Made by a program: the position numbers and the translations under genes. Positions 1 to 64,000 of a stretch of 64,000 nt of DNA are shown piece by piece. The stretch is from the NCBI GenBank assembly GCA_963762115.1, contig CAVXJH010000003.1, forward strand, positions 384,001-448,000, in the 5' to 3' direction. The notes beneath the pieces were generated by a model. That model ran no database searches. It was given only the letters and a program-made list of their open reading frames with translations, and was not told the origin of the DNA. This DNA comes from Candidatus Babeliales bacterium (GTDB lineage: Bacteria; Babelota; Babeliae; Babelales; JANWKD01). Each line of letters begins with the position of its first letter. The stretch's first letter is position 1.

Positions 1-870
1 AAATCACTTAAAGCCGGTTCTCTTATTTCTACCTTCATCTTTGGTGCTGCAAGCGGCACAATAGCTTCACCTTGTGTCTCACCAGGCTTAGCACTGCTAC
101 TCAGCATTGTCGCAACGTTAGGCAGTAAATTTTTAGGATTCCTCTTATTATTTGCCTTTGGCGTTGGCTTAAGTATGCCGTTGTTGATTATTGGTACTTT
201 TTCAAGTTCCATAAATTTACTCCCTCGTGCGGGCTCTTGGATGATCGAAATAAAAAAAATATTTGGCTTTATGATGTTAGGCATGTGCCTTTACTACCTA
301 AGCTACATCGTTTCTCCTTCAATCATGATGTGGGTTACCGCACTCTTTATTGCATTCACTGGCTTTTATTATCTTTATCATGCACAAAAAAAACAATCTT
401 CATTCTGGAAAAACAGTAGTCGCTTACTCGGATCAGCACTTATCATCGGTGCATTTGTTGTATGCTTTTATGCTGTACGTGAAGAATATGCACCTCACGA
501 AATAGTAAATCAAAATTGGCACACTGATTATCATGTTGCTCGTGAAGAAGCTTTAACACGGAATAAAAAATTATTTATTGATTTTTGGGCAACCTTCTGC
601 CCTGTATGTTTAGCAATTAATAAAAATGTTTTAACAAAACCTGCAATTCTTGATGCACTAAAACATTTTGTGATGCTCAAAGTTGACGGCTCACATGCTT
701 CGCATGAGCCCTATGCATCATTAAAAGAAAAATATTCCATTACCGGTTTCCCAACATTTTTAATTGTTGATCCTGCAACTGAAACAGTAATTATGCAATT
801 GGGTGGCGAACTCTATGAGATGCCTGAACAAGCATTTATTACCGTGTTAAAACAACATTATTCTCTCTAG
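1..870 (+). CDS. dsbD: DsbD-like thiol:disulfide interchange protein, 5'-truncated by the window edge
   Basis: Frame 1 is open from base 1 (KSLKAGSL...ASPCVSPGLALLL). Multiple TM segments are followed by a C-terminal thioredoxin domain with DFWATFCPVC and GFPT. Confidence 0.85.
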   Translation, partial: KSLKAGSLISTFIFGAASGTIASPCVSPGLALLLSIVATLGSKFLGFLLLFAFGVGLSMPLLIIGTFSSSINLLPRAGSWMIEIKKIFGFMMLGMCLYYLSYIVSPSIMMWVTALFIAFTGFYYLYHAQKKQSSFWKNSSRLLGSALIIGAFVVCFYAVREEYAPHEIVNQNWHTDYHVAREEALTRNKKLFIDFWATFCPVCLAINKNVLTKPAILDALKHFVMLKVDGSHASHEPYASLKEKYSITGFPTFLIVDPATETVIMQLGGELYEMPEQAFITVLKQHYSL

Positions 871-902
871 AAAACTATTCTTCACCTAAAAATTAAATTT
901 TC

Positions 903-960
903 CAATAGAAATCAATGCTTTGTAAACTCAAAAAAGTGTTGATTTCTATTGATGTTTTTT
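903..960 (+). terminator. Hairpin after dsbD, possible terminator overlapping the next promoter
   Basis: 13-bp inverted repeat caatagaaatcaa (903-915) / ttgatttctattg (939-951), followed by a T-run. Confidence 0.45.
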
Positions 961-1031
961 GCTATATTCAAGATATATAAGCCTATACAAATAGAAAATC
1001 TGTATAGGTGAAATTAAAAAAAGGGTATCTC

Positions 1032-1475
1032 ATGAAAATAGTAAAATTAGTAGCATTATCAGTAATAATTGTCCCCCTCACCCTCACAGCCTCAGATTAT
1101 TCTAATCTCGATATTTCTAGCATTGCACGTAAATATCTTTCATCACCAAATACAGGTTTTAATAATGCAGAGACAAAGCAAGAAGTCTTGGGTCAAGAAA
1201 TAGTAGGAAAAGATCTTCAAGAGAAAAATGAATATTCAAGCACGGCAACATTAAATTCATTACTCAATGCAACACCAGATTCAATTAAAAGTGCTCTTGT
1301 TGAAAAAATACCACAAGAATACAAGGGATATCTTGTACAATTTATTGAATTTATAAAATCATTTTTTAGTAATGATAAAGATAAAGTAACAACTTTGGAT
1401 TCTATAAAAAATTTATTACAAAAAAACAGAGAAGCATATGATGCACATAATACAGAACAATTGCCAGCGCAATAA
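1032..1475 (+). CDS. Hypothetical secreted protein
   Basis: ORF 1008-1475; ATG at 1032 gives the signal-peptide-like MKIVKLVALSVIIVPLTLTA. Confidence 0.7.
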   Translation: MKIVKLVALSVIIVPLTLTASDYSNLDISSIARKYLSSPNTGFNNAETKQEVLGQEIVGKDLQEKNEYSSTATLNSLLNATPDSIKSALVEKIPQEYKGYLVQFIEFIKSFFSNDKDKVTTLDSIKNLLQKNREAYDAHNTEQLPAQ

Positions 1476-1521
1476 ACTCAACAAAAAGAATAATAATAGT
1501 CATTAAACAAAGGAGAAAGAA

Positions 1522-2022
1522 ATGAAAACAATCATAAAAAATATCATTGCGTTGTCGTTAATAATAATGACCACAAATGTTAATGCCATGGAAGAACGAA
1601 CTCCTGGAAGAAGAAGTCGTGTTGAATATAGTTGGAATCCACCTCGTGAACCGCGAGAATTTTCATGCGGCGTCGGCGATCTAACAGAGCAAATAATGGC
1701 TCAAGCATTAGAAGATATGAGATTAAAAAAACTCAAAGAAGAAAAACAGGAACTTGAAAAAAGACGCGCTGCATACAAAAACAAAAAGAAAACTCTCAAT
1801 GAAATTGCCGGCGTTGCATCCTTAGAAAAATTATTAGCAGAACCTTCAGACGAAGAAAGACTTGAAGTACTCTCAACATTACCTAAGGACGTAATAAATT
1901 ACTTTTCTATACTTATTGAAGAAAGAAAAGCACTTTTAGATAAAAATGATGCAAATGACTTAATAAAAGAGGATGCATTAGAAGATTTAAATAAGTTACT
2001 AAAAGCTTATTTAGGGCAATAA
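1522..2022 (+). CDS. Hypothetical secreted coiled-coil protein
   Basis: aaggag SD; signal peptide ending VNA-MEE; charged helical body. Confidence 0.75.
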   Translation: MKTIIKNIIALSLIIMTTNVNAMEERTPGRRSRVEYSWNPPREPREFSCGVGDLTEQIMAQALEDMRLKKLKEEKQELEKRRAAYKNKKKTLNEIAGVASLEKLLAEPSDEERLEVLSTLPKDVINYFSILIEERKALLDKNDANDLIKEDALEDLNKLLKAYLGQ

Positions 2023-2072
2023 TCAAAAATGAATAGCCTTTATTATCTATAAACATTTAAGCGAGAGTAAAA

Positions 2073-2408
2073 TTACTCTCGCTTATTTAAACCTTTTTTA
2101 TTATTATCAACACGCCATTGTTTTTCTTTATGCAGTTGCTCGATCATAACATCAACAACCTCATTAATGAGCTTATACATGTCAGGACCTTCTTTGTGCA
2201 CATGAAGATCATAACGCGGCGATTTCAAATCAAATTCAATTGCATGATGATGATGAGTTTCCTCAGCATCAAATGCCATACGAATATAAATTGGACTCTT
2301 TTCTTGTTCATTCTTTAAGAAATCTTCAACTTTTGTTAATAATTCATTGGCAAATGTTTCCATTGCTACTGAAGATTCCATACCTTTGAACGTAAATTGT
2401 TTGTTCAT
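2073..2408 (-). CDS. hpf: Ribosome hibernation factor HPF/RaiA family protein
   Basis: 111 aa; FTFKGMESS start and DMYKLINEVVDVMIEQLHKEK match the HPF DMY..ID...KL..QL.K.K pattern. Confidence 0.75.
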   Translation of the reverse strand: MNKQFTFKGMESSVAMETFANELLTKVEDFLKNEQEKSPIYIRMAFDAEETHHHHAIEFDLKSPRYDLHVHKEGPDMYKLINEVVDVMIEQLHKEKQWRVDNNKKGLNKRE

Positions 2409-2508
2409 AAATCACACTCCACACTAAATGTATTGATATACTTAGTTTATACCAATATAGCCTAGCAGGTGACAATGAAATTCTCTACAAAATTAAGAAA
2501 AAACAATT

Positions 2509-3825
2509 TTAATCTGTTCTACGAGGAATAAGTTTAACGGGAGCACCAACTAAATCAAAATGAGCGCGCATCACATTTTCAAAAAATGATAACTGACTTT
2601 GACCAAACCATTTTGGATCATTAACCAACACCAAAAAGGTAAGCGGCGCTTTTCGAATTTGTTTCACTTTTCGCACTGCCAATCGATGTGAGCTATAATA
2701 CAATGGTGTTTTTATTAAGGCATTTTTGAATAGTTCAGTCAGTTGTTCAGAAGTAAATGATTGAGTTGAGCGTTGCCAAACTTTTTGCACAAGAGGTAAA
2801 ATCTTACCAACGTTTTTTCCCGTTTTGCATGAAATAATGAGTGTTGGAATTTTTTTCAAGAAATGCTTATATTTTTCAGAATCAAATTCTAAATCTGCTC
2901 GTTGTTGATCAGTAACTAAATCATCTTTATTAATCAGCAAAATCAATGCTTTATCATGTTCAAAAGCATAAAATGCTAATTTAAGCTCTTGATCACTCAA
3001 TTGACCTTCTGTGCCTTCAATCATTAATAAGATGATATTGGCATTATCAACTGCCCTAAAAGATGATTTAACCATTAACGTTTCCAAGAGATCGGTCACG
3101 CCACGTTTTCTGCGAATTCCTGGCGTATCAGTCAATTGAATTGTCTCTTTATAAAATCGTAGTCGTTCTGAAATTGCTTCTCGTGTTGTTCCTGCTTCTT
3201 TTGCAACAATCGATCGTTCTTCTTCAAGAAGATAGTTCATAAGTGATGATTTACCAACATTTGGTTTACCCAATAAAGCAACTGAAAAAGCCGGTTCATC
3301 TTCTTGATAACTTACTTCTTTTTTTGCAATTTTTTGAACAACAGCATCAAGTAAATCACCCGAGCCAGTTCCATGTTGAGCAGAAACTTCAACTAATACT
3401 TCGTGACCTAATTTTTCAAATTCATAACGACGCTCTTGAGCTTCATGTGAATCAATTTTGTTAATAACAACAATAACATCTTTGTTTTGTTTCTGAAGAA
3501 ACTTATTAATTTCACGATCTTCAGGGAGCAACCCAACTTTACCGTCGCACACGAAAAGGACTAAATCTGCCTTTTCTACCAACGATAAAGCAACTTGCCT
3601 AACCTTTTCCGATAAAGAATCTTCAACTCTTTTAAGACTTATGCCGCCACTATCAATAAGCTCAAAAGAAAATCCTTGCCAAAAAATTACGTCAGATAAA
3701 AAATCTCGTGTAACACCGGCAAAATCTAATGTTAAACTTTTAACATTTACTGATAAACGATTAAATAAGGTAGATTTACCAACATTGGCTCTACCAACAA
3801 TAACTACTTTAGCTAATTTACTCAT
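2509..3825 (-). CDS. der: Ribosome biogenesis GTPase Der (EngA)
   Basis: Two G domains (GRANVGKS...DSGG...NKID; GKPNVGKS...DTPG...NKDD) plus a KH-like C-terminus. Confidence 0.97.
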   Translation of the reverse strand: MSKLAKVVIVGRANVGKSTLFNRLSVNVKSLTLDFAGVTRDFLSDVIFWQGFSFELIDSGGISLKRVEDSLSEKVRQVALSLVEKADLVLFVCDGKVGLLPEDREINKFLQKQNKDVIVVINKIDSHEAQERRYEFEKLGHEVLVEVSAQHGTGSGDLLDAVVQKIAKKEVSYQEDEPAFSVALLGKPNVGKSSLMNYLLEEERSIVAKEAGTTREAISERLRFYKETIQLTDTPGIRRKRGVTDLLETLMVKSSFRAVDNANIILLMIEGTEGQLSDQELKLAFYAFEHDKALILLINKDDLVTDQQRADLEFDSEKYKHFLKKIPTLIISCKTGKNVGKILPLVQKVWQRSTQSFTSEQLTELFKNALIKTPLYYSSHRLAVRKVKQIRKAPLTFLVLVNDPKWFGQSQLSFFENVMRAHFDLVGAPVKLIPRRTD

Positions 3826-5533
3826 GATGACTTTCTTTAACTTCTTGTAATGTTCCAGGGAAATACTCCATAACTAAAGGAGCATTTTTCCAAACTGACA
3901 CATCTGAAATATCGATTGAGGATGAATTTTTATTTAGTTGACGACGTGGTGCTTGCGGCACAAACGATTCTTGTTGCTTGGCTATTACCGTTGGCTTTGC
4001 AGTTGGTGCTTGCGACAAAGCATTGAAATTTTGTTGACCTTGTACTTTCGGCTCATCCACAAACAACGTTTTACATTGAGCATTTTCACCAAATATCTTT
4101 TGAAAAAGTGGTTTCCAAAATGCAACAGTATTTTCTAACCATTCATTAAAAAAAATAAGGTCTTTTGAAAATGATACTGTTAACTCAAAAGTATCGGCAT
4201 CAAATGATAACGACTGTATCTGCTTAAAAATAGAACTTAAGAGTGGATCCTGCAGCATTTCAACTGAATTTAAAAAGCTCTGCCACTTCTGTTCAATGAG
4301 CGTATCTTGGCTAACGGTAACAACGACACTTTCTCTCGATTGATCATTTTTCACCATTTGACCTTGCGGCACTATTTTTTTTTGTGGCGGTAATGGTGCA
4401 GGTTCATTTGAAGGCCCAAATTTTTCTTGCTCAAAAGTATTCGAACAAAAATCAAGCACCATCATTTCCAAAAAATTATATTGTGCTCGCGTTTTTGCAA
4501 ATAAAGGTTCATAGGTAAACATCAACTTTAAAAAACGATTAATGCTTTCCAATGAATACTTGGTAATAATTTTTTTTAATCTCGTGGCATGATCCATAAA
4601 ATGAAATGATGGCAAGCTAAAATGTACTAAGACGGCTGCATGAGCAGCATGATTAAGCCCATTCCACAAGGATTCAACAGCAACATCTCTTAAAGCATTT
4701 TCATGCATACACGTTAAAATCTTTTTTTCATCACGCTCAAGAATGCTCTCAAAAAAATTAAGGAGTATTTCATCCTCAACATGCCCAAGCACACTGCTAA
4801 CACTTGCTTTCGTAATACTTGGCACCGCAAAACGTACTTGCTCCAATACATTAAGAGCATCGCGAACTGAGCCTTGAGTTTCTTGAACAATTAACGCAAG
4901 TCCTTCTTGCTCATAAGCAATATTTTCTGTGACACAAATATGCTCTAAATACGTAATAAGCACAGGAGGTTTAACCGCCTTAAAAAACAATTGAAAGCTT
5001 CGCGATTTCACCGTATCAATAATTTTTTGCAACTCGGTCGTTGCTAATATAAAAAGAACAGATGCAGGAGGCTCTTCCAACACTTTTAAAAAAGCATTAA
5101 ATGCGGCTTTACTCAACATGTGCGCTTCATCAATTAAATAGACTTTTTTTCTGCCAATTAAGGGCAATAATGCTGCCGTATCAATAATTTGGCGAACATT
5201 ATCAACACCCGTATAGGAAGCTGCGTCAATTTCTATGAAATCTGGGTGCTTTCCCTCTGCCATTGCACAACATGAAGCACAAAGCAAACAAGGCACTGAA
5301 AACTGTTTTGGATCTTGTTGAAACTGGGGCAATTGCTCACAATTTATTGCAGCAGCAAAAATTCTTGCCATAGTTGTTTTGCCACAGCCTCGTTGACCGG
5401 CAAATAAATACACGGGAAAATAATGATTAAGATAAAGACTATTTTTTAAAATACGTACAGAAATATCTTGCCCAACAAGTTGGTCAAAGCTACGTGAGCG
5501 CCATTTTCTGGCAAAATTAAGCTGTACATTCAT
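3818..5533 (-). CDS. dnaX: DNA polymerase III subunit gamma/tau
   Basis: ARKWR...GQRGCGKTT Walker A, zinc Cys cluster, IEIDAAS, IDEAHMLS, LKVLEEPP, FILATTE. Confidence 0.97.
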   Translation of the reverse strand: MNVQLNFARKWRSRSFDQLVGQDISVRILKNSLYLNHYFPVYLFAGQRGCGKTTMARIFAAAINCEQLPQFQQDPKQFSVPCLLCASCCAMAEGKHPDFIEIDAASYTGVDNVRQIIDTAALLPLIGRKKVYLIDEAHMLSKAAFNAFLKVLEEPPASVLFILATTELQKIIDTVKSRSFQLFFKAVKPPVLITYLEHICVTENIAYEQEGLALIVQETQGSVRDALNVLEQVRFAVPSITKASVSSVLGHVEDEILLNFFESILERDEKKILTCMHENALRDVAVESLWNGLNHAAHAAVLVHFSLPSFHFMDHATRLKKIITKYSLESINRFLKLMFTYEPLFAKTRAQYNFLEMMVLDFCSNTFEQEKFGPSNEPAPLPPQKKIVPQGQMVKNDQSRESVVVTVSQDTLIEQKWQSFLNSVEMLQDPLLSSIFKQIQSLSFDADTFELTVSFSKDLIFFNEWLENTVAFWKPLFQKIFGENAQCKTLFVDEPKVQGQQNFNALSQAPTAKPTVIAKQQESFVPQAPRRQLNKNSSSIDISDVSVWKNAPLVMEYFPGTLQEVKESHHE

Positions 5534-5664
5534 GGTCTAACCTAAAAATACTATTAAAAAAAAGAAATTCCAGAAAAGCGTATCAACCAAAGATGTATTA
5601 TTACTACGTTTATAACAAGAAAACTATCACTATTAATTGTACCAAAACAATCAATAAATAAGAA

Positions 5665-5750
5665 GGGGAAGTATATACAAAAACTAAAGTACTCTTGCTG
5701 CTTCCTTTCGGACCTGACAAATTAAATACTCGTTCCTTATATACTTCCCC
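5665..5750 (-). ncRNA. ffs: Signal recognition particle 4.5S RNA
   Basis: Minus strand has the helix-8 motif TCAGGTCCGAAAGGAAGCAGC inside a hairpin closed by ggggaagtatata/tatatacttcccc; it lies in the usual position upstream of dnaX. Confidence 0.92.
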
Positions 5751-5824
5751 AATTTTTATAACTAGCTTTTTAGCTTTAACCCGACAGGTTAAAAAGCTTA
5801 TAAAATCTAAATAAAATTAAGAAT

Positions 5825-5937
5825 TGCCCTACTACGCCAAGGCTACGAAGGGCATACTTCGCATTTTAACTTATTCTATTAATATCAATTCCATTTAAAA
5901 AAATGGCTTGCCATACGAAGCTTTATGCGAAGTATGG
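5825..5937. repeat. Palindromic element abutting the tRNA-Ser 3' end
   Basis: 12-bp inverted repeat catacttcgcat (5853-5864) / atgcgaagtatg (5925-5936), with a bulged hairpin at each end. Confidence 0.6.
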
Positions 5938-6026
5938 TGGAGAGAGAGGGATTCGAACCCTCGATGCCCCTTTCGGAACATACACGATTTCCAATCGTGC
6001 TCCTTCAACCACTCAGACACCTCTCC
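5935..6026 (-). tRNA. tRNA-Ser(GGA)
   Basis: Cloverleaf GGAGAGG...CACGA-TTGGAAA-TCGTG, long variable arm, GGTTCGAATCC T-arm, encoded CCA. Confidence 0.96.
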
Positions 6027-6069
6027 GCTGAACTAATGCATTAGATGCTTTAGTCTTGAGTGATTTATA

Positions 6070-6930
6070 TTAAATCTTTTTTCCGCTATTATCGGTTTTT
6101 TGCTTAATTGGCTCTTTAAATTTTTTAACTTTAGCCGCCTTAAGACTCTCTTCAGATTGCTCATCTTCAACAGCGTCAAGAAGAACCGCAACATCGTCGC
6201 TTTTTTCAATAATTTCCGCAACTTCTTGAGCTTTCTTACCTTGAGTAACTGCTTTGTCTTTTGCTTCTTTAACAGCATCAGCTAAATAATCAATAATAAT
6301 TTTAATTGATTTAGGCGCATCATCATTTGCAGGTATAACATAGCTAACCAAAGAAGGATCGCTATTGGTATCAACCAAAGCAACGACAGGAATTCCTAAC
6401 CCAGCTGCTTCTTTTAAGGCTGCTTGCTCTTTACGAGCATCAACAACAACCAAAGCGCCTAAAGGCCATTTTAAATTAAGAATACCACCAATATTCGCTT
6501 TCAAACGATATTGTTTTTTTTGCAAAGTACTAATTTCTTTTTTTGTATAATGCTCATGATCAGTTTTGGATAAAATATCTTCAAAATGTAACAATTTTGT
6601 TACTGATTTTTTTACTTGAATAAAATTAGATAAAGTACCACCAATCCAACGATGTGCAACATACGGACAGCCAAGTGATTCCGCTGCTTGCTGGATAATT
6701 TCTCGCGCAGGCTTTTTAGTTCCTATCCATAAAATTGATTTGCCATCCAAGATAATTGATTTCAAAAAATCAGCTGATTTTTGCATTTGATACGCTGTTT
6801 TTGAAACATCAATTAAATAAATTTTATTTTTATGTCCCCAAATATAAGGAGCCATTTTCGGCGCCCAACTTGAAGTTGGATGTCCAAACGGAACACCCGC
6901 TTGAATAAGTTTTTTTAGATCAATCGACAT
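6070..6930 (-). CDS. rpsB: 30S ribosomal protein S2
   Basis: AGVPFGH..W.PKM.PYI, RWIGGTLSNF, ALVDTNSDP, IPANDDA motifs. Confidence 0.98.
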   Translation of the reverse strand: MSIDLKKLIQAGVPFGHPTSSWAPKMAPYIWGHKNKIYLIDVSKTAYQMQKSADFLKSIILDGKSILWIGTKKPAREIIQQAAESLGCPYVAHRWIGGTLSNFIQVKKSVTKLLHFEDILSKTDHEHYTKKEISTLQKKQYRLKANIGGILNLKWPLGALVVVDARKEQAALKEAAGLGIPVVALVDTNSDPSLVSYVIPANDDAPKSIKIIIDYLADAVKEAKDKAVTQGKKAQEVAEIIEKSDDVAVLLDAVEDEQSEESLKAAKVKKFKEPIKQKTDNSGKKI

Positions 6931-6943
6931 TATTAAATACCTT

Positions 6944-7016
6944 CCTGGGTTTTAACCGTACTTTTTGGCTTGCTTCATAGAATATGAATCAATTGCCACC
7001 CATAATAAAAAGTAAG
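6944..7016 (-). promoter_or_regulatory. Putative rpsB (S2) autoregulatory leader RNA
   Basis: Minus strand stem tacttttt/aaaaagta encloses a bulged TGGGT and inner stems ggc/gcc and ttcata/tatgaa. A downstream ACCCA just before the SD can pair with TGGGT, as in the known GGGU/ACCC S2-leader pseudoknot. Confidence 0.55.
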
Positions 7017-7071
7017 GATTTTATTATAAAATAACTGTATTAACTGTAGCAAAAATCAAAATAAATGCAAT

Positions 7072-8475
7072 CTACTTACCTTCTAACTCTAATCCTATAA
7101 CTTCATTTTTTGCGATAGCCTTATTATAACGATTACCAAGCAATAATGCCGTTAAAGACCAACAACCAATTATTATTGCAAAAAATACGGAATGTAACGT
7201 CATAAAGAAAGCTGGCCCTGCCGCCTCAGCAAATACAACAAATGTTGAACCAACACCTTTTCCAAAACGTGAACCAAAAGAATCAATCCAAGACTTAGAT
7301 TTAAACTTAATATCCTTAACCGTCGGAATGTATAAACTCTCACGAACAGGTTGAGCAAAAGCATAATTTATTGCTTGCAATAAAATTATACTAATAATTA
7401 CGGCAAACGGTGTATAACTAAAAATAAAATAGGTTAAAAGCAAACCGCTAATAAGAGGAATCAATATAAGACAAATTTTTTCACCAAAGAAATTCAATAA
7501 CGTACGAGTTCCCAAAAATGAAATAAGTATGCCAAAGAAATGCTGTATAAAGGCGACTTGAAATAAAAATGCACTTACTCCAGAAATATCCGTAGAATTC
7601 TCCTGAGCAACACCAAGACGTTGATAACTTAATACGGTGCTCAAAATCTCATAAAAGAATAGCATGCCAAATATTCCCAAAATATAAGGAAATCTCATAA
7701 GCAAAGTAAGCCCAGCGAAAATACTTATTTTTTCTTCTCCTTCCTTTTCTTTTGCTTTTTCAAATTTATAGACAGCTTCGTACCCATGCAAATATTTATG
7801 CGGCACTTTTTTAATTAAAAGATACACAAGCACGGGAACAAATAAACTAAGCAAGGAAAAGAACCCCAAAATTAATTGATGACTTTGAACATCATTTAAC
7901 TCGTAATTACCAATAACGCCATGATAACTAAAAAGAATCCAGGCAACCCCCGCGGTAAACATGCCACCAAACTTTGAACCAGAAACCAATAATGCATAAT
8001 TGTGCTTTGCCGCTTCAGGGCTATACACAGAGTTAGCAAATGCCCAAAAAACACTAATTACAAAAGGCGAAAAGACTTCAATAAAAAAGTAGAAAAACCA
8101 CCCAAACAAACGGAGAGGACTCGTCTCAGTGTTAGCAAGACCTATCGTTGGATGACCAACCAAAAACATGCACAATAGCCCCATCAAACCATAGGTAATA
8201 CTATAAAAATAGAGTAATTGATAGCGACGTATTTTGTCCACCAAAAATGAATAAAACAACACGCCAGGAATTAACAGTATCAGTGCTAACATCCGAGCCC
8301 AAGGAATATACTCTTTGCCCACAATGCTCATAAACATAGAACTTTTTAGTTCTCGTACCAACGTATATGAACCGATTACCAGAAAAAATGATAATCCTAA
8401 CAATAAAAGCTTTAACCGTTCTTCACGCTCTATATTAATAAATGATTTAAAAAATAAGGTGAGCTTAGAACTCAT
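7072..8475 (-). CDS. TLC/NTT-family nucleotide (ATP/ADP) translocase-like transporter
   Basis: About 12 TM helices; Y.LVR.LK, FWAFAN, YA..QP.RE.LYIPT...KFK.K..ID.FGSRFGKG motifs. Confidence 0.85.
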   Translation of the reverse strand: MSSKLTLFFKSFINIEREERLKLLLLGLSFFLVIGSYTLVRELKSSMFMSIVGKEYIPWARMLALILLIPGVLFYSFLVDKIRRYQLLYFYSITYGLMGLLCMFLVGHPTIGLANTETSPLRLFGWFFYFFIEVFSPFVISVFWAFANSVYSPEAAKHNYALLVSGSKFGGMFTAGVAWILFSYHGVIGNYELNDVQSHQLILGFFSLLSLFVPVLVYLLIKKVPHKYLHGYEAVYKFEKAKEKEGEEKISIFAGLTLLMRFPYILGIFGMLFFYEILSTVLSYQRLGVAQENSTDISGVSAFLFQVAFIQHFFGILISFLGTRTLLNFFGEKICLILIPLISGLLLTYFIFSYTPFAVIISIILLQAINYAFAQPVRESLYIPTVKDIKFKSKSWIDSFGSRFGKGVGSTFVVFAEAAGPAFFMTLHSVFFAIIIGCWSLTALLLGNRYNKAIAKNEVIGLELEGK

Positions 8476-8534
8476 TGAGGCCCCCGAATTAGCTTAATGG
8501 GTTAAATATTAAAAATTCTTAATGCATTTATTAG

Positions 8535-8574
8535 CAAAAAGCCTTCTTAACCGTTTAATTAAGAAGGCTTTTTG
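8535..8574. terminator. Bidirectional intrinsic terminator between the two NTT genes
   Basis: caaaaagccttcttaa / ttaagaaggctttttg perfect inverted repeat with A/T tails. Confidence 0.8.
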
Positions 8575-8604
8575 TATTTTTCATGTGTCAATATCGCTTA
8601 GGTA

Positions 8605-9951
8605 TTAACAAACAACTTGTTTTTCAGCAATTGCTTTCTTATGTGTTTTAGCAAGATACAATGCCGCATAAAGCCAAACACCTACCATGCCAAGTGAAGC
8701 AAGCGTTGAAAAAAGTATGAATGACTCTACCGTCATAAAACGTTTAAGCGCATTGATACCTGATCCAACAGCTTTTGATCCACGCGAACCAAACATTTCC
8801 ATAAACGCTTTAACTTTATATTTAGTTTCTGGCGTGGTTGGAATATATAACTGTTCTTTTGATGGTTGGTTAAGTGCATAGTTAAGGCCTTTGCAACATA
8901 CCATAATCCAGAATGCAATAGTCAATGTTGATGCTGATGCAAGTACTAAAGCAGCTACACCAACAATCACTGGCATCACGACCAAAGCAACTGAAAGCCC
9001 TAATTTGCGGCCAATATTATTTACACCAAGTAAAACGCATATCCAAGCAACAACATTAGTATACACACCAAATTTACCCATATAGGCAGTATACGCATTA
9101 GCACCCGTAATTTCTAATGAAGCATAATATTTAAGATAAAAATCAAAAATAGTTACAATAATTTCAAATAAGGTAATTACCGCAAATATGCCTAAAAGAT
9201 ATGGTTGAGAAAAAAACAACTTCATATCACTATAAAAGCTTGTCTTTTCTTTTGGCTTTGAATGTGCGCCTGTTGCTTGATAACCCGCTAACTGATCTTT
9301 TGGTGTTACGCGAACGAAATACCAAACCATTGCAGCAATACCAAGTGTAGCCATACTTGCTGTTATCAAAAGCGTTGGAACGCCTAATCTTTCTGCTTGC
9401 GTTGCAACCAAAAGAGGCCCTAAAATGCCACCCGTTTGTGCACCAAAGGCAATAATCGCATAACCCTTTTTTGCAGCATCAGGTGTTGTTGTATCTGCAG
9501 CAAAAGCCCAGAAAAGAGCAACCATGATAGAACCAAAGCTTTCAACAAAAACATATGATGTCCAACCAATTAACCGACCCAAAAGATCTGGGTGGCCCAA
9601 TTGAGGCATAGTTTTATGAATACCAAGATCAGGATGCAACATACACAGTGCAAGTCCTAATGCAATAAGTGCATACACAACACTCAACGCATAAAAAACA
9701 CGTTGGCGAGGAAATGCATCAACTAATTTTGAATAAAGAATAATCAGAGGAATCACCACCGCCAAAGAAACCCATTTAGCATAGGGAATGAACTCAGCAC
9801 CAACATAGGCATTGAATACACCATCCTTAATAGGCCTTAAAAGCCAATAAACTCCAATAGTAAAACAAAAAATCCCTGCGAGTAGAGAAAACTTTTTAAG
9901 TTCCTCTTTAGTAAATTCGCCCCACCAAGTTTTGATAGTTGAACTCTGCAT
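8605..9951 (-). CDS. TLC/NTT-family nucleotide translocase-like transporter (second paralog)
   Basis: YWLLRPIKD, FWAFAAD, KGLNYALNQPSKEQLYIPT..TKYKVK...GSRGSKA motifs; multi-TM. Confidence 0.87.
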   Translation of the reverse strand: MQSSTIKTWWGEFTKEELKKFSLLAGIFCFTIGVYWLLRPIKDGVFNAYVGAEFIPYAKWVSLAVVIPLIILYSKLVDAFPRQRVFYALSVVYALIALGLALCMLHPDLGIHKTMPQLGHPDLLGRLIGWTSYVFVESFGSIMVALFWAFAADTTTPDAAKKGYAIIAFGAQTGGILGPLLVATQAERLGVPTLLITASMATLGIAAMVWYFVRVTPKDQLAGYQATGAHSKPKEKTSFYSDMKLFFSQPYLLGIFAVITLFEIIVTIFDFYLKYYASLEITGANAYTAYMGKFGVYTNVVAWICVLLGVNNIGRKLGLSVALVVMPVIVGVAALVLASASTLTIAFWIMVCCKGLNYALNQPSKEQLYIPTTPETKYKVKAFMEMFGSRGSKAVGSGINALKRFMTVESFILFSTLASLGMVGVWLYAALYLAKTHKKAIAEKQVVC

Positions 9952-10346
9952 ATGATCCTCATAAAAATTTGTTAAAAATACTTATACTCCGATCCCACTA
10001 TAACAAAAGATTAATAATTTGTAAAAAAAATCCTCTTACAATTTAAGGATCAATTACTTATTTTTACAAAATGTATCTTTTTTGATTATTATTGCACGTT
10101 GGCATGCACCTCCTTACCCTTTTTTTATATATTTTTCTGGTTCATTATTCTTAAAAGCCCCGTAAAAGCTAAAGTTTACTAATTCTTAGCTCTTTGGTAA
10201 ACTTTGTTCTAAGGTTTATCTTAAAGCCTTCCGTATATCAAGGTATGTAATCATACAAAACACCTTAAATTAAATGTACCATTATAACTACTAGAAATAG
10301 CACAGCGTTTTTTTATACAAATTGACTGGAGGTAGGGTTAAACACT

Positions 10347-12815
10347 ATGAATCAAGATGACATTAAGCACATACAAGAAGAACACGTACCAGAACAAGAA
10401 ACATATTTGGCTTTATTACCATTAAAAAATGTTATTATTTTGCCCAAAAGCATACTGCCAATAATTGTTGGAAGAACTAACTCTATCCAGGCAGTGGAAT
10501 ATGCTCTGAAGCATGATAAATCAATCTTTATATCCACGCAAAAAGATTCATCAATAGAAAATCCCACCGACAAGGATGTATTTCAAATAGGAATTAGGGC
10601 GACTATTCTCCAGGTTATGCGCATGCCAAATGGCGCCTTGAAAATATTGGTTGAAGGAATTTGCCGCGCTCAAATTATCAAAGTTGATACCTCTCATGCC
10701 TTTATTAGTGTTACCATTCGTGACCTTGAAACAAAAAATCTAAAAAAGAGCGTTGAAATCGAAGCATTATGGCGTCATTTAAAAGAACAATATGAAAATT
10801 ATGCCAAAATTAATGAAAAAATTCCTCTCGATTTAATGACTTTAGCAAACACGGCTGAAGATATGGATTCAATTGCCGACACCATTGCCGTACATATCAA
10901 CCTTTCTTTTGATGAACGGCAAGCAATACTTGAAACGCCCGACTTAAAAGAACGGCTCATCAAATTAACGGCACTTATAAAAAAAGAAATTGAAATTGTC
11001 CAAACAGAACAACGCATTAAAGGCCGCATACAAAGTCAAGTTGAAAAAAGCCAACGTGAATACTATCTCACCGAACAAATCAAAGCTATCAATAAAGAAT
11101 TAGGTCGCGAAGATCAAAGTATTGAAATTGCACAGATAAAAGGCAAAATTAAAAACTTAGGTCTTTCACCTGAGGCTATGGAAAAAGTTGAAAAAGAATT
11201 AAAACGACTTGAACAAATGCCTCCCTTTTCATCAGAAGCTGTTGTTTCACGTAATTATATTGATTGGATAATTTCCATTCCTTGGAAAAAACAAAGTAAA
11301 GATACAATCAGTCTCGAACAAGCTGAAAAAATTCTTAACAAGCAACATGCCGGCCTCAACAAGCCAAAAGAACGCATTATTGAGTTTATTGCCGCCAAAA
11401 AATTTGCAAAAACTATGGAACGCTCACCTATTATTTGCTTGGTGGGCCCTCCAGGAGTTGGTAAAACTTCACTTGGGCAATCGATTGCAAAAAGCTTAGG
11501 AAGAGAATTTGTCAGAATTTCGCTTGGTGGCATTAAAGATGAAGCGGAAATCCGTGGTCATCGCAGAACCTATATTGGCGCCTTACCAGGAAAAATTATT
11601 CATGCCATGAAAAAAGCAAAAACAGTTAACCCTCTTATTTTGCTTGATGAAATTGACAAAATTTCTCGCGACATGCATGGCGATCCATCTTCGGCATTAC
11701 TAGAGGTCTTGGATCCAGAACAAAATTTCACTTTTGTTGATCATTTTCTTGATGTTGAGTATGACCTTTCCAAAGTTATGTTCATTGCTACAGCAAATAT
11801 GATTGAAGGAATTCCTTACCCACTCTTTGACCGTATGGAAATTATCTCTCTTTCCGGTTACACAGAACAAGAGAAACTCGATATTGGACGTCACTTCTTA
11901 ATTCCTAAAGCATTAAAAGAATATCATTTAACCAAAGCACAGTTCCGCCTTCCTGATGATATGTTGCAAAAAGTAATTAGTGAACACACCAAAGAAGCTG
12001 GTGTACGTCAACTTGAACGAGTTATTACGAAATTAATGCGTAAAGCAATCCAAAGTCTTTTGAAAAATCCTAAACAATCAACTATCATTATTAATAATGA
12101 GCTCATTCAAGAATGGCTTGGTTATGCTAAATTTAAAAAAACATCGCTTGATCTTAATAAGGAACGCATTGGTTTAGCAACTGGTCTTGCTTGGACTGAA
12201 GTTGGCGGTGATGTGTTAGAAATTGAAGCAACGGTTTTACCAGGCAAGGGTGGTCTCACGCTGACGGGTCAACTTGGCGAGGTTATGCAAGAATCAGCAT
12301 ATGCTGCATTAAGTTATATTCGTTCACGCGCCCATGAATTAGGATTAAAAGATTCATTTTATGCTTCGAAAGATCTTCATATTCATATCCCTGAAGGCGC
12401 AACACCAAAAGATGGCCCTTCTGCAGGCATTACCATTTGCACAGCCCTTATTTCAGCTCTTACCAAAAATCCTACACGAGCAGATCTTGCTATGACAGGT
12501 GAAATTACCTTGCGCGGTCGCGTATTTTCTGTTGGCGGATTAAAAGAAAAACTTCTGGCTGCAAAACAACATGAAATGAAAACAGTGTTAGTACCAAAAG
12601 AAAATGCTGATGATATTGCTGAAATTTTGCAAGAAACTGAACTTGGTTTGAATATTGTTTATGTTGAATCAATGGATGAAGTGTTGAAATATGCACTTCA
12701 AAATGATCCTTTTATAAAAAAAGAAAAAAATAACAAGAATGGTAAAAAAACCTCAAAGAAAAAAGCTGCTCCTAAAAAAGAAAAATCAAAAAAGAAAAAG
12801 AATACACAAGAATAA
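10347..12815 (+). CDS. lon: ATP-dependent protease La
   Basis: LON N domain, [29 protein letters not shown] catalytic Ser; Lys-rich C-terminal tail. Confidence 0.98.
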
Positions 12816-12835
12816 GTATTTTTTACAGCAATCTC

Positions 12836-12868
12836 AAAAGAGGCCGGTTATTATGACCGGCCTCTTTT
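12836..12868 (+). terminator. Intrinsic terminator after lon
   Basis: aaaagaggccggt-loop-accggcctctttt. Confidence 0.85.
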
Positions 12869-12982
12869 CATAAATAAAGTATGCGTTAAATTTATTTTCA
12901 TTCGAACAAATATAACGTATACTTTATTTGTTTAAAATAAATTAATTTTCAAAAAAAGTTACAAATAAAAGAAATAATCAAC

Positions 12983-14773
12983 ATGAAGTTCTTATCATTT
13001 TTTTTATCGATCACACTCTTTTTTTCAAACAACTGTATGAATCATAAAAAAAAACAATTGGTCACTATCTTTGATATTCATGGAAAATTTTTCCAAAAAA
13101 ATAGTGATGATGTAAAAAATGTCATGCCAACCCCCTACACAATGGAACTCTATGCTAAAGAAACAGAGGAAAAAGTCTACACAATTAATCTTACAGAAAA
13201 TACAAGTAGGACAAGTCAATTATTAACCAAAGAAAAATTAAAATCTATGTTTTCTCTTTATGATATTTTAAAAACAAAACCAAAAACGCTAAATCGTCAA
13301 CAACGGAAAACTCTTGAGTCAGCAAATGATTTCTTTATACTAGGCGATTATTTTGGTACTGAAGATTCAGCAATAAATCATCTCAAATTTTTAATATCGC
13401 ACTATTGTAAACCGGAAGATTTAAGTCCTCGATTAGATCAAAGCACATATCGCTATTCAACGTTAGAATTGTTTGAACAAGGCTTAATAACAAAAGATGA
13501 TGTTTTGCCACCGTTTAATGAACAAAATAATACCCTTGGCATTGATTTAGCTAATTTTAATATGAATTTTAATGAATTTATGGCATGCATCCCTTTTTTG
13601 GCAAAAGCAGAAAAAAATCCCGAAGACCTAAAATTGAATGATCAACAGGAATTAATTTATGAAGTACCTATAAATCATCAAGGTGAAACAATATTAACCA
13701 GATCGATAAAACCATACGAAAGCTATAAAAAATTTAGAGATGCAAAGATTATTGCAAATCGTCACTTTAATCTTACATACTTTAATTTTAGCAAACTTAC
13801 TATACACACCTTAGAAGAACTATCTCAATTCATCAAAAAATTACAGTCACATCCGGCTACTTGCTTAAATATGTCAAGTTTAAATATTCGATCGCTGGAG
13901 GAACTTGATAAACTAATAAATCATATGCAATTTACAAAGGAAGAATTAGGTAAAATAATATCAATTAATCTCAATAACAATCATCTTGAAAAATTACCGC
14001 CTTTATTTTACAAGGGATGGCGCGCCACAGCAATTTTCCCCAACCTTAAAAAGGTTACCGCAAAAAATAATCACCTAACTGAAGTAACTATACAAACTGA
14101 TCCTGATTTTCGCTGCGGCAAAATGCTTCTTGCATTAAAAAACATACACCTTAATCTTGCTCATAATCAATTAAGAAGATTACCACGTATTATTGAACAT
14201 ACATCACATGCTTGTGGAAATCGTACTATGCAAAAAAAACAATTCGCTCATTTTGCATCACTTAATTTAAAAGATAATCCCCTTTCGCTAAAAACTCGTT
14301 CACTTATTCGTAGCCCACAAAATACATTCGCACATTTTATACAAAAAGCAGCATTCTATTCAATAGCACATTTTTTATATCATAACGGTCCAATTGCCAA
14401 ATTTTTCTTACTAAACGATATTTCACATAGTGGAACGATAATCATAGCCAATAGATTCTGGAAAAAATATAAAAATCATCTTGTGCCAAATGATCCTTAC
14501 AATCAACAGTCAGCGACATCATTGTTTTGCATGACACGCCTTGGAAGCATCATCACTCCCTATTTTCTCTTTTTTTTGAGTCGTTATTGTAATTCAAAAA
14601 AAATACCTACTAACATACAATTTGATCGAAAAAATCGTTGTTTAGAAATATCAGAAGATGCATTCGCTCTTTTATATCAATCATGTAAAGATGTACATCA
14701 AGATACAAACACTTTTCACAGAATGTATAGAATCTGGAATACAATAAATGTACCAACCCATGTTTTACAATAA
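12983..14773 (+). CDS. Secreted leucine-rich-repeat protein with SKP1/BTB-like N-terminal domain
   Basis: Signal peptide; LRR units INLNNNHLEKLP, LNLAHNQLRRLP, LNLKDNPLS; N-terminal half nearly identical to the next gene. Confidence 0.8.
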   Translation: MKFLSFFLSITLFFSNNCMNHKKKQLVTIFDIHGKFFQKNSDDVKNVMPTPYTMELYAKETEEKVYTINLTENTSRTSQLLTKEKLKSMFSLYDILKTKPKTLNRQQRKTLESANDFFILGDYFGTEDSAINHLKFLISHYCKPEDLSPRLDQSTYRYSTLELFEQGLITKDDVLPPFNEQNNTLGIDLANFNMNFNEFMACIPFLAKAEKNPEDLKLNDQQELIYEVPINHQGETILTRSIKPYESYKKFRDAKIIANRHFNLTYFNFSKLTIHTLEELSQFIKKLQSHPATCLNMSSLNIRSLEELDKLINHMQFTKEELGKIISINLNNNHLEKLPPLFYKGWRATAIFPNLKKVTAKNNHLTEVTIQTDPDFRCGKMLLALKNIHLNLAHNQLRRLPRIIEHTSHACGNRTMQKKQFAHFASLNLKDNPLSLKTRSLIRSPQNTFAHFIQKAAFYSIAHFLYHNGPIAKFFLLNDISHSGTIIIANRFWKKYKNHLVPNDPYNQQSATSLFCMTRLGSIITPYFLFFLSRYCNSKKIPTNIQFDRKNRCLEISEDAFALLYQSCKDVHQDTNTFHRMYRIWNTINVPTHVLQ

Positions 14774-14816
14774 TTGTCTCCGAATTGTATAAATACTTTT
14801 TCACAGGATTTTTTAT

Positions 14817-16613
14817 ATGTTATTTTTCCATATATTTTTCTTTTCGATCATACTATGCTTTTCAAGCAATTGCATGAATCATAAAAAAAAACAATTGGTC
14901 ACTATCTTTGATATTCATGGAAAATTTTTCCAAAAAAATAGTGATGATGTAAAAAATGTCATGACAACCCCCTACACAATGGAACTCTATGCTAAAGAAA
15001 CAGAGGAAAAAGTCTACACAATTAATCTTACAGAAAATACAAGTCGAACAAGTCAATTATTAACCAGAGAAAAATTAAAATCTATGTTTTCTCTTTATGA
15101 TATTTTAAAAACAAAACCAAAAACGCTAAATCGTCAACAACGAAAAACTCTTGAGTCAGCAAATGATTTCTTTATACTAGGCGATTATTTTGGTACTGAA
15201 GATTCAGCAATAAATCATCTCAAATTTTTAATATCCCGCTATGGTAAGCCAGAAGAATTAAGTCCTCAGTTAGACCCAAGCTCATATCGCTATTCTGCAT
15301 TGGAACTCTTTGAACAAGGTTTCTTAACAAAAGATGATGTTCTGCCACCTTTTGATGAAACAGATCACTTACTCGGGATTGATTTTACACAATTAAATAT
15401 CACCTTTGGTGAATTTTTAGTTTATTTTAATTTGTTAAATATTAAATCACTAACAACTAATAATAACGGAGAAATATTAGGCATAGTTGGTGACTACTAT
15501 AAAATCCCTGTCGCTGCAGAAGTAAAATCCAAATTTTTAGATTCAAAACTTTGTACATTTGAACCTAATATCGGCTATTGTTTTAATCTTCCTGCTATTA
15601 ACATTACTACTCCCAATGCCTTAGAAAAATTTATTAATACCTTAAAGAACCATCCGGCAACATGCTTAAATCTTTCAAACCTAAATATAAACTCATACGA
15701 AGAAATTTTTAAACATCTTGCCTTAACCTCTGAAGAAAAATTACGCATACTTACCATCAATTTGAATCGTAATAACCTAAAAACTCTGTCCTGCTTGTCA
15801 TTACTTAACAAATTTTGGAATCTTCAATTCATAAAGGCAAAATATAACAATATTAATTCTTTAGATGAAAAAATAAATGAGTGGTATAACTGGAGTAGCT
15901 ATGAAATTTTAAAAAATATACACGTTAATAGTGCTCATAATAACATTCAACGATTACCACGCGCATTAAAATATTTCAGATCAAAATGTGGACCATGCAA
16001 CTGGCGAAACGATAAAGAAAAAATACAATTCGCCTCACTTAATCTCACCCAAAATCCCCTTTCAGCACAAACTCGTTTGATTATTCGCAATACTAATGAA
16101 CAATCAAAAACCCTTTTAGTTCTCAAAAAAATTGCTCTCTGTTATACAGCTTACTCATTTTTCACTCTGTATGGGTATAACATGCTTCACATAAGCACTT
16201 TTTTGCAATTTTTAAAAACAGAATGTATAGATCATAAAGATGAACCTTTACTACAAAAAATTGATCGTTTTATATGGCCAATTTCAATACCGGCAACAAT
16301 ATTAGCAATGCCCCTTGGATGGGTTAATTTTTATTTTAATAATCCAAGTATCCTTCATGGCAACTACATAAACTATTTACTTATGCTTGTTGGCCTTTTT
16401 GGTAAAAAACATAGAACAAATTTTTTCAAAATACCTTCGTTACCACATAAATACCCAATAAAAATTGATGAAAATGAATCAATATATTACAGAATGGAAG
16501 AATATTTAGCAGAAATATACGATGCCCTTTTTAGAATATACCGCATCGAAGGACCTTTCTACAGCATGAATACCCTTTGGAAAAAAATCATCAAATTAGG
16601 AAGATGCACTTAA
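14817..16613 (+). CDS. Secreted LRR protein, tandem paralog of 12983-14773
   Basis: Same N-terminal ~170 aa; LRRs LNLSNLNI, INLNRNNLKTL, LNLTQNPLS; hydrophobic C-terminal region. Confidence 0.8.
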   Translation: MLFFHIFFFSIILCFSSNCMNHKKKQLVTIFDIHGKFFQKNSDDVKNVMTTPYTMELYAKETEEKVYTINLTENTSRTSQLLTREKLKSMFSLYDILKTKPKTLNRQQRKTLESANDFFILGDYFGTEDSAINHLKFLISRYGKPEELSPQLDPSSYRYSALELFEQGFLTKDDVLPPFDETDHLLGIDFTQLNITFGEFLVYFNLLNIKSLTTNNNGEILGIVGDYYKIPVAAEVKSKFLDSKLCTFEPNIGYCFNLPAINITTPNALEKFINTLKNHPATCLNLSNLNINSYEEIFKHLALTSEEKLRILTINLNRNNLKTLSCLSLLNKFWNLQFIKAKYNNINSLDEKINEWYNWSSYEILKNIHVNSAHNNIQRLPRALKYFRSKCGPCNWRNDKEKIQFASLNLTQNPLSAQTRLIIRNTNEQSKTLLVLKKIALCYTAYSFFTLYGYNMLHISTFLQFLKTECIDHKDEPLLQKIDRFIWPISIPATILAMPLGWVNFYFNNPSILHGNYINYLLMLVGLFGKKHRTNFFKIPSLPHKYPIKIDENESIYYRMEEYLAEIYDALFRIYRIEGPFYSMNTLWKKIIKLGRCT

Positions 16614-16736
16614 GCAATAAAGTATTTTTATCAAATTAAGTAAATATACAATCAAAACTTGCAATTTCATAATTTTTTTTATTACATTAACAGCAGGTTT
16701 GGTGTTTAATCTATAATCTCACAAAGGAGAATTAGT

Positions 16737-17117
16737 ATGAAAAAATTATTACTTACCTTACTATGTGCTGGTGGCATAGTAGGCCTTCCTGGCTGTGGTG
16801 GCTGCTGTCGCCAAACATGCGAAGCACCTTGCGATCGCAATATGGACGAATGCTATGAAGAAGTTATGCCTGATGGTGGTGTTAAAAGAGTCTGTTCTAA
16901 TGGACAAGAAGTAACCGTGTATGAACACAATAGATCAGAAGGCAAAAGCAAAAATTACCGCCCAATACATCCTGCAATTGACGGAAAACAAATGAAATTC
17001 TGTGATAGCGCCGTTGAAGAAATGATCACTGAAGAAATGCCCGCACAAAAAAAATCAAGCCGCGCACGCAAACCTGCACGTAAAGAAATGATTGAAGATG
17101 ATATGATGATGGAATAA
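16737..17117 (+). CDS. Small cysteine-rich lipoprotein
   Basis: aaggag SD; lipobox-like LPG-C followed by CGGCCRQTCEAPC; charged tail. Confidence 0.75.
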   Translation: MKKLLLTLLCAGGIVGLPGCGGCCRQTCEAPCDRNMDECYEEVMPDGGVKRVCSNGQEVTVYEHNRSEGKSKNYRPIHPAIDGKQMKFCDSAVEEMITEEMPAQKKSSRARKPARKEMIEDDMMME

Positions 17118-17142
17118 ATCATCTCATAATAATCAAGAAATT

Positions 17143-17175
17143 AAAAAGAGGAAGCAATTAAGCTTCCTCTTTTTT
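17143..17175. terminator. Bidirectional terminator between convergent genes
   Basis: aaaaagaggaagc-aattaa-gcttcctcttttt, overlapping the cmk stop codon. Confidence 0.7.
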
Positions 17176-17841
17176 TTGCAAAATATACTGACAAACAATT
17201 TCTTCAGTTTGCTCTAAAGTAAGATGTGATGTATCAACAACTATTGCACCTTCTGGAATCACAAGAGGTGCATACTCTCGTTCAGAATCATTTTTATCTC
17301 TTTGCTGTTCTGCTACAACTGCTTGTTCAAGACTAACACGATTCCCTTGTTTTTCTTGATCAGATTGCCAACGCTTTGCTCGAACAAATAAGTCTGCTGT
17401 TATATAGAATTTACATTCTGCTTGTGGAAATACAAGAGAACCACAATCGCGACCATCAACAGAAAAATTATCATATTGTTGCACAAGAATTCGCTCAAAA
17501 TCCATTAATGCCATTCTGGCTTGCTTATTATTTCCCAACGCGCAAGAAGCTTTATCAATTTCTGCAGTCTTTAAAAATAAAGTAATATTTTCATTATCAA
17601 GCAAAACGGTCATATCACCTGTTTTCACGTCATAGCAATAACACAATCTCATTAAGCAAGACAAAAAATCTTGATAACTATGTAATGCATCCAAACTTAC
17701 ATTCATACGATGCAATAAGCAAAAAGCCAACCCACGATACAACATGCCGCTATTTAAATAATAATAACCCAACTTCTTGGCAACATTTTTTGCAAGGCTT
17801 GACTTGCCACTTGCGCTCGGACCATCAAACGTAATAATCAT
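17158..17841 (-). CDS. cmk: Cytidylate kinase
   Basis: DGPSASGKS P-loop, SGMLYR, DGRDCGS.VFP, RD..D..R..APL. Confidence 0.95.
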   Translation of the reverse strand: MIITFDGPSASGKSSLAKNVAKKLGYYYLNSGMLYRGLAFCLLHRMNVSLDALHSYQDFLSCLMRLCYCYDVKTGDMTVLLDNENITLFLKTAEIDKASCALGNNKQARMALMDFERILVQQYDNFSVDGRDCGSLVFPQAECKFYITADLFVRAKRWQSDQEKQGNRVSLEQAVVAEQQRDKNDSEREYAPLVIPEGAIVVDTSHLTLEQTEEIVCQYILQKKEEA

Positions 17842-19577
17842 AGTACTCCTGACTTAGTTGCAATATCTAACCCCAACAACTCAAGGGAAACTTTATCATT
17901 CCAATGATTTTCAGTAACCTGCACCGCTACATCAAATGAATGTTGTTCTTGTTCATATTGCATTAACAATTCAAATAATTCTGGTCGATTAAAAAAGATA
18001 AGGGGCTTTATAACACCATCAGAAAAGATTGAACATTTAACATGATTATCTTTTAATAAATGAGGTTTTTGCACAAGAGAAACATTCTGCACATAAAAGA
18101 CAGGCTGAGCATTTTCATTGCCAAAAGGTTGTAAATATTCTAAATCTTTCATAAATTTTATCGAAACATCAGACAATCTAATCTCAGCATCCAAATGCAT
18201 TTTTTGTTTTAAATCATCAGCCGTTAATGTTGCCTTAATTTTTTTCTCAAGATGCTCTTTGAGCAACGGCACCTTATCAATAGATAATGAAAGCCCTGCT
18301 GCAACAGAATGTCCTCCAAAAGTGTTTAACAAATCACGAGCTTCATGTAAGGCATCAAACATATTAAAAGCAGCAATTGAACGACATGATCCTTTTGCGA
18401 TGCCATCTTTGGTGAGATGTAAAAGAATAGTCGGTCTTCCATACGCTGAAACCAATCGCGATGCAACAAGCCCAATAACGCCCGGAGGCCATGATTTGCT
18501 GGCGGCAATAATACAATTTTCCTGACTAAGATCAATACTCTTATTTTCAATCTGTGCAACAACTTCAACAAAAATCGCACGCTCAATTTCTTTCCGCACT
18601 TGATTCAATTCATATAAAACACGACCGACAGTTACGACTTCTTGTTCATCAGTTCCTATAAGAAATTTTACTCCTTGGCGTGGATCTTCCAATCTGCCCA
18701 GAGCATTAATTTGTGGCGCAAGCGAAAAACCAATATCAAGCGAAGATAACGTCGGTTTTGTTACCTTGCCATTTTGCTTGAGCACACGTAATGAAAAGCT
18801 TTCTAACCCATTGACATACTGTAATCCATGCCTGACCCAATAACGATTTTCACCCGTTAGCGGTACAACGTCAGCAACAGTCCCCAACAAAAGAAGTTCA
18901 TACGCCTTGGAAGGCATTTTTAACCCAAGCTTTTCATATAACAAACTCAGAATTTTAAAACCAACACCAACCCCAGCAAATTTTTTATAAGGGTAAGGAC
19001 AATCTATTTGATGTGGATTAATAATGGCAAAAGCATCAGGAACATGATCATGAGGGCGATGGTGATCGGTAATAATAAGATCAATGCCCAATTTTTTTGC
19101 TAATGCAGCCGGTTCAAATGCCGTAATACCATTATCAACAGTCATAATAACTTTATAATCATTGTCAGCAGCTCGCTGAACAACTTTAGTAGAAAGACCA
19201 TACCCATCATGCACACGATGCGGTAAGAAAAAATTAATGAGAGCACCGAGCGGAACCAAACAAATCATCATCAGCGCTGATGACGTTATGCCGTCAACAT
19301 CATAATCTCCCGCAATTAATATTTTTTGTTTATTATTAATCGCATAGAGAATTCTATCAACTGCTCGCTCAGCGTCTTTGAGCAATCGAGGATCACCTAC
19401 ATGCTCTGATGAAGTAAAAAGATAATCATTAATTTGTTCTTTGGTCACATAACCACGAGCAACTACTGTTTGCGCAATTGGTAAAGAAAGATTATACGTT
19501 GCAGCAATATCAAGCGCTTGTTGTTGATTGACGTCTGCAAAACTCCATAAATATTTTGCGCCCTGAATTGTTCTCAT
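17838..19577 (-). CDS. recJ: Single-stranded-DNA exonuclease RecJ
   Basis: GDYDVDG, TVDNG, TDHH, GTVADVVPL, APQINALGR, GGHSVAAG motifs. Confidence 0.97.
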   Translation of the reverse strand: MRTIQGAKYLWSFADVNQQQALDIAATYNLSLPIAQTVVARGYVTKEQINDYLFTSSEHVGDPRLLKDAERAVDRILYAINNKQKILIAGDYDVDGITSSALMMICLVPLGALINFFLPHRVHDGYGLSTKVVQRAADNDYKVIMTVDNGITAFEPAALAKKLGIDLIITDHHRPHDHVPDAFAIINPHQIDCPYPYKKFAGVGVGFKILSLLYEKLGLKMPSKAYELLLLGTVADVVPLTGENRYWVRHGLQYVNGLESFSLRVLKQNGKVTKPTLSSLDIGFSLAPQINALGRLEDPRQGVKFLIGTDEQEVVTVGRVLYELNQVRKEIERAIFVEVVAQIENKSIDLSQENCIIAASKSWPPGVIGLVASRLVSAYGRPTILLHLTKDGIAKGSCRSIAAFNMFDALHEARDLLNTFGGHSVAAGLSLSIDKVPLLKEHLEKKIKATLTADDLKQKMHLDAEIRLSDVSIKFMKDLEYLQPFGNENAQPVFYVQNVSLVQKPHLLKDNHVKCSIFSDGVIKPLIFFNRPELFELLMQYEQEQHSFDVAVQVTENHWNDKVSLELLGLDIATKSGVL

Positions 19578-19675
19578 GTACCCGTTGTTTCATATAAGTT
19601 TTTTAGTATGCTTAGTTATATATTTAGTCTACTACGAACAAAAAAGAGTTCAACAAACATTGCCTCTTTGCATCC

Positions 19676-21718
19676 CTAAAATTCAAACTCAAACTCTTCA
19701 TGTTCTGGCGTAAAAAATTCTTTTTTAATAAACTGTTTTATATCTTCTTCATTTGCCATGACATTAAACTGTGCCATACCACTCAATTGCAAAAAATCTT
19801 TTTCAGAATAATTAAAGTTAAAAGTTCCACAACTACCTTTTTCCATACAAGCTACAACATCAAATGAAGTAAGATCATACGTATCAATAAGCTTTTTTAA
19901 TTCACTATTCTTTTGAGCCTGCTGCATCAATTGTTCATCTTTTATAAAATTAATATAAATGATTCGTGGCGCATTTTTATTGTTAAGATCTTTATAAAAA
20001 TGAAGCGTTTTATTTTTCCGATCATCAACACGAACATAGTTATATCGATGAAAGCGTTTTGCATCATCAAAAACTTTTGTTAATTCTTTTGCTTCTGCTG
20101 CATTACCAGATGCATCAGCAATAATTATAAGATCAACACGACGAGCAGGACGCAATAAAGAACGAACAGGAAGGTTATAATCTATACCCGCATCAACGAA
20201 GGTGATAAATTCACGATTTTTCAACCAATCAGGAATTGCATATTGAGTAATTCCCCTAAAAGGATTATTAATCTGTGCGGGTGATGCACGCAACGTTCCT
20301 AGCGATGATCCTCCCATTACTCCTACAATTTCAGTTGTAGCAATATACTTCACTTTCTCAAAAGAAGATTGGTTTTTTTCTTCAGCCTGTATTGCAGAAA
20401 AAAATTTGGTATCTATATCTTTTATATTAACGGCATACGCTGATCCAAAAATACCCATTAAAAATCCTAAACTTTGTTCTGGAGCAACTTCTTTTGCAAT
20501 GCCTGCATTAAAAATGCTATTAAATGAATGCGCAGGAATAGAAAGATCAACTTCTAAATTACGCACTTCAACAGGATTAAACTCATACCAATTATATAAA
20601 TATGATGAATCTTCCGCCTTATGCATCGAAATTGCTGCATACAAAGGAAAGGGCTTAGAGCCATCCTGAATCATTGACCATTGATTAGATAAATGCTGTT
20701 TATGTCGATTTTCACCAAAATCAGCCAACAATGTTTTAGCGAGTAAGGCACCATATAAATCAATTGAACCAATAGGCTGATCAAATAAAAACTTAGGCCA
20801 AATAATATCATTCACCAAAGACTTTATATCACTTTTTAAAATCGATTGTACATTTTTAATATCAAACATGTTATTTCTGATTTTTTCTATCAATTTTTCT
20901 TTGAATTCACGAATGCTGCTCCCCATAGAAATCCAAGGAACAAGGCACCAAGTTGACCCTGAAAGTCCTGCAACATAGGTTGCTGCATCTAATAATCCTA
21001 AATATTCCATGCCACTCAAATAGCCGACCGTTGAAATCATCGCTCGATAACCACCGCCACTGGCAACAAAGCCAATCGTCAGAGGTCTTTCTACTTGACC
21101 ATTAAAAAATTTATTAAGTCCGCTTCTTACCAACGGCATTCTTCTTGATCGATAAAGATCCTCATAATATGATAATTTTGCATCATGTTTCACTTGTGCC
21201 TGGGAATTTGCAATAGGATTATTTTCAAGTATTTTCGCTTTAAAACTTGGAATAGCATATTTTTTCCAAATATCATTTAACTTATCCGCAACATTTGCTA
21301 ACGTAAGTTCTTTTTTAATGAGTGACATTCTATTGTCAACTGCCGTTTTCAAACGAACAAAATCTACCGGATCCATGTCTTTTTGCGCTTCTGCCAAAAT
21401 TTTATTTTCTTCTATGGCCAATTGAGCGCCCATTTCTTGCATTTTTTTTACTGCTGCAGCATTAGGGTTTTTAGCAAGCAAGGCAGATTCACTTTTTATT
21501 TTCTTTTGAATCTCTGATAATTTCAGTTTATACGTATTAAACTTCACCGGATCTTTAAAAGGAATTCCATCTACCTGTTGTATCAAACTTTCAAGAGCAA
21601 GGTTCAGCAAAAGATTATTTTCATTTACCCCTTGTGATAGCCAATTCCATGGCGTTGAATTAATGGTGATTACCGCACTAGTCATAATAACAATTGCTAA
21701 CATTAAACCTTTTTTCAT
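19676..21718 (-). CDS. Secreted cPLA2/phospholipase B-type lysophospholipase
   Basis: SGGGYRAM oxyanion loop, YVAGLSGSTW catalytic Ser, FVDAG catalytic Asp, NLP..LLRP.R.VDLII; N-terminal signal peptide. Confidence 0.9.
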   Translation of the reverse strand: MKKGLMLAIVIMTSAVITINSTPWNWLSQGVNENNLLLNLALESLIQQVDGIPFKDPVKFNTYKLKLSEIQKKIKSESALLAKNPNAAAVKKMQEMGAQLAIEENKILAEAQKDMDPVDFVRLKTAVDNRMSLIKKELTLANVADKLNDIWKKYAIPSFKAKILENNPIANSQAQVKHDAKLSYYEDLYRSRRMPLVRSGLNKFFNGQVERPLTIGFVASGGGYRAMISTVGYLSGMEYLGLLDAATYVAGLSGSTWCLVPWISMGSSIREFKEKLIEKIRNNMFDIKNVQSILKSDIKSLVNDIIWPKFLFDQPIGSIDLYGALLAKTLLADFGENRHKQHLSNQWSMIQDGSKPFPLYAAISMHKAEDSSYLYNWYEFNPVEVRNLEVDLSIPAHSFNSIFNAGIAKEVAPEQSLGFLMGIFGSAYAVNIKDIDTKFFSAIQAEEKNQSSFEKVKYIATTEIVGVMGGSSLGTLRASPAQINNPFRGITQYAIPDWLKNREFITFVDAGIDYNLPVRSLLRPARRVDLIIIADASGNAAEAKELTKVFDDAKRFHRYNYVRVDDRKNKTLHFYKDLNNKNAPRIIYINFIKDEQLMQQAQKNSELKKLIDTYDLTSFDVVACMEKGSCGTFNFNYSEKDFLQLSGMAQFNVMANEEDIKQFIKKEFFTPEHEEFEFEF

Positions 21719-21856
21719 ATCATACCCTCAAGACTATTTTGAGTAATGTTTTTTATCATAAAATATCTGCCAATAGTACACCGACAGACATCACAACAAT
21801 ACTAGCAACTTGTATTGCAATTAGTCAATAATATGAAAAGGGTCACGAGTAATTCG

Positions 21857-23365
21857 TTATTCTTTTTTCTTTAATGTTGGGAATAAAATAATGTCTTTTA
21901 TTGATGTCGCATTCGTAGTGACCATAGTAAGGCGATCAATACCGATGCCCACACCAACAGTAGGCGGCAAACCATATTCAAGAGCAAGAATATAATCAGC
22001 ATCGTAGTGATGCGCTTCTGAATCACCCGCCTTATGCGCTTTAAGCTGTTCATGAAAGCGCTCTGCTTGATCAAAGGGATCATTAAGCTCATTAAACCCA
22101 TTGGCAAGTTCCATGCCAGCCATAAAAAGCTCAAAACGAGCTGCAACCTGAGGATTATTTGTATCACGCTTTGAAAGAGGAGAAATTTCAATTGGATAGC
22201 CTATAATGAAAGTAGGCTGAATAAGTTTTGATTCAACAAGTTCTTCAAAAAGAGCAAACATTTGCTGCCCAACAGAAGCTTGTTTATTTTCCAATACAAT
22301 GCCATGTTTTTGCAAAAGGACCGGTACATTTTGATCGGTTAAATCATGTTCTGTGTATCCACAAAATTCCATAACTGCTTCTTTTATGGTTAATTTTTTA
22401 AATGGTTGTGCAAAATCAATTACCTGTTCGCCAAAGGGAACCTGCAACGATCCGATACTTGCCAAAACTATCTTTTTTAACATTGATTCCACAAAATCCA
22501 TGATAAAAATATAATCGTGATACGCCGTATAAAATTCTAACATAGTGAATTCAGGATTGTGACGTGTTGAAATGCCTTCATTTCTAAAGTTGCGATTAAT
22601 TTCATACACACGCTCTATACCGCCAATAACCAATCGTTTCAGATATAATTCTGGTGCAATACGCATATAAAGATCTTGGTTGAGCGCATTATGATGAGTA
22701 ACAAAAGGACGAGCCGCTGCCCCACCAGGAATTGGATGTAACATGGGTGTTTCAACTTCCATATACCCATGTTCATTAAGATATTCGCGCATTGATTGCA
22801 CAATTTTACTACGCTTAATAAATTTAGCCCGACTTTCTTCATTGGTAATTAAATCTAAATACCGTTGCCTATATTTTGTCTCAATATCAGTTAACCCATG
22901 AAATTTCTCTGGCAATGGATAAAGACATTTACTCAACAATTCAAAATCATCAACATGCAATGAAATTTCACCCATTTTAGTTTTGAATGAATATCCTTTA
23001 AACCAAACAATGTCGCCAAGATCAATAAACTGTTCAAGAAATTTAAATTTTTCTTCTCCAACAATATCCTTGCGAATATACACTTGCAAACGCCCGCTAC
23101 TATCTTGAATATGCGCAAAAGCAGTTTTGCCATGTGCACGAATAGTCATCATGCGCCCTGCAACGGTATAGTTTTTTTGCTGTGATTCATCAAATTCTGC
23201 GATAACATCCGCACAACAATCGGTAACCTCTTTTGGCTCAGGCCAAGGATTGATATCCTGTTGCATCATAGCTATTACTTTTTCAATGCGAATCTTATGT
23301 TCTTGTGAATCATGGGCATCATCAACTAAAGCAAGCAATTCTTGTAGGGTAGGATTTTTTTTCAT
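21857..23365 (-). CDS. lysS: Lysine--tRNA ligase (class II)
   Basis: OB-fold, RQRYLDL, LRIAPELYLKRL-like motif, FRNEG...HNPEF, YGLPPT.G.GIGIDRL. Confidence 0.98.
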   Translation of the reverse strand: MKKNPTLQELLALVDDAHDSQEHKIRIEKVIAMMQQDINPWPEPKEVTDCCADVIAEFDESQQKNYTVAGRMMTIRAHGKTAFAHIQDSSGRLQVYIRKDIVGEEKFKFLEQFIDLGDIVWFKGYSFKTKMGEISLHVDDFELLSKCLYPLPEKFHGLTDIETKYRQRYLDLITNEESRAKFIKRSKIVQSMREYLNEHGYMEVETPMLHPIPGGAAARPFVTHHNALNQDLYMRIAPELYLKRLVIGGIERVYEINRNFRNEGISTRHNPEFTMLEFYTAYHDYIFIMDFVESMLKKIVLASIGSLQVPFGEQVIDFAQPFKKLTIKEAVMEFCGYTEHDLTDQNVPVLLQKHGIVLENKQASVGQQMFALFEELVESKLIQPTFIIGYPIEISPLSKRDTNNPQVAARFELFMAGMELANGFNELNDPFDQAERFHEQLKAHKAGDSEAHHYDADYILALEYGLPPTVGVGIGIDRLTMVTTNATSIKDIILFPTLKKKE

Positions 23366-23536
23366 GGCATAACTTTTTTATATTTTAAGATCAAAATTAA
23401 CGTTTTAAGTATCTCTTTTTTATCTAATTTTGACAAGAATGCTCTTTTCATAGTTTAACAATAAACACTTTACAAAATTTTATTGCATACGTTACTTTGT
23501 AAGTATCTATTTTTATATCACTTTATTTTTTTGTAA

Positions 23537-24382
23537 ATGAACCATATGACAAAAATTCATTATCTTTTTTTATTTTTTTTATTTATCACTCAACAATGCT
23601 GCTTAAGCGAAATTATTAATAAACCAGATAATCACGTAAAATTCACCCCAAAAAATACTGTCTTTATGTTTGATGTAGACGGCGTTTTAGTTGAACGAGG
23701 TTTCTGGCAAAATTGGCATGATTATTGGAACATCTTGCAAGAATGCAACACCTTCGATCTCATAAAATTTTTTAGTTGGCACCTCTTACACCTGCCAACA
23801 TTACTTACCGTTGTTAATCAAGAAGATATTGAAAAATATCTTGATCAACAAGCAAAAGACTGGCCGTTTCTTCTGAAAAAAACACCAACAGGCACCATTC
23901 TTGAGCGCATAAAAGCAACAATAAGTAAAGGAAAGCCAAAACAAGAAATAATTAATATTCTTCTTGATTTGCACAGCCAAGGATTTCCGATTACTATCGC
24001 CACTAATCAAACGCGAAGCACTTTTGATCGCCTTGTTAAGAGCGATGTTGTACCAGATTTTTCAACGTATACCATGATTTTCACGGCAGATCATTGTCCC
24101 TGTGTGCCCTATATAAAAAAGCCACAAAAAGAATATTATCAATGCTTTAAAAATAAGCTGTCGCAACAAGAATTAGAACCTGAGCATTATATTTTTATCG
24201 ATGATACCTATGCAAATGTGGTTGCAGCAGCAAAAGAGGGAATTTTGAGTATTTATTTTGATACTAGATTACACCATGCTGCTCAACAGCTTATGTGTGA
24301 TTTAGCAACATTGGGAATTAATGTTACTGAAAATAATGTAAAAGAAAAAGGCAGAGAAAAAATCTCCGCCTTTGTTAATTAA
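23537..24382 (+). CDS. HAD-superfamily hydrolase with N-terminal signal-like segment
   Basis: FDVDGVL motif I, ATN motif II, KKP motif III, FIDD motif IV. Confidence 0.85.
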   Translation: MNHMTKIHYLFLFFLFITQQCCLSEIINKPDNHVKFTPKNTVFMFDVDGVLVERGFWQNWHDYWNILQECNTFDLIKFFSWHLLHLPTLLTVVNQEDIEKYLDQQAKDWPFLLKKTPTGTILERIKATISKGKPKQEIINILLDLHSQGFPITIATNQTRSTFDRLVKSDVVPDFSTYTMIFTADHCPCVPYIKKPQKEYYQCFKNKLSQQELEPEHYIFIDDTYANVVAAAKEGILSIYFDTRLHHAAQQLMCDLATLGINVTENNVKEKGREKISAFVN

Positions 24383-24394
24383 AGCTTTAAGCTA

Positions 24395-25120
24395 TTATGC
24401 TTTTAAACAAAAATTGCTCTGCGGCTCATAGTCTTCAAACATCTCTTGTATTCTTTTTGCATTTTTACATAAAGTACCGTGGCGTTTTCTTGCTCTTGCT
24501 TTTACTTTTTCACTTGCTGTTTCATATTCATAAATAGCAAGATAACCCGTTTGATCACAATGACAAAGCTGAACAGCACAAAGTGCATTTTCTTGAGCTA
24601 AACTAAATCGTTCGCCCTCTTCAATAACAAAAGGATTTCCACCTCTTTTGAGCATTGCCTCTAAAAGTGCCAATTTACCTTCTTGACCATCAATACGAGC
24701 CGCATGAGTAGCCAATCGCAACAAAGAAATGCGCGGACTATCAGCACCAGCAAAATCTCTTATTTTTGTCATAGGAGTAACATTGTACGTATAAAAAAAA
24801 TTATCTACTTCTTGAGAAACTTTATCAGCGTCATGAATTAGTTCAATAAAAGTTAATATGCCAAAAAATTCATCTCTAATCCGGTCCTCTTGAACTTGTT
24901 GATCAATTTCTGGTATTTCTGATTCAATGTTTTCTTGCAATGCCGGCGTGATATTTTCTTCTTGATTCTCTGAATTAATTTCATCCTGAATCTGTACCTC
25001 TTGCTGTTGAATAGCCACTTTTTGGTCACTATTTTCTTCCTGAAGAGATAACAATACAAAACTATAATTCATCGCAACAAAAATAAAAAAAACAATTACC
25101 CGTATTTTTTTTAAATTCAT
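24395..25120 (-). CDS. Hypothetical secreted protein, possible degenerate ankyrin-like helix pair
   Basis: Signal peptide, Q/E-rich linker, LLRLATHA...LLEAMLKRGGNP. Confidence 0.65.
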   Translation of the reverse strand: MNLKKIRVIVFFIFVAMNYSFVLLSLQEENSDQKVAIQQQEVQIQDEINSENQEENITPALQENIESEIPEIDQQVQEDRIRDEFFGILTFIELIHDADKVSQEVDNFFYTYNVTPMTKIRDFAGADSPRISLLRLATHAARIDGQEGKLALLEAMLKRGGNPFVIEEGERFSLAQENALCAVQLCHCDQTGYLAIYEYETASEKVKARARKRHGTLCKNAKRIQEMFEDYEPQSNFCLKA

Positions 25121-25144
25121 GAGTACTAAAACCCTTTTTTATAT

Positions 25145-25753
25145 TTATAGTATTGTACGATAATTTTCTTCAACTTGATCCCAATTGACCACATGCCACC
25201 ATGCACCAATATAGTCAACACGACGATTTTGATAATGCAAATAATACGCATGTTCCCAAACATCAAGTCCTAAAATGGGCGTTAACCCATTTGAAAAGGG
25301 CGTATCTTGATTTGCCGTAGAAGTAACAAGCAAATCACCTTTGTTATCAATACAAAGCCACGCCCAACCACTACCAAAACGCGTTTTAGCAGCAGCATTA
25401 AATTCTTCTTTAAATGGCTCAAAAGAACCAAATTTTTTATGAATTGCTTCTGCAACTTTGCCTTTTGGCTCACCACCACCATTTTTTTTCATCATTTTCC
25501 AAAACATGGCGTGATTCAATTCACCGCCACCATTATTACGAATGGCAGTATAGGCACCTTCAGGTAATGCATTGAGATTACTCAAAAGTTCAACTAATGG
25601 TTTATCTTTTAATTCCGGATAATCTACTAAAATTTTATTAAGGCCATCAATATATGCTTGTTGATGTTTGTCATGATGAATTTCCATAGTGCGCGTATCA
25701 AGGTATGGTTCCAAAGCATCATAAGAATAGGGTAAGGCAGATAGTTTATACAT
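25145..25753 (-). CDS. sodA: Superoxide dismutase, Mn-type signature
   Basis: HHDKH, NNGGG..NH, FGSGWAWL, NQD, DVWEHAYY. Confidence 0.93.
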   Translation of the reverse strand: MYKLSALPYSYDALEPYLDTRTMEIHHDKHQQAYIDGLNKILVDYPELKDKPLVELLSNLNALPEGAYTAIRNNGGGELNHAMFWKMMKKNGGGEPKGKVAEAIHKKFGSFEPFKEEFNAAAKTRFGSGWAWLCIDNKGDLLVTSTANQDTPFSNGLTPILGLDVWEHAYYLHYQNRRVDYIGAWWHVVNWDQVEENYRTIL

Positions 25754-25768
25754 AGATTATATCTTTCA

Positions 25769-26053
25769 TTATGAATTATAATAAATCACTTCATCTTTAC
25801 GAGCCATATGCAATTTTTCTCGTGCATATTGCTCACAATAAAAAGTAGGATGAGTATGCCACATTTTTTGTTCGTCTTGCAAATTTTCAATTTCTTTTTC
25901 AAGAATTGCAATTTCTTGCTGCAAACAACCATTTTCTCGAGATATTTTTAAATAAGAACAAAAACCATGGGAACCAAAAAGATATAAACTGCTCACCACA
26001 ACAATTTCACTCATAAAAAACAAACGCAATATTTTTTGCTTCGTATTCATCAT
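25769..26053 (-). CDS. ftsB: Septum formation initiator (FtsB/DivIC family)
   Basis: Start at MMNTKQK (26053) after a gaggag SD; TM, G..G, coiled coil, EQYAREKLHMARKDEVIY. Confidence 0.75.
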   Translation of the reverse strand: MMNTKQKILRLFFMSEIVVVSSLYLFGSHGFCSYLKISRENGCLQQEIAILEKEIENLQDEQKMWHTHPTFYCEQYAREKLHMARKDEVIYYNS

Positions 26054-26069
26054 AACACTCCTCTTTTTT

Positions 26070-26996
26070 TTATGGTTCAGAATAAGTATGTTGCATACTG
26101 TCCCTATGCCGGACAACATATTGCACATTCTCCAATGGTATTTTTGATAACGCTTCAACAAATGCCACCGAACGATGTCGTCCTCCCGTACATCCAATGG
26201 CAATATTCATAAAAAAACGACCTTCTTCCGATGCTTTTTTTATGGAAAAATGCACAAAATCAACAAGTTTGGGCCAATATTCTTGCACATCAGTTTGTGC
26301 AAATAAAAAATCATGCACCTCTTGAGTTGTACCATCAAGCGGACGTAATGAAGCAATAAAATAGGGATTGGGCAAAAAACGGATGTCATACACTGAATTG
26401 CTCTCATGTGGCACGCCGTATTTAAAACCAAATGAAATCAGATTAACAATAAGTTGTGGTTGTGTTGAAGCCGCAAACGAGTTGCGAACAAAACGACGTA
26501 ATTGATGGATAGTGAGCTGATCAGTTGCTAAAACTAAATCCGATAAATCCATGAGTGGTTTAAGCAAATGTTGCTCATAAGCAATTGCTTCCGAAAGACT
26601 GCGTGTATGACCAAGCGGATGATTTCTACGTGTTTCCTGAAAACGTTTAATCAAAACTTCAGGATTTGACGTTAAAAAAAATATTTTCATAGGATAATTA
26701 CGTAATGCATTTCCCTTATTAAGTTCATCAATCAAATCTTGCATGTTTTGCCCACTTCTTACATCAATCCCCAAAGCAACTTTTTGTCCAATCATTGTTG
26801 ACTGAGAAGCTAATTGAAAAAATGAATTAAGAAGAGGAATTGGCAAATTATCAACACAAAAAAAACCAATATCTTCCAAAGCGCGCAGCACGGTACTTTT
26901 ACCAGCACCAGAATAGCCGGTCACCATGAGCAATTGCGGTTGATTATCAGGTGTTATAGGAATTCCAGGTATTTCTTTTTGGTGTTCTATCATCAT
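26070..26996 (-). CDS. rapZ: RNase adapter RapZ / YvcJ-family P-loop protein
   Basis: TGYSGAGKS, CVDNLP, IDVR, ETRR.HPL, SFGFKYGVP, RFLPNPY, GCTGGRHRSV. Confidence 0.95.
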   Translation of the reverse strand: MMIEHQKEIPGIPITPDNQPQLLMVTGYSGAGKSTVLRALEDIGFFCVDNLPIPLLNSFFQLASQSTMIGQKVALGIDVRSGQNMQDLIDELNKGNALRNYPMKIFFLTSNPEVLIKRFQETRRNHPLGHTRSLSEAIAYEQHLLKPLMDLSDLVLATDQLTIHQLRRFVRNSFAASTQPQLIVNLISFGFKYGVPHESNSVYDIRFLPNPYFIASLRPLDGTTQEVHDFLFAQTDVQEYWPKLVDFVHFSIKKASEEGRFFMNIAIGCTGGRHRSVAFVEALSKIPLENVQYVVRHRDSMQHTYSEP

Positions 26997-27144
26997 TGTC
27001 TTCTTAAAATCAAAAAACTTTTATCAAGTATATATCATTTTTCGCATACTCACTGCAACTATTACTATTGCGTAATTTTATATTTATGAGTATGTATGAT
27101 TATTATAACCTCGAATAAAAAGAGTGACTATCTAAAAGTCAATC

Positions 27145-28653
27145 GTGATAAAAAAAGGAAGACTCATGAATTATCAACCACTTTTTCAACACATGCTTAT
27201 GGCGAGCATGTTCTTATTTTGCACCACGATTAAACTCTCTGGCGCATCAGAAAAAATTCCTGATTTTGAATCGGAAGTATATAAATGGTCAAAAACTTAC
27301 GCAGAATCATTACATCTAATTCAACATAAATACTTTGAAAAAATAAACCCTGAACAGGGAATTATCAACGGTTTAGATGCACTTTTTCAAACATTAGACC
27401 CCCATTCAAAATTTATGGATAAAAAATTATTCAAAGAAATTTTAGAATCAACACAAGGAGAATTTTGTGGTATTGGCGTTGTTATTGACAACACCAAAAA
27501 AGATAAAGATGAAGCCTTAACCATCGTTGATACCATTCCTGCCGGACCTGCCGATAAAGCTGGATTACGTGCTGGGGATAAAATTGTTCAGATCAATGAT
27601 GAAGCGGTCAAAGATATGGCTGTTGAAGAAATTGTTGCAAAACTCAAAGGAAAACGAAACACCACCGTAACCATAAAAGCACAACGTGCTGGCAATCGAG
27701 AATTATTATCATTCACTATAACACGCGATATTGTCAAAGAACAAAACGCTCTTTGCTACCACTTTAAAGAACATGGCATGTATTATTTAGCACTTAATAT
27801 GTTCACGGAAAAATCAGCAAAACAACTTGAAAGCCTTTTAAAACAATGTCTTTCAAATAAATCAAAAGGACTCATTCTTGATTTGCGTAATAATTCAGGC
27901 GGCCTTTTGAATTCTGTTGTTGATATCTCCGGACTTTTTTTAGAAAAGAATTCAGTTGTTGTGGTGACAAAGGATCGAGATAAAAACATCATCGACACTT
28001 TTAGCACCACACGCCAACAACCAATCAACATCGGTGAAATGCCCATCTTCATTTTGACCAATAATTTTACCGCTTCGGCAGCAGAAATTCTTGCTGGGGT
28101 TTTGCAATCATATTCCAATGATTTTGCCAAAAAAGCTCATGGAAAAAATCAACAACTGCTTGTTTTTTTAGTTGGCAGCACGACGTTTGGTAAAGGATCA
28201 GTGCAAGAAGTCATCCCCGTAAGCAATGATTGCGCCATAAAGTTAACAACTGCCCTCTATTATCTTCCCCATGATATTTCTATTCAAGGAATTGGCATAA
28301 AACCTGACTTTGAAATTGAACAACGTTTTGCACCAACCCCTGACATGGAATGGTTCACTACTTTTTTTGGTTATGAACACAGTTTAAAAAATTCAATCAA
28401 ACATGAAAAAAACCAAGAACCAAAGAAAAAAATTAATGAAAAAGATAAAAAAGAAAAAACATGGCAAGAAAAAAAACAAGAACAAATTGGCTCTGATTAT
28501 ATTATTTTAAGCACCATGCGTTTAATTGAAATGTTAACTATGGCAAAAAAAGCATACCCTGAAAAAGTAAGAACGCGCCCTGAATGCATAAAATTTCTTA
28601 ATAACACATATAGCGCGCATGATAAAATACTCATGGAAGAAATCAAATGTTGA
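27145..28653 (+). CDS. ctpA: Carboxyl-terminal processing protease (S41A, PDZ)
   Basis: LDPHS, GIG PDZ, ILDLRNNSGG, TASAAEI catalytic Ser, TFGKGSVQ; true start may be 27166. Confidence 0.93.
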   Translation: MIKKGRLMNYQPLFQHMLMASMFLFCTTIKLSGASEKIPDFESEVYKWSKTYAESLHLIQHKYFEKINPEQGIINGLDALFQTLDPHSKFMDKKLFKEILESTQGEFCGIGVVIDNTKKDKDEALTIVDTIPAGPADKAGLRAGDKIVQINDEAVKDMAVEEIVAKLKGKRNTTVTIKAQRAGNRELLSFTITRDIVKEQNALCYHFKEHGMYYLALNMFTEKSAKQLESLLKQCLSNKSKGLILDLRNNSGGLLNSVVDISGLFLEKNSVVVVTKDRDKNIIDTFSTTRQQPINIGEMPIFILTNNFTASAAEILAGVLQSYSNDFAKKAHGKNQQLLVFLVGSTTFGKGSVQEVIPVSNDCAIKLTTALYYLPHDISIQGIGIKPDFEIEQRFAPTPDMEWFTTFFGYEHSLKNSIKHEKNQEPKKKINEKDKKEKTWQEKKQEQIGSDYIILSTMRLIEMLTMAKKAYPEKVRTRPECIKFLNNTYSAHDKILMEEIKC

Positions 28654-28712
28654 TTATTGTGTTTTAAAATTATTTTTTTGTATGCTTTATACTACGTGAT
28701 ACTTAAAAAAAA

Positions 28713-29561
28713 ATGAGGCCCGCAATGTTCATCTATTACTTTATATTTTTTACCTGTATTTCTTCCCCAGGATTTATTTTTTGCAGTGAAAGAGTCTCAG
28801 AAAAAAGCGAGCCGAAAGAACGAACATCGCTCATCGATGAAAAAATAGAAAAAGCAAAAAAAAGATCTTTTGAAGAAGAGCTCAAAATTAAAAAAGCCAA
28901 TGAAGATATCATTGAATATAAAAGAGAAATAAGAATTTCTCCCTCAAATGAAACCGTCACAATGTATAAAGAAAAAATTATTTTGACTGAACAAATAAAA
29001 AAAGACGCAGAAAGTGCAAAAAAATTAGAAGACAGCACAATAAAAAAGCTCAGTGACGATAAAGAAAAGCTTACTAAACTGCAAAACGAATTAGTAAATG
29101 AGGCAACCTCAACGCAATCAAAAAGTGAATCAACGGCAGCTGAAAATTTCCAACAATGCATAAAACAAAAAATTTATGAACTTTTTCATATACCCCCAAC
29201 AAAAGCACCTAAAACAACAGAGCAAATAGTTGAAGATTTTTCAAAATCACTAAAAAAATTGATCTCTTATGAACGCATATATTTTACCAGCACGGTAAAA
29301 ACAACACCCGAGGATTGGGAAACGGTACGAAATAACGCCTTAGAGGTAAAACCGGGGGAAAAAAACGTTAATACCACCTATCAAGAGCTCATAAAAAATG
29401 CCCTAAACCACCAGGCTGCCCTTGAAAAAATCACCGGCAAAAAAACTGGCCCTGAACCTCGCAATATGGGGGTCAACTGCTCTTTACCTTTTTTTGCTTC
29501 ACAATTTGCTGCTCAAAAGGCTCTTGAGCAGTTAGATGAAGCATCTAATTATGATGGGTAA
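28713..29561 (+). CDS. Hypothetical secreted coiled-coil protein
   Basis: Hydrophobic N-terminus followed by K/E-rich helices. Confidence 0.65.
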   Translation: MRPAMFIYYFIFFTCISSPGFIFCSERVSEKSEPKERTSLIDEKIEKAKKRSFEEELKIKKANEDIIEYKREIRISPSNETVTMYKEKIILTEQIKKDAESAKKLEDSTIKKLSDDKEKLTKLQNELVNEATSTQSKSESTAAENFQQCIKQKIYELFHIPPTKAPKTTEQIVEDFSKSLKKLISYERIYFTSTVKTTPEDWETVRNNALEVKPGEKNVNTTYQELIKNALNHQAALEKITGKKTGPEPRNMGVNCSLPFFASQFAAQKALEQLDEASNYDG

Positions 29562-29607
29562 CAACTCATAAAATTATATATTAGCAATTCAATAAAAATA
29601 GTGCCTT

Positions 29608-29636
29608 TTGACGGCAAAATTGAAAATGGCTATACT
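29608..29636 (+). promoter_or_regulatory. Sigma70-type promoter
   Basis: TTGACG-17 nt-TATACT. Confidence 0.6.
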
Positions 29637-29705
29637 AATACGTATAGTCATAAAAAATTATCTTTAAAAAAGCCTTAATGCTATGCCTATCGAAAGTGTC
29701 TGTGT

Positions 29706-29840
29706 ATGTGTAAAAAAAATAAATATCGTATTATCGTTTCAATTGGATCAACATTAGTATTTTTATTCATTTTTATTCTTGCCAGCACCAATCCGCCCCA
29801 TACCCCAAAATCACCAATTAAGATTCATGAATCTCAGTAA
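29706..29840 (+). CDS. Unannotated 44-aa single-TM small protein
   Basis: Translated by hand: MCKKNKYRIIVSIGSTLVFLFIFILASTNPPHTPKSPIKIHESQ; lies downstream of the consensus promoter. Confidence 0.5.
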   Translation: MCKKNKYRIIVSIGSTLVFLFIFILASTNPPHTPKSPIKIHESQ

Positions 29841-30895
29841 TTTTGCAAAAAAGCCCTGATATTTTTGGCACCTTTTGATGTAATAAAACCCTTTGATAAT
29901 GTAGTCAATTCCCTTAAAGGTTCAAAATGCGTAACATCAATCGGCAAAGGCGTTTGAGAAAAACTGTTCACATCACGAGAATAATCTTTTCCTAATGTAA
30001 CAGTATTTTTATAATCCAATGTTTCAAGAACCTTTGCAACACGTTCTGTATGAAGACTACCTGCTAGTACAAAAATGTGTTTAAAAGAATCTGCTTGAGT
30101 AAAAATTGTGTGCACTATGCGAGCATCAATAAATTCTACATCATAAGCACCCATTAAACAGCTAACAACATTTGCTTCGCTCAAATCTTTTACTGATGAA
30201 CCATACATATTCTCTAAGGTTTCTCTAAATACATCTTCATAGCTAATTTTATCTCTCAAAAGCTTTAAAGGAAAATCAGATTTGCTCATACATTCAAATA
30301 GCCCTAAACAATCTTTTTTAGTTTTCTCATAAGTATCCAATACTTTCCTATAACAGTTATTGAGTTTTTCATTATCATCATAACTATAAATTTCTTCGGC
30401 TATTTTCTCGCCTCTGTCAAAAACTACTGATGCTTTAATATCAATACTAGAATTAAAAATAGACAATAATTTAATCTGCCTAAATTCAATGTTTTTATGG
30501 GGAATCTTATTATAAAAACAATACGAACTAAACCCAATTAATGGACTTCCCAATAAACTTAATTCTTTTTCTTTAAGTTCTTTTTGATCGTAAAAAAAAT
30601 TTGAATAATCAATTCGCACTGGATCATCAATGGTGGAATCCAACGAAGATAAAGGCATTTGGCTATCTTCAACAATAACAAATCCATCATTCATTTTTAT
30701 AAAATTTGAAAGATCATTTCGTTGTTTATTACATATTTCCGATATTTGATCATTGTTTTTTTCGCCTAATCTATGATGATCATATAATAAAATTACTTTA
30801 GAATCACCATTTGACCATTCTTCAATTTTATAAACAAAACCAAACAAATGAGAACAAGAAAAAAGTAAGAAAAACAGTAAGCTATAAAATTTCAT
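29834..30895 (-). CDS. Hypothetical secreted protein, possible EreA/ChaN/TraB-like fold
   Basis: Signal peptide; VILLYDHH, VIVED and FVLAGSLH motifs. Confidence 0.65.
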   Translation of the reverse strand: MKFYSLLFFLLFSCSHLFGFVYKIEEWSNGDSKVILLYDHHRLGEKNNDQISEICNKQRNDLSNFIKMNDGFVIVEDSQMPLSSLDSTIDDPVRIDYSNFFYDQKELKEKELSLLGSPLIGFSSYCFYNKIPHKNIEFRQIKLLSIFNSSIDIKASVVFDRGEKIAEEIYSYDDNEKLNNCYRKVLDTYEKTKKDCLGLFECMSKSDFPLKLLRDKISYEDVFRETLENMYGSSVKDLSEANVVSCLMGAYDVEFIDARIVHTIFTQADSFKHIFVLAGSLHTERVAKVLETLDYKNTVTLGKDYSRDVNSFSQTPLPIDVTHFEPLRELTTLSKGFITSKGAKNIRAFLQNY

Positions 30896-31006
30896 ATTTC
30901 CCCTAAAACACGTTATAATAATTAGCGATTTATATTATACATTTTATATAAATATTTATATTTGTCAATTTTTTTATGAAAATTTCAGGGTAAAACAGGG
31001 AAAACA

Positions 31007-32623
31007 TTGAAAAAGCACTATAAAAAATATACCTGCAACCTCTTCATGGTCATTTTTCTAATAATAAGCATATTTTCAACACATGGCATGGAAGAACTAA
31101 CTTCAAATAAAACCATTGAGGATTATTATGGCAACCTTTTTACGGGAGACGCTTCAACACTAGAAAAATGCGGCGATTTTTTTCAAACCATTAGTGATTT
31201 TGAAAATGACTCTGATAATGTTTCATTACTCCAAAGTATGAGACATCAAATAGTTCATGCATCTCCTGATGAAAAAACCATCGAAGACTATCATGGCATC
31301 ATTTTTACCGCGCCCGCTTCAACAATAGAAAAATGTGGCTTATTTCAAAACATTGGTGAATTTGAAGATGATTTTGATTTTAAGTCACCAGATATTTGGA
31401 ATCAATTATTTAGTAGAAGATTTCCTAAACGTGATATCAGTTTTTTTAAAGCAACGGCTGCTGACATACCTCTTTCAAAAGAAATTTTAAAAGCTGCCTT
31501 TGAATGCATCACACCTTTTTTTGAAAAAGCTGAATCCCCTGAAGACAAAAGAGAAAAAAGTGAAAAAATTCACGCTATGCTCGAGTCAATTTCAAAAGAT
31601 CAGATGCGATCAATTTTTTCTGTCATTAATTATCTTGGCCCCCAAAAAGAAAAAGTAGCTAAAAAACTTGCTCAACAAATGAAAGCGATAATTCCATCAA
31701 ATGAATTAAAAGAAGAAAATGAAATTGATTTTATCATTTTATCGAAGCTATATGACAAATCTATAGGTACAATTATCAAAAAAAAAGAAGAAACGGCATA
31801 TTTCGATTCGCTAAAGCCTAAAGAACTTAATTTCCAAAAAATGAATATCGAATCCCTGCAAGGTATCGAACATATTAAAATTGATAAAAATAACATTAGT
31901 ACGTTACGTCTTAGTAACAATAAATTAACAACCTTAAATATTAAAAATCTTTTAGAAATATTTCCCAACCTTAAACATATCGATGCTGAGCATAATCTAA
32001 TTACAAAGGCTATTTTCCCTGAACAATTACCTGCCAATATAAAAATATTTTTGTATCAAAATTTTATTAAGGAACTAATGCCTTTTTATACAAATGATAA
32101 GAATAAAATAGACTTAAGAAATAATCCTTTATCTGCCGATGCTCATGAAAACATTAAAAAAGCCTTAATTCCACCGTTTTTTAAAAGAAACCGACATCAT
32201 TTATATTTTTTTAAAGAAGCCTCTAAATCATTTTTATTTAATAGTTTAACTGGCGCAGGAATATCTACATGCTTTATTTGGGCACCTATAGGAATTATTC
32301 GATCTTACAAATCTGAATATCCGGCCCCAAATACAATTACACAATCTATACTTTTCCATATATTGTTAGGCACAGTAAGCCCATCGTTTTACCTCTTTTT
32401 AAAAACAGAACAGCTTTTGGGATTCGGAAATTCACCTTCATCAGCACATAAACATTTTTTACAATTTGTTGATAAATATGCTCTTGCAAGCAGCTTAATT
32501 ATAGGAACTACATCTATTGCTTGGAAACTTTATAAAAATGAATTAACTGAATACAAAAAACACAAATACGTTCCAACAGCAAAGATTTTTACTGGTGACT
32601 TCGATGAAAGTGCAGGCATATGA
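31007..32623 (+). CDS. Secreted SKP1/BTB-like plus LRR protein with C-terminal hydrophobic segments
   Basis: Signal ending THG-MEE; LRRs LRLSNNKLTTL, IDAEHNLIT, IDLRNNPLS; duplicated N-terminal motif. Confidence 0.8.
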   Translation: MKKHYKKYTCNLFMVIFLIISIFSTHGMEELTSNKTIEDYYGNLFTGDASTLEKCGDFFQTISDFENDSDNVSLLQSMRHQIVHASPDEKTIEDYHGIIFTAPASTIEKCGLFQNIGEFEDDFDFKSPDIWNQLFSRRFPKRDISFFKATAADIPLSKEILKAAFECITPFFEKAESPEDKREKSEKIHAMLESISKDQMRSIFSVINYLGPQKEKVAKKLAQQMKAIIPSNELKEENEIDFIILSKLYDKSIGTIIKKKEETAYFDSLKPKELNFQKMNIESLQGIEHIKIDKNNISTLRLSNNKLTTLNIKNLLEIFPNLKHIDAEHNLITKAIFPEQLPANIKIFLYQNFIKELMPFYTNDKNKIDLRNNPLSADAHENIKKALIPPFFKRNRHHLYFFKEASKSFLFNSLTGAGISTCFIWAPIGIIRSYKSEYPAPNTITQSILFHILLGTVSPSFYLFLKTEQLLGFGNSPSSAHKHFLQFVDKYALASSLIIGTTSIAWKLYKNELTEYKKHKYVPTAKIFTGDFDESAGI

Positions 32624-34059
32624 ATAAAAAAATTAGAATACTTCATTTTTTGATTCTAGTTTTTGCTTTAGCAAATATTTCGTTCTTACAAAGCATGAGA
32701 CATCAAATAGTTCATGCATCTCCTGATGAAAAAATTATCGAAGATTATCATGGCACCATTTTTACCGTGCCTGCTTCAACAATAGAAAAGTGTGGTGGAT
32801 TTTTTCAAACCCTTGCTGATTTTGATACCTTTTATTTTGAAACATCAGATATTTGGGATCAATTATTTAGTAGAAGATTTCCTAAAAGCGATATCAGTTT
32901 TTTTCAAACGAAGGCAGCAGATACCCCTCTTTCAAAAGAAATTTTAAAAGCTACCTTTGAATGCATCACACCATTTTTTGAAGAAGTTAAATTACCTGAA
33001 GAAAAAAGTGAAAAAATTAAAGCGATAATCGAATCAATTGATAAGGATCACATTCGATCAATTTTTTCTGTAATAAATTATCTTGGCCCCCAAAAAGAAA
33101 AAGTAGCTAAAAAATTAGCTCAACGAATGAAAGCGATAATTCCATACGATGAATTAAAAGAAGATAATGAAATTGATGTTATTGTTTTATCGGGAATATA
33201 TGATAAAACAATACAAAAACTCCTTAAAAGGAAAAATCAATGGGGATTTTATAACCAACGGGTAGCCCAAGCTTTAGAGCTTAAAGGAATGAAGCTTGAC
33301 AACTTGAAAGGAATTGAAAAGATAACAATTGAAAGTGTTAGGCTATTATATCTTAACGATAATGCATTAAGAACACTTGATATTGCGTATCTAAAAAAAA
33401 AATTTCCAAAACTTACTTACATCAATGCAAGCAATAACTGCATTACCACTCTCATTCTTCCCTCTAAATTACAAGAGCGTTTAACCATCGAACTTAAAAA
33501 CAATTTAATTAAAGAACTGCCTACCTTTTCATTAGATGGTGATTGTACAATTAACCTAAAAGGTAATCCTTTATCAGAAGATGCCCATAAAAAAATTAGA
33601 AAAGCATTAACACCACCATTTTTTATAAAAAATAGGCATCATTTAATTTTTTGGGCAAATAACGCAGGATATTTAATACGCGGAGTATTCTTTGGTGGAC
33701 TCATTGGAATGCCATTAGGAACATCACTAGCAACTCTCTATTATTGCCCACGTACAACAATAATAGCAGGTATAGCACTTGGCTTGAGCGCATCCACTTC
33801 ATCAACAATAGCCCAAGCCATTCCTTATTTTATGATTGCTCCTTACCTGGCAATAAGGCTTAATCTTGACCCTGAGTTTTCAAATCATTGTACTGGCTTT
33901 GTACCATTTGTTCATAAATTTACTTTAGGAAGCAGTTTGGCCTTAGGATTTATTTCACTCATAAGTGAAACGAAAAATATTGCACGAGACTATGAACGAA
34001 ATAAATACATTCAACGAGCAAAAATTTTCACTGATGCCGATGATTCTGCAAAAAATTAA
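32620..34059 (+). CDS. Secreted SKP1/BTB-like plus LRR protein, tandem paralog
   Basis: ATGA overlap with the previous gene; shared N-terminal domain; LYLNDNALRTL, INASNNCIT, INLKGNPLS; TM-like C-terminus. Confidence 0.8.
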   Translation: MNKKIRILHFLILVFALANISFLQSMRHQIVHASPDEKIIEDYHGTIFTVPASTIEKCGGFFQTLADFDTFYFETSDIWDQLFSRRFPKSDISFFQTKAADTPLSKEILKATFECITPFFEEVKLPEEKSEKIKAIIESIDKDHIRSIFSVINYLGPQKEKVAKKLAQRMKAIIPYDELKEDNEIDVIVLSGIYDKTIQKLLKRKNQWGFYNQRVAQALELKGMKLDNLKGIEKITIESVRLLYLNDNALRTLDIAYLKKKFPKLTYINASNNCITTLILPSKLQERLTIELKNNLIKELPTFSLDGDCTINLKGNPLSEDAHKKIRKALTPPFFIKNRHHLIFWANNAGYLIRGVFFGGLIGMPLGTSLATLYYCPRTTIIAGIALGLSASTSSTIAQAIPYFMIAPYLAIRLNLDPEFSNHCTGFVPFVHKFTLGSSLALGFISLISETKNIARDYERNKYIQRAKIFTDADDSAKN

Positions 34060-34076
34060 ACAATAAAATTCAGTTA

Positions 34077-35921
34077 TTATTCAACCGTAACCGATTTTGC
34101 TAAATTTCTAGGCTTATCAATAGGACAACCTAACTCTTTTGCAATTTGATAGACAAAGAATTGCATCAACCCCGTCATGGCCAATGGTGCAAGTAATCTG
34201 TGCACACGAGGAATGACAAAAAGCTGATCTGCCAACTGCATTAATTCTTCCTGCCCTTCAAAAGCAAAAATAACCAAATGCCCCTTGCGCGCTTTCACTT
34301 CTTGTGCATTTGAAACTAATTTAGGATACACAAGCGGATCTAAACTGGAAAATAAAAAGATGGGTGTTTCAGCATCAATCAAAGCAATTGGTCCATGTTT
34401 CAGTTCTCCGGCTGGATAACATTGCGCAAACATATACGAAATTTCTTTTAATTTTAACGCTGATTCCATAGCAAAAGGATAGCTAATATGCCGCCCCAAA
34501 AAAATACATTTTTTATACTGCGCATACCGTGCTGCCAAGGTGGAAATAATCTCAGCTTTATAATTTTCAATACTTATTTCTAATATTTGTGCTGCAACTA
34601 AAATATCACGACAGGCTTCATCCATGCTTGATGCTGGCAACAATCCCTTTTCTATGGCAATGCGATGAGCAAGCCAAAATAGGGTAACAATTTGTGTTGA
34701 AAATGCTTTGGTTGAAGCGACAGCGATTTCTTGACCGGCTTGCGTCACCAGGCAACCATGCGCTTCACGCGCAACGGTACTTGAAGCAACATTAGTAATA
34801 CCAATCGTTGGCAAACCATATGAATGCACCATACGTAATGCTTCAAGCGTATCGGCTGTTTCTCCTGATTGTGTAATGGCAATGTAAGCACCTTTATCAT
34901 CAGGAAAAAATGACATTAAACGAAATTCAGATGCTAACGCTACTTTTGCTGGAATTTTAGTAATTTCTTCAAAAAAGAATTGAGCAATACGTGCCGCATG
35001 CCAAGAAGTACCACAACCAATCATAGTGAGCGAGGTAAGATTTTTAACCTGTTCAATCGTAAGGCCCAATTGCGACCAAAGATCATCACCAAGATTTTGC
35101 AGAGAAGCAATTGTTTTTTGAATAACACATTTCTGCTCATAAATTTCTTTAAGCATAAAATGATCAAATTCTTTTTTTCCACTATCAATCCAACTTGTAT
35201 CAACTTCTTGCACAATAACAGGAAGCGATTTACCAGAAAAATCATACAATTCCACTTCATCTTTTTTTAAAACTGCGTAGGATTTGTCAGGTAAAAAAAC
35301 GACTCTATTTGTTTTGTCAGCAAATGCAAGCAAATCAGAAGAAACGAACATTTCATCATTGCCCATGCCAATGCAAAGTGGCGAACCACGACGAGCAATC
35401 AATAATTGGTCGGGAAATTCTTGGGAAATACAGACAAGTGCATAAGCACCTTCAAGGCGATTAACTAAAGCATTTACGGCTTCTTTGAAAGATTTTTTTT
35501 CAACGATAAGAGCTTCAAGGAGATGAGCAACAACTTCAGTATCTGTTTGTGACTCAAAACTATGCCCGCTTGCTAAAAGTTCTTGCTTGAGAGCACGATA
35601 ATTTTCAATGATACCATTATGAGCAATTGAGATTTTTTTGTGACAATCAAATTGAGGATGGGCATTTTCTGTTGAAATGGCACCGTGAGTGGCCCATCGC
35701 GTGTGACCTATACCAAGATGCCCATCAATCGGTTCAGCATCTAAACACTGAATAAGATTAGCTAAATAGCCAGTTGTTTTATGATATAAAATAGTATTAT
35801 CATTACCACTTAAACAAGAAAAACCTGCTGAATCATAACCACGATATTCAAGACGAGATAAGCCTTGAATAACATAGCCTCTGCTCCAACCATTTCCAAT
35901 GTATCCTGCTAAACCACACAT
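34077..35921 (-). CDS. glmS: Glutamine--fructose-6-phosphate aminotransferase
   Basis: MCG start, LEYRGYDSAG, GHTRWATHG, SQ/TQSGETADT, PRNLAKSVTVE. Confidence 0.98.
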   Translation of the reverse strand: MCGLAGYIGNGWSRGYVIQGLSRLEYRGYDSAGFSCLSGNDNTILYHKTTGYLANLIQCLDAEPIDGHLGIGHTRWATHGAISTENAHPQFDCHKKISIAHNGIIENYRALKQELLASGHSFESQTDTEVVAHLLEALIVEKKSFKEAVNALVNRLEGAYALVCISQEFPDQLLIARRGSPLCIGMGNDEMFVSSDLLAFADKTNRVVFLPDKSYAVLKKDEVELYDFSGKSLPVIVQEVDTSWIDSGKKEFDHFMLKEIYEQKCVIQKTIASLQNLGDDLWSQLGLTIEQVKNLTSLTMIGCGTSWHAARIAQFFFEEITKIPAKVALASEFRLMSFFPDDKGAYIAITQSGETADTLEALRMVHSYGLPTIGITNVASSTVAREAHGCLVTQAGQEIAVASTKAFSTQIVTLFWLAHRIAIEKGLLPASSMDEACRDILVAAQILEISIENYKAEIISTLAARYAQYKKCIFLGRHISYPFAMESALKLKEISYMFAQCYPAGELKHGPIALIDAETPIFLFSSLDPLVYPKLVSNAQEVKARKGHLVIFAFEGQEELMQLADQLFVIPRVHRLLAPLAMTGLMQFFVYQIAKELGCPIDKPRNLAKSVTVE

Positions 35922-35982
35922 GACCTACTACTCCCTTTTTTGCTATTTTTAAAAATAGAGGTGAGCAAGAACAATAAAGAAA

Positions 35983-36444
35983 TTATCGCTTAACGAATTG
36001 GAATTTACGACGTGCTGCTTTTTGGCCGAATTTCTTTCGTTCTTTAAGACGAGCATCCACCGTTAAAAGTCCTGCCGCACGCAACGCCGGACGATCAGCT
36101 TCATTAAGCTTTACCAATGCTCGAGCAATGCCCAAACTTGCTGCGCCTGCTTGCGAATTAAGACCACCGCCATCAACATTAACAGAAGCATCATAATGCA
36201 ATGCAGAACTGAGAACAACAAATGGTTTATGAGCATTAATACGAGCAACGTCAGTATCAAAGTAGTGTTCGTAATTTTTGCCATTAACGATAATGTTGCC
36301 AGAACCTCTACGCAAATCAACGCGAGCTACTGAACTTTTGCGTCTTCCAACGCCATGCGCTAGAGGAGTACCTCTTTTAACTTTTTCACGCACTTTACCT
36401 GTTTGAACTTTTTTTACAGGTTTAACTTTTTTTGTTTCTTCCAT
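35983..36444 (-). CDS. rpsI: 30S ribosomal protein S9
   Basis: GRRKSSVARV, GGG..SQAGA, ERKKFG.KAARRKFQFVKR; start placed at MEETKK (36444). Confidence 0.96.
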   Translation of the reverse strand: MEETKKVKPVKKVQTGKVREKVKRGTPLAHGVGRRKSSVARVDLRRGSGNIIVNGKNYEHYFDTDVARINAHKPFVVLSSALHYDASVNVDGGGLNSQAGAASLGIARALVKLNEADRPALRAAGLLTVDARLKERKKFGQKAARRKFQFVKR

Positions 36445-36549
36445 GAACGGTTTATTAATCCTATTTTGAAAGGTTACTTTTTTAGAGAGCAATATAGCTT
36501 ATAATGCCAAAATCAAGAAAAAAGTCAAAGTAAACCCCTTAAATAATTT

Positions 36550-36625
36550 TGGAGCCGATGATCGGAGTCGAACCGACGACCTATTGATTACGAATCAATT
36601 GCTCTACCAACTGAGCTACATCGGC
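36550..36625 (-). tRNA. tRNA-Thr(CGT)
   Basis: 76-nt cloverleaf GCCGATG...ATTGA-TTCGTAA-TCAAT...GGTTCGACTCC...CATCGGC-T-CCA. Confidence 0.96.
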
Positions 36626-36687
36626 TTATTTTGTTGTATGGTAACAAAAAATAAGCTTTTTGTATAAATTTTTTTAAGAAAAGTATA

Positions 36688-37062
36688 TTAAGATTCTTTT
36701 TTTTCTTCTAATTGTTCTTGGCATAGTAAACAACGTGTTGCATTGGGATATAATTTAAGACGTTTTTCTGATATTGGTTGACCGCAATCATAACAAGTAC
36801 CATAGGTGCCATCTTCAATCATTTCTATTGCTTTAAGGATACGATTATATTCTTCTAGTTCTGCATCTTGTAAGGAAATTTTCAAGGTTTCCAGCGACGA
36901 TGAAGAAGCTTGATCTCCTATATCCTGCACTTCACCAGTAACTTTTTGAGAATAAAGTTCTGCAAGCTCAGTATCAAGTTCTTTTTTACGTTCAAGCAAA
37001 GCATTTTTTACTTCTTCAAACTGCTTTTTTTTTGATTCAGCTTGGTTTCTTTCATCACTCAC
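36688..37062 (-). CDS. dksA: DksA/TraR C4-zinc-finger protein
   Basis: DIGDQA (DxxDxA) coiled-coil tip; GTYGTCYDCG..I...RL...P.A..CLLCQ. Confidence 0.85.
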   Translation of the reverse strand: MSDERNQAESKKKQFEEVKNALLERKKELDTELAELYSQKVTGEVQDIGDQASSSSLETLKISLQDAELEEYNRILKAIEMIEDGTYGTCYDCGQPISEKRLKLYPNATRCLLCQEQLEEKKES

Positions 37063-37537
37063 TCTTTGATTTCCTTTTTTGTTTAAAAAACTTTTTTAAT
37101 AATGCCGATGCTTCTTGCTCACCAATGCCCCCTATGATGTGCAAAGTGTCTCTTCTATATACCTGAAGGGGACCACTATTGTCAAGATGATACCCAAAAA
37201 TTGGTGATTTCGCCCCAAAGACCAATCCTTGAAATCGGCTCATCAAAATCAGGTTCATGCACATTGAACAAGGCTCCAAAGTCACATATAACCAACATCC
37301 CTCAAGACGCCAATTGCCCATTTTCTTGCAAGCCTTTTCAATTGCCCTGATTTCAGCATGAGCAGTTTGCTGCTGACATTTCTCTACTAGGTTATAGGCA
37401 CGGCCAATGATTTTGCCATCAGATGAAACGATAACTGCCCCTATAGGAACCTCGTTCTTATCATAGGCTTTTTGGGCTTGCTTAAGGGCTTGGTGCATAT
37501 ATTTTGAGTGATTATCGACAGAAATAGTATTCTTCAT
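37055..37537 (-). CDS. tadA: tRNA adenosine(34) deaminase
   Basis: EVPIGAV, HAEI, LYVTLEPCSMC motifs; exact start uncertain. Confidence 0.92.
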   Translation of the reverse strand: MKNTISVDNHSKYMHQALKQAQKAYDKNEVPIGAVIVSSDGKIIGRAYNLVEKCQQQTAHAEIRAIEKACKKMGNWRLEGCWLYVTLEPCSMCMNLILMSRFQGLVFGAKSPIFGYHLDNSGPLQVYRRDTLHIIGGIGEQEASALLKKFFKQKRKSKSE

Positions 37538-37634
37538 AGAAAAAATTTTCAAAAAAATATTTATTGATATAATAAGAGAAAATCAAGGGATTTTATAACA
37601 AGTATACTCATTCTTAACATTTTAAGGAAATACG

Positions 37635-37949
37635 ATGAATATTCAAAAAAACACTTTTATGTGGGCACTATTGATAGCTAACTTACTCTTTAATATGCCA
37701 ACTTTACTTAAAGCAGACATGCAAAACACTGAAGAAGCATTAAATAGCTTTGAAGAAACCTTGAACGCAGGCCACGAACAAACAAAATGCATAATGGAGT
37801 GTTTTTATAAACATCAAAAAGAATCAGATAAAATGGAATGTACAATGTGTTCACAAGAATGTGAAATGGCATATTTAAAAAAAATTATAGCAATTCAGAG
37901 AAAAAAAAATGAAGCTCTTCAGCAAAATAAATCTGATAAATCTAACTAA
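37635..37949 (+). CDS. Small secreted Cys-containing protein (paralog A)
   Basis: Signal peptide nearly identical to the next gene; CIMEC...CTMCSQEC. Confidence 0.75.
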   Translation: MNIQKNTFMWALLIANLLFNMPTLLKADMQNTEEALNSFEETLNAGHEQTKCIMECFYKHQKESDKMECTMCSQECEMAYLKKIIAIQRKKNEALQQNKSDKSN

Positions 37950-37971
37950 CTTAACGTTTTAAGGAAATACG

Positions 37972-38307
37972 ATGAATATTCAAAAAAACACTTTTATGTG
38001 GGCATTATTGGTAGCTAACTTGCTCTTTAATATGCCAACTTTACTTAAAGCAGAAAATAAAGAAACAAAAGAATATGATGAGCTACACAGTTCACTTGAA
38101 GCATTAAAAAATGATATAAAGGCATGTAAAGATGTTTCAGGGGAACTAGAACTTGTACTGAGTGCACACTTAGAAAAAGCATTTTGCAATCTTGAATGCG
38201 CATCTAAAAAACAAGATAAAACAATATGCCAGAACAAATGTGAAGTTGAACATTTAAGAAAAATTGTACATTTTTGGCAAAATAAAGTTAATAATTCTAA
38301 CAAATAA
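37972..38307 (+). CDS. Small secreted Cys-containing protein (paralog B)
   Basis: Duplicated 5' UTR (ttttaaggaaatacg) and signal peptide; CNLEC...CQNKC. Confidence 0.75.
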   Translation: MNIQKNTFMWALLVANLLFNMPTLLKAENKETKEYDELHSSLEALKNDIKACKDVSGELELVLSAHLEKAFCNLECASKKQDKTICQNKCEVEHLRKIVHFWQNKVNNSNK

Positions 38308-38774
38308 ATGCATTTTTTGTGTTAAGTATTTTACTTCTCTCAAAATATCTTAAAATAGATTCCCATCTTATTATTTTTCGGCCCTATGCGGGCAGCACAA
38401 AGGTATTGTTTGCCCAATACCTTTGATACAAGGGCACATAAGAGAATTCTCTTATGTATCTCTTTGACGCAAAAAAGTCGGACTTGATCATTACGTGCTC
38501 AAAGTCCTCCACCAGTTTTGCTAATGGGGAAATTTTTAATTTTATCCGATGACTTGCAATTGATAATTATCGTAGCATTACAACTGTCACCCTGAGCCAG
38601 TAGCTTAATTCCTACGGCAATAAAATTGTCTCTGAATAACAATCTTTTCTACATGATTTTATAACAATGCCCAAGCTACTGCTTAGCGATAATAGTCATT
38701 AATATTGTTCCGGTAGTGCGTTGTGCACCCGAAAGAATGATGCGCAGCATCATGATGTGTGGTGCATATACGCG

Positions 38775-40236
38775 CTACTCTTTACCCACATTTTTACTAT
38801 AATTAACGAGATACAGAGTTAATATATCAAAAAAAGAAAAGTAAAAAATGATTAAAGAATTGTGGGCAGCAAATGAGACTAATCGTATGTCATTAAAAGA
38901 TAAACGCAGAAATGAAAGAGTTAGAATACTTCTAGAGGCCGTTGCCGATAGCCCATCAGCAAGCATTTTACAAGCTTGCAACGGAGAAAATGCACAAGCA
39001 AAAGGTGCTTATCGTTTTCTTGCCACAACAGAAATTGATGAACAAGATATTCTCGAAGGACATTATCAAGCAACCGTCGAAAGAGCTGAAAATGCTGATG
39101 GAAAAGTCATTATTGTTAGCGATGGCATGGATGCATCTTTTAAAAATCTTAAAAAAACTTCAGGGTTAGGAACTCTATCTAATACAAAAAGTTCACTTGG
39201 AATAAAAGTTCAAAATACGTATGTATTTAGTGAAAATTTTATTCCATTAGGGCTAATAAATCAAAAGTATTGGATACGCAATAAAGAAGATTTTGGCAAA
39301 AAAAAACATAAGCTAAGGTTGCCTACAAAGGAAAAAGAATCTTATAATTGGATTGAATCAATTTATCAAATAGAAAAAAAGCTTCCTATAAATAAAAGCT
39401 ATTTATTTATAGGTGATGGTGGTGCCGATATTTATGATTTATTAACAGCAGAAAGGCGTGTAAATAGCGATTTACTCATTCATCTTGTGCAAAATAGAAA
39501 TATACAGAACGAAGAAGAGCGTCTCTTTGAATTGCTGGAAAAACAATCAGTATTAGGCGTTATAACGAAAGAATTAGAACGTACAAAAACTCATTCTAAG
39601 AGAACTGCAAAGTTAGCGATTAGAGTCAAAGAAGTCGAAATTTGTTCTCCTTTAAATCGAAAAAATGAAAAATTACCAACCATACATTTAACAGCGATTT
39701 ATGTGCAAGAAATAGAATATGACAACTCAGTAAATGATCCAATAGTATGGCGACTTATTACTACGATTAAAGTTCAATCATTGGAAGAAGCTGAAAAGCT
39801 TATTGCCCTTTACTCAAAACGTTGGCTCATTGAACGCTATCATTATATTTTAAAAGAAGGTTGTCGCATAGAAAAATTTCAAATGGAATCGGTTGATAAC
39901 CTAAAAAGAACCTTGGCTGTTTACTCAATTGCTGCCTGGCGTTTAATTTATATCACTTATCTTGCAAGAATTAAACCTGATGCCCCATGTAATTTAATTC
40001 TTACAACCGATGAAGCTGATGCGTTATATTGCACGCATCATAAAACTCTTACATTGCCCCCCAAATCTTTTTCTGTTAAAGAAGCAACTCAAATGATAGC
40101 AAAATTAGGAGGTTTTCTTGGCAGGAAAAACGATAAAGATCCTGGTGCAAAAGTTTTGTGGCAGGGATTATTTCGGCTAGAAGCCATTACACAAGCTTAT
40201 CTTTTATTTAAAGAACTAAATGTGGGTAAAGAGTAG
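38775..40236 (+). mobile_element. Insertion sequence, IS4 family (IS50/Tn5 group), apparently intact
   Basis: Perfect 19-bp TIRs ctactctttacccacattt (38775-38793) / aaatgtgggtaaagagtag (40218-40236); 10-bp direct repeat catatacgcg at 38765-38774 and 40237-40246. Confidence 0.95.
38848..40236 (+). CDS. IS4-family (Tn5-like) DDE transposase
   Basis: DKRR..R N-terminus, AYRF, IGDGGADIYD, YSKRWLIERYHYILK (Y-R-E-K signature), IAKLGGFLGRK.D.DPG...LWQG; the stop codon is the last triplet of the right TIR. Confidence 0.95.
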   Translation: MIKELWAANETNRMSLKDKRRNERVRILLEAVADSPSASILQACNGENAQAKGAYRFLATTEIDEQDILEGHYQATVERAENADGKVIIVSDGMDASFKNLKKTSGLGTLSNTKSSLGIKVQNTYVFSENFIPLGLINQKYWIRNKEDFGKKKHKLRLPTKEKESYNWIESIYQIEKKLPINKSYLFIGDGGADIYDLLTAERRVNSDLLIHLVQNRNIQNEEERLFELLEKQSVLGVITKELERTKTHSKRTAKLAIRVKEVEICSPLNRKNEKLPTIHLTAIYVQEIEYDNSVNDPIVWRLITTIKVQSLEEAEKLIALYSKRWLIERYHYILKEGCRIEKFQMESVDNLKRTLAVYSIAAWRLIYITYLARIKPDAPCNLILTTDEADALYCTHHKTLTLPPKSFSVKEATQMIAKLGGFLGRKNDKDPGAKVLWQGLFRLEAITQAYLLFKELNVGKE

Positions 40237-40590
40237 CATATACGCGCGGGAAAAATGATCCAACGGAACGTTGGTGCACTTGTATCCAATGTATTGTGCA
40301 AGCAATACATTGGTGCTGCCCGCATAGGGCCGATAGATAATAAAGATTTTGATTTTTAATTCTAAGGAACTAATTTTATTATCTGGATCCCCACGCTACG
40401 CTCGGGAAGACAATTCTGCACATTAAGCTCTCATTAAATTAATAAAATTCGATGGAAAGCCGCAAAAATACAAAAAATATTTTTCACAATTTCATTTCAT
40501 AGTAATACCTTGTAAAAAAATAGAAAAATAATCTAAATTCTTTTATACTAAGCGTAATTGAATTTATAGTTTTTATACCAACTTCGTTAA

Positions 40591-43607
<3,017 letters not shown>

Positions 43608-43663
43608 ATTCCCCCTTTAAACCAGTAAATAAATGCCATTAATCAAAAATATACATAATACAA

Positions 43664-43691
43664 TTGACTTTTATCAATAATATTTTATAAT
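43664..43691 (+). promoter_or_regulatory. Sigma70-type promoter for the four-gene paralog array
   Basis: TTGACT-16 nt-TATAAT. Confidence 0.5.
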
Positions 43692-43740
43692 TGAATATAA
43701 TTACAATGATTTATCTTATTTTAATAAAAGGGACAAAGAT

Positions 43741-44700
43741 ATGAAATCACTATTTCTTAAAGGTTTAAACCTGTTATTTGCAGTTGCACTCTTTGCAACA
43801 ATAAATACATATGCAATGGAACAACAAGAAGAAGTTGCAGAGCCTATTTCTGCTCAAGCGCAAACTGATAATGTTATTGAACGTATGTATAATGCTTTTA
43901 GCAAACAACTTGATGAAAGATTTCCAGAAGCACCTACAAATTTTTATGAAGCAATTGTACGCCTTCAAAGCATTGCAAAATTACTTGAAAAATCTGAGAT
44001 TGAACTCTGTGAAAATTTCAACGCTACACAAGAAAGTTGTATAATAAATGGCATTGAACAACCATATCATATGCTTCATCCAATTTTTAAACATTGGTTT
44101 CAAAGCGCTTGCAACAAAACTCTTCTTGAACATACAAAATCTATTGAAGCAATTGATCTAATATTTGATTTATTAAGTAAAATAACAACAGAGAACAATA
44201 TCGAAAATTACAAAAAAGCAATTGAATCTTTGCCCCATGTTATTGCTGAATATATCAAAGAAGAATTTATTGAAATGCATGGCTGGAAATATAAAAATAA
44301 AGGCTGGCTGACTGACTTTAAACCTCAAATGACTTTTGATGATAATGAAAACATGATAAATGTCGAATTTATTAAAGATAATTATCATGTTCGTGGATAT
44401 TATTTGAAAGCAATCGATCAACCAATAATCGTTGTAATTAATTTAAATAATGGAACATATCCCTATATGGCGTTTAACGCTCATGCAACATTACCACCAA
44501 TGCTTTCAGACCTTTTGAACAATTTTTTTCATATTCCATTACCAGAAAGCGGTGTTTACCCTCCACTTTGGGAAAAACCAACATTTGAACAATCATTAAA
44601 AAATTGTATCCAAGAAAACGCTAAAACATTAATAGGAAAAATAAAAAGACAAATCCAATCAACATTTTATTCTTTTAGCGAATTTATGGATCGATTTTAA
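43741..44700 (+). CDS. Secreted orphan protein, array member 1
   Basis: Signal ending TYA-MEQ; domain PTNFYEAIVRLQSIAKL...YHMLHPIFK shared with members 2 and 3. Confidence 0.8.
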   Translation: MKSLFLKGLNLLFAVALFATINTYAMEQQEEVAEPISAQAQTDNVIERMYNAFSKQLDERFPEAPTNFYEAIVRLQSIAKLLEKSEIELCENFNATQESCIINGIEQPYHMLHPIFKHWFQSACNKTLLEHTKSIEAIDLIFDLLSKITTENNIENYKKAIESLPHVIAEYIKEEFIEMHGWKYKNKGWLTDFKPQMTFDDNENMINVEFIKDNYHVRGYYLKAIDQPIIVVINLNNGTYPYMAFNAHATLPPMLSDLLNNFFHIPLPESGVYPPLWEKPTFEQSLKNCIQENAKTLIGKIKRQIQSTFYSFSEFMDRF

Positions 44701-44755
44701 TGAAACATAATAAAAAAACTCTTATTTTTTAATTAGAACGTAGAGGAATATGTAT

Positions 44756-45712
44756 ATGAAATCACTATTTTTTAAAAGGTTAACACCTTTATTACTCACC
44801 GTTACACTCTTTGCAGCAATAAATATACAAGCAATGGAACAAGAAGAAGGACAAGAACCTTTTTCTGCTCAAGAACAAAGCGCCAATGCCGATAATGTTG
44901 TTGAACGTATATATAATGCTTTTAGCAAACAACTTGACGAAAGATTCACAGAATCACCTACAAATTTTCGCGAAGCAATTGCACAACTCAGATGTATTGC
45001 ACGATTACTTGAAGAATCTGAAGTTGAACTTCTTGAAGATTTCAACGTTACACAAGAAAACTGCACAATACATGGTATTAAACAACCATATCATATGCTT
45101 CATCCAATTTTTAAACATTGGTTCAAAAATGCTTACGAAAAAATCCTTCTTGAACATCCAAAAGTTATTGAAGCTGCTGATGTAATTCTTGAAAGATTAA
45201 GTGAAAATGTTTCTCATGAAAATATGAATAATTATGATAAAGCAATTACAAATCTGCCAAAAATTGTTACTGAATGCATCCAAGATCAATTCATTGATAT
45301 ACATGGTTGGCCACACAATATAAAACCCTCAATCACATTCAATGATTCGGGAGTAAAGCACATTTCATTTCTTCAAGATAATTATGTTTTTGAAGGATTT
45401 GGAACTGGTTGGATACATAAAACACGGTCACAACAAAGTCATTTAGAAAATATCAATAATAATCCTTCAGCATGGCTTAGCCGCAGCTCTACATTGGTTG
45501 ATGGAAAATTAGCAACAGGAATTGCATACGAATTAGGATTAGCTGAAGAAATAAACGGAGATATTAAACCATTAAAAGCCTCTAATGATAAAGAAGAACC
45601 AAGTGGTGTATTACCACCTCTTTGGGAAAAACCAACATTTAAAGAAGCTCTTAAAAAACGAGCTGAAGAAAATAAATTAAAGAAAAATAGAAATAGATGT
45701 ATTATAAGTTAA
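44756..45712 (+). CDS. Secreted orphan protein, array member 2, C-terminal CaaX box
   Basis: Signal ending IQA-MEQ; paralog of member 1; ends KKNRNRCIIS-stop. Confidence 0.8.
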   Translation: MKSLFFKRLTPLLLTVTLFAAINIQAMEQEEGQEPFSAQEQSANADNVVERIYNAFSKQLDERFTESPTNFREAIAQLRCIARLLEESEVELLEDFNVTQENCTIHGIKQPYHMLHPIFKHWFKNAYEKILLEHPKVIEAADVILERLSENVSHENMNNYDKAITNLPKIVTECIQDQFIDIHGWPHNIKPSITFNDSGVKHISFLQDNYVFEGFGTGWIHKTRSQQSHLENINNNPSAWLSRSSTLVDGKLATGIAYELGLAEEINGDIKPLKASNDKEEPSGVLPPLWEKPTFKEALKKRAEENKLKKNRNRCIIS

Positions 45713-45755
45713 AATCCATCTAGCATTTTTTAATCATATAGAAGGGACAATTTTT

Positions 45756-47624
45756 ATGAAATTATATATTAAACAGGGCAAAAAGGCCTTATTACTTTCT
45801 CTCGTATTATTTACCGGAATCACACTCAATGCAATGGAACAACAAGATAAGCCTGAATATAGTTCTTTCGTTGATAATCTAGAGATAGTACTAAAAAGAA
45901 ATAACAAACAACTCTGCGCAAAGCTTCTTCATCATTTCAATGAAGAAATTGAACAAAAAGAAGTAATTGAACAAGTTTCTATAGTTGCAAATTTAATACC
46001 ATATGCTGCACAAAAAAGTAATCAAGTAACCTCTGTACTTTGCAATGCACTGGTAAAAATTGTCCAGGCTAACGACTCATTAGCCTCAATAATTAAAGAA
46101 AAGATAAATCCTGTTATTCACACTTTAGTAGCACACCAAAGAAAAAAGGCTTTAAAAAAACTTCTTTGTATATTTGCTGATAACACTGAATCGGAAGAAT
46201 ATACAAGGATTAATCAAATTATACAAAGTAAGTTACAAAAAGGATTAACCGTATTTAATCCAGAAGAAAATTCTACCACAAAAGAAGCACTAAAATATAT
46301 TTATTCTACTATTGATTTGATACAAGAATCGATATCAAACCCACAACGCACAGTAATATTCTGCAATATGTTGCTAGGTCATTTTATTAGCCAAGAAAAA
46401 AATTTCAGAACAGACATGCAAAAAATTATTTCTCCAATCATTCATCCTCTAATTCAAGCTAATAACATTGAAGCATTAAAACAAATTCGATATATTTTCT
46501 CTGATTTTAAAGATAAAGATACACAAGAATACAAAATCATACATAAAGCAATTAAAAAATATAATTCAGTAATAAAATCCAAGCAAAATGAACAGCTTGC
46601 AAAATTATCAGAAAAAAGTCCTCATGAAAAAGTTGCAACTGAAGATAACGATCAAGAATTAAACTTTGCTCGCACTGTTAGTACAAGGGAAACTACCAAT
46701 CCAAGTGCGACTACTTTTGAAAATCCAATTGATTTTATGAGATTACAAAAGGAATCTGCTGAACTTACTGGTGTTCCGCTCTCAGATGAAGAAGCTGATG
46801 CATTTTTGATTAGAATTTTAGAAGAACACATCGACAATCACCCTTCTTGCAAGAAAATACCAAAAACATTTTATGAAGCTTTAGTGCGTCTTCAATGCAT
46901 TGCTCGTTTGTTTGATAAAACTCGCTTTTATATAGGTGATATGGAAATTACAGAGAATGATTGTGTGATTAATAACTTAGTTCTTCCTCATCATATGACA
47001 AATAAAAGATTTAAACAGTGTTTTGATATTGTCAAAAATCGAACCGTACTTCTTTCCCATGAAAAATCTGTTGAAGCAATAAATATCATTCTTGAAAGCA
47101 TCAGTAAAAAAGTAAAACCAGAAACGGCAGCCGAATATATAAAAGCAATTAATTGTTTACCCTCTTTTTTTTCTCATAACATTAAAAAGCAATTTAATAG
47201 AATGATGTATCAAGAATTATATAATATTCCTTTGATAACAACGGGTTTAAATTTTATTGGTTCGTTTGTTAATTATGACATAGTAAAAACCAAAATTAAA
47301 CCTTATGAAGTTATCTTCGATGAAGAAGACAGGATAACATCATTCAAATTTAAAAAATCTGGAATTAACGTTGAAATATCTAACATACATTGGATAGGAC
47401 AGGATCCTTGGGGTAAAGCAGTTATGGGAAGTGAAACATGTTATGGTACTGATCTAAACAATTTACACACTCTTCTAAATAGAAAATTTGAGGGACGAGC
47501 AACATATTTTGATGAAAACGACTTTATTTGGCGACTAAATTTTGAAGAAATGTTACAAAAACGTGCTCATGAAAATGAAAACAAGACACAAGAAAAGCAA
47601 CAATCAAAATGCATTATAAGTTAG
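45756..47624 (+). CDS. Secreted chimeric protein, array member 3, C-terminal CaaX box
   Basis: N-terminal domain like member 4 (present twice), C-terminal domain like members 1/2; ends QQSKCIIS-stop. Confidence 0.8.
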   Translation: MKLYIKQGKKALLLSLVLFTGITLNAMEQQDKPEYSSFVDNLEIVLKRNNKQLCAKLLHHFNEEIEQKEVIEQVSIVANLIPYAAQKSNQVTSVLCNALVKIVQANDSLASIIKEKINPVIHTLVAHQRKKALKKLLCIFADNTESEEYTRINQIIQSKLQKGLTVFNPEENSTTKEALKYIYSTIDLIQESISNPQRTVIFCNMLLGHFISQEKNFRTDMQKIISPIIHPLIQANNIEALKQIRYIFSDFKDKDTQEYKIIHKAIKKYNSVIKSKQNEQLAKLSEKSPHEKVATEDNDQELNFARTVSTRETTNPSATTFENPIDFMRLQKESAELTGVPLSDEEADAFLIRILEEHIDNHPSCKKIPKTFYEALVRLQCIARLFDKTRFYIGDMEITENDCVINNLVLPHHMTNKRFKQCFDIVKNRTVLLSHEKSVEAINIILESISKKVKPETAAEYIKAINCLPSFFSHNIKKQFNRMMYQELYNIPLITTGLNFIGSFVNYDIVKTKIKPYEVIFDEEDRITSFKFKKSGINVEISNIHWIGQDPWGKAVMGSETCYGTDLNNLHTLLNRKFEGRATYFDENDFIWRLNFEEMLQKRAHENENKTQEKQQSKCIIS

Positions 47625-47662
47625 AATATATATTTTTTAAACCATATAGAAGGGACAATTCT

Positions 47663-48499
47663 ATGAAATTATTTATAAAACAAGGTAAAAACACCTTATT
47701 ACTTTCTCTCGTATTATTTACCGGAATCACGCTTCAGGCAATGGAACAACAAGGGAGCGAATACGGCTATTTAGTTGATACTCTTGATGCAGCAATGAAA
47801 TCATCAAATCCCACTGCTTGCAAAGATCTTTTCGAAAGCTTTAGTAATGATCTTAACCAAAAAGATCCAATCGAACGAGCTGCTATTGTTGTTGGCTTAA
47901 CACAAGAAGCAGCAGCGAAAAAAAATGAACAATTAACAGGGGTATTTTGCAATGCACTCGTTAGTATTTATAACACTAGCCCCGGAATAACAGAAGCAAT
48001 GCAAGAAATAATAAGCCCTGTCATTCGTCCTTTGGCAGAGCACAAACAAATATCAGCATTGGGAAAAATTCACTGTATTTTTTCTAACAATATTGAAAGC
48101 GAAGAATATAGACAAATTGATGAAGCAATTAAAAATAAATTGCACGGTAATACAACAGTAAATACTGATGAAGATGAAGCAATTGCAAGATTATTACAAG
48201 AAGAAGTTCAAAGTCCTGATGACAATTTTGCACCTAAAGATAACGATCTCAACAGGGCACTAGCATTAAGTTTACAAACAGGCAGACAAGATGACGAACA
48301 AGCAGAATTAGAAAAAGCACTGCGTGCAAGCAGATTTACCAACCCTAGCGCACCCGTACTAACAGACATCGAAGAAGATGATGCAGTATTACGTATTGCA
48401 CTCGCAGAAAGCTTACAAGTAAACACACCAAATACCAACTCAAATCCAAGCATCTGGAACAATCTCCGCAACATATTTTTAGACGGCTTTGGTAGTTAA
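47663..48499 (+). CDS. Secreted protein with tandem ubiquitin-binding motifs, array member 4
   Basis: Start MKLFIKQ at 47663; DEDEAIARLLQEE, DNDLNRALALSLQ, QAELEKALRASR, EEDDAVLRIALAESLQ. Confidence 0.8.
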   Translation: MKLFIKQGKNTLLLSLVLFTGITLQAMEQQGSEYGYLVDTLDAAMKSSNPTACKDLFESFSNDLNQKDPIERAAIVVGLTQEAAAKKNEQLTGVFCNALVSIYNTSPGITEAMQEIISPVIRPLAEHKQISALGKIHCIFSNNIESEEYRQIDEAIKNKLHGNTTVNTDEDEAIARLLQEEVQSPDDNFAPKDNDLNRALALSLQTGRQDDEQAELEKALRASRFTNPSAPVLTDIEEDDAVLRIALAESLQVNTPNTNSNPSIWNNLRNIFLDGFGS

Positions 48500-48509
48500 T
48501 ACTATTTCA

Positions 48510-48545
48510 ATGAACTGGTCATGCACCAATGTATGACCAGTTCAT
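48510..48545 (+). terminator. Strong hairpin after the paralog array
   Basis: atgaactggtcat...atgaccagttcat inverted repeat; no clear U-tail. Confidence 0.5.
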
Positions 48546-48591
48546 GAACAAGAATCGTACAATACCAAAAAATATGATAGGCTAACCCATT

Positions 48592-49599
48592 ATGTTACGA
48601 CAAGAAATTAATACCTATATTGAGAAACATTCATTAATGCCCCCAGGTAGCCGCATTATTGTCGGCTTATCAGGTGGCCCTGATTCTGTTTTTTTGTTGC
48701 ACCTTCTCTATGGTTTACAAAAAACGTTGAATCTTACTATCATAGCAGCACATCTTGACCATCAATGGCGCATAGATTCTGCTTATGATGTATTTTTTTG
48801 CCAAAATTTAGCTCAATCATTGGGCATTCAATTTATCAGCGCAAAAGCATCCGAATTACAAACATCAATAAAATTTAATGGCTCACAAGAAGAAGTGGGT
48901 AGAAAATTACGTCGTCATTTTTTAGAACAGGTGCGCAGTGAACATAATGCCCATTTCATTGCACTTGGTCATCATGCACAAGATCAACAAGAAACATTCT
49001 TTTTACGCCTTGTGCGGGGAACAACTTTATCAGGACTCGTAAGTATGCGCCCTAAAAGTGGCTTTTATATCCGTCCCTTGCTAGTTACTAATAAAACTGA
49101 AATTATTACTTATTTAAAACAAAAGAACATTGCCTTTCTTCATGATTCAACAAATGACTCAGATTTATACTTACGCAATCGAATACGATCGAAAGTTTTA
49201 CCGGCACTTGAAATGTGCGACGCACGATTTAATGGCAATTTCGAACGAACGATGAAATCACTCCATGAAATGGAAGACTTTTTAATCAGACTCACTACAC
49301 AAACTTTCAACACCATAACAAAATTTGATGGTGCAAGTTATCACCTTGATATTTCTGCGTTTTTTGCTCTTGATCCAGTATTACAAAATCGCCTTCTCAT
49401 GCAATGGCTTATTGCTGAACAAGTACCTTATACGCCATCAGAAACATTTTTACATGAGATTAGACGTTTTTTAAGTAATAAAAAACATAAAGAACATTCT
49501 ATGCATCATCTCTGGTCTTTATATAAAGATTCAGGAGTGGCAACTATCATCAAGCATCAACCATATCATCTTGAAACGAATGAATTATCTTTACAATAA
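48592..49599 (+). CDS. tilS: tRNA(Ile)-lysidine synthetase
   Basis: GLSGGPDS PP-loop, HLDH, LGHH..DQ.ETF..RL.RG, IRPLL, DSTN....YLRNRIR. Confidence 0.95.
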   Translation: MLRQEINTYIEKHSLMPPGSRIIVGLSGGPDSVFLLHLLYGLQKTLNLTIIAAHLDHQWRIDSAYDVFFCQNLAQSLGIQFISAKASELQTSIKFNGSQEEVGRKLRRHFLEQVRSEHNAHFIALGHHAQDQQETFFLRLVRGTTLSGLVSMRPKSGFYIRPLLVTNKTEIITYLKQKNIAFLHDSTNDSDLYLRNRIRSKVLPALEMCDARFNGNFERTMKSLHEMEDFLIRLTTQTFNTITKFDGASYHLDISAFFALDPVLQNRLLMQWLIAEQVPYTPSETFLHEIRRFLSNKKHKEHSMHHLWSLYKDSGVATIIKHQPYHLETNELSLQ

Positions 49600-50147
49600 A
49601 ATCGCCACGCCCGATCTTGTTCTTTTCCAATGCCTATGCGTTTATCCTCAATAATATTTTTTTGCGCTATTTCAATACCTTCAGTAATATACAAAGGTCC
49701 TTTTTTAGTAACATCAATACCATATAATTTTTTAGTAATATGCAAGGCTTGTGTTAATTTGCCTGGACCACTGGTAAGTTGATTGAGCTTTGTCGTTTTT
49801 CTATATTTCTCCATACTATCAATACCGGCAATTGGCTCCAAAGCTCGTATCAAAACTCCACCAGCGAGAACTGATTGTTTTTTTGCAACAACATTAAAGC
49901 AATAATAAAGGCCATAAATAAAATAAATATAAGCATGCCCTACAGGACCAAAAAGTGCTTCATTTGATTTTGTTTTCCCTCGAAATGCATGGCATGCAGC
50001 TTCGGTGCATTCATATGCTTCTGTTTCAACAATCATACCAGTACAATATTTTTCATCATCCTGACGAACAACGATCTTACCTAATAAATCACGCGCAACG
50101 GTAACGGTATCACGTTTATAAAATGCTCTCGGCAATACTTTTTTCAT
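49566..50147 (-). CDS. mpg: 3-methyladenine DNA glycosylase (AAG/MPG family)
   Basis: VARDLLGK, IVETEAY, ACH, YIYFIYG, VLIRALEP, SGPGKL, RIGI. Confidence 0.93.
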   Translation of the reverse strand: MKKVLPRAFYKRDTVTVARDLLGKIVVRQDDEKYCTGMIVETEAYECTEAACHAFRGKTKSNEALFGPVGHAYIYFIYGLYYCFNVVAKKQSVLAGGVLIRALEPIAGIDSMEKYRKTTKLNQLTSGPGKLTQALHITKKLYGIDVTKKGPLYITEGIEIAQKNIIEDKRIGIGKEQDRAWRFYCKDNSFVSR

Positions 50148-50251
50148 AAAATTTCTTCCCTTGTAATAAATAACTTCTTTATTTACTCCTTTTGCAATTC
50201 TAGAGTATCTTGTAAAAAAGGCAGCAAAAAAAACGGCGTGAGGAAAAAGTA

Positions 50252-51292
50252 ATGAAGAATAAAAAACCTTATGAAAAAAACTTTCGCTGGCTCTTATTGC
50301 TTGCGATCCTCATCAATCTCCTTTTTCTCCTCTTTCTCTTTTTTATGAACTTTGATACTAACGATTTCTTTTTTAGTAAAAAAGATCCTGACCTCGTTGA
50401 ACATGATGCCCCTGTTGTTTTTGATTCTATGCCCGAAGAACCACAACCAGAACCGCCACAATCTCAAGAAATTGCTGCTCTAAAGCCACGTGCCTCACAA
50501 TTTGGCGCAACTGAAATGGTGCAAGAAGAACCTGAATTTAGCCCTGGCGTTTATGATCAAATAATCCCAGAATTTGTAGGTAAAGATCAACAAGATAATG
50601 AACAGGCAGAAGAACAAGAAGAAACAGTCGAAACTGAAAAAAACATTGAGCAAAAAGAAATCAAAGAAGAAAAAGAATCAGTTAAAAGTGAACACGATGA
50701 TGTGCAAGAAGTGCTTTTTAAACCAGAAATAAAACCTATTGAAGCCAAAGAATTAAAAAAAGCGCCACCAAAAATGCAAGGACAACAACAAAAAGCAAGT
50801 CAACGCACCAACACTGGCAATCAAGCAAAAATTGCATCGCCTATTGAAAAAAAATTAACGTTTAATGATTTAGCATCAGGATTTTTGGCCTCATGGCAAA
50901 ATGACGGCAATGATTGGCTTGAACGGGAGGGAAATGAAAATATTCGACCTGATTTTGAAGAAATGCGTTATCTCAGTTATCTGCAAAAAATTGCCTGGTA
51001 TATGCAAAATGCATGGCAACGGCAAGATCGTGTAATCTTACAAAAAGGACCTTCAGAAATTGTGGTAACCGGAGTTCGCGTTATCATTGATAAAAATGGT
51101 AATCTCAAAAATGCGCTCATGATGAAAACATGTGGCTTTCATGAACTTGATGATATGGTTATGAACGGGATTAGAGAAGCAAGCCCCTATCCTCCCCTAC
51201 CAGAACACTTCAAAAAAGAGGTTATGTCTTTTGATTTCGGCGTTAAACATTGGGCCTCAAACAGTCCCTTAAACTTTAATTTTAGGCGCTAA
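50252..51292 (+). CDS. TonB/TolA-like single-TM protein with C-terminal TonB_C-type domain
   Basis: N-terminal TM, E/Q/K-rich linker, Y..KI...MQNAW, IDKNG, G...LD......IREASPYPPLP. Confidence 0.75.
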   Translation: MKNKKPYEKNFRWLLLLAILINLLFLLFLFFMNFDTNDFFFSKKDPDLVEHDAPVVFDSMPEEPQPEPPQSQEIAALKPRASQFGATEMVQEEPEFSPGVYDQIIPEFVGKDQQDNEQAEEQEETVETEKNIEQKEIKEEKESVKSEHDDVQEVLFKPEIKPIEAKELKKAPPKMQGQQQKASQRTNTGNQAKIASPIEKKLTFNDLASGFLASWQNDGNDWLEREGNENIRPDFEEMRYLSYLQKIAWYMQNAWQRQDRVILQKGPSEIVVTGVRVIIDKNGNLKNALMMKTCGFHELDDMVMNGIREASPYPPLPEHFKKEVMSFDFGVKHWASNSPLNFNFRR

Positions 51293-51372
51293 ACGACAAA
51301 CTAGACTTTTTAATGCTTTCGTTTTATAACTAGAGCCAAATCTCATATAGATGAAGCATTAGAGAGGAGTCA

Positions 51373-52683
51373 ATGGCAAAAGTAATAATAATTGGAGCTG
51401 GGCTTACCGGGATTTCAACGGCCTATCATTTAGAAAAAAATAATTTTTTTGACTACCTTATGGTTGAGAAAGATGCAACAATAGGCGGTCTTTGTCGTTC
51501 AATTTGTGAAGATGGATTCACTTTTGATTATACCGGCCATTTACTGCATGCAAGCGATCAAGGATTTCAAAAATTAATTTATGATGTTGTTGGTATTGAC
51601 ACCTTAAATAGTATTTTCCGACGCTCATTTATTTATTCTCAAGATACTTTCACCAAATACCCCTATCAAATAAATTTATATGGATTGCCACCAAAAACTA
51701 TCGCTGAATGCATTGAAGGCTTTGCAACACGCAAAAAAAGTAAAAAACAATCACACGCTTTTTACGATTATGTCTTAGAAAATTTTGGAAAAGGAATTGC
51801 AAAAAACTTCTTTTTCCCCTTTCAAAAGAAAATATTTGCTTATAATTTAAAAAAAATCACCTCAACATGGATGGGGCGATTTGTACCTTCAACGTCATTA
51901 GAGCAAATGGTAAAAGGAGCATTAGTTGATGCAACACTCGAAAATAAGGTTGGCTACAATGCCCATTTTTATTATCCAAAACAAGGTGGCATACAATCAT
52001 GGATCACCAAATTAGCACAACAATTAAAAAATCCAATTCAAACTGAATGCGGCGTAACAAACATTGATCTTCGCACTAAGCAAGTTACCTTTTCAAATAA
52101 TCAGCATGAATCATTTGATATACTCATCAACACAATGCCACTTGATCAGTTATTGCAACGCTTGGAAGAAAAAACAAATAGCAGCTTAAAACAGGCTGCC
52201 AAAAATTTAATCTGTAATTCTGTTGTCAACTTTAATCTTGGCATTGCTCGCCCAGACATTTCTGATAAACATTGGATCTATTTTCCTGAATCAACCTATC
52301 CCTTTTATCGGCTTGGCTTTCCTCATAATTTTGCTCAAAGCATGGCGCCTGAAGGATTTAGTTCTTTATATGGAGAATTTTCGTTTATCAACAAGTCTCC
52401 ACGCTATGTAAAAGAGAAACTACATGCATCATTAACAGCAACAAAAAAGTTGTTTAACCTTAATCAAAAAGAAATAGTTACCGAAAAAATTATTCCCATT
52501 TCTCATGCCTATGTTATTTATGATTTTTGGCGAGAAAAAAATCTTCCTAAAATTCATCAACATTTACAAACGCAGAATATTCACTCAGTTGGTCGTTATG
52601 GAGAATGGAAATATTCAAGTATGCAAGAAGCAGTGCTCGATGGAAAAAAGATCGCAGAACAACTCATTGCAACGATACGGTAA
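51373..52683 (+). CDS. FAD-dependent oxidoreductase, UDP-galactopyranose mutase-like
   Basis: GAGLTG, GGLCRS, FDYTGHLLH, INTMPLD, YFPE..YPFYR, GRYGEWKY. Confidence 0.8.
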   Translation: MAKVIIIGAGLTGISTAYHLEKNNFFDYLMVEKDATIGGLCRSICEDGFTFDYTGHLLHASDQGFQKLIYDVVGIDTLNSIFRRSFIYSQDTFTKYPYQINLYGLPPKTIAECIEGFATRKKSKKQSHAFYDYVLENFGKGIAKNFFFPFQKKIFAYNLKKITSTWMGRFVPSTSLEQMVKGALVDATLENKVGYNAHFYYPKQGGIQSWITKLAQQLKNPIQTECGVTNIDLRTKQVTFSNNQHESFDILINTMPLDQLLQRLEEKTNSSLKQAAKNLICNSVVNFNLGIARPDISDKHWIYFPESTYPFYRLGFPHNFAQSMAPEGFSSLYGEFSFINKSPRYVKEKLHASLTATKKLFNLNQKEIVTEKIIPISHAYVIYDFWREKNLPKIHQHLQTQNIHSVGRYGEWKYSSMQEAVLDGKKIAEQLIATIR

Positions 52684-52709
52684 TATATAAAAAAGAGTAG
52701 GATTTTCGT

Positions 52710-53678
52710 ATGAAAGCATTTTATAATCAATGCAATGTGTTAGTCACTGGCGGCGCAGGATTTATCGGTTCACATATTGCGCAAACACTTGTTCAGTATG
52801 GTGCTTATGTTACCATTTTAGATAATTTCAAAACAGGAAAAATAGAAAATATTGCCAACATCAAACAATCTATTGCCCTCATCGAAGGTGATATTACGCA
52901 CTACGAAACATGCATAAAAGCAACGACATATCAGCAACTCATATTTCATTGTGCTGCAGAAACATCCGTTCCTGGTTCTATGCAAGATCCCCTCACCTGC
53001 CATACCGTCAATGTTACTGGTACTGCACATATGCTTGAAGCAGCGCGACACAATAAGGTAAAACGATTTGTCTTTTCTTCATCTTCAGCAGTATATGGCC
53101 AACAACCTGGCCTATGCACCGAAACAGCACTTTGCAATCCAACGTCTCCCTATGGCCTTTCAAAACTTATCGGTGAACTGCTTTGCAAACAATATACAAG
53201 CAATTTTGATCTAGAAACAATCAGTTTACGTTATTTTAATGTTTTTGGACCTCGTCAAGACCCTTTTGCCCCCTATGCTTCAGTAATTGCTCATTTTAAA
53301 GCAACAATGGCAGCAAATAAACCTATCGCCATCTTTGGGGATGGCCTGCAAACACGCGATTTTGTTCCCGTGAGTCAAATTGTAGAGACAAATCTTAAGG
53401 TAGGAATGCTCCCCGCTCAAGCCATTTCTGGCAGCGTTCTCAATTGCGCAACGGGTACAAGCATAACGCTACTGCAATTGATACAAAAATTAAAACATGA
53501 ATTCCCAAATTTTACCGAATCAATAACGTTCGCTCCTGCACGACCAGGTGATATAAAGCACACCAGTGCTGACTGTTCACGATATAAAAAATTAATGGAA
53601 CAGTATCAAGAACAATTTGGTATGCCAGCTTATCAAACAGAAAGCATATCAACTCCGATAAATCTCGAAATTTGCTAA
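52710..53678 (+). CDS. NAD-dependent nucleotide-sugar epimerase/dehydratase
   Basis: TGGAGFIG, SSSAVYG, YGLSK, LRYFNVFGPRQ, GDGLQTRDF, RPGDI. Confidence 0.93.
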   Translation: MKAFYNQCNVLVTGGAGFIGSHIAQTLVQYGAYVTILDNFKTGKIENIANIKQSIALIEGDITHYETCIKATTYQQLIFHCAAETSVPGSMQDPLTCHTVNVTGTAHMLEAARHNKVKRFVFSSSSAVYGQQPGLCTETALCNPTSPYGLSKLIGELLCKQYTSNFDLETISLRYFNVFGPRQDPFAPYASVIAHFKATMAANKPIAIFGDGLQTRDFVPVSQIVETNLKVGMLPAQAISGSVLNCATGTSITLLQLIQKLKHEFPNFTESITFAPARPGDIKHTSADCSRYKKLMEQYQEQFGMPAYQTESISTPINLEIC

Positions 53679-53907
53679 TGCTACCATCATTTTTATTGAA
53701 AATATGCTGACTCAGCCAGCAATTTTCACCTTTTTCGGGAAAATGACTTTATTTTTTTGTATGATTTTACCGTTTTTATAATTTTCCCACACATAAAAAA
53801 ACATTCAAACAAGATTAAAAACAGGGCTTTTCGCTTGCCTTTTTTGTCAATCATGATAATATTATAGCATAACTGTAATTTTTCTACTTAAAACAAAGGA
53901 GTTGCTC

Positions 53908-55425
53908 ATGAAAAAAATAATAATAACTTTTTTTATAATGCTTTTTACCCTGCCAAGTATCTTCGGCATGGAAGAAGATCAATCAAATAAGCGACAAGAA
54001 ATAGGATATTTAGAAGCCGCAACTCAAGCAGCGGCTACTCCTAAATTACGCCTTAAACAGCATTTTAAGAGCCTAAAACATCGCTGCTTAGATCAGGTTG
54101 CTTCAACTACTACTCAAAACATTGATACCAACAGCCCTCTTGAAAGTAAGCCAATGCTTGAAGAGCTACAAAATAGTATGCCCGAAGAGCTTTATAGTGA
54201 ATTACTCATTCACTTAGAAAAAGGCACACAACCAATATGGACACAAGCTGCTTTCGTACGAGGTAAGCTTAAAGCCCATAAAACTATTAATAACGGCAGC
54301 AATGTTGCCTTTCTTGATACTTATTTTAAGATTGATCCTGCTCAATGCCATTACATACCTCTTAAACATTCCCGAATGACTCTTTCTAAAGATTTTACTT
54401 TTATCAATAAAGTTAGATTTTTAGCCTCCGCACAAACAAGCAATTATATTGCTTTAGCTAATGAAGGCGAGCTTACTTTGTGGAACACAGAAAATGGCAC
54501 AGAAAGTTTTATACCGATCTGCAATACCCCTATGAAGCATTCGCAAAAGATACTTTCACTCCTTGAAGATGAAGAATTAACAACATTAACTTTTTCTGCC
54601 GATGGAACATCATTAATCCTTGGAACTGATAAAGGTCGATGCATTTTCATTAATAACATCACACAAAATCTAGATTTTGATACTCCTGAATATCGCCCTT
54701 ATTTTTCTTCAGCGATTACCGCATTAACCTGTTCTCGCGATGGAGAATATCTTCTAGCGGCAAATGATGAAGGAACCATAGTACTCTCTGAAAAAGAAAA
54801 TAACTATGCTACTGCGCAACAAGTCCCTATAAATGTGCCAAAAAACAAATTCATTCGCGGTATCATCATATCACCTGATAACAGTATTATTGCCTGTAAT
54901 GCAGATGAACAAGAATGTTATTTTTATCATACAACCTTAGAAAAAACCGTTTGTTATCCAAGATCACATTTTTTTGATATTGATAACGATAATTTAGCTC
55001 TCACCCGCGTTTTTGATAACAATCACAACTTTCTTGCGTATCTAGAAATAAATTTCACCACTGAAATTGCTGACATTAAAAAGGCATTTATTTTACCAAA
55101 AAACACTCAATTATGCCCAACCAATAAACACATGCCCTCATCATCAGCTCCTTGCCTTCTTGATATTGACCCAGATGAAGAAGAAACAACATGCATTCTT
55201 AAACCAAAAAGACCTGATATTGATGAACTGCTGTTCAAATTGGCTGTGCAAAAATGTAATAACTCACCAAATAAAGCTGATCTTTTAGCAGAATTAGTAA
55301 AAAATAATTTGAACCATGTTGCAACATTTGAAGGAATTCATGGGTCAACACAATCAAATTTATTAGAAGAATATATTAAATACTTACAACAACCTGCACA
55401 AGAACAACAACCCGCACAAGAATAA
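53908..55425 (+). CDS. Secreted WD40-like beta-propeller protein
   Basis: Signal ending IFG-MEE; repeats LTTLTFSADG..LILG, ITALTCSRDG..LLAA, IRGIIISPDNS; SLKHRCLDQV motif near the N-terminus. Confidence 0.8.
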   Translation: MKKIIITFFIMLFTLPSIFGMEEDQSNKRQEIGYLEAATQAAATPKLRLKQHFKSLKHRCLDQVASTTTQNIDTNSPLESKPMLEELQNSMPEELYSELLIHLEKGTQPIWTQAAFVRGKLKAHKTINNGSNVAFLDTYFKIDPAQCHYIPLKHSRMTLSKDFTFINKVRFLASAQTSNYIALANEGELTLWNTENGTESFIPICNTPMKHSQKILSLLEDEELTTLTFSADGTSLILGTDKGRCIFINNITQNLDFDTPEYRPYFSSAITALTCSRDGEYLLAANDEGTIVLSEKENNYATAQQVPINVPKNKFIRGIIISPDNSIIACNADEQECYFYHTTLEKTVCYPRSHFFDIDNDNLALTRVFDNNHNFLAYLEINFTTEIADIKKAFILPKNTQLCPTNKHMPSSSAPCLLDIDPDEEETTCILKPKRPDIDELLFKLAVQKCNNSPNKADLLAELVKNNLNHVATFEGIHGSTQSNLLEEYIKYLQQPAQEQQPAQE

Positions 55426-55433
55426 CTCATTAT

Positions 55434-55470
55434 TGATAGAGGTCGCCGCAAGATGTGCGACCTCCTATCA
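55434..55470 (+). terminator. Hairpin/terminator before dnaJ
   Basis: tgatagaggtcgc...gcgacctcctatca followed by T-rich sequence. Confidence 0.6.
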
Positions 55471-55478
55471 TTTGATTT

Positions 55479-55507
55479 TTGCCGTTTTTTTTATTTATTG
55501 TTATACT
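55479..55507 (+). promoter_or_regulatory. Sigma70-type promoter of dnaJ
   Basis: TTGCCG-17 nt-TATACT with extended -10 TG. Confidence 0.5.
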
Positions 55508-55565
55508 TTTTTATACATTAAAAATTCTTTTAACAACCATTTTTCATTAACGTTAGCTTACCTTT

Positions 55566-56696
55566 ATGAAACAAGATTATTATGAAATATTAGGCGTTTC
55601 CAAAACGGCATCACAAGATGAGATAAAAAGCGCCTATAGAAAATTAGCCCTCAAATATCATCCTGATCGAAATCCAGGAAATACTGAAGCGGAAGAAAAA
55701 TTTAAAGCTGCTGCTGAAGCATACCAAGTTTTATCTGATCAAGAAAAACGCAAACATTATGATCAGTTTGGCACTGCCGATATGAACAACATGGGCGGTT
55801 ATGGCCAAGACATGAATATGGAAGACATATTCGAAAATTTCGGTGATATTTTCGAAACCCTCTTTGGTGGTGCTGGTGGCGGCCGCAAAAAAAGTAGTAA
55901 AGCGAGTGGTCCAACACCAAGGCGCGGTCATGATCTCAACAAGGAAATAACTCTCTCCCTAAAAGAATCTTATTTGGGAGCCAAAAAAGATATCAGTTAT
56001 TACCGTTTTGTCACCTGTGAAACATGCTCTGGCAAAGGTGCAAAGCCGGGAACTTCAGCACAAATGTGTACAACATGTCATGGCTCTGGCCAACAACAAT
56101 ACCGTCAAGGTTTTTTTGCTTTTAGTCAGCCATGTTCAACATGTGCGGGTCAAGGATTCATTATTCCTTCACCATGTACTGCATGCAAAGGACAAAGCCG
56201 CGTGCAAAAACTTGATAAATTCTCTATCACCATTCCTCAAGGCATCTACAATAATGCTGAATTACGAGTACAAGGAAAAGGCGATGAAGGCGTTTTCGGT
56301 GGTGGCGCGGGCGATCTATTTGTTCGTATTATTGTTACTGAAGATAAAAAATTTAAACGTATTGATGATGATCTAACCTGTTCATTAATGCTTACCTACC
56401 CTGAATTAGTACTCGGTTGTCAAATAGAAATGGAAAATATTAACGGCACTAAAGAATCGATCAAAGTTCCCAAAGGATCTCCCGTACATCATAAAATTAT
56501 AATTCCGGGCAAAGGATTCGCTCATTTGCGCGGCAAAGGTGCAGGAAACTTAGTCGTTACCTTAAATTGTCATATACCAACCAAACTTTCAAAAGAAGCA
56601 AAAGAATCGCTCAACGCCTACTCAGAAATTATCGGCACTGATGTTAGCGATACTGATACGAGCATTGTAGGATTTTTTAAAAAATTTTTAGGATAA
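55566..56696 (+). CDS. dnaJ: Chaperone DnaJ
   Basis: J domain with HPD, G/F region, four CxxCxGxG-type repeats. Confidence 0.98.
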
Positions 56697-56723
56697 TCAA
56701 CCCAAAACAAAAAAGGAGTAATC

Positions 56724-57305
56724 GTGGTTATACGTTCTTTACAAAATGGTTTTGCCTTAAGCTTTGTTCTCTCAAGTTTGCTTTTAGCAACTGGCTGCAC
56801 ATCGCAAAAAGAGCAATGTTCAATCGAAGGTTCCGAAGCAAATAAAATCACAACACGAGCAGCTGATGCACAAACAGCTCAAAAAACATTAGAGAACAAT
56901 CAAATTGATAAACAAACAGAAAGTGATAAATCAATGACAAAAATAAAAACCGCTTCAGGATTAGAATACGAAATCTTAGAAAAAGGCGATGAAACATCAA
57001 CAACACCCGCCAAAGGAGCTAATGTCGTTGTGCATTATACCGGTTGGCTAGCTGATGCACAAGGAAACCCACGCTTAGATAAAAAATTCGATAGCAGCGT
57101 TGATAGAGGACAACCATTTCAATTTAAAATCGGCATAGGCATGGTTATAAAAGGTTGGGATGAAGGAGTGCTTTCTATGCACAAAGGCGAAAAACGTCGC
57201 TTATTCATACCAGCAAAACTTGGCTATGGTGCATCTGGTGCTGGGGCAGTTATTCCACCTAATGCTAACCTTATTTTTGACGTGGAATTAATTAATTTTA
57301 ATTAA
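56724..57305 (+). CDS. FKBP-type peptidyl-prolyl isomerase, predicted lipoprotein
   Basis: Lipobox LATG-C; VHYTG, FDSS, VIKGWDEG, GEKR.L.IP..LGYG, IPPNANLIFDVEL. Confidence 0.93.
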   Translation: MVIRSLQNGFALSFVLSSLLLATGCTSQKEQCSIEGSEANKITTRAADAQTAQKTLENNQIDKQTESDKSMTKIKTASGLEYEILEKGDETSTTPAKGANVVVHYTGWLADAQGNPRLDKKFDSSVDRGQPFQFKIGIGMVIKGWDEGVLSMHKGEKRRLFIPAKLGYGASGAGAVIPPNANLIFDVELINFN

Positions 57306-57318
57306 TCACCATTTTTTC

Positions 57319-57374
57319 AAAAAAAGTAATAAAAAAAGCCTCCAAGACTGGGGGCTTTTTTTATTACTTTTTTT
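57319..57374 (+). terminator. Intrinsic terminator after dnaJ-FKBP
   Basis: Long inverted repeat aaaaaaagtaataaaaaaagcc / ggctttttttattacttttttt. Confidence 0.85.
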
Positions 57375-57541
57375 CACTTGAAAAAGGCCCAAAAACCGTT
57401 TAGAACCCTTGCTTTTTTTAAGCTGCCTTTGTTATGCTTATAGATGAAAGATATGATAAAGCTACCTTACAGGTTAGCTCAATAATCATACATACAACTC
57501 ACTTGAGCTGTATACTATTTTATTTTTAGAAGGAGAAACTC

Positions 57542-58084
57542 ATGAAAAAATTTATTATTTCAACATTTGCCCTCTTGTTAACTCTTGCAGCTATAGTTCC
57601 TGCCAATGCTGCTAAACTTGGCTATCCAACCTATACTGCTAAACTTGGCTATCCAACCTATACTGCTAAACTTGGCTATCAAGGAGAAAATCCAAAAACA
57701 GCAATAATACCAGCAACGTCAAATGCTGATGCATATTGTATAATTTTAAAAGAAGTACATGAAGCATTTGATGATAAAAAAGCAGGAGAATATATAAATA
57801 AACTTGCTAAAGAACAAAAAGAGAATGAAGCTAAAGCAAAAAACGCAAAAACAAAAAAAGAAAAAGAAGAAGCCGCAAAAGAAGCTCTTGATCTCGAAGT
57901 AAAAGCGCAATTGATTAATGTAATTGCGAAAAATGTTTCTGATCAAGTAGCCCTTGATGTAATTGGCCGCAAAAAAACCCAAGCAGAACAAGCAACAGCA
58001 GAAAAAGAACATAATGAAGCACAAGATGTTGCTGATGCTGCAAAAGTTACCGCTAAAACTGCCATAAAAGCTGTGACTAAATAA
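57542..58084 (+). CDS. Secreted A/K/E-rich protein with N-terminal 9-aa repeats
   Basis: aaggag SD; signal ending ANA; AKLGYPTYT x2 plus AKLGY. Confidence 0.8.
   Translation: MKKFIISTFALLLTLAAIVPANAAKLGYPTYTAKLGYPTYTAKLGYQGENPKTAIIPATSNADAYCIILKEVHEAFDDKKAGEYINKLAKEQKENEAKAKNAKTKKEKEEAAKEALDLEVKAQLINVIAKNVSDQVALDVIGRKKTQAEQATAEKEHNEAQDVADAAKVTAKTAIKAVTK
57611..57680 (+). repeat. In-frame 27-bp tandem repeat (about 2.6 copies)
   Basis: gctaaacttggctatccaacctatact at 57611 and 57638, partial copy 57665-57680. Confidence 0.95.
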
Positions 58085-58100
58085 CATCGTATTAAATACT

Positions 58101-58131
58101 ATCGGGGCTCTTTTTTTACATGAGCCCCGAT
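58101..58131 (+). terminator. Hairpin after the 57542 gene
   Basis: atcggggctc / gagccccgat inverted repeat. Confidence 0.6.
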
Positions 58132-58174
58132 GCTTTGAAAAAGAAAAACGATGATTTACAAATGAGAGAGAATC

Positions 58175-58390
58175 ATGAAAAAGTTTATTATTGTAACAAT
58201 ACTATTATCAATAAGCGGAACATTAATAAATAATATTAATGCGCGAGGCAATATATTACCTCCGGGTAGTATATCAGGTGAAACTGTAGAACGAGAAAAA
58301 AAATATCAAGAGAGAATAAGAAAACAGCAACAAGAATCAGAAGCAAGAAGAAAAAAAATAAGAGAAGGATATGCTCATGGAAAAAAATAA
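58175..58390 (+). CDS. Small secreted basic protein
   Basis: MKKFII signal ending INA; charged helix. Confidence 0.65.
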   Translation: MKKFIIVTILLSISGTLINNINARGNILPPGSISGETVEREKKYQERIRKQQQESEARRKKIREGYAHGKK

Positions 58391-58502
58391 GATTTTTACA
58401 ATGACACTTTTATGCACAATGCTAACCTTTAATGCTTTGCGTAGTGCACCAAGAACCTCTGCCAAAACTCATCATCCTTATCAGTTATTTACTAATGCAT
58501 AA
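58377..58502 (+). CDS. Unannotated 41-aa secreted peptide
   Basis: Translated by hand: MEKNKIFTMTLLCTMLTFNALRSAPRTSAKTHHPYQLFTNA; gaagga SD inside the upstream gene; followed by hairpin aagggtg/caccctt. Confidence 0.55.
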   Translation: MEKNKIFTMTLLCTMLTFNALRSAPRTSAKTHHPYQLFTNA

Positions 58503-58589
58503 AATAAATCAAGGGTGCGAATATTACACCCTTATTTGTAATAAAAAATAAGAATAAACTATAATAATTTTAAATAGAGGAAAAATTAC

Positions 58590-59051
58590 ATGAAAAAAAT
58601 TAATAAAATAATAATCATCTTATACGGCTTATTTATAATGAATGGTCTACATGCAGAAACAAAGAATGCATTAGCAGTACAAATTGATAACAAAATTCTT
58701 ACAGAAGATATTTCAACGCTCATAAAAGATTTACAATGGGCCATTACTAATAAACAAAGCGGCGCTTATTTTAAAAAAATTGCCGATAACGCGCAAGCCC
58801 TTGTGGTAAAAATAAAAAATGCCCCAACAATCACCGAAAAAACAATGCTTATTGCAGAATTAGCAAATGAAGCTTTTAAATCTGGTGTATTACAATCATA
58901 CGTCAAAAATGCCTTGTTGCTTCTTAGTATCGACCCCAATAAAAAAGGTGAATCATATGAACTAGCACAAAAAGAATTAAGTACTGCAAACTCATATGCT
59001 GATATAGTTCGTTTAGCAGCAGAGGAAGGCGCAATTGCATTTGTTCAATAA
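58590..59051 (+). CDS. Hypothetical secreted helical protein
   Basis: gagg SD; signal ending LHA. Confidence 0.7.
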   Translation: MKKINKIIIILYGLFIMNGLHAETKNALAVQIDNKILTEDISTLIKDLQWAITNKQSGAYFKKIADNAQALVVKIKNAPTITEKTMLIAELANEAFKSGVLQSYVKNALLLLSIDPNKKGESYELAQKELSTANSYADIVRLAAEEGAIAFVQ

Positions 59052-59092
59052 TTCAATATACCTCTTTAGTTGCCAGTGATGAAAGGAATCAC

Positions 59093-59335
59093 ATGAAAAA
59101 ATTAAATTTGATATTATTATTTATAGGTAATCTGCTAATACTAAACACAATGAACGGAAAAGAAGAGGCAATCAAAAAACCTGTATTCCATAAACCCTTA
59201 GTGCAAAGCAAAAAAAATGGTCAATTTATGACTATTAAACCTCTTGCCAAAAATAATACAGCTGAAAAATCAGTACATGAAAGAACAATGAAACCAGTTA
59301 AATCAAAAGAAATAGAAACAATTAACTTTATGTAA
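59093..59335 (+). CDS. Small secreted Lys-rich protein
   Basis: aagga SD; MKKLNL signal peptide. Confidence 0.65.
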   Translation: MKKLNLILLFIGNLLILNTMNGKEEAIKKPVFHKPLVQSKKNGQFMTIKPLAKNNTAEKSVHERTMKPVKSKEIETINFM

Positions 59336-59390
59336 AAAACAGTAGCTTTTCCTTCATGAAATCAACCACATCTAAAATTTGTTACAAATA

Positions 59391-59419
59391 TTGATTTTTA
59401 TTGAGTTTTTTGCTATAAT
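59391..59419 (+). promoter_or_regulatory. Sigma70-type promoter
   Basis: TTGATT-17 nt-TATAAT with extended -10 TG. Confidence 0.6.
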
Positions 59420-59498
59420 TAAAGTAAATGATTAAATTAATATTATTGCTTTTTTTTAGTTATTCAATTATAAATACCCTATTTTGAAGGAATATTAT

Positions 59499-59984
59499 AT
59501 GAAAAAAATTATGTATATACTTTTACTTGGATTCACCTTCAATGGTCTTTTTGCCATGGAAAATACAGCTGAAGATGCAGCTATTGCAGACCTTATTGAA
59601 AAAATATCAAAAAATGAACCCCAAAAAGATTTTAACAATGATATTCAAACAGATTTAAACAAACTTGAAGATGATATCAAACGCGCAGAAGAATATCATG
59701 CACAAGAAAAAGCATTCCAGGCAAAAGAAGAAGAAAAAGCCAAAGAAGCTGCTGCGTTATTAGAATTAATCGCACAGGAATCTGCTGAACAAAAAAATCT
59801 TGAAACTGCTCCAATTACATCAAAGGAAACTGAAGCGCAAGTTGCTCAAGACATCAAACAAGATGAAACGCTAGAAGAATTAGAAGCGCTCAATAAAACT
59901 GAACAAGAAATTCTCCAAGAACCAGCGTTGCAAAACGATGTTCAAGAGGCTTTAGAAAAAACTGAAGATATTGAATTATCTTAA
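59499..59984 (+). CDS. Secreted acidic coiled-coil protein
   Basis: aagga SD; signal ending LFA-MEN; E/Q/A-rich. Confidence 0.75.
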   Translation: MKKIMYILLLGFTFNGLFAMENTAEDAAIADLIEKISKNEPQKDFNNDIQTDLNKLEDDIKRAEEYHAQEKAFQAKEEEKAKEAAALLELIAQESAEQKNLETAPITSKETEAQVAQDIKQDETLEELEALNKTEQEILQEPALQNDVQEALEKTEDIELS

Positions 59985-60009
59985 TTTTATTTAATCAAAA
60001 TTTTAAAAT

Positions 60010-60039
60010 AAAAAAGGCACCTTAATTGGTGCCTTTTTT
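60010..60039. terminator. Bidirectional terminator
   Basis: aaaaaaggcacc-ttaatt-ggtgcctttttt between convergent genes. Confidence 0.85.
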
Positions 60040-60063
60040 ATTATGTTTTTATGTAAAAATTAT

Positions 60064-60687
60064 TTATGCGTTATTTGTAACCACAGATGCATTAGACATG
60101 CCTGCAATAACCGCTGCACTTATATCAGAAACTAATTTTTTTTCTAATTCTGCACTATCTGCTTTCCAACCTGCAATCGTTTCTTGCCATGATGCATTCG
60201 TATATTGAGAATGCAAAACAGTAGAAGCAACAAGCGCAAAAAACATCAAAGCTACCCCACCAAATGCAAAAGTAGCAGCGCTATGATCTAAACCATTAAT
60301 TCTATTAAGTAATCTCACAAAACCACTTCTCCAAGGTTTAACATCTTCGTCAATGAATTTAGCTTTAATATATTCAATACGAGATTGCCCATCTAAAGGT
60401 CCAGTAACGTCATCTTGATAAACAGTATCTTTTGGTTCACCAAACTGATTCAAATCATTCTTTGCAATCCAAGCTTCAATTGCTTTTTCTTCAAGAAGAT
60501 TATACAAATTTGCTGGATTCAATAGAGTTCCTGCAATAAAAGCCGCAACACCTGCTCCACCCAAAACAAAGAATGGCATCAGATTTGGCTTTTCAACAAC
60601 AGCATATGATGAAGCATTATGCATTGCAAAGATAATCAAAATAGCCGCTAAAAAGTTCTTTTTAAACTTTTGTTGTACATTTACCAT
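60064..60687 (-). CDS. Hypothetical membrane protein
   Basis: Start at MVNVQQ (60687); signal peptide plus two TM segments flanking a soluble loop. Confidence 0.7.
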   Translation of the reverse strand: MVNVQQKFKKNFLAAILIIFAMHNASSYAVVEKPNLMPFFVLGGAGVAAFIAGTLLNPANLYNLLEEKAIEAWIAKNDLNQFGEPKDTVYQDDVTGPLDGQSRIEYIKAKFIDEDVKPWRSGFVRLLNRINGLDHSAATFAFGGVALMFFALVASTVLHSQYTNASWQETIAGWKADSAELEKKLVSDISAAVIAGMSNASVVTNNA

Positions 60688-60879
60688 AAAAAAATCCCCT
60701 ATAAAAATCAAAGAAATGATACTATAAAACATTTCAATTATAGGGCAAACCGAGATTTTTTCAATTCTTTTATTTTCTTTAAGAAATGGCCATAGTAATC
60801 ATTCCAAGTATTCAGTGATTATTCTTAACAGAAAATCAACATAAAAAATAACCTAATGATCAAATATAACGACCAATGA

Positions 60880-61105
60880 GCCGAAAATGTCATTACGAGG
60901 CAACATTGTTGCCGTGGTAACCCAGATTATTATGTTCTATAAATAAAATCCTAAAGAAATTACATGTTATATAAAACTATGCCAAATAAGTCGTTACTTC
61001 TATAACAATAACTTCCAATGTATTACAAATTAATAAGGGAAAAAGAAATAGAATTTTATATACTGGGTTACGGCAACAATGTTGCCTCGTAATGACATTT
61101 GCGGC
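60880..61105. repeat. RPE/REP-like inverted-repeat element
   Basis: aaatgtcattacgaggcaacattgttgccgtggtaacccag (60885-60925) and its near-exact reverse complement (61063-61100), differing by a 3-nt indel. Confidence 0.85.
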
Positions 61106-61163
61106 GTATATTATTTATGATAAAAATTGTTTATCACGAATATAAAATTTTCATTAGCAAATA

Positions 61164-62105
61164 TTAAGAAAAAAGTTTCTTTAATTTTTTTTGTATTGCA
61201 TCCTGTAAAAACTCATTAGAATCAGAAAAAAATGCCTCAACCAACGTTTTTTGTGCTTCATATTCATTAAGCCCACGCGATTGCAAATAAAATAATTGCT
61301 GTTCATCAAGATAGCCAATTGCACTGCCGTGCTGACAGCGAACATCATGAGCTTTGATTTCTAAGCTTGGCACAGATTTTGCTTGTGCATGCATACTTCC
61401 CAGTAATGTTTTGTTATATTGAGAAGCTTTTGTTTGTTGTGCCTGCCCATCAATAGTGATTATTCCTTGGTGTATACTTTTTGCATCATCAGTAACAAAC
61501 CCGCGCAATGAAAGATCACTTTGTGTATGCGGCACATGATGATGTTGTTCAGTAAACAAAGTCATTGCTTGTGATTTATTCAACACATATACTCCCTGTA
61601 ATACTGCCAAAGCATTTGCACCGAGCACGTGACAAACAACTTTTATAGTACACGGTTGAACATCAACAACTGCCAGAAAAAAATAGAGCTTTGCAGAAAA
61701 TCCTAAAAAAAATCGATAATTACTTTTTGCATTGTGCTGATTAACAAAAAAATTTACTTGTACTTCGTCAAGCAAGATAATATCAACATTCACCTCTTGT
61801 TCAACATCGTTAGCATCTTCAATTGTTATCTGAATATTCGAAGAAACAATAATAATTGATTCAGCATTGGTCGGCGAAAATCTATATGTTTGAGCACATT
61901 CATCATTAATAAAAACTATTTGAACATTTTCTAAGTTGCGATCTTGAAAATATGTCGCAGAAGGTGCCAACTTTTGCTGATCAGAAAAAGAATATTTTTG
62001 AATGAAAGAAAGCCAATTTTTGTACAAAAATAATAACCTTTTTTTATATTGAAATGTATCTTTTATACTCTTGAGTATAAAGGGTTTTTTTATTTTACAA
62101 AACAT
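61164..62105 (-). CDS. sufD: Fe-S cluster assembly protein SufD-like
   Basis: QHHHVPHTQS, FQ/HQGIITI...AQQT.A.Q....LL, PSLEI.AHDVRC.HGSAIG.LDEQQLFYLQSRG; start uncertain. Confidence 0.85.
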   Translation of the reverse strand: MFCKIKKPFILKSIKDTFQYKKRLLFLYKNWLSFIQKYSFSDQQKLAPSATYFQDRNLENVQIVFINDECAQTYRFSPTNAESIIIVSSNIQITIEDANDVEQEVNVDIILLDEVQVNFFVNQHNAKSNYRFFLGFSAKLYFFLAVVDVQPCTIKVVCHVLGANALAVLQGVYVLNKSQAMTLFTEQHHHVPHTQSDLSLRGFVTDDAKSIHQGIITIDGQAQQTKASQYNKTLLGSMHAQAKSVPSLEIKAHDVRCQHGSAIGYLDEQQLFYLQSRGLNEYEAQKTLVEAFFSDSNEFLQDAIQKKLKKLFS

Positions 62106-62179
62106 TAATTATCTATACAATTAGAAAACATGTATTTTAAACTAATCTATTTTTATAATAAAAATAATTACAGGATTTT

Positions 62180-63958
62180 ATGAACAAACTACTATGCATC
62201 GCGTTACTTTTTGCATTAACAAATTCTACTCATACAATGGAACTAACACCTGAAATACAATCAGCAACGGCATTATCAAAATCATCAAAAAAAATCAGGA
62301 ATCCTCGCAAGCTCAGCTTCATCGCTGCTAAAGCAATGAAAAAGCAACTTTTGCCAGAAAAGTTTGATGAAACAAATCTTGACGCTACTGCTGCAACAAT
62401 TCATGATTTATATGCCCAAATTGGAGGCGATCATGCAGAACATATCACGCAACAAATTACCTATGAACAACCATTGCCCTATTATGATCAATTACCAAAA
62501 AACGTATTTGATTTTTCCGGGAATGAACATTTCTTTAGCTTTTCTCCGTCACTACAACACCGCATACTTTTTGACAGTAAACAAAAAAAATTTTCAGTGG
62601 TAGACCATGAAAAAAAAGAAGTTGCATCATTTAAATCAACATCTCCGTATAATGCCATTGAAAGTGTTAAATTTTTAGGAGACAATTATCTTTCATATTT
62701 AAAAGGTACTCATCAAAATGACTGTGGGGAATGTGTCTTAAATATCTTTGAAGATGCGACATGGAAAGAAATTCTTACCGTTAATCCTTCAGATTCTATC
62801 ATCGATGTTTCTTTATCATCTAATCAAAAGATTCTTGCCCTTGGACTTTTAAATAAAAAAGTTGTTTTTTGGCAACAAACAGAACATTCTGATCAATGGG
62901 AAAAATTTGATGAAGAAATTAATTTAGAAAATTTTTCCGATCAATTACAAGCAGTTGTTTATACATCACGTCCAAATCGATCTCAAACACACAATCCCAA
63001 TCGTTTTTTTCATCATAAAGTTACTAATACTGTTCACTATCAAGAAATTTGCACTGCAATTTCCTCAATCTCATTTTTGCCCAATAAAACATCTGAAAAT
63101 CCTCTTTTATTATTAGGCCTAACCGGTTATTGCCATAAACACCCCTGTGACGGCATATTAACTTTATGGAATTACACCAACAAAACCTGGAACTTACAAC
63201 AAATATTACGCGATAAACATGATTGGCCGATAATCACTATTCAACCTTCCGTCGATGGCACCATGTTTTTAACTACTGCATATTCCCATATAGGCGGGAC
63301 ATCTTATACTACCTGTTGGCAAAAAAAGGATAACGACGAGTGGGGAATTTTAAAAAGAACACAACAACAAAATCCCACAAAAATTTCTGCATCATTTAAC
63401 CCTTCAAATAATTCTTTTGTGCAATACCATACCCGCCAAGGAAATTGGTATATTAAACTTTTTTCTCTCGATGAAACATCAAGTAAAAAAGTAAAAAAAT
63501 TGTCCGCAATGCGAATGCACTTTGATATTAATCCTCGTTTTCCTTTTGAATATGAATGGAAGGCAAACACAGCGCCAATTATGTGGCTCAACGATAATGA
63601 AATTGCTATCGGCAAGACTATTTTATCATTAAATACAGGAGTCAATTATGCTCTCTGCCAAAAAGCATTACTTGCAATTATCACAAAAAAGAGAATGCCA
63701 TTACAAAATCAAAATAACGATATTCCTTTAGATCCCACGGTAAAATCAGGCCAAGACAATAAATTTTATGAACGATTGAAAAAATTCGTTAACTCAAAAA
63801 CATTTTCTCAATTATCCCCCCAAGAAAAAATATGCCTTGTACATTACACCATGAGCTCTTTAAAATATCTCAAAAAAACAGGAAACAATCCTCAAATATT
63901 TCAAAAGATTCTTGATCCTTATTTAAATAATTCTTATTCTATGCATAGCACTTATTAA
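62180..63958 (+). CDS. Secreted WD40-like beta-propeller protein
   Basis: Signal ending THT-MEL; repeats IIDVSLSSNQKILALG, ISSISFLP, IITIQPSVDG, ISASFNPS with W-ending strands. Confidence 0.75.
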   Translation: MNKLLCIALLFALTNSTHTMELTPEIQSATALSKSSKKIRNPRKLSFIAAKAMKKQLLPEKFDETNLDATAATIHDLYAQIGGDHAEHITQQITYEQPLPYYDQLPKNVFDFSGNEHFFSFSPSLQHRILFDSKQKKFSVVDHEKKEVASFKSTSPYNAIESVKFLGDNYLSYLKGTHQNDCGECVLNIFEDATWKEILTVNPSDSIIDVSLSSNQKILALGLLNKKVVFWQQTEHSDQWEKFDEEINLENFSDQLQAVVYTSRPNRSQTHNPNRFFHHKVTNTVHYQEICTAISSISFLPNKTSENPLLLLGLTGYCHKHPCDGILTLWNYTNKTWNLQQILRDKHDWPIITIQPSVDGTMFLTTAYSHIGGTSYTTCWQKKDNDEWGILKRTQQQNPTKISASFNPSNNSFVQYHTRQGNWYIKLFSLDETSSKKVKKLSAMRMHFDINPRFPFEYEWKANTAPIMWLNDNEIAIGKTILSLNTGVNYALCQKALLAIITKKRMPLQNQNNDIPLDPTVKSGQDNKFYERLKKFVNSKTFSQLSPQEKICLVHYTMSSLKYLKKTGNNPQIFQKILDPYLNNSYSMHSTY

Positions 63959-64000
63959 AACAAATTCGCACTAAAAAAAGTAGAGAAAATAATGAAAAAA

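Follow-up and report, generated by a model that had tools for sequence, protein, structure and literature searches.

CaaX boxes on two adjacent secreted proteins of a Babelota bacterium: predicted effectors that are probably farnesylated by the protist host

Two neighbouring genes of a Candidatus Babeliales bacterium encode predicted secreted orphan proteins which both end in the CaaX box CIIS. Why should bacterial export substrates carry a C-terminus that suits a eukaryotic prenyltransferase? Two bacterial phyla have been described as entirely parasitic; Babelota, whose cultured members all infect protists, is one of them (PMC12172432). Signal peptides may be present on nearly half of the proteins in one Babelota genome (PMC6561590); arrival of these proteins in the host cytosol has so far only been assumed. 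Judging from sequence, the two proteins, here called A and B, are probably effectors which are farnesylated by the protist host and anchored to its membranes.

The window is a stretch of 64,000 nucleotides (contig CAVXJH010000003.1 of assembly GCA_963762115.1, positions 384,001 to 448,000), and positions without a contig label refer to it. The source genome has 1.53 Mb and 34% GC, and is 95% complete. Four paralogous genes are located between gyrB and tilS, at 43741, 44756, 45756 and 47663. Their features are:

43741..44700, + strand: paralog of protein A without CaaX; 46-51% identity; ends ...SFSEFMDRF
44742..44747, + strand: ribosome-binding site AGAGGA, 8 nt upstream of ATG 44756; from sequence
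44756..45712, + strand: protein A (predicted secreted orphan), 318 aa; signal peptide, core domain, variable beta region, CaaX tail
44756..44833, + strand: predicted Sec/SPase I signal peptide of protein A, 26 aa, cut I-Q-A / M-E; heuristic
44861..45325, + strand: conserved family core domain of protein A, about 155 aa
45674..45697, + strand: polybasic patch KLKKNRNR before Cys; protein A only
45698..45712, + strand: CaaX box CIIS and stop of protein A (TGT ATT ATA AGT TAA)
45756..47624, + strand: protein B (predicted secreted orphan), 622 aa; CaaX tail
45756..45833, + strand: predicted Sec signal peptide of protein B, 26 aa, cut L-N-A / M-E; heuristic
47610..47624, + strand: CaaX box CIIS and stop of protein B (TGC ATT ATA AGT TAG); no polybasic patch
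47663..48499, + strand: paralog of the N-terminal part of protein B, without CaaX; weak ubiquitin-interacting-motif matches

All four paralogs in the cluster start with a basic-hydrophobic leader that has an A/ME end. Protein A is taken to start at 44756 and not at 44750 because AGAGGA sits 8 nt upstream of the former; the RBS-like AGAAGGGA is found upstream of the start of protein B, and the hydrophobic leader of protein A is retained in homologs. In the genome as a whole, 127 of the 226 A/ME proteins have an RBS-like word ahead of the leader Met, and only 6 of 226 have one ahead of the internal Met. The leader is therefore translated; an untranslated leader with a start at the internal Met was ruled out by the same test. 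Protein B is paralogous to the 47663 ORF in its N-terminal part (44% over 197 aa) and to protein A in its C-terminal part. The ubiquitin-interacting-motif (UIM) match of the 47663 ORF (E 4e-4, 20.6 bits) is under the cut-off of 21, and a UIM-like regular expression showed no enrichment by protein class.

An earlier note on this DNA had read both ORFs as ending in CIIS-stop, and so they do: protein A ends in ...EENKLKKNRNRCIIS-TAA and protein B in ...ENKTQEKQQSKCIIS-TAG. It had also described the tail of the paralog at 43741 as unrelated, which agrees with the end given above. Contigs of run X1, which possibly comes from the same sample or campaign as the source assembly, match both CIIS ends without difference (45491-45883 and 47378-47629); an assembly error is therefore unlikely. 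No RNA data set was among those listed as carrying the sequence. The two proteins are paralogs whose tails align with each other. Since the tails are homologous, the pair represents one event and not two independent ones.

Farnesyltransferase accepts Ser, Gln, Met, Ala or Cys as the X residue, with Ser selecting farnesyl; prenyltransferases are cytosolic in eukaryotes. Proteins A and B both have Cys at -4, an aliphatic residue at a2 and a free C-terminus. Their X residue is Ser, and that of their homologs is Ser or Cys, which the enzyme accepts; both tails are hydrophilic and without a transmembrane helix. The K-Ras-like polybasic second signal that had been proposed holds for protein A, which has five K/R in the eight residues before Cys; it does not extend to protein B, which has two.

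Such ends could arise by chance in an AT-rich genome, or from a copied DNA cassette or regulatory motif lying over the stop codon: the A and B tails share ancestry, and ATT, ATA, AGT and TAA are AT-rich codons. The genome-wide pattern argues against this. A simple script called 1319 ORFs of 100 aa or more, whose N-termini were then classed by a heuristic n/h/c pattern. CaaX ends are found on 19 of the 573 signal-peptide proteins versus 5 of the 642 proteins without a signal; within the signal-bearing classes the counts are 14/226 for A/ME proteins, 5/347 for other signal-peptide proteins and 0/104 for those with signal plus membrane segment. When the motif is slid 1-30 residues off the end, the mean among the 573 signal-peptide proteins is 0.8 and the maximum 3. 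The 24 CaaX proteins of this genome belong to 17 families, and when each paralog cluster is counted once, at least 11 CaaX ends remain, versus 0.5. Of the 45 tails that end in x-[ILVM]-[SQMA], 14 carry Cys at -4, versus a background of 1.5%. The enrichment is stable across four CaaX definitions; X is Ser or Gln in 15 of the 19 ends on signal-peptide proteins, and K/R immediately before Cys is enriched (1.42 versus 0.45). Codons and stops of the CaaX ends differ synonymously, and their flanks are unrelated. As for a copied cassette, repeated stretches within the cluster reflect ordinary paralogy, and none of the 20 largest repeat families listed includes the CIIS ends. With 17 separate families, synonymous variation between unrelated flanks, the slid and residue-swap controls, and replication in relatives at 27-44% GC, chance or cassette copying is extremely improbable. 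At the genome level CaaX ends are, on these counts, beyond chance and under selection.

The strict CaaX pattern was picked after the list from the source genome had been viewed, and relatives are therefore the fair test. For these (22 genomes, 2.8 Mb in total, 100-400 kb each) the pattern was fixed beforehand. CaaX ends occur on 16/941 signal-peptide proteins versus 2/1214 others (p=1e-4; slid mean 1.0), the genomes being kin and not independent samples; when the family of the source genome is left out, the counts are 12/687 versus 1/903. Eight of the 22 genomes have a CaaX end on a signal-peptide protein, and none was found in the samples from the other 14 (100-200 kb each, of low power), including 0/58 in genome G160. 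The enrichment in relatives is likewise seen with four CaaX definitions; the looser criterion, any Cys at -4, gives no significant difference between the two classes there (22/941 versus 18/1214, p=0.15). The genome-wide enrichment that the earlier note had set as a check is thus seen both here and in relatives. CaaX proteins are reported as absent from non-pathogenic E. coli and B. subtilis (PMC2916131).

Ankyrin domains are present in 6 and WD40 repeats in 3 of the 20 CaaX proteins scanned from the source genome; for relatives the numbers are 9 and 1 of 16, and one protein has a RING domain. Genome L040 has three further A/ME CaaX proteins, of WD40 type. Strong basic patches are found in 10 of 19 CaaX proteins here versus 3 of 16 in relatives.

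The terminal Cys may serve otherwise, by forming a disulfide, by undergoing S-acylation in the host, or as part of a C-terminal signal for secretion or degradation; a few ends (CTLW, CIIN, CTIG) are indeed poor prenylation substrates. However, a fixed position at -4, an aliphatic a2 and an X that is mostly S, Q or C are the rules of farnesyltransferase, and no Cys excess comparable to that at -4 is seen at any other position from -1 to -15. Other uses of the Cys are thus quite unlikely.

Which enzyme could process the tail? In 40 of 41 genomes there was no match to a polyprenyl synthase (control 14/14), and ICMT had no match in the source genome. Searches for prenyltransferases were negative and weakly controlled, the control for PF00432 (beta) being unmatched anywhere and another matching only below cut-off. 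The genome does encode an Rce1-like CPBP protease of 1128 aa, with EExxxR and His motifs, at C7:138571, adjoining a CaaX gene. This neighbour, together with the presence of CPBPs in 43 of 61 genomes of the order, would suit a bacterial sorting signal that is processed by the bacterium's own protease for surface attachment, as in myxosortase/Cys-CTERM systems. However, CPBPs are common (11/14 controls) and had no match in genomes G096 and G159, each of which has three CaaX proteins in the sample; a CPBP was rejected as cognate enzyme of the tails on account of this decoupling. Moreover, no prenyl donor synthase was found, and the cargo domains are of eukaryote type. Cys-CTERM signals combine a Cys motif with a transmembrane helix and an Arg cluster (bioRxiv 10.1101/2023.06.07.544157), whereas the A and B tails have no helix. 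A sorting role is distinctly unlikely. A host enzyme is the simplest user of the CaaX tail, and the sequence patterns make host prenylation a well-supported prediction.

The core domain shared by this family is helical and specific to Babeliales; a search across 261 genomes of the phylum found it in three, each from the family of the source genome. It has no Pfam or NCBIfam family, no sequence match in the PDB, no Atlas match, and no Foldseek match in PDB or viral libraries. Structure models of protein A have a pLDDT of 70 for the whole protein and 85 for the core. A relationship of the core to exocyst, Munc13 or cullin proteins was considered and rejected, as VIA-align Z values (<=6.6) were generic helical bundle scores. 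The core domain is also found N-terminal to WD40 repeats in the protein at C3:25068, for which reason a protein-binding scaffold is the most likely guess at its activity.

Protein searches gave 23 family sequences. Six of the 19 homologs from other sources, several of them fragments, end in C-x-[IV]-[SC] (CIVS, CIIS, CIIC in three, CGIS), and two end in CLGK. Among homologs the linker diverges and the Cys persists; Cys and aliphatic a2 are kept at 40-58% identity, and tail swaps are confined to permitted residues (CIIS, CIVS, CIIC, CGIS). The CaaX tail is absent from the neighbour at 43741 and from three syntenic homologs in L030, the closest relative (TilS 80%). Because it is missing in the latter, the motif is labile. 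The family tree requires at least two gains or losses of the tail, and five on the best tree, in which 8 of 16 inner branches are unresolved, P0018 is represented by two rows and fragments are left out. P0002 has the body of protein A with a tail like that of protein B. As judged from these alignments, the CaaX tail is a conserved but detachable label among paralogs.

A separate observation is a case of local tail capture in L030, where the end of one gene is copied from the GyrB tail.

Such turnover could also mean that CaaX proteins as a class are genuine and prenylated by the host while the A/B tail itself is a dispensable relic, spread by recombination among paralogs. The tail-less neighbour and L030 homologs, the label changes on the tree, the chimeric P0002 and the captured GyrB tail can all be read in this way. 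Against it stand the persistence of Cys and aliphatic a2 in homologs of 40-58% identity with permitted swaps only, and the finding that the functional CaaX of AnkB has also been lost in some lineages (PMC5506055). A relic is unlikely, and a tail still in use, as a label read by the host, is the preferred reading.

How would such proteins leave the bacterium? In the source genome there was no match to FHIPEP, the VirB4 family or VipB, as markers of type III, VirB-type IV and type VI systems respectively (controls matched). A cluster of gspC, gspD, a pilM/gspL-like gene, a membrane protein gene and a second gspD is located at C6:205033-213982, and the genome has two T2SS/pilus ATPases; the type II search covered gspC, secretins, PilM/GspL-like proteins and ATPases. 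At least two secretins are present in all 31 of 31 genomes. Both secretins of the source genome have GspD as best match yet score below the GspD equivalog cut-off, and one of them may serve a pilus (PMC4776705). Among the systems covered by the search, type II was the only channel for protein export. The genome thus has type II machinery, and the proteins have the Sec signal peptides of type II substrates, as identified by the heuristic pattern and the RBS test. Since no type III or VirB-type IV marker was found and signal peptides are present, the proteins do not belong with injected effectors of the AnkB, Pel and SifA type. In Babela, type II secretion was likewise the only system detected (PMC4378268), and the findings here are also in line with PMC4776705. 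Given host farnesylation, the type II route is about an even call.

The earlier note concluded that the Sec-type signal feeds a route across the vacuole. This does not strictly follow, as Chromulinavorax is cytoplasmic and Babela vacuolar: Babela grows inside a vacuole (PMC4378268), and Chromulinavorax is visible by 3 h as a mass in the cytoplasm of its host and releases vesicles within the food vacuole (PMC6561590). Export by vesicles would be an alternative route, as would a niche that opens to the cytosol (PMC6561590).

The proposed sequence of events is as follows. The leader is translated and then likely cleaved by signal peptidase, which would leave a Met-Glu N-terminus; this N-terminus may be an export or cytosolic-stability signature of the Babelota Sec secretome. 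Exit from the periplasm is likely by way of the conserved type II system with its twin secretins, outer-membrane vesicles being the alternative. The proteins would then reach the host cytosol, directly or via a leaky vacuole; we infer this step because prenyltransferases are cytosolic. There, host farnesyltransferase is predicted to add a C15 lipid to the Cys. After prenylation of CaaX substrates, Rce1 and ICMT trim and methylate the end. With its basic patch, protein A would prefer anionic membranes, either the plasma membrane or the face of the vacuole, and protein B would reach endomembranes or depend on partners. The tail would be a detachable address label that is gained, lost and swapped among paralogs sharing the core.

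CaaX boxes on exported proteins of several families are evidence at the sequence level for arrival in the host cytosol, because only a cytosolic eukaryotic enzyme can use the motif. Delivery becomes testable without bacterial genetics, since clickable isoprenoids and mass spectrometry can read host farnesylation in infected amoebae. A broader proposal is put forward tentatively: much of the Babelota Sec-signal secretome (hundreds of A/ME proteins) might reach the host cytosol through the phylum-wide twin-secretin type II system, with no injectisome, and the CaaX subset might be the first host-prenylated Sec/type II class and a built-in chemical reporter of delivery. In the literature searched (mostly open full texts, supplements aside), no report links Babelota to CaaX or farnesylation or describes a prenylated Sec substrate.

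Several known systems resemble this one in part. The MYXO-, JDVT-, Synerg- and CGP-CTERM proteins share a C-terminal invariant Cys and an Rce1-like protease in the genome (bioRxiv 10.1101/2023.06.07.544157), but in those proteins the Cys is followed by a transmembrane helix and a cluster of Arg; the present tails have the Cys at -4 and no helix. Within the same phylum, Babela and Chromulinavorax have numerous orphans with signal peptides, whose secretion into the host is presumed; the main texts describing them do not contain "prenyl", "CaaX" or "farnesyl", and cytosolic delivery is only assumed there (PMC4378268, PMC6561590). The Legionella type II substrates ProA and ChiA leave their vacuole, which is semipermeable, and are located on its cytoplasmic side, in amoebae as well, and so provide a precedent for the type II route; they are enzymes and not CaaX scaffolds, and their lipidation is not reported in the abstract (PMC5478897).

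Host prenylation is established for Legionella AnkB and Pels and for Salmonella SifA, all of them delivered by type III or type IV injection (PMC2916131, PMC13081727, PMC5506055, PMC5599653). In SifA, as proposed here, host prenylation directs a bacterial protein to membranes (PMC5599653, PMC2916131); SifA differs in being a type III substrate, modified by geranylgeranyltransferase (PMC2916131), and a single protein of unrelated sequence. A further likeness is to L. pneumophila AnkB and the Pel/CMP effectors, where a protist-infecting bacterium also has C-terminal CaaX boxes on ankyrin-type and orphan proteins (PMC2916131, PMC13081727, PMC5506055). Loss of the tail in relatives is common to AnkB and to this family (PMC5506055). 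The reported number of CaaX proteins per genome is 7-11 in Legionella, compared with about 19-21 in the source genome. Proteins A and B have no F-box or ankyrin repeats, unlike AnkB. AnkB and the Pels are Dot/Icm type IV substrates, whereas the proteins here have Sec-type signal peptides, and the source genome had no match to VirB4-family, T3SS or T6SS markers. The tails would function like those of the Legionella Pels, yet the proteins stand outside the injected class; if this is true, prenylation mimicry extends from injected effectors to Sec-exported proteins.

CaaX-type ends, read as a host farnesylation signal, occur on other proteins besides the two predicted secreted CIIS-ending paralogs of the window (44756-45712 and 45756-47624). 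One is encoded in a record of related Babelota DNA (L100):

L100:5540-7345, protein with a signal peptide, ankyrin repeats, a RING finger and a CMIS end

Judged from sequence, its product is a candidate membrane-anchored E3 ligase effector. In the source genome (G000), a NADAR-domain protein (C3:18071-18919) has a CIIQ end and a Q/P-rich N-terminus; no signal peptide was detected in it. CSIW/CSVW ends are found on proteins of G000 (C7:66437-66832) and of the related record L020 (4412-4807), which presumably resemble ribosomal S8; on this likeness, they look like a housekeeping false positive of the CaaX pattern. Next to the CIIS pair, the window encodes a signal-peptide protein (47663-48499) with repeated UIM-like helices, which scores slightly below the Pfam UIM cut-off; it is possibly a ubiquitin-binding effector.

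Two observations involve the closest relative (L030). There, a secreted orphan gene (L030:5110-6009) lies directly 3' of gyrB. The C-terminal 12 residues of its product are identical to those of GyrB, which suggests that the gene took its 3' end by local duplication. A 462-aa ORF in the window (38848-40236), which we take to resemble an IS4/Tn5-type transposase, has no counterpart at the matching place in L030.

Two further loci lie elsewhere in G000:

C7:138571-141957 (L206), polytopic Rce1-like (CPBP) protease of 1128 aa
C6:205033-213982 (L195), secretin locus that includes gspC and a PilM/GspL-like gene

The protease has large extramembrane domains, and many Babeliales genomes encode a form of ~1120 aa. 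The secretin cluster codes for two such proteins, both large (918 and 939 aa); at least two secretins per genome are found in 31 of 31 genomes, including those of 0.8 Mb.

Both CIIS-ending paralogs have a predicted Met-Glu mature start:

window 44834, first paralog
window 45834, second paralog

Across G000, 259 of the 573 heuristically assigned signal-peptide proteins have a small residue followed by Met at the predicted cleavage site; a control stretch gives 18 such cases. In 130 of the 259, the residue after this Met is Glu (7.3x background). In eukaryotes, a Met-Glu N-terminus is N-degron-stable and NatB-like; the mature start would be of this kind, or else an export signature.
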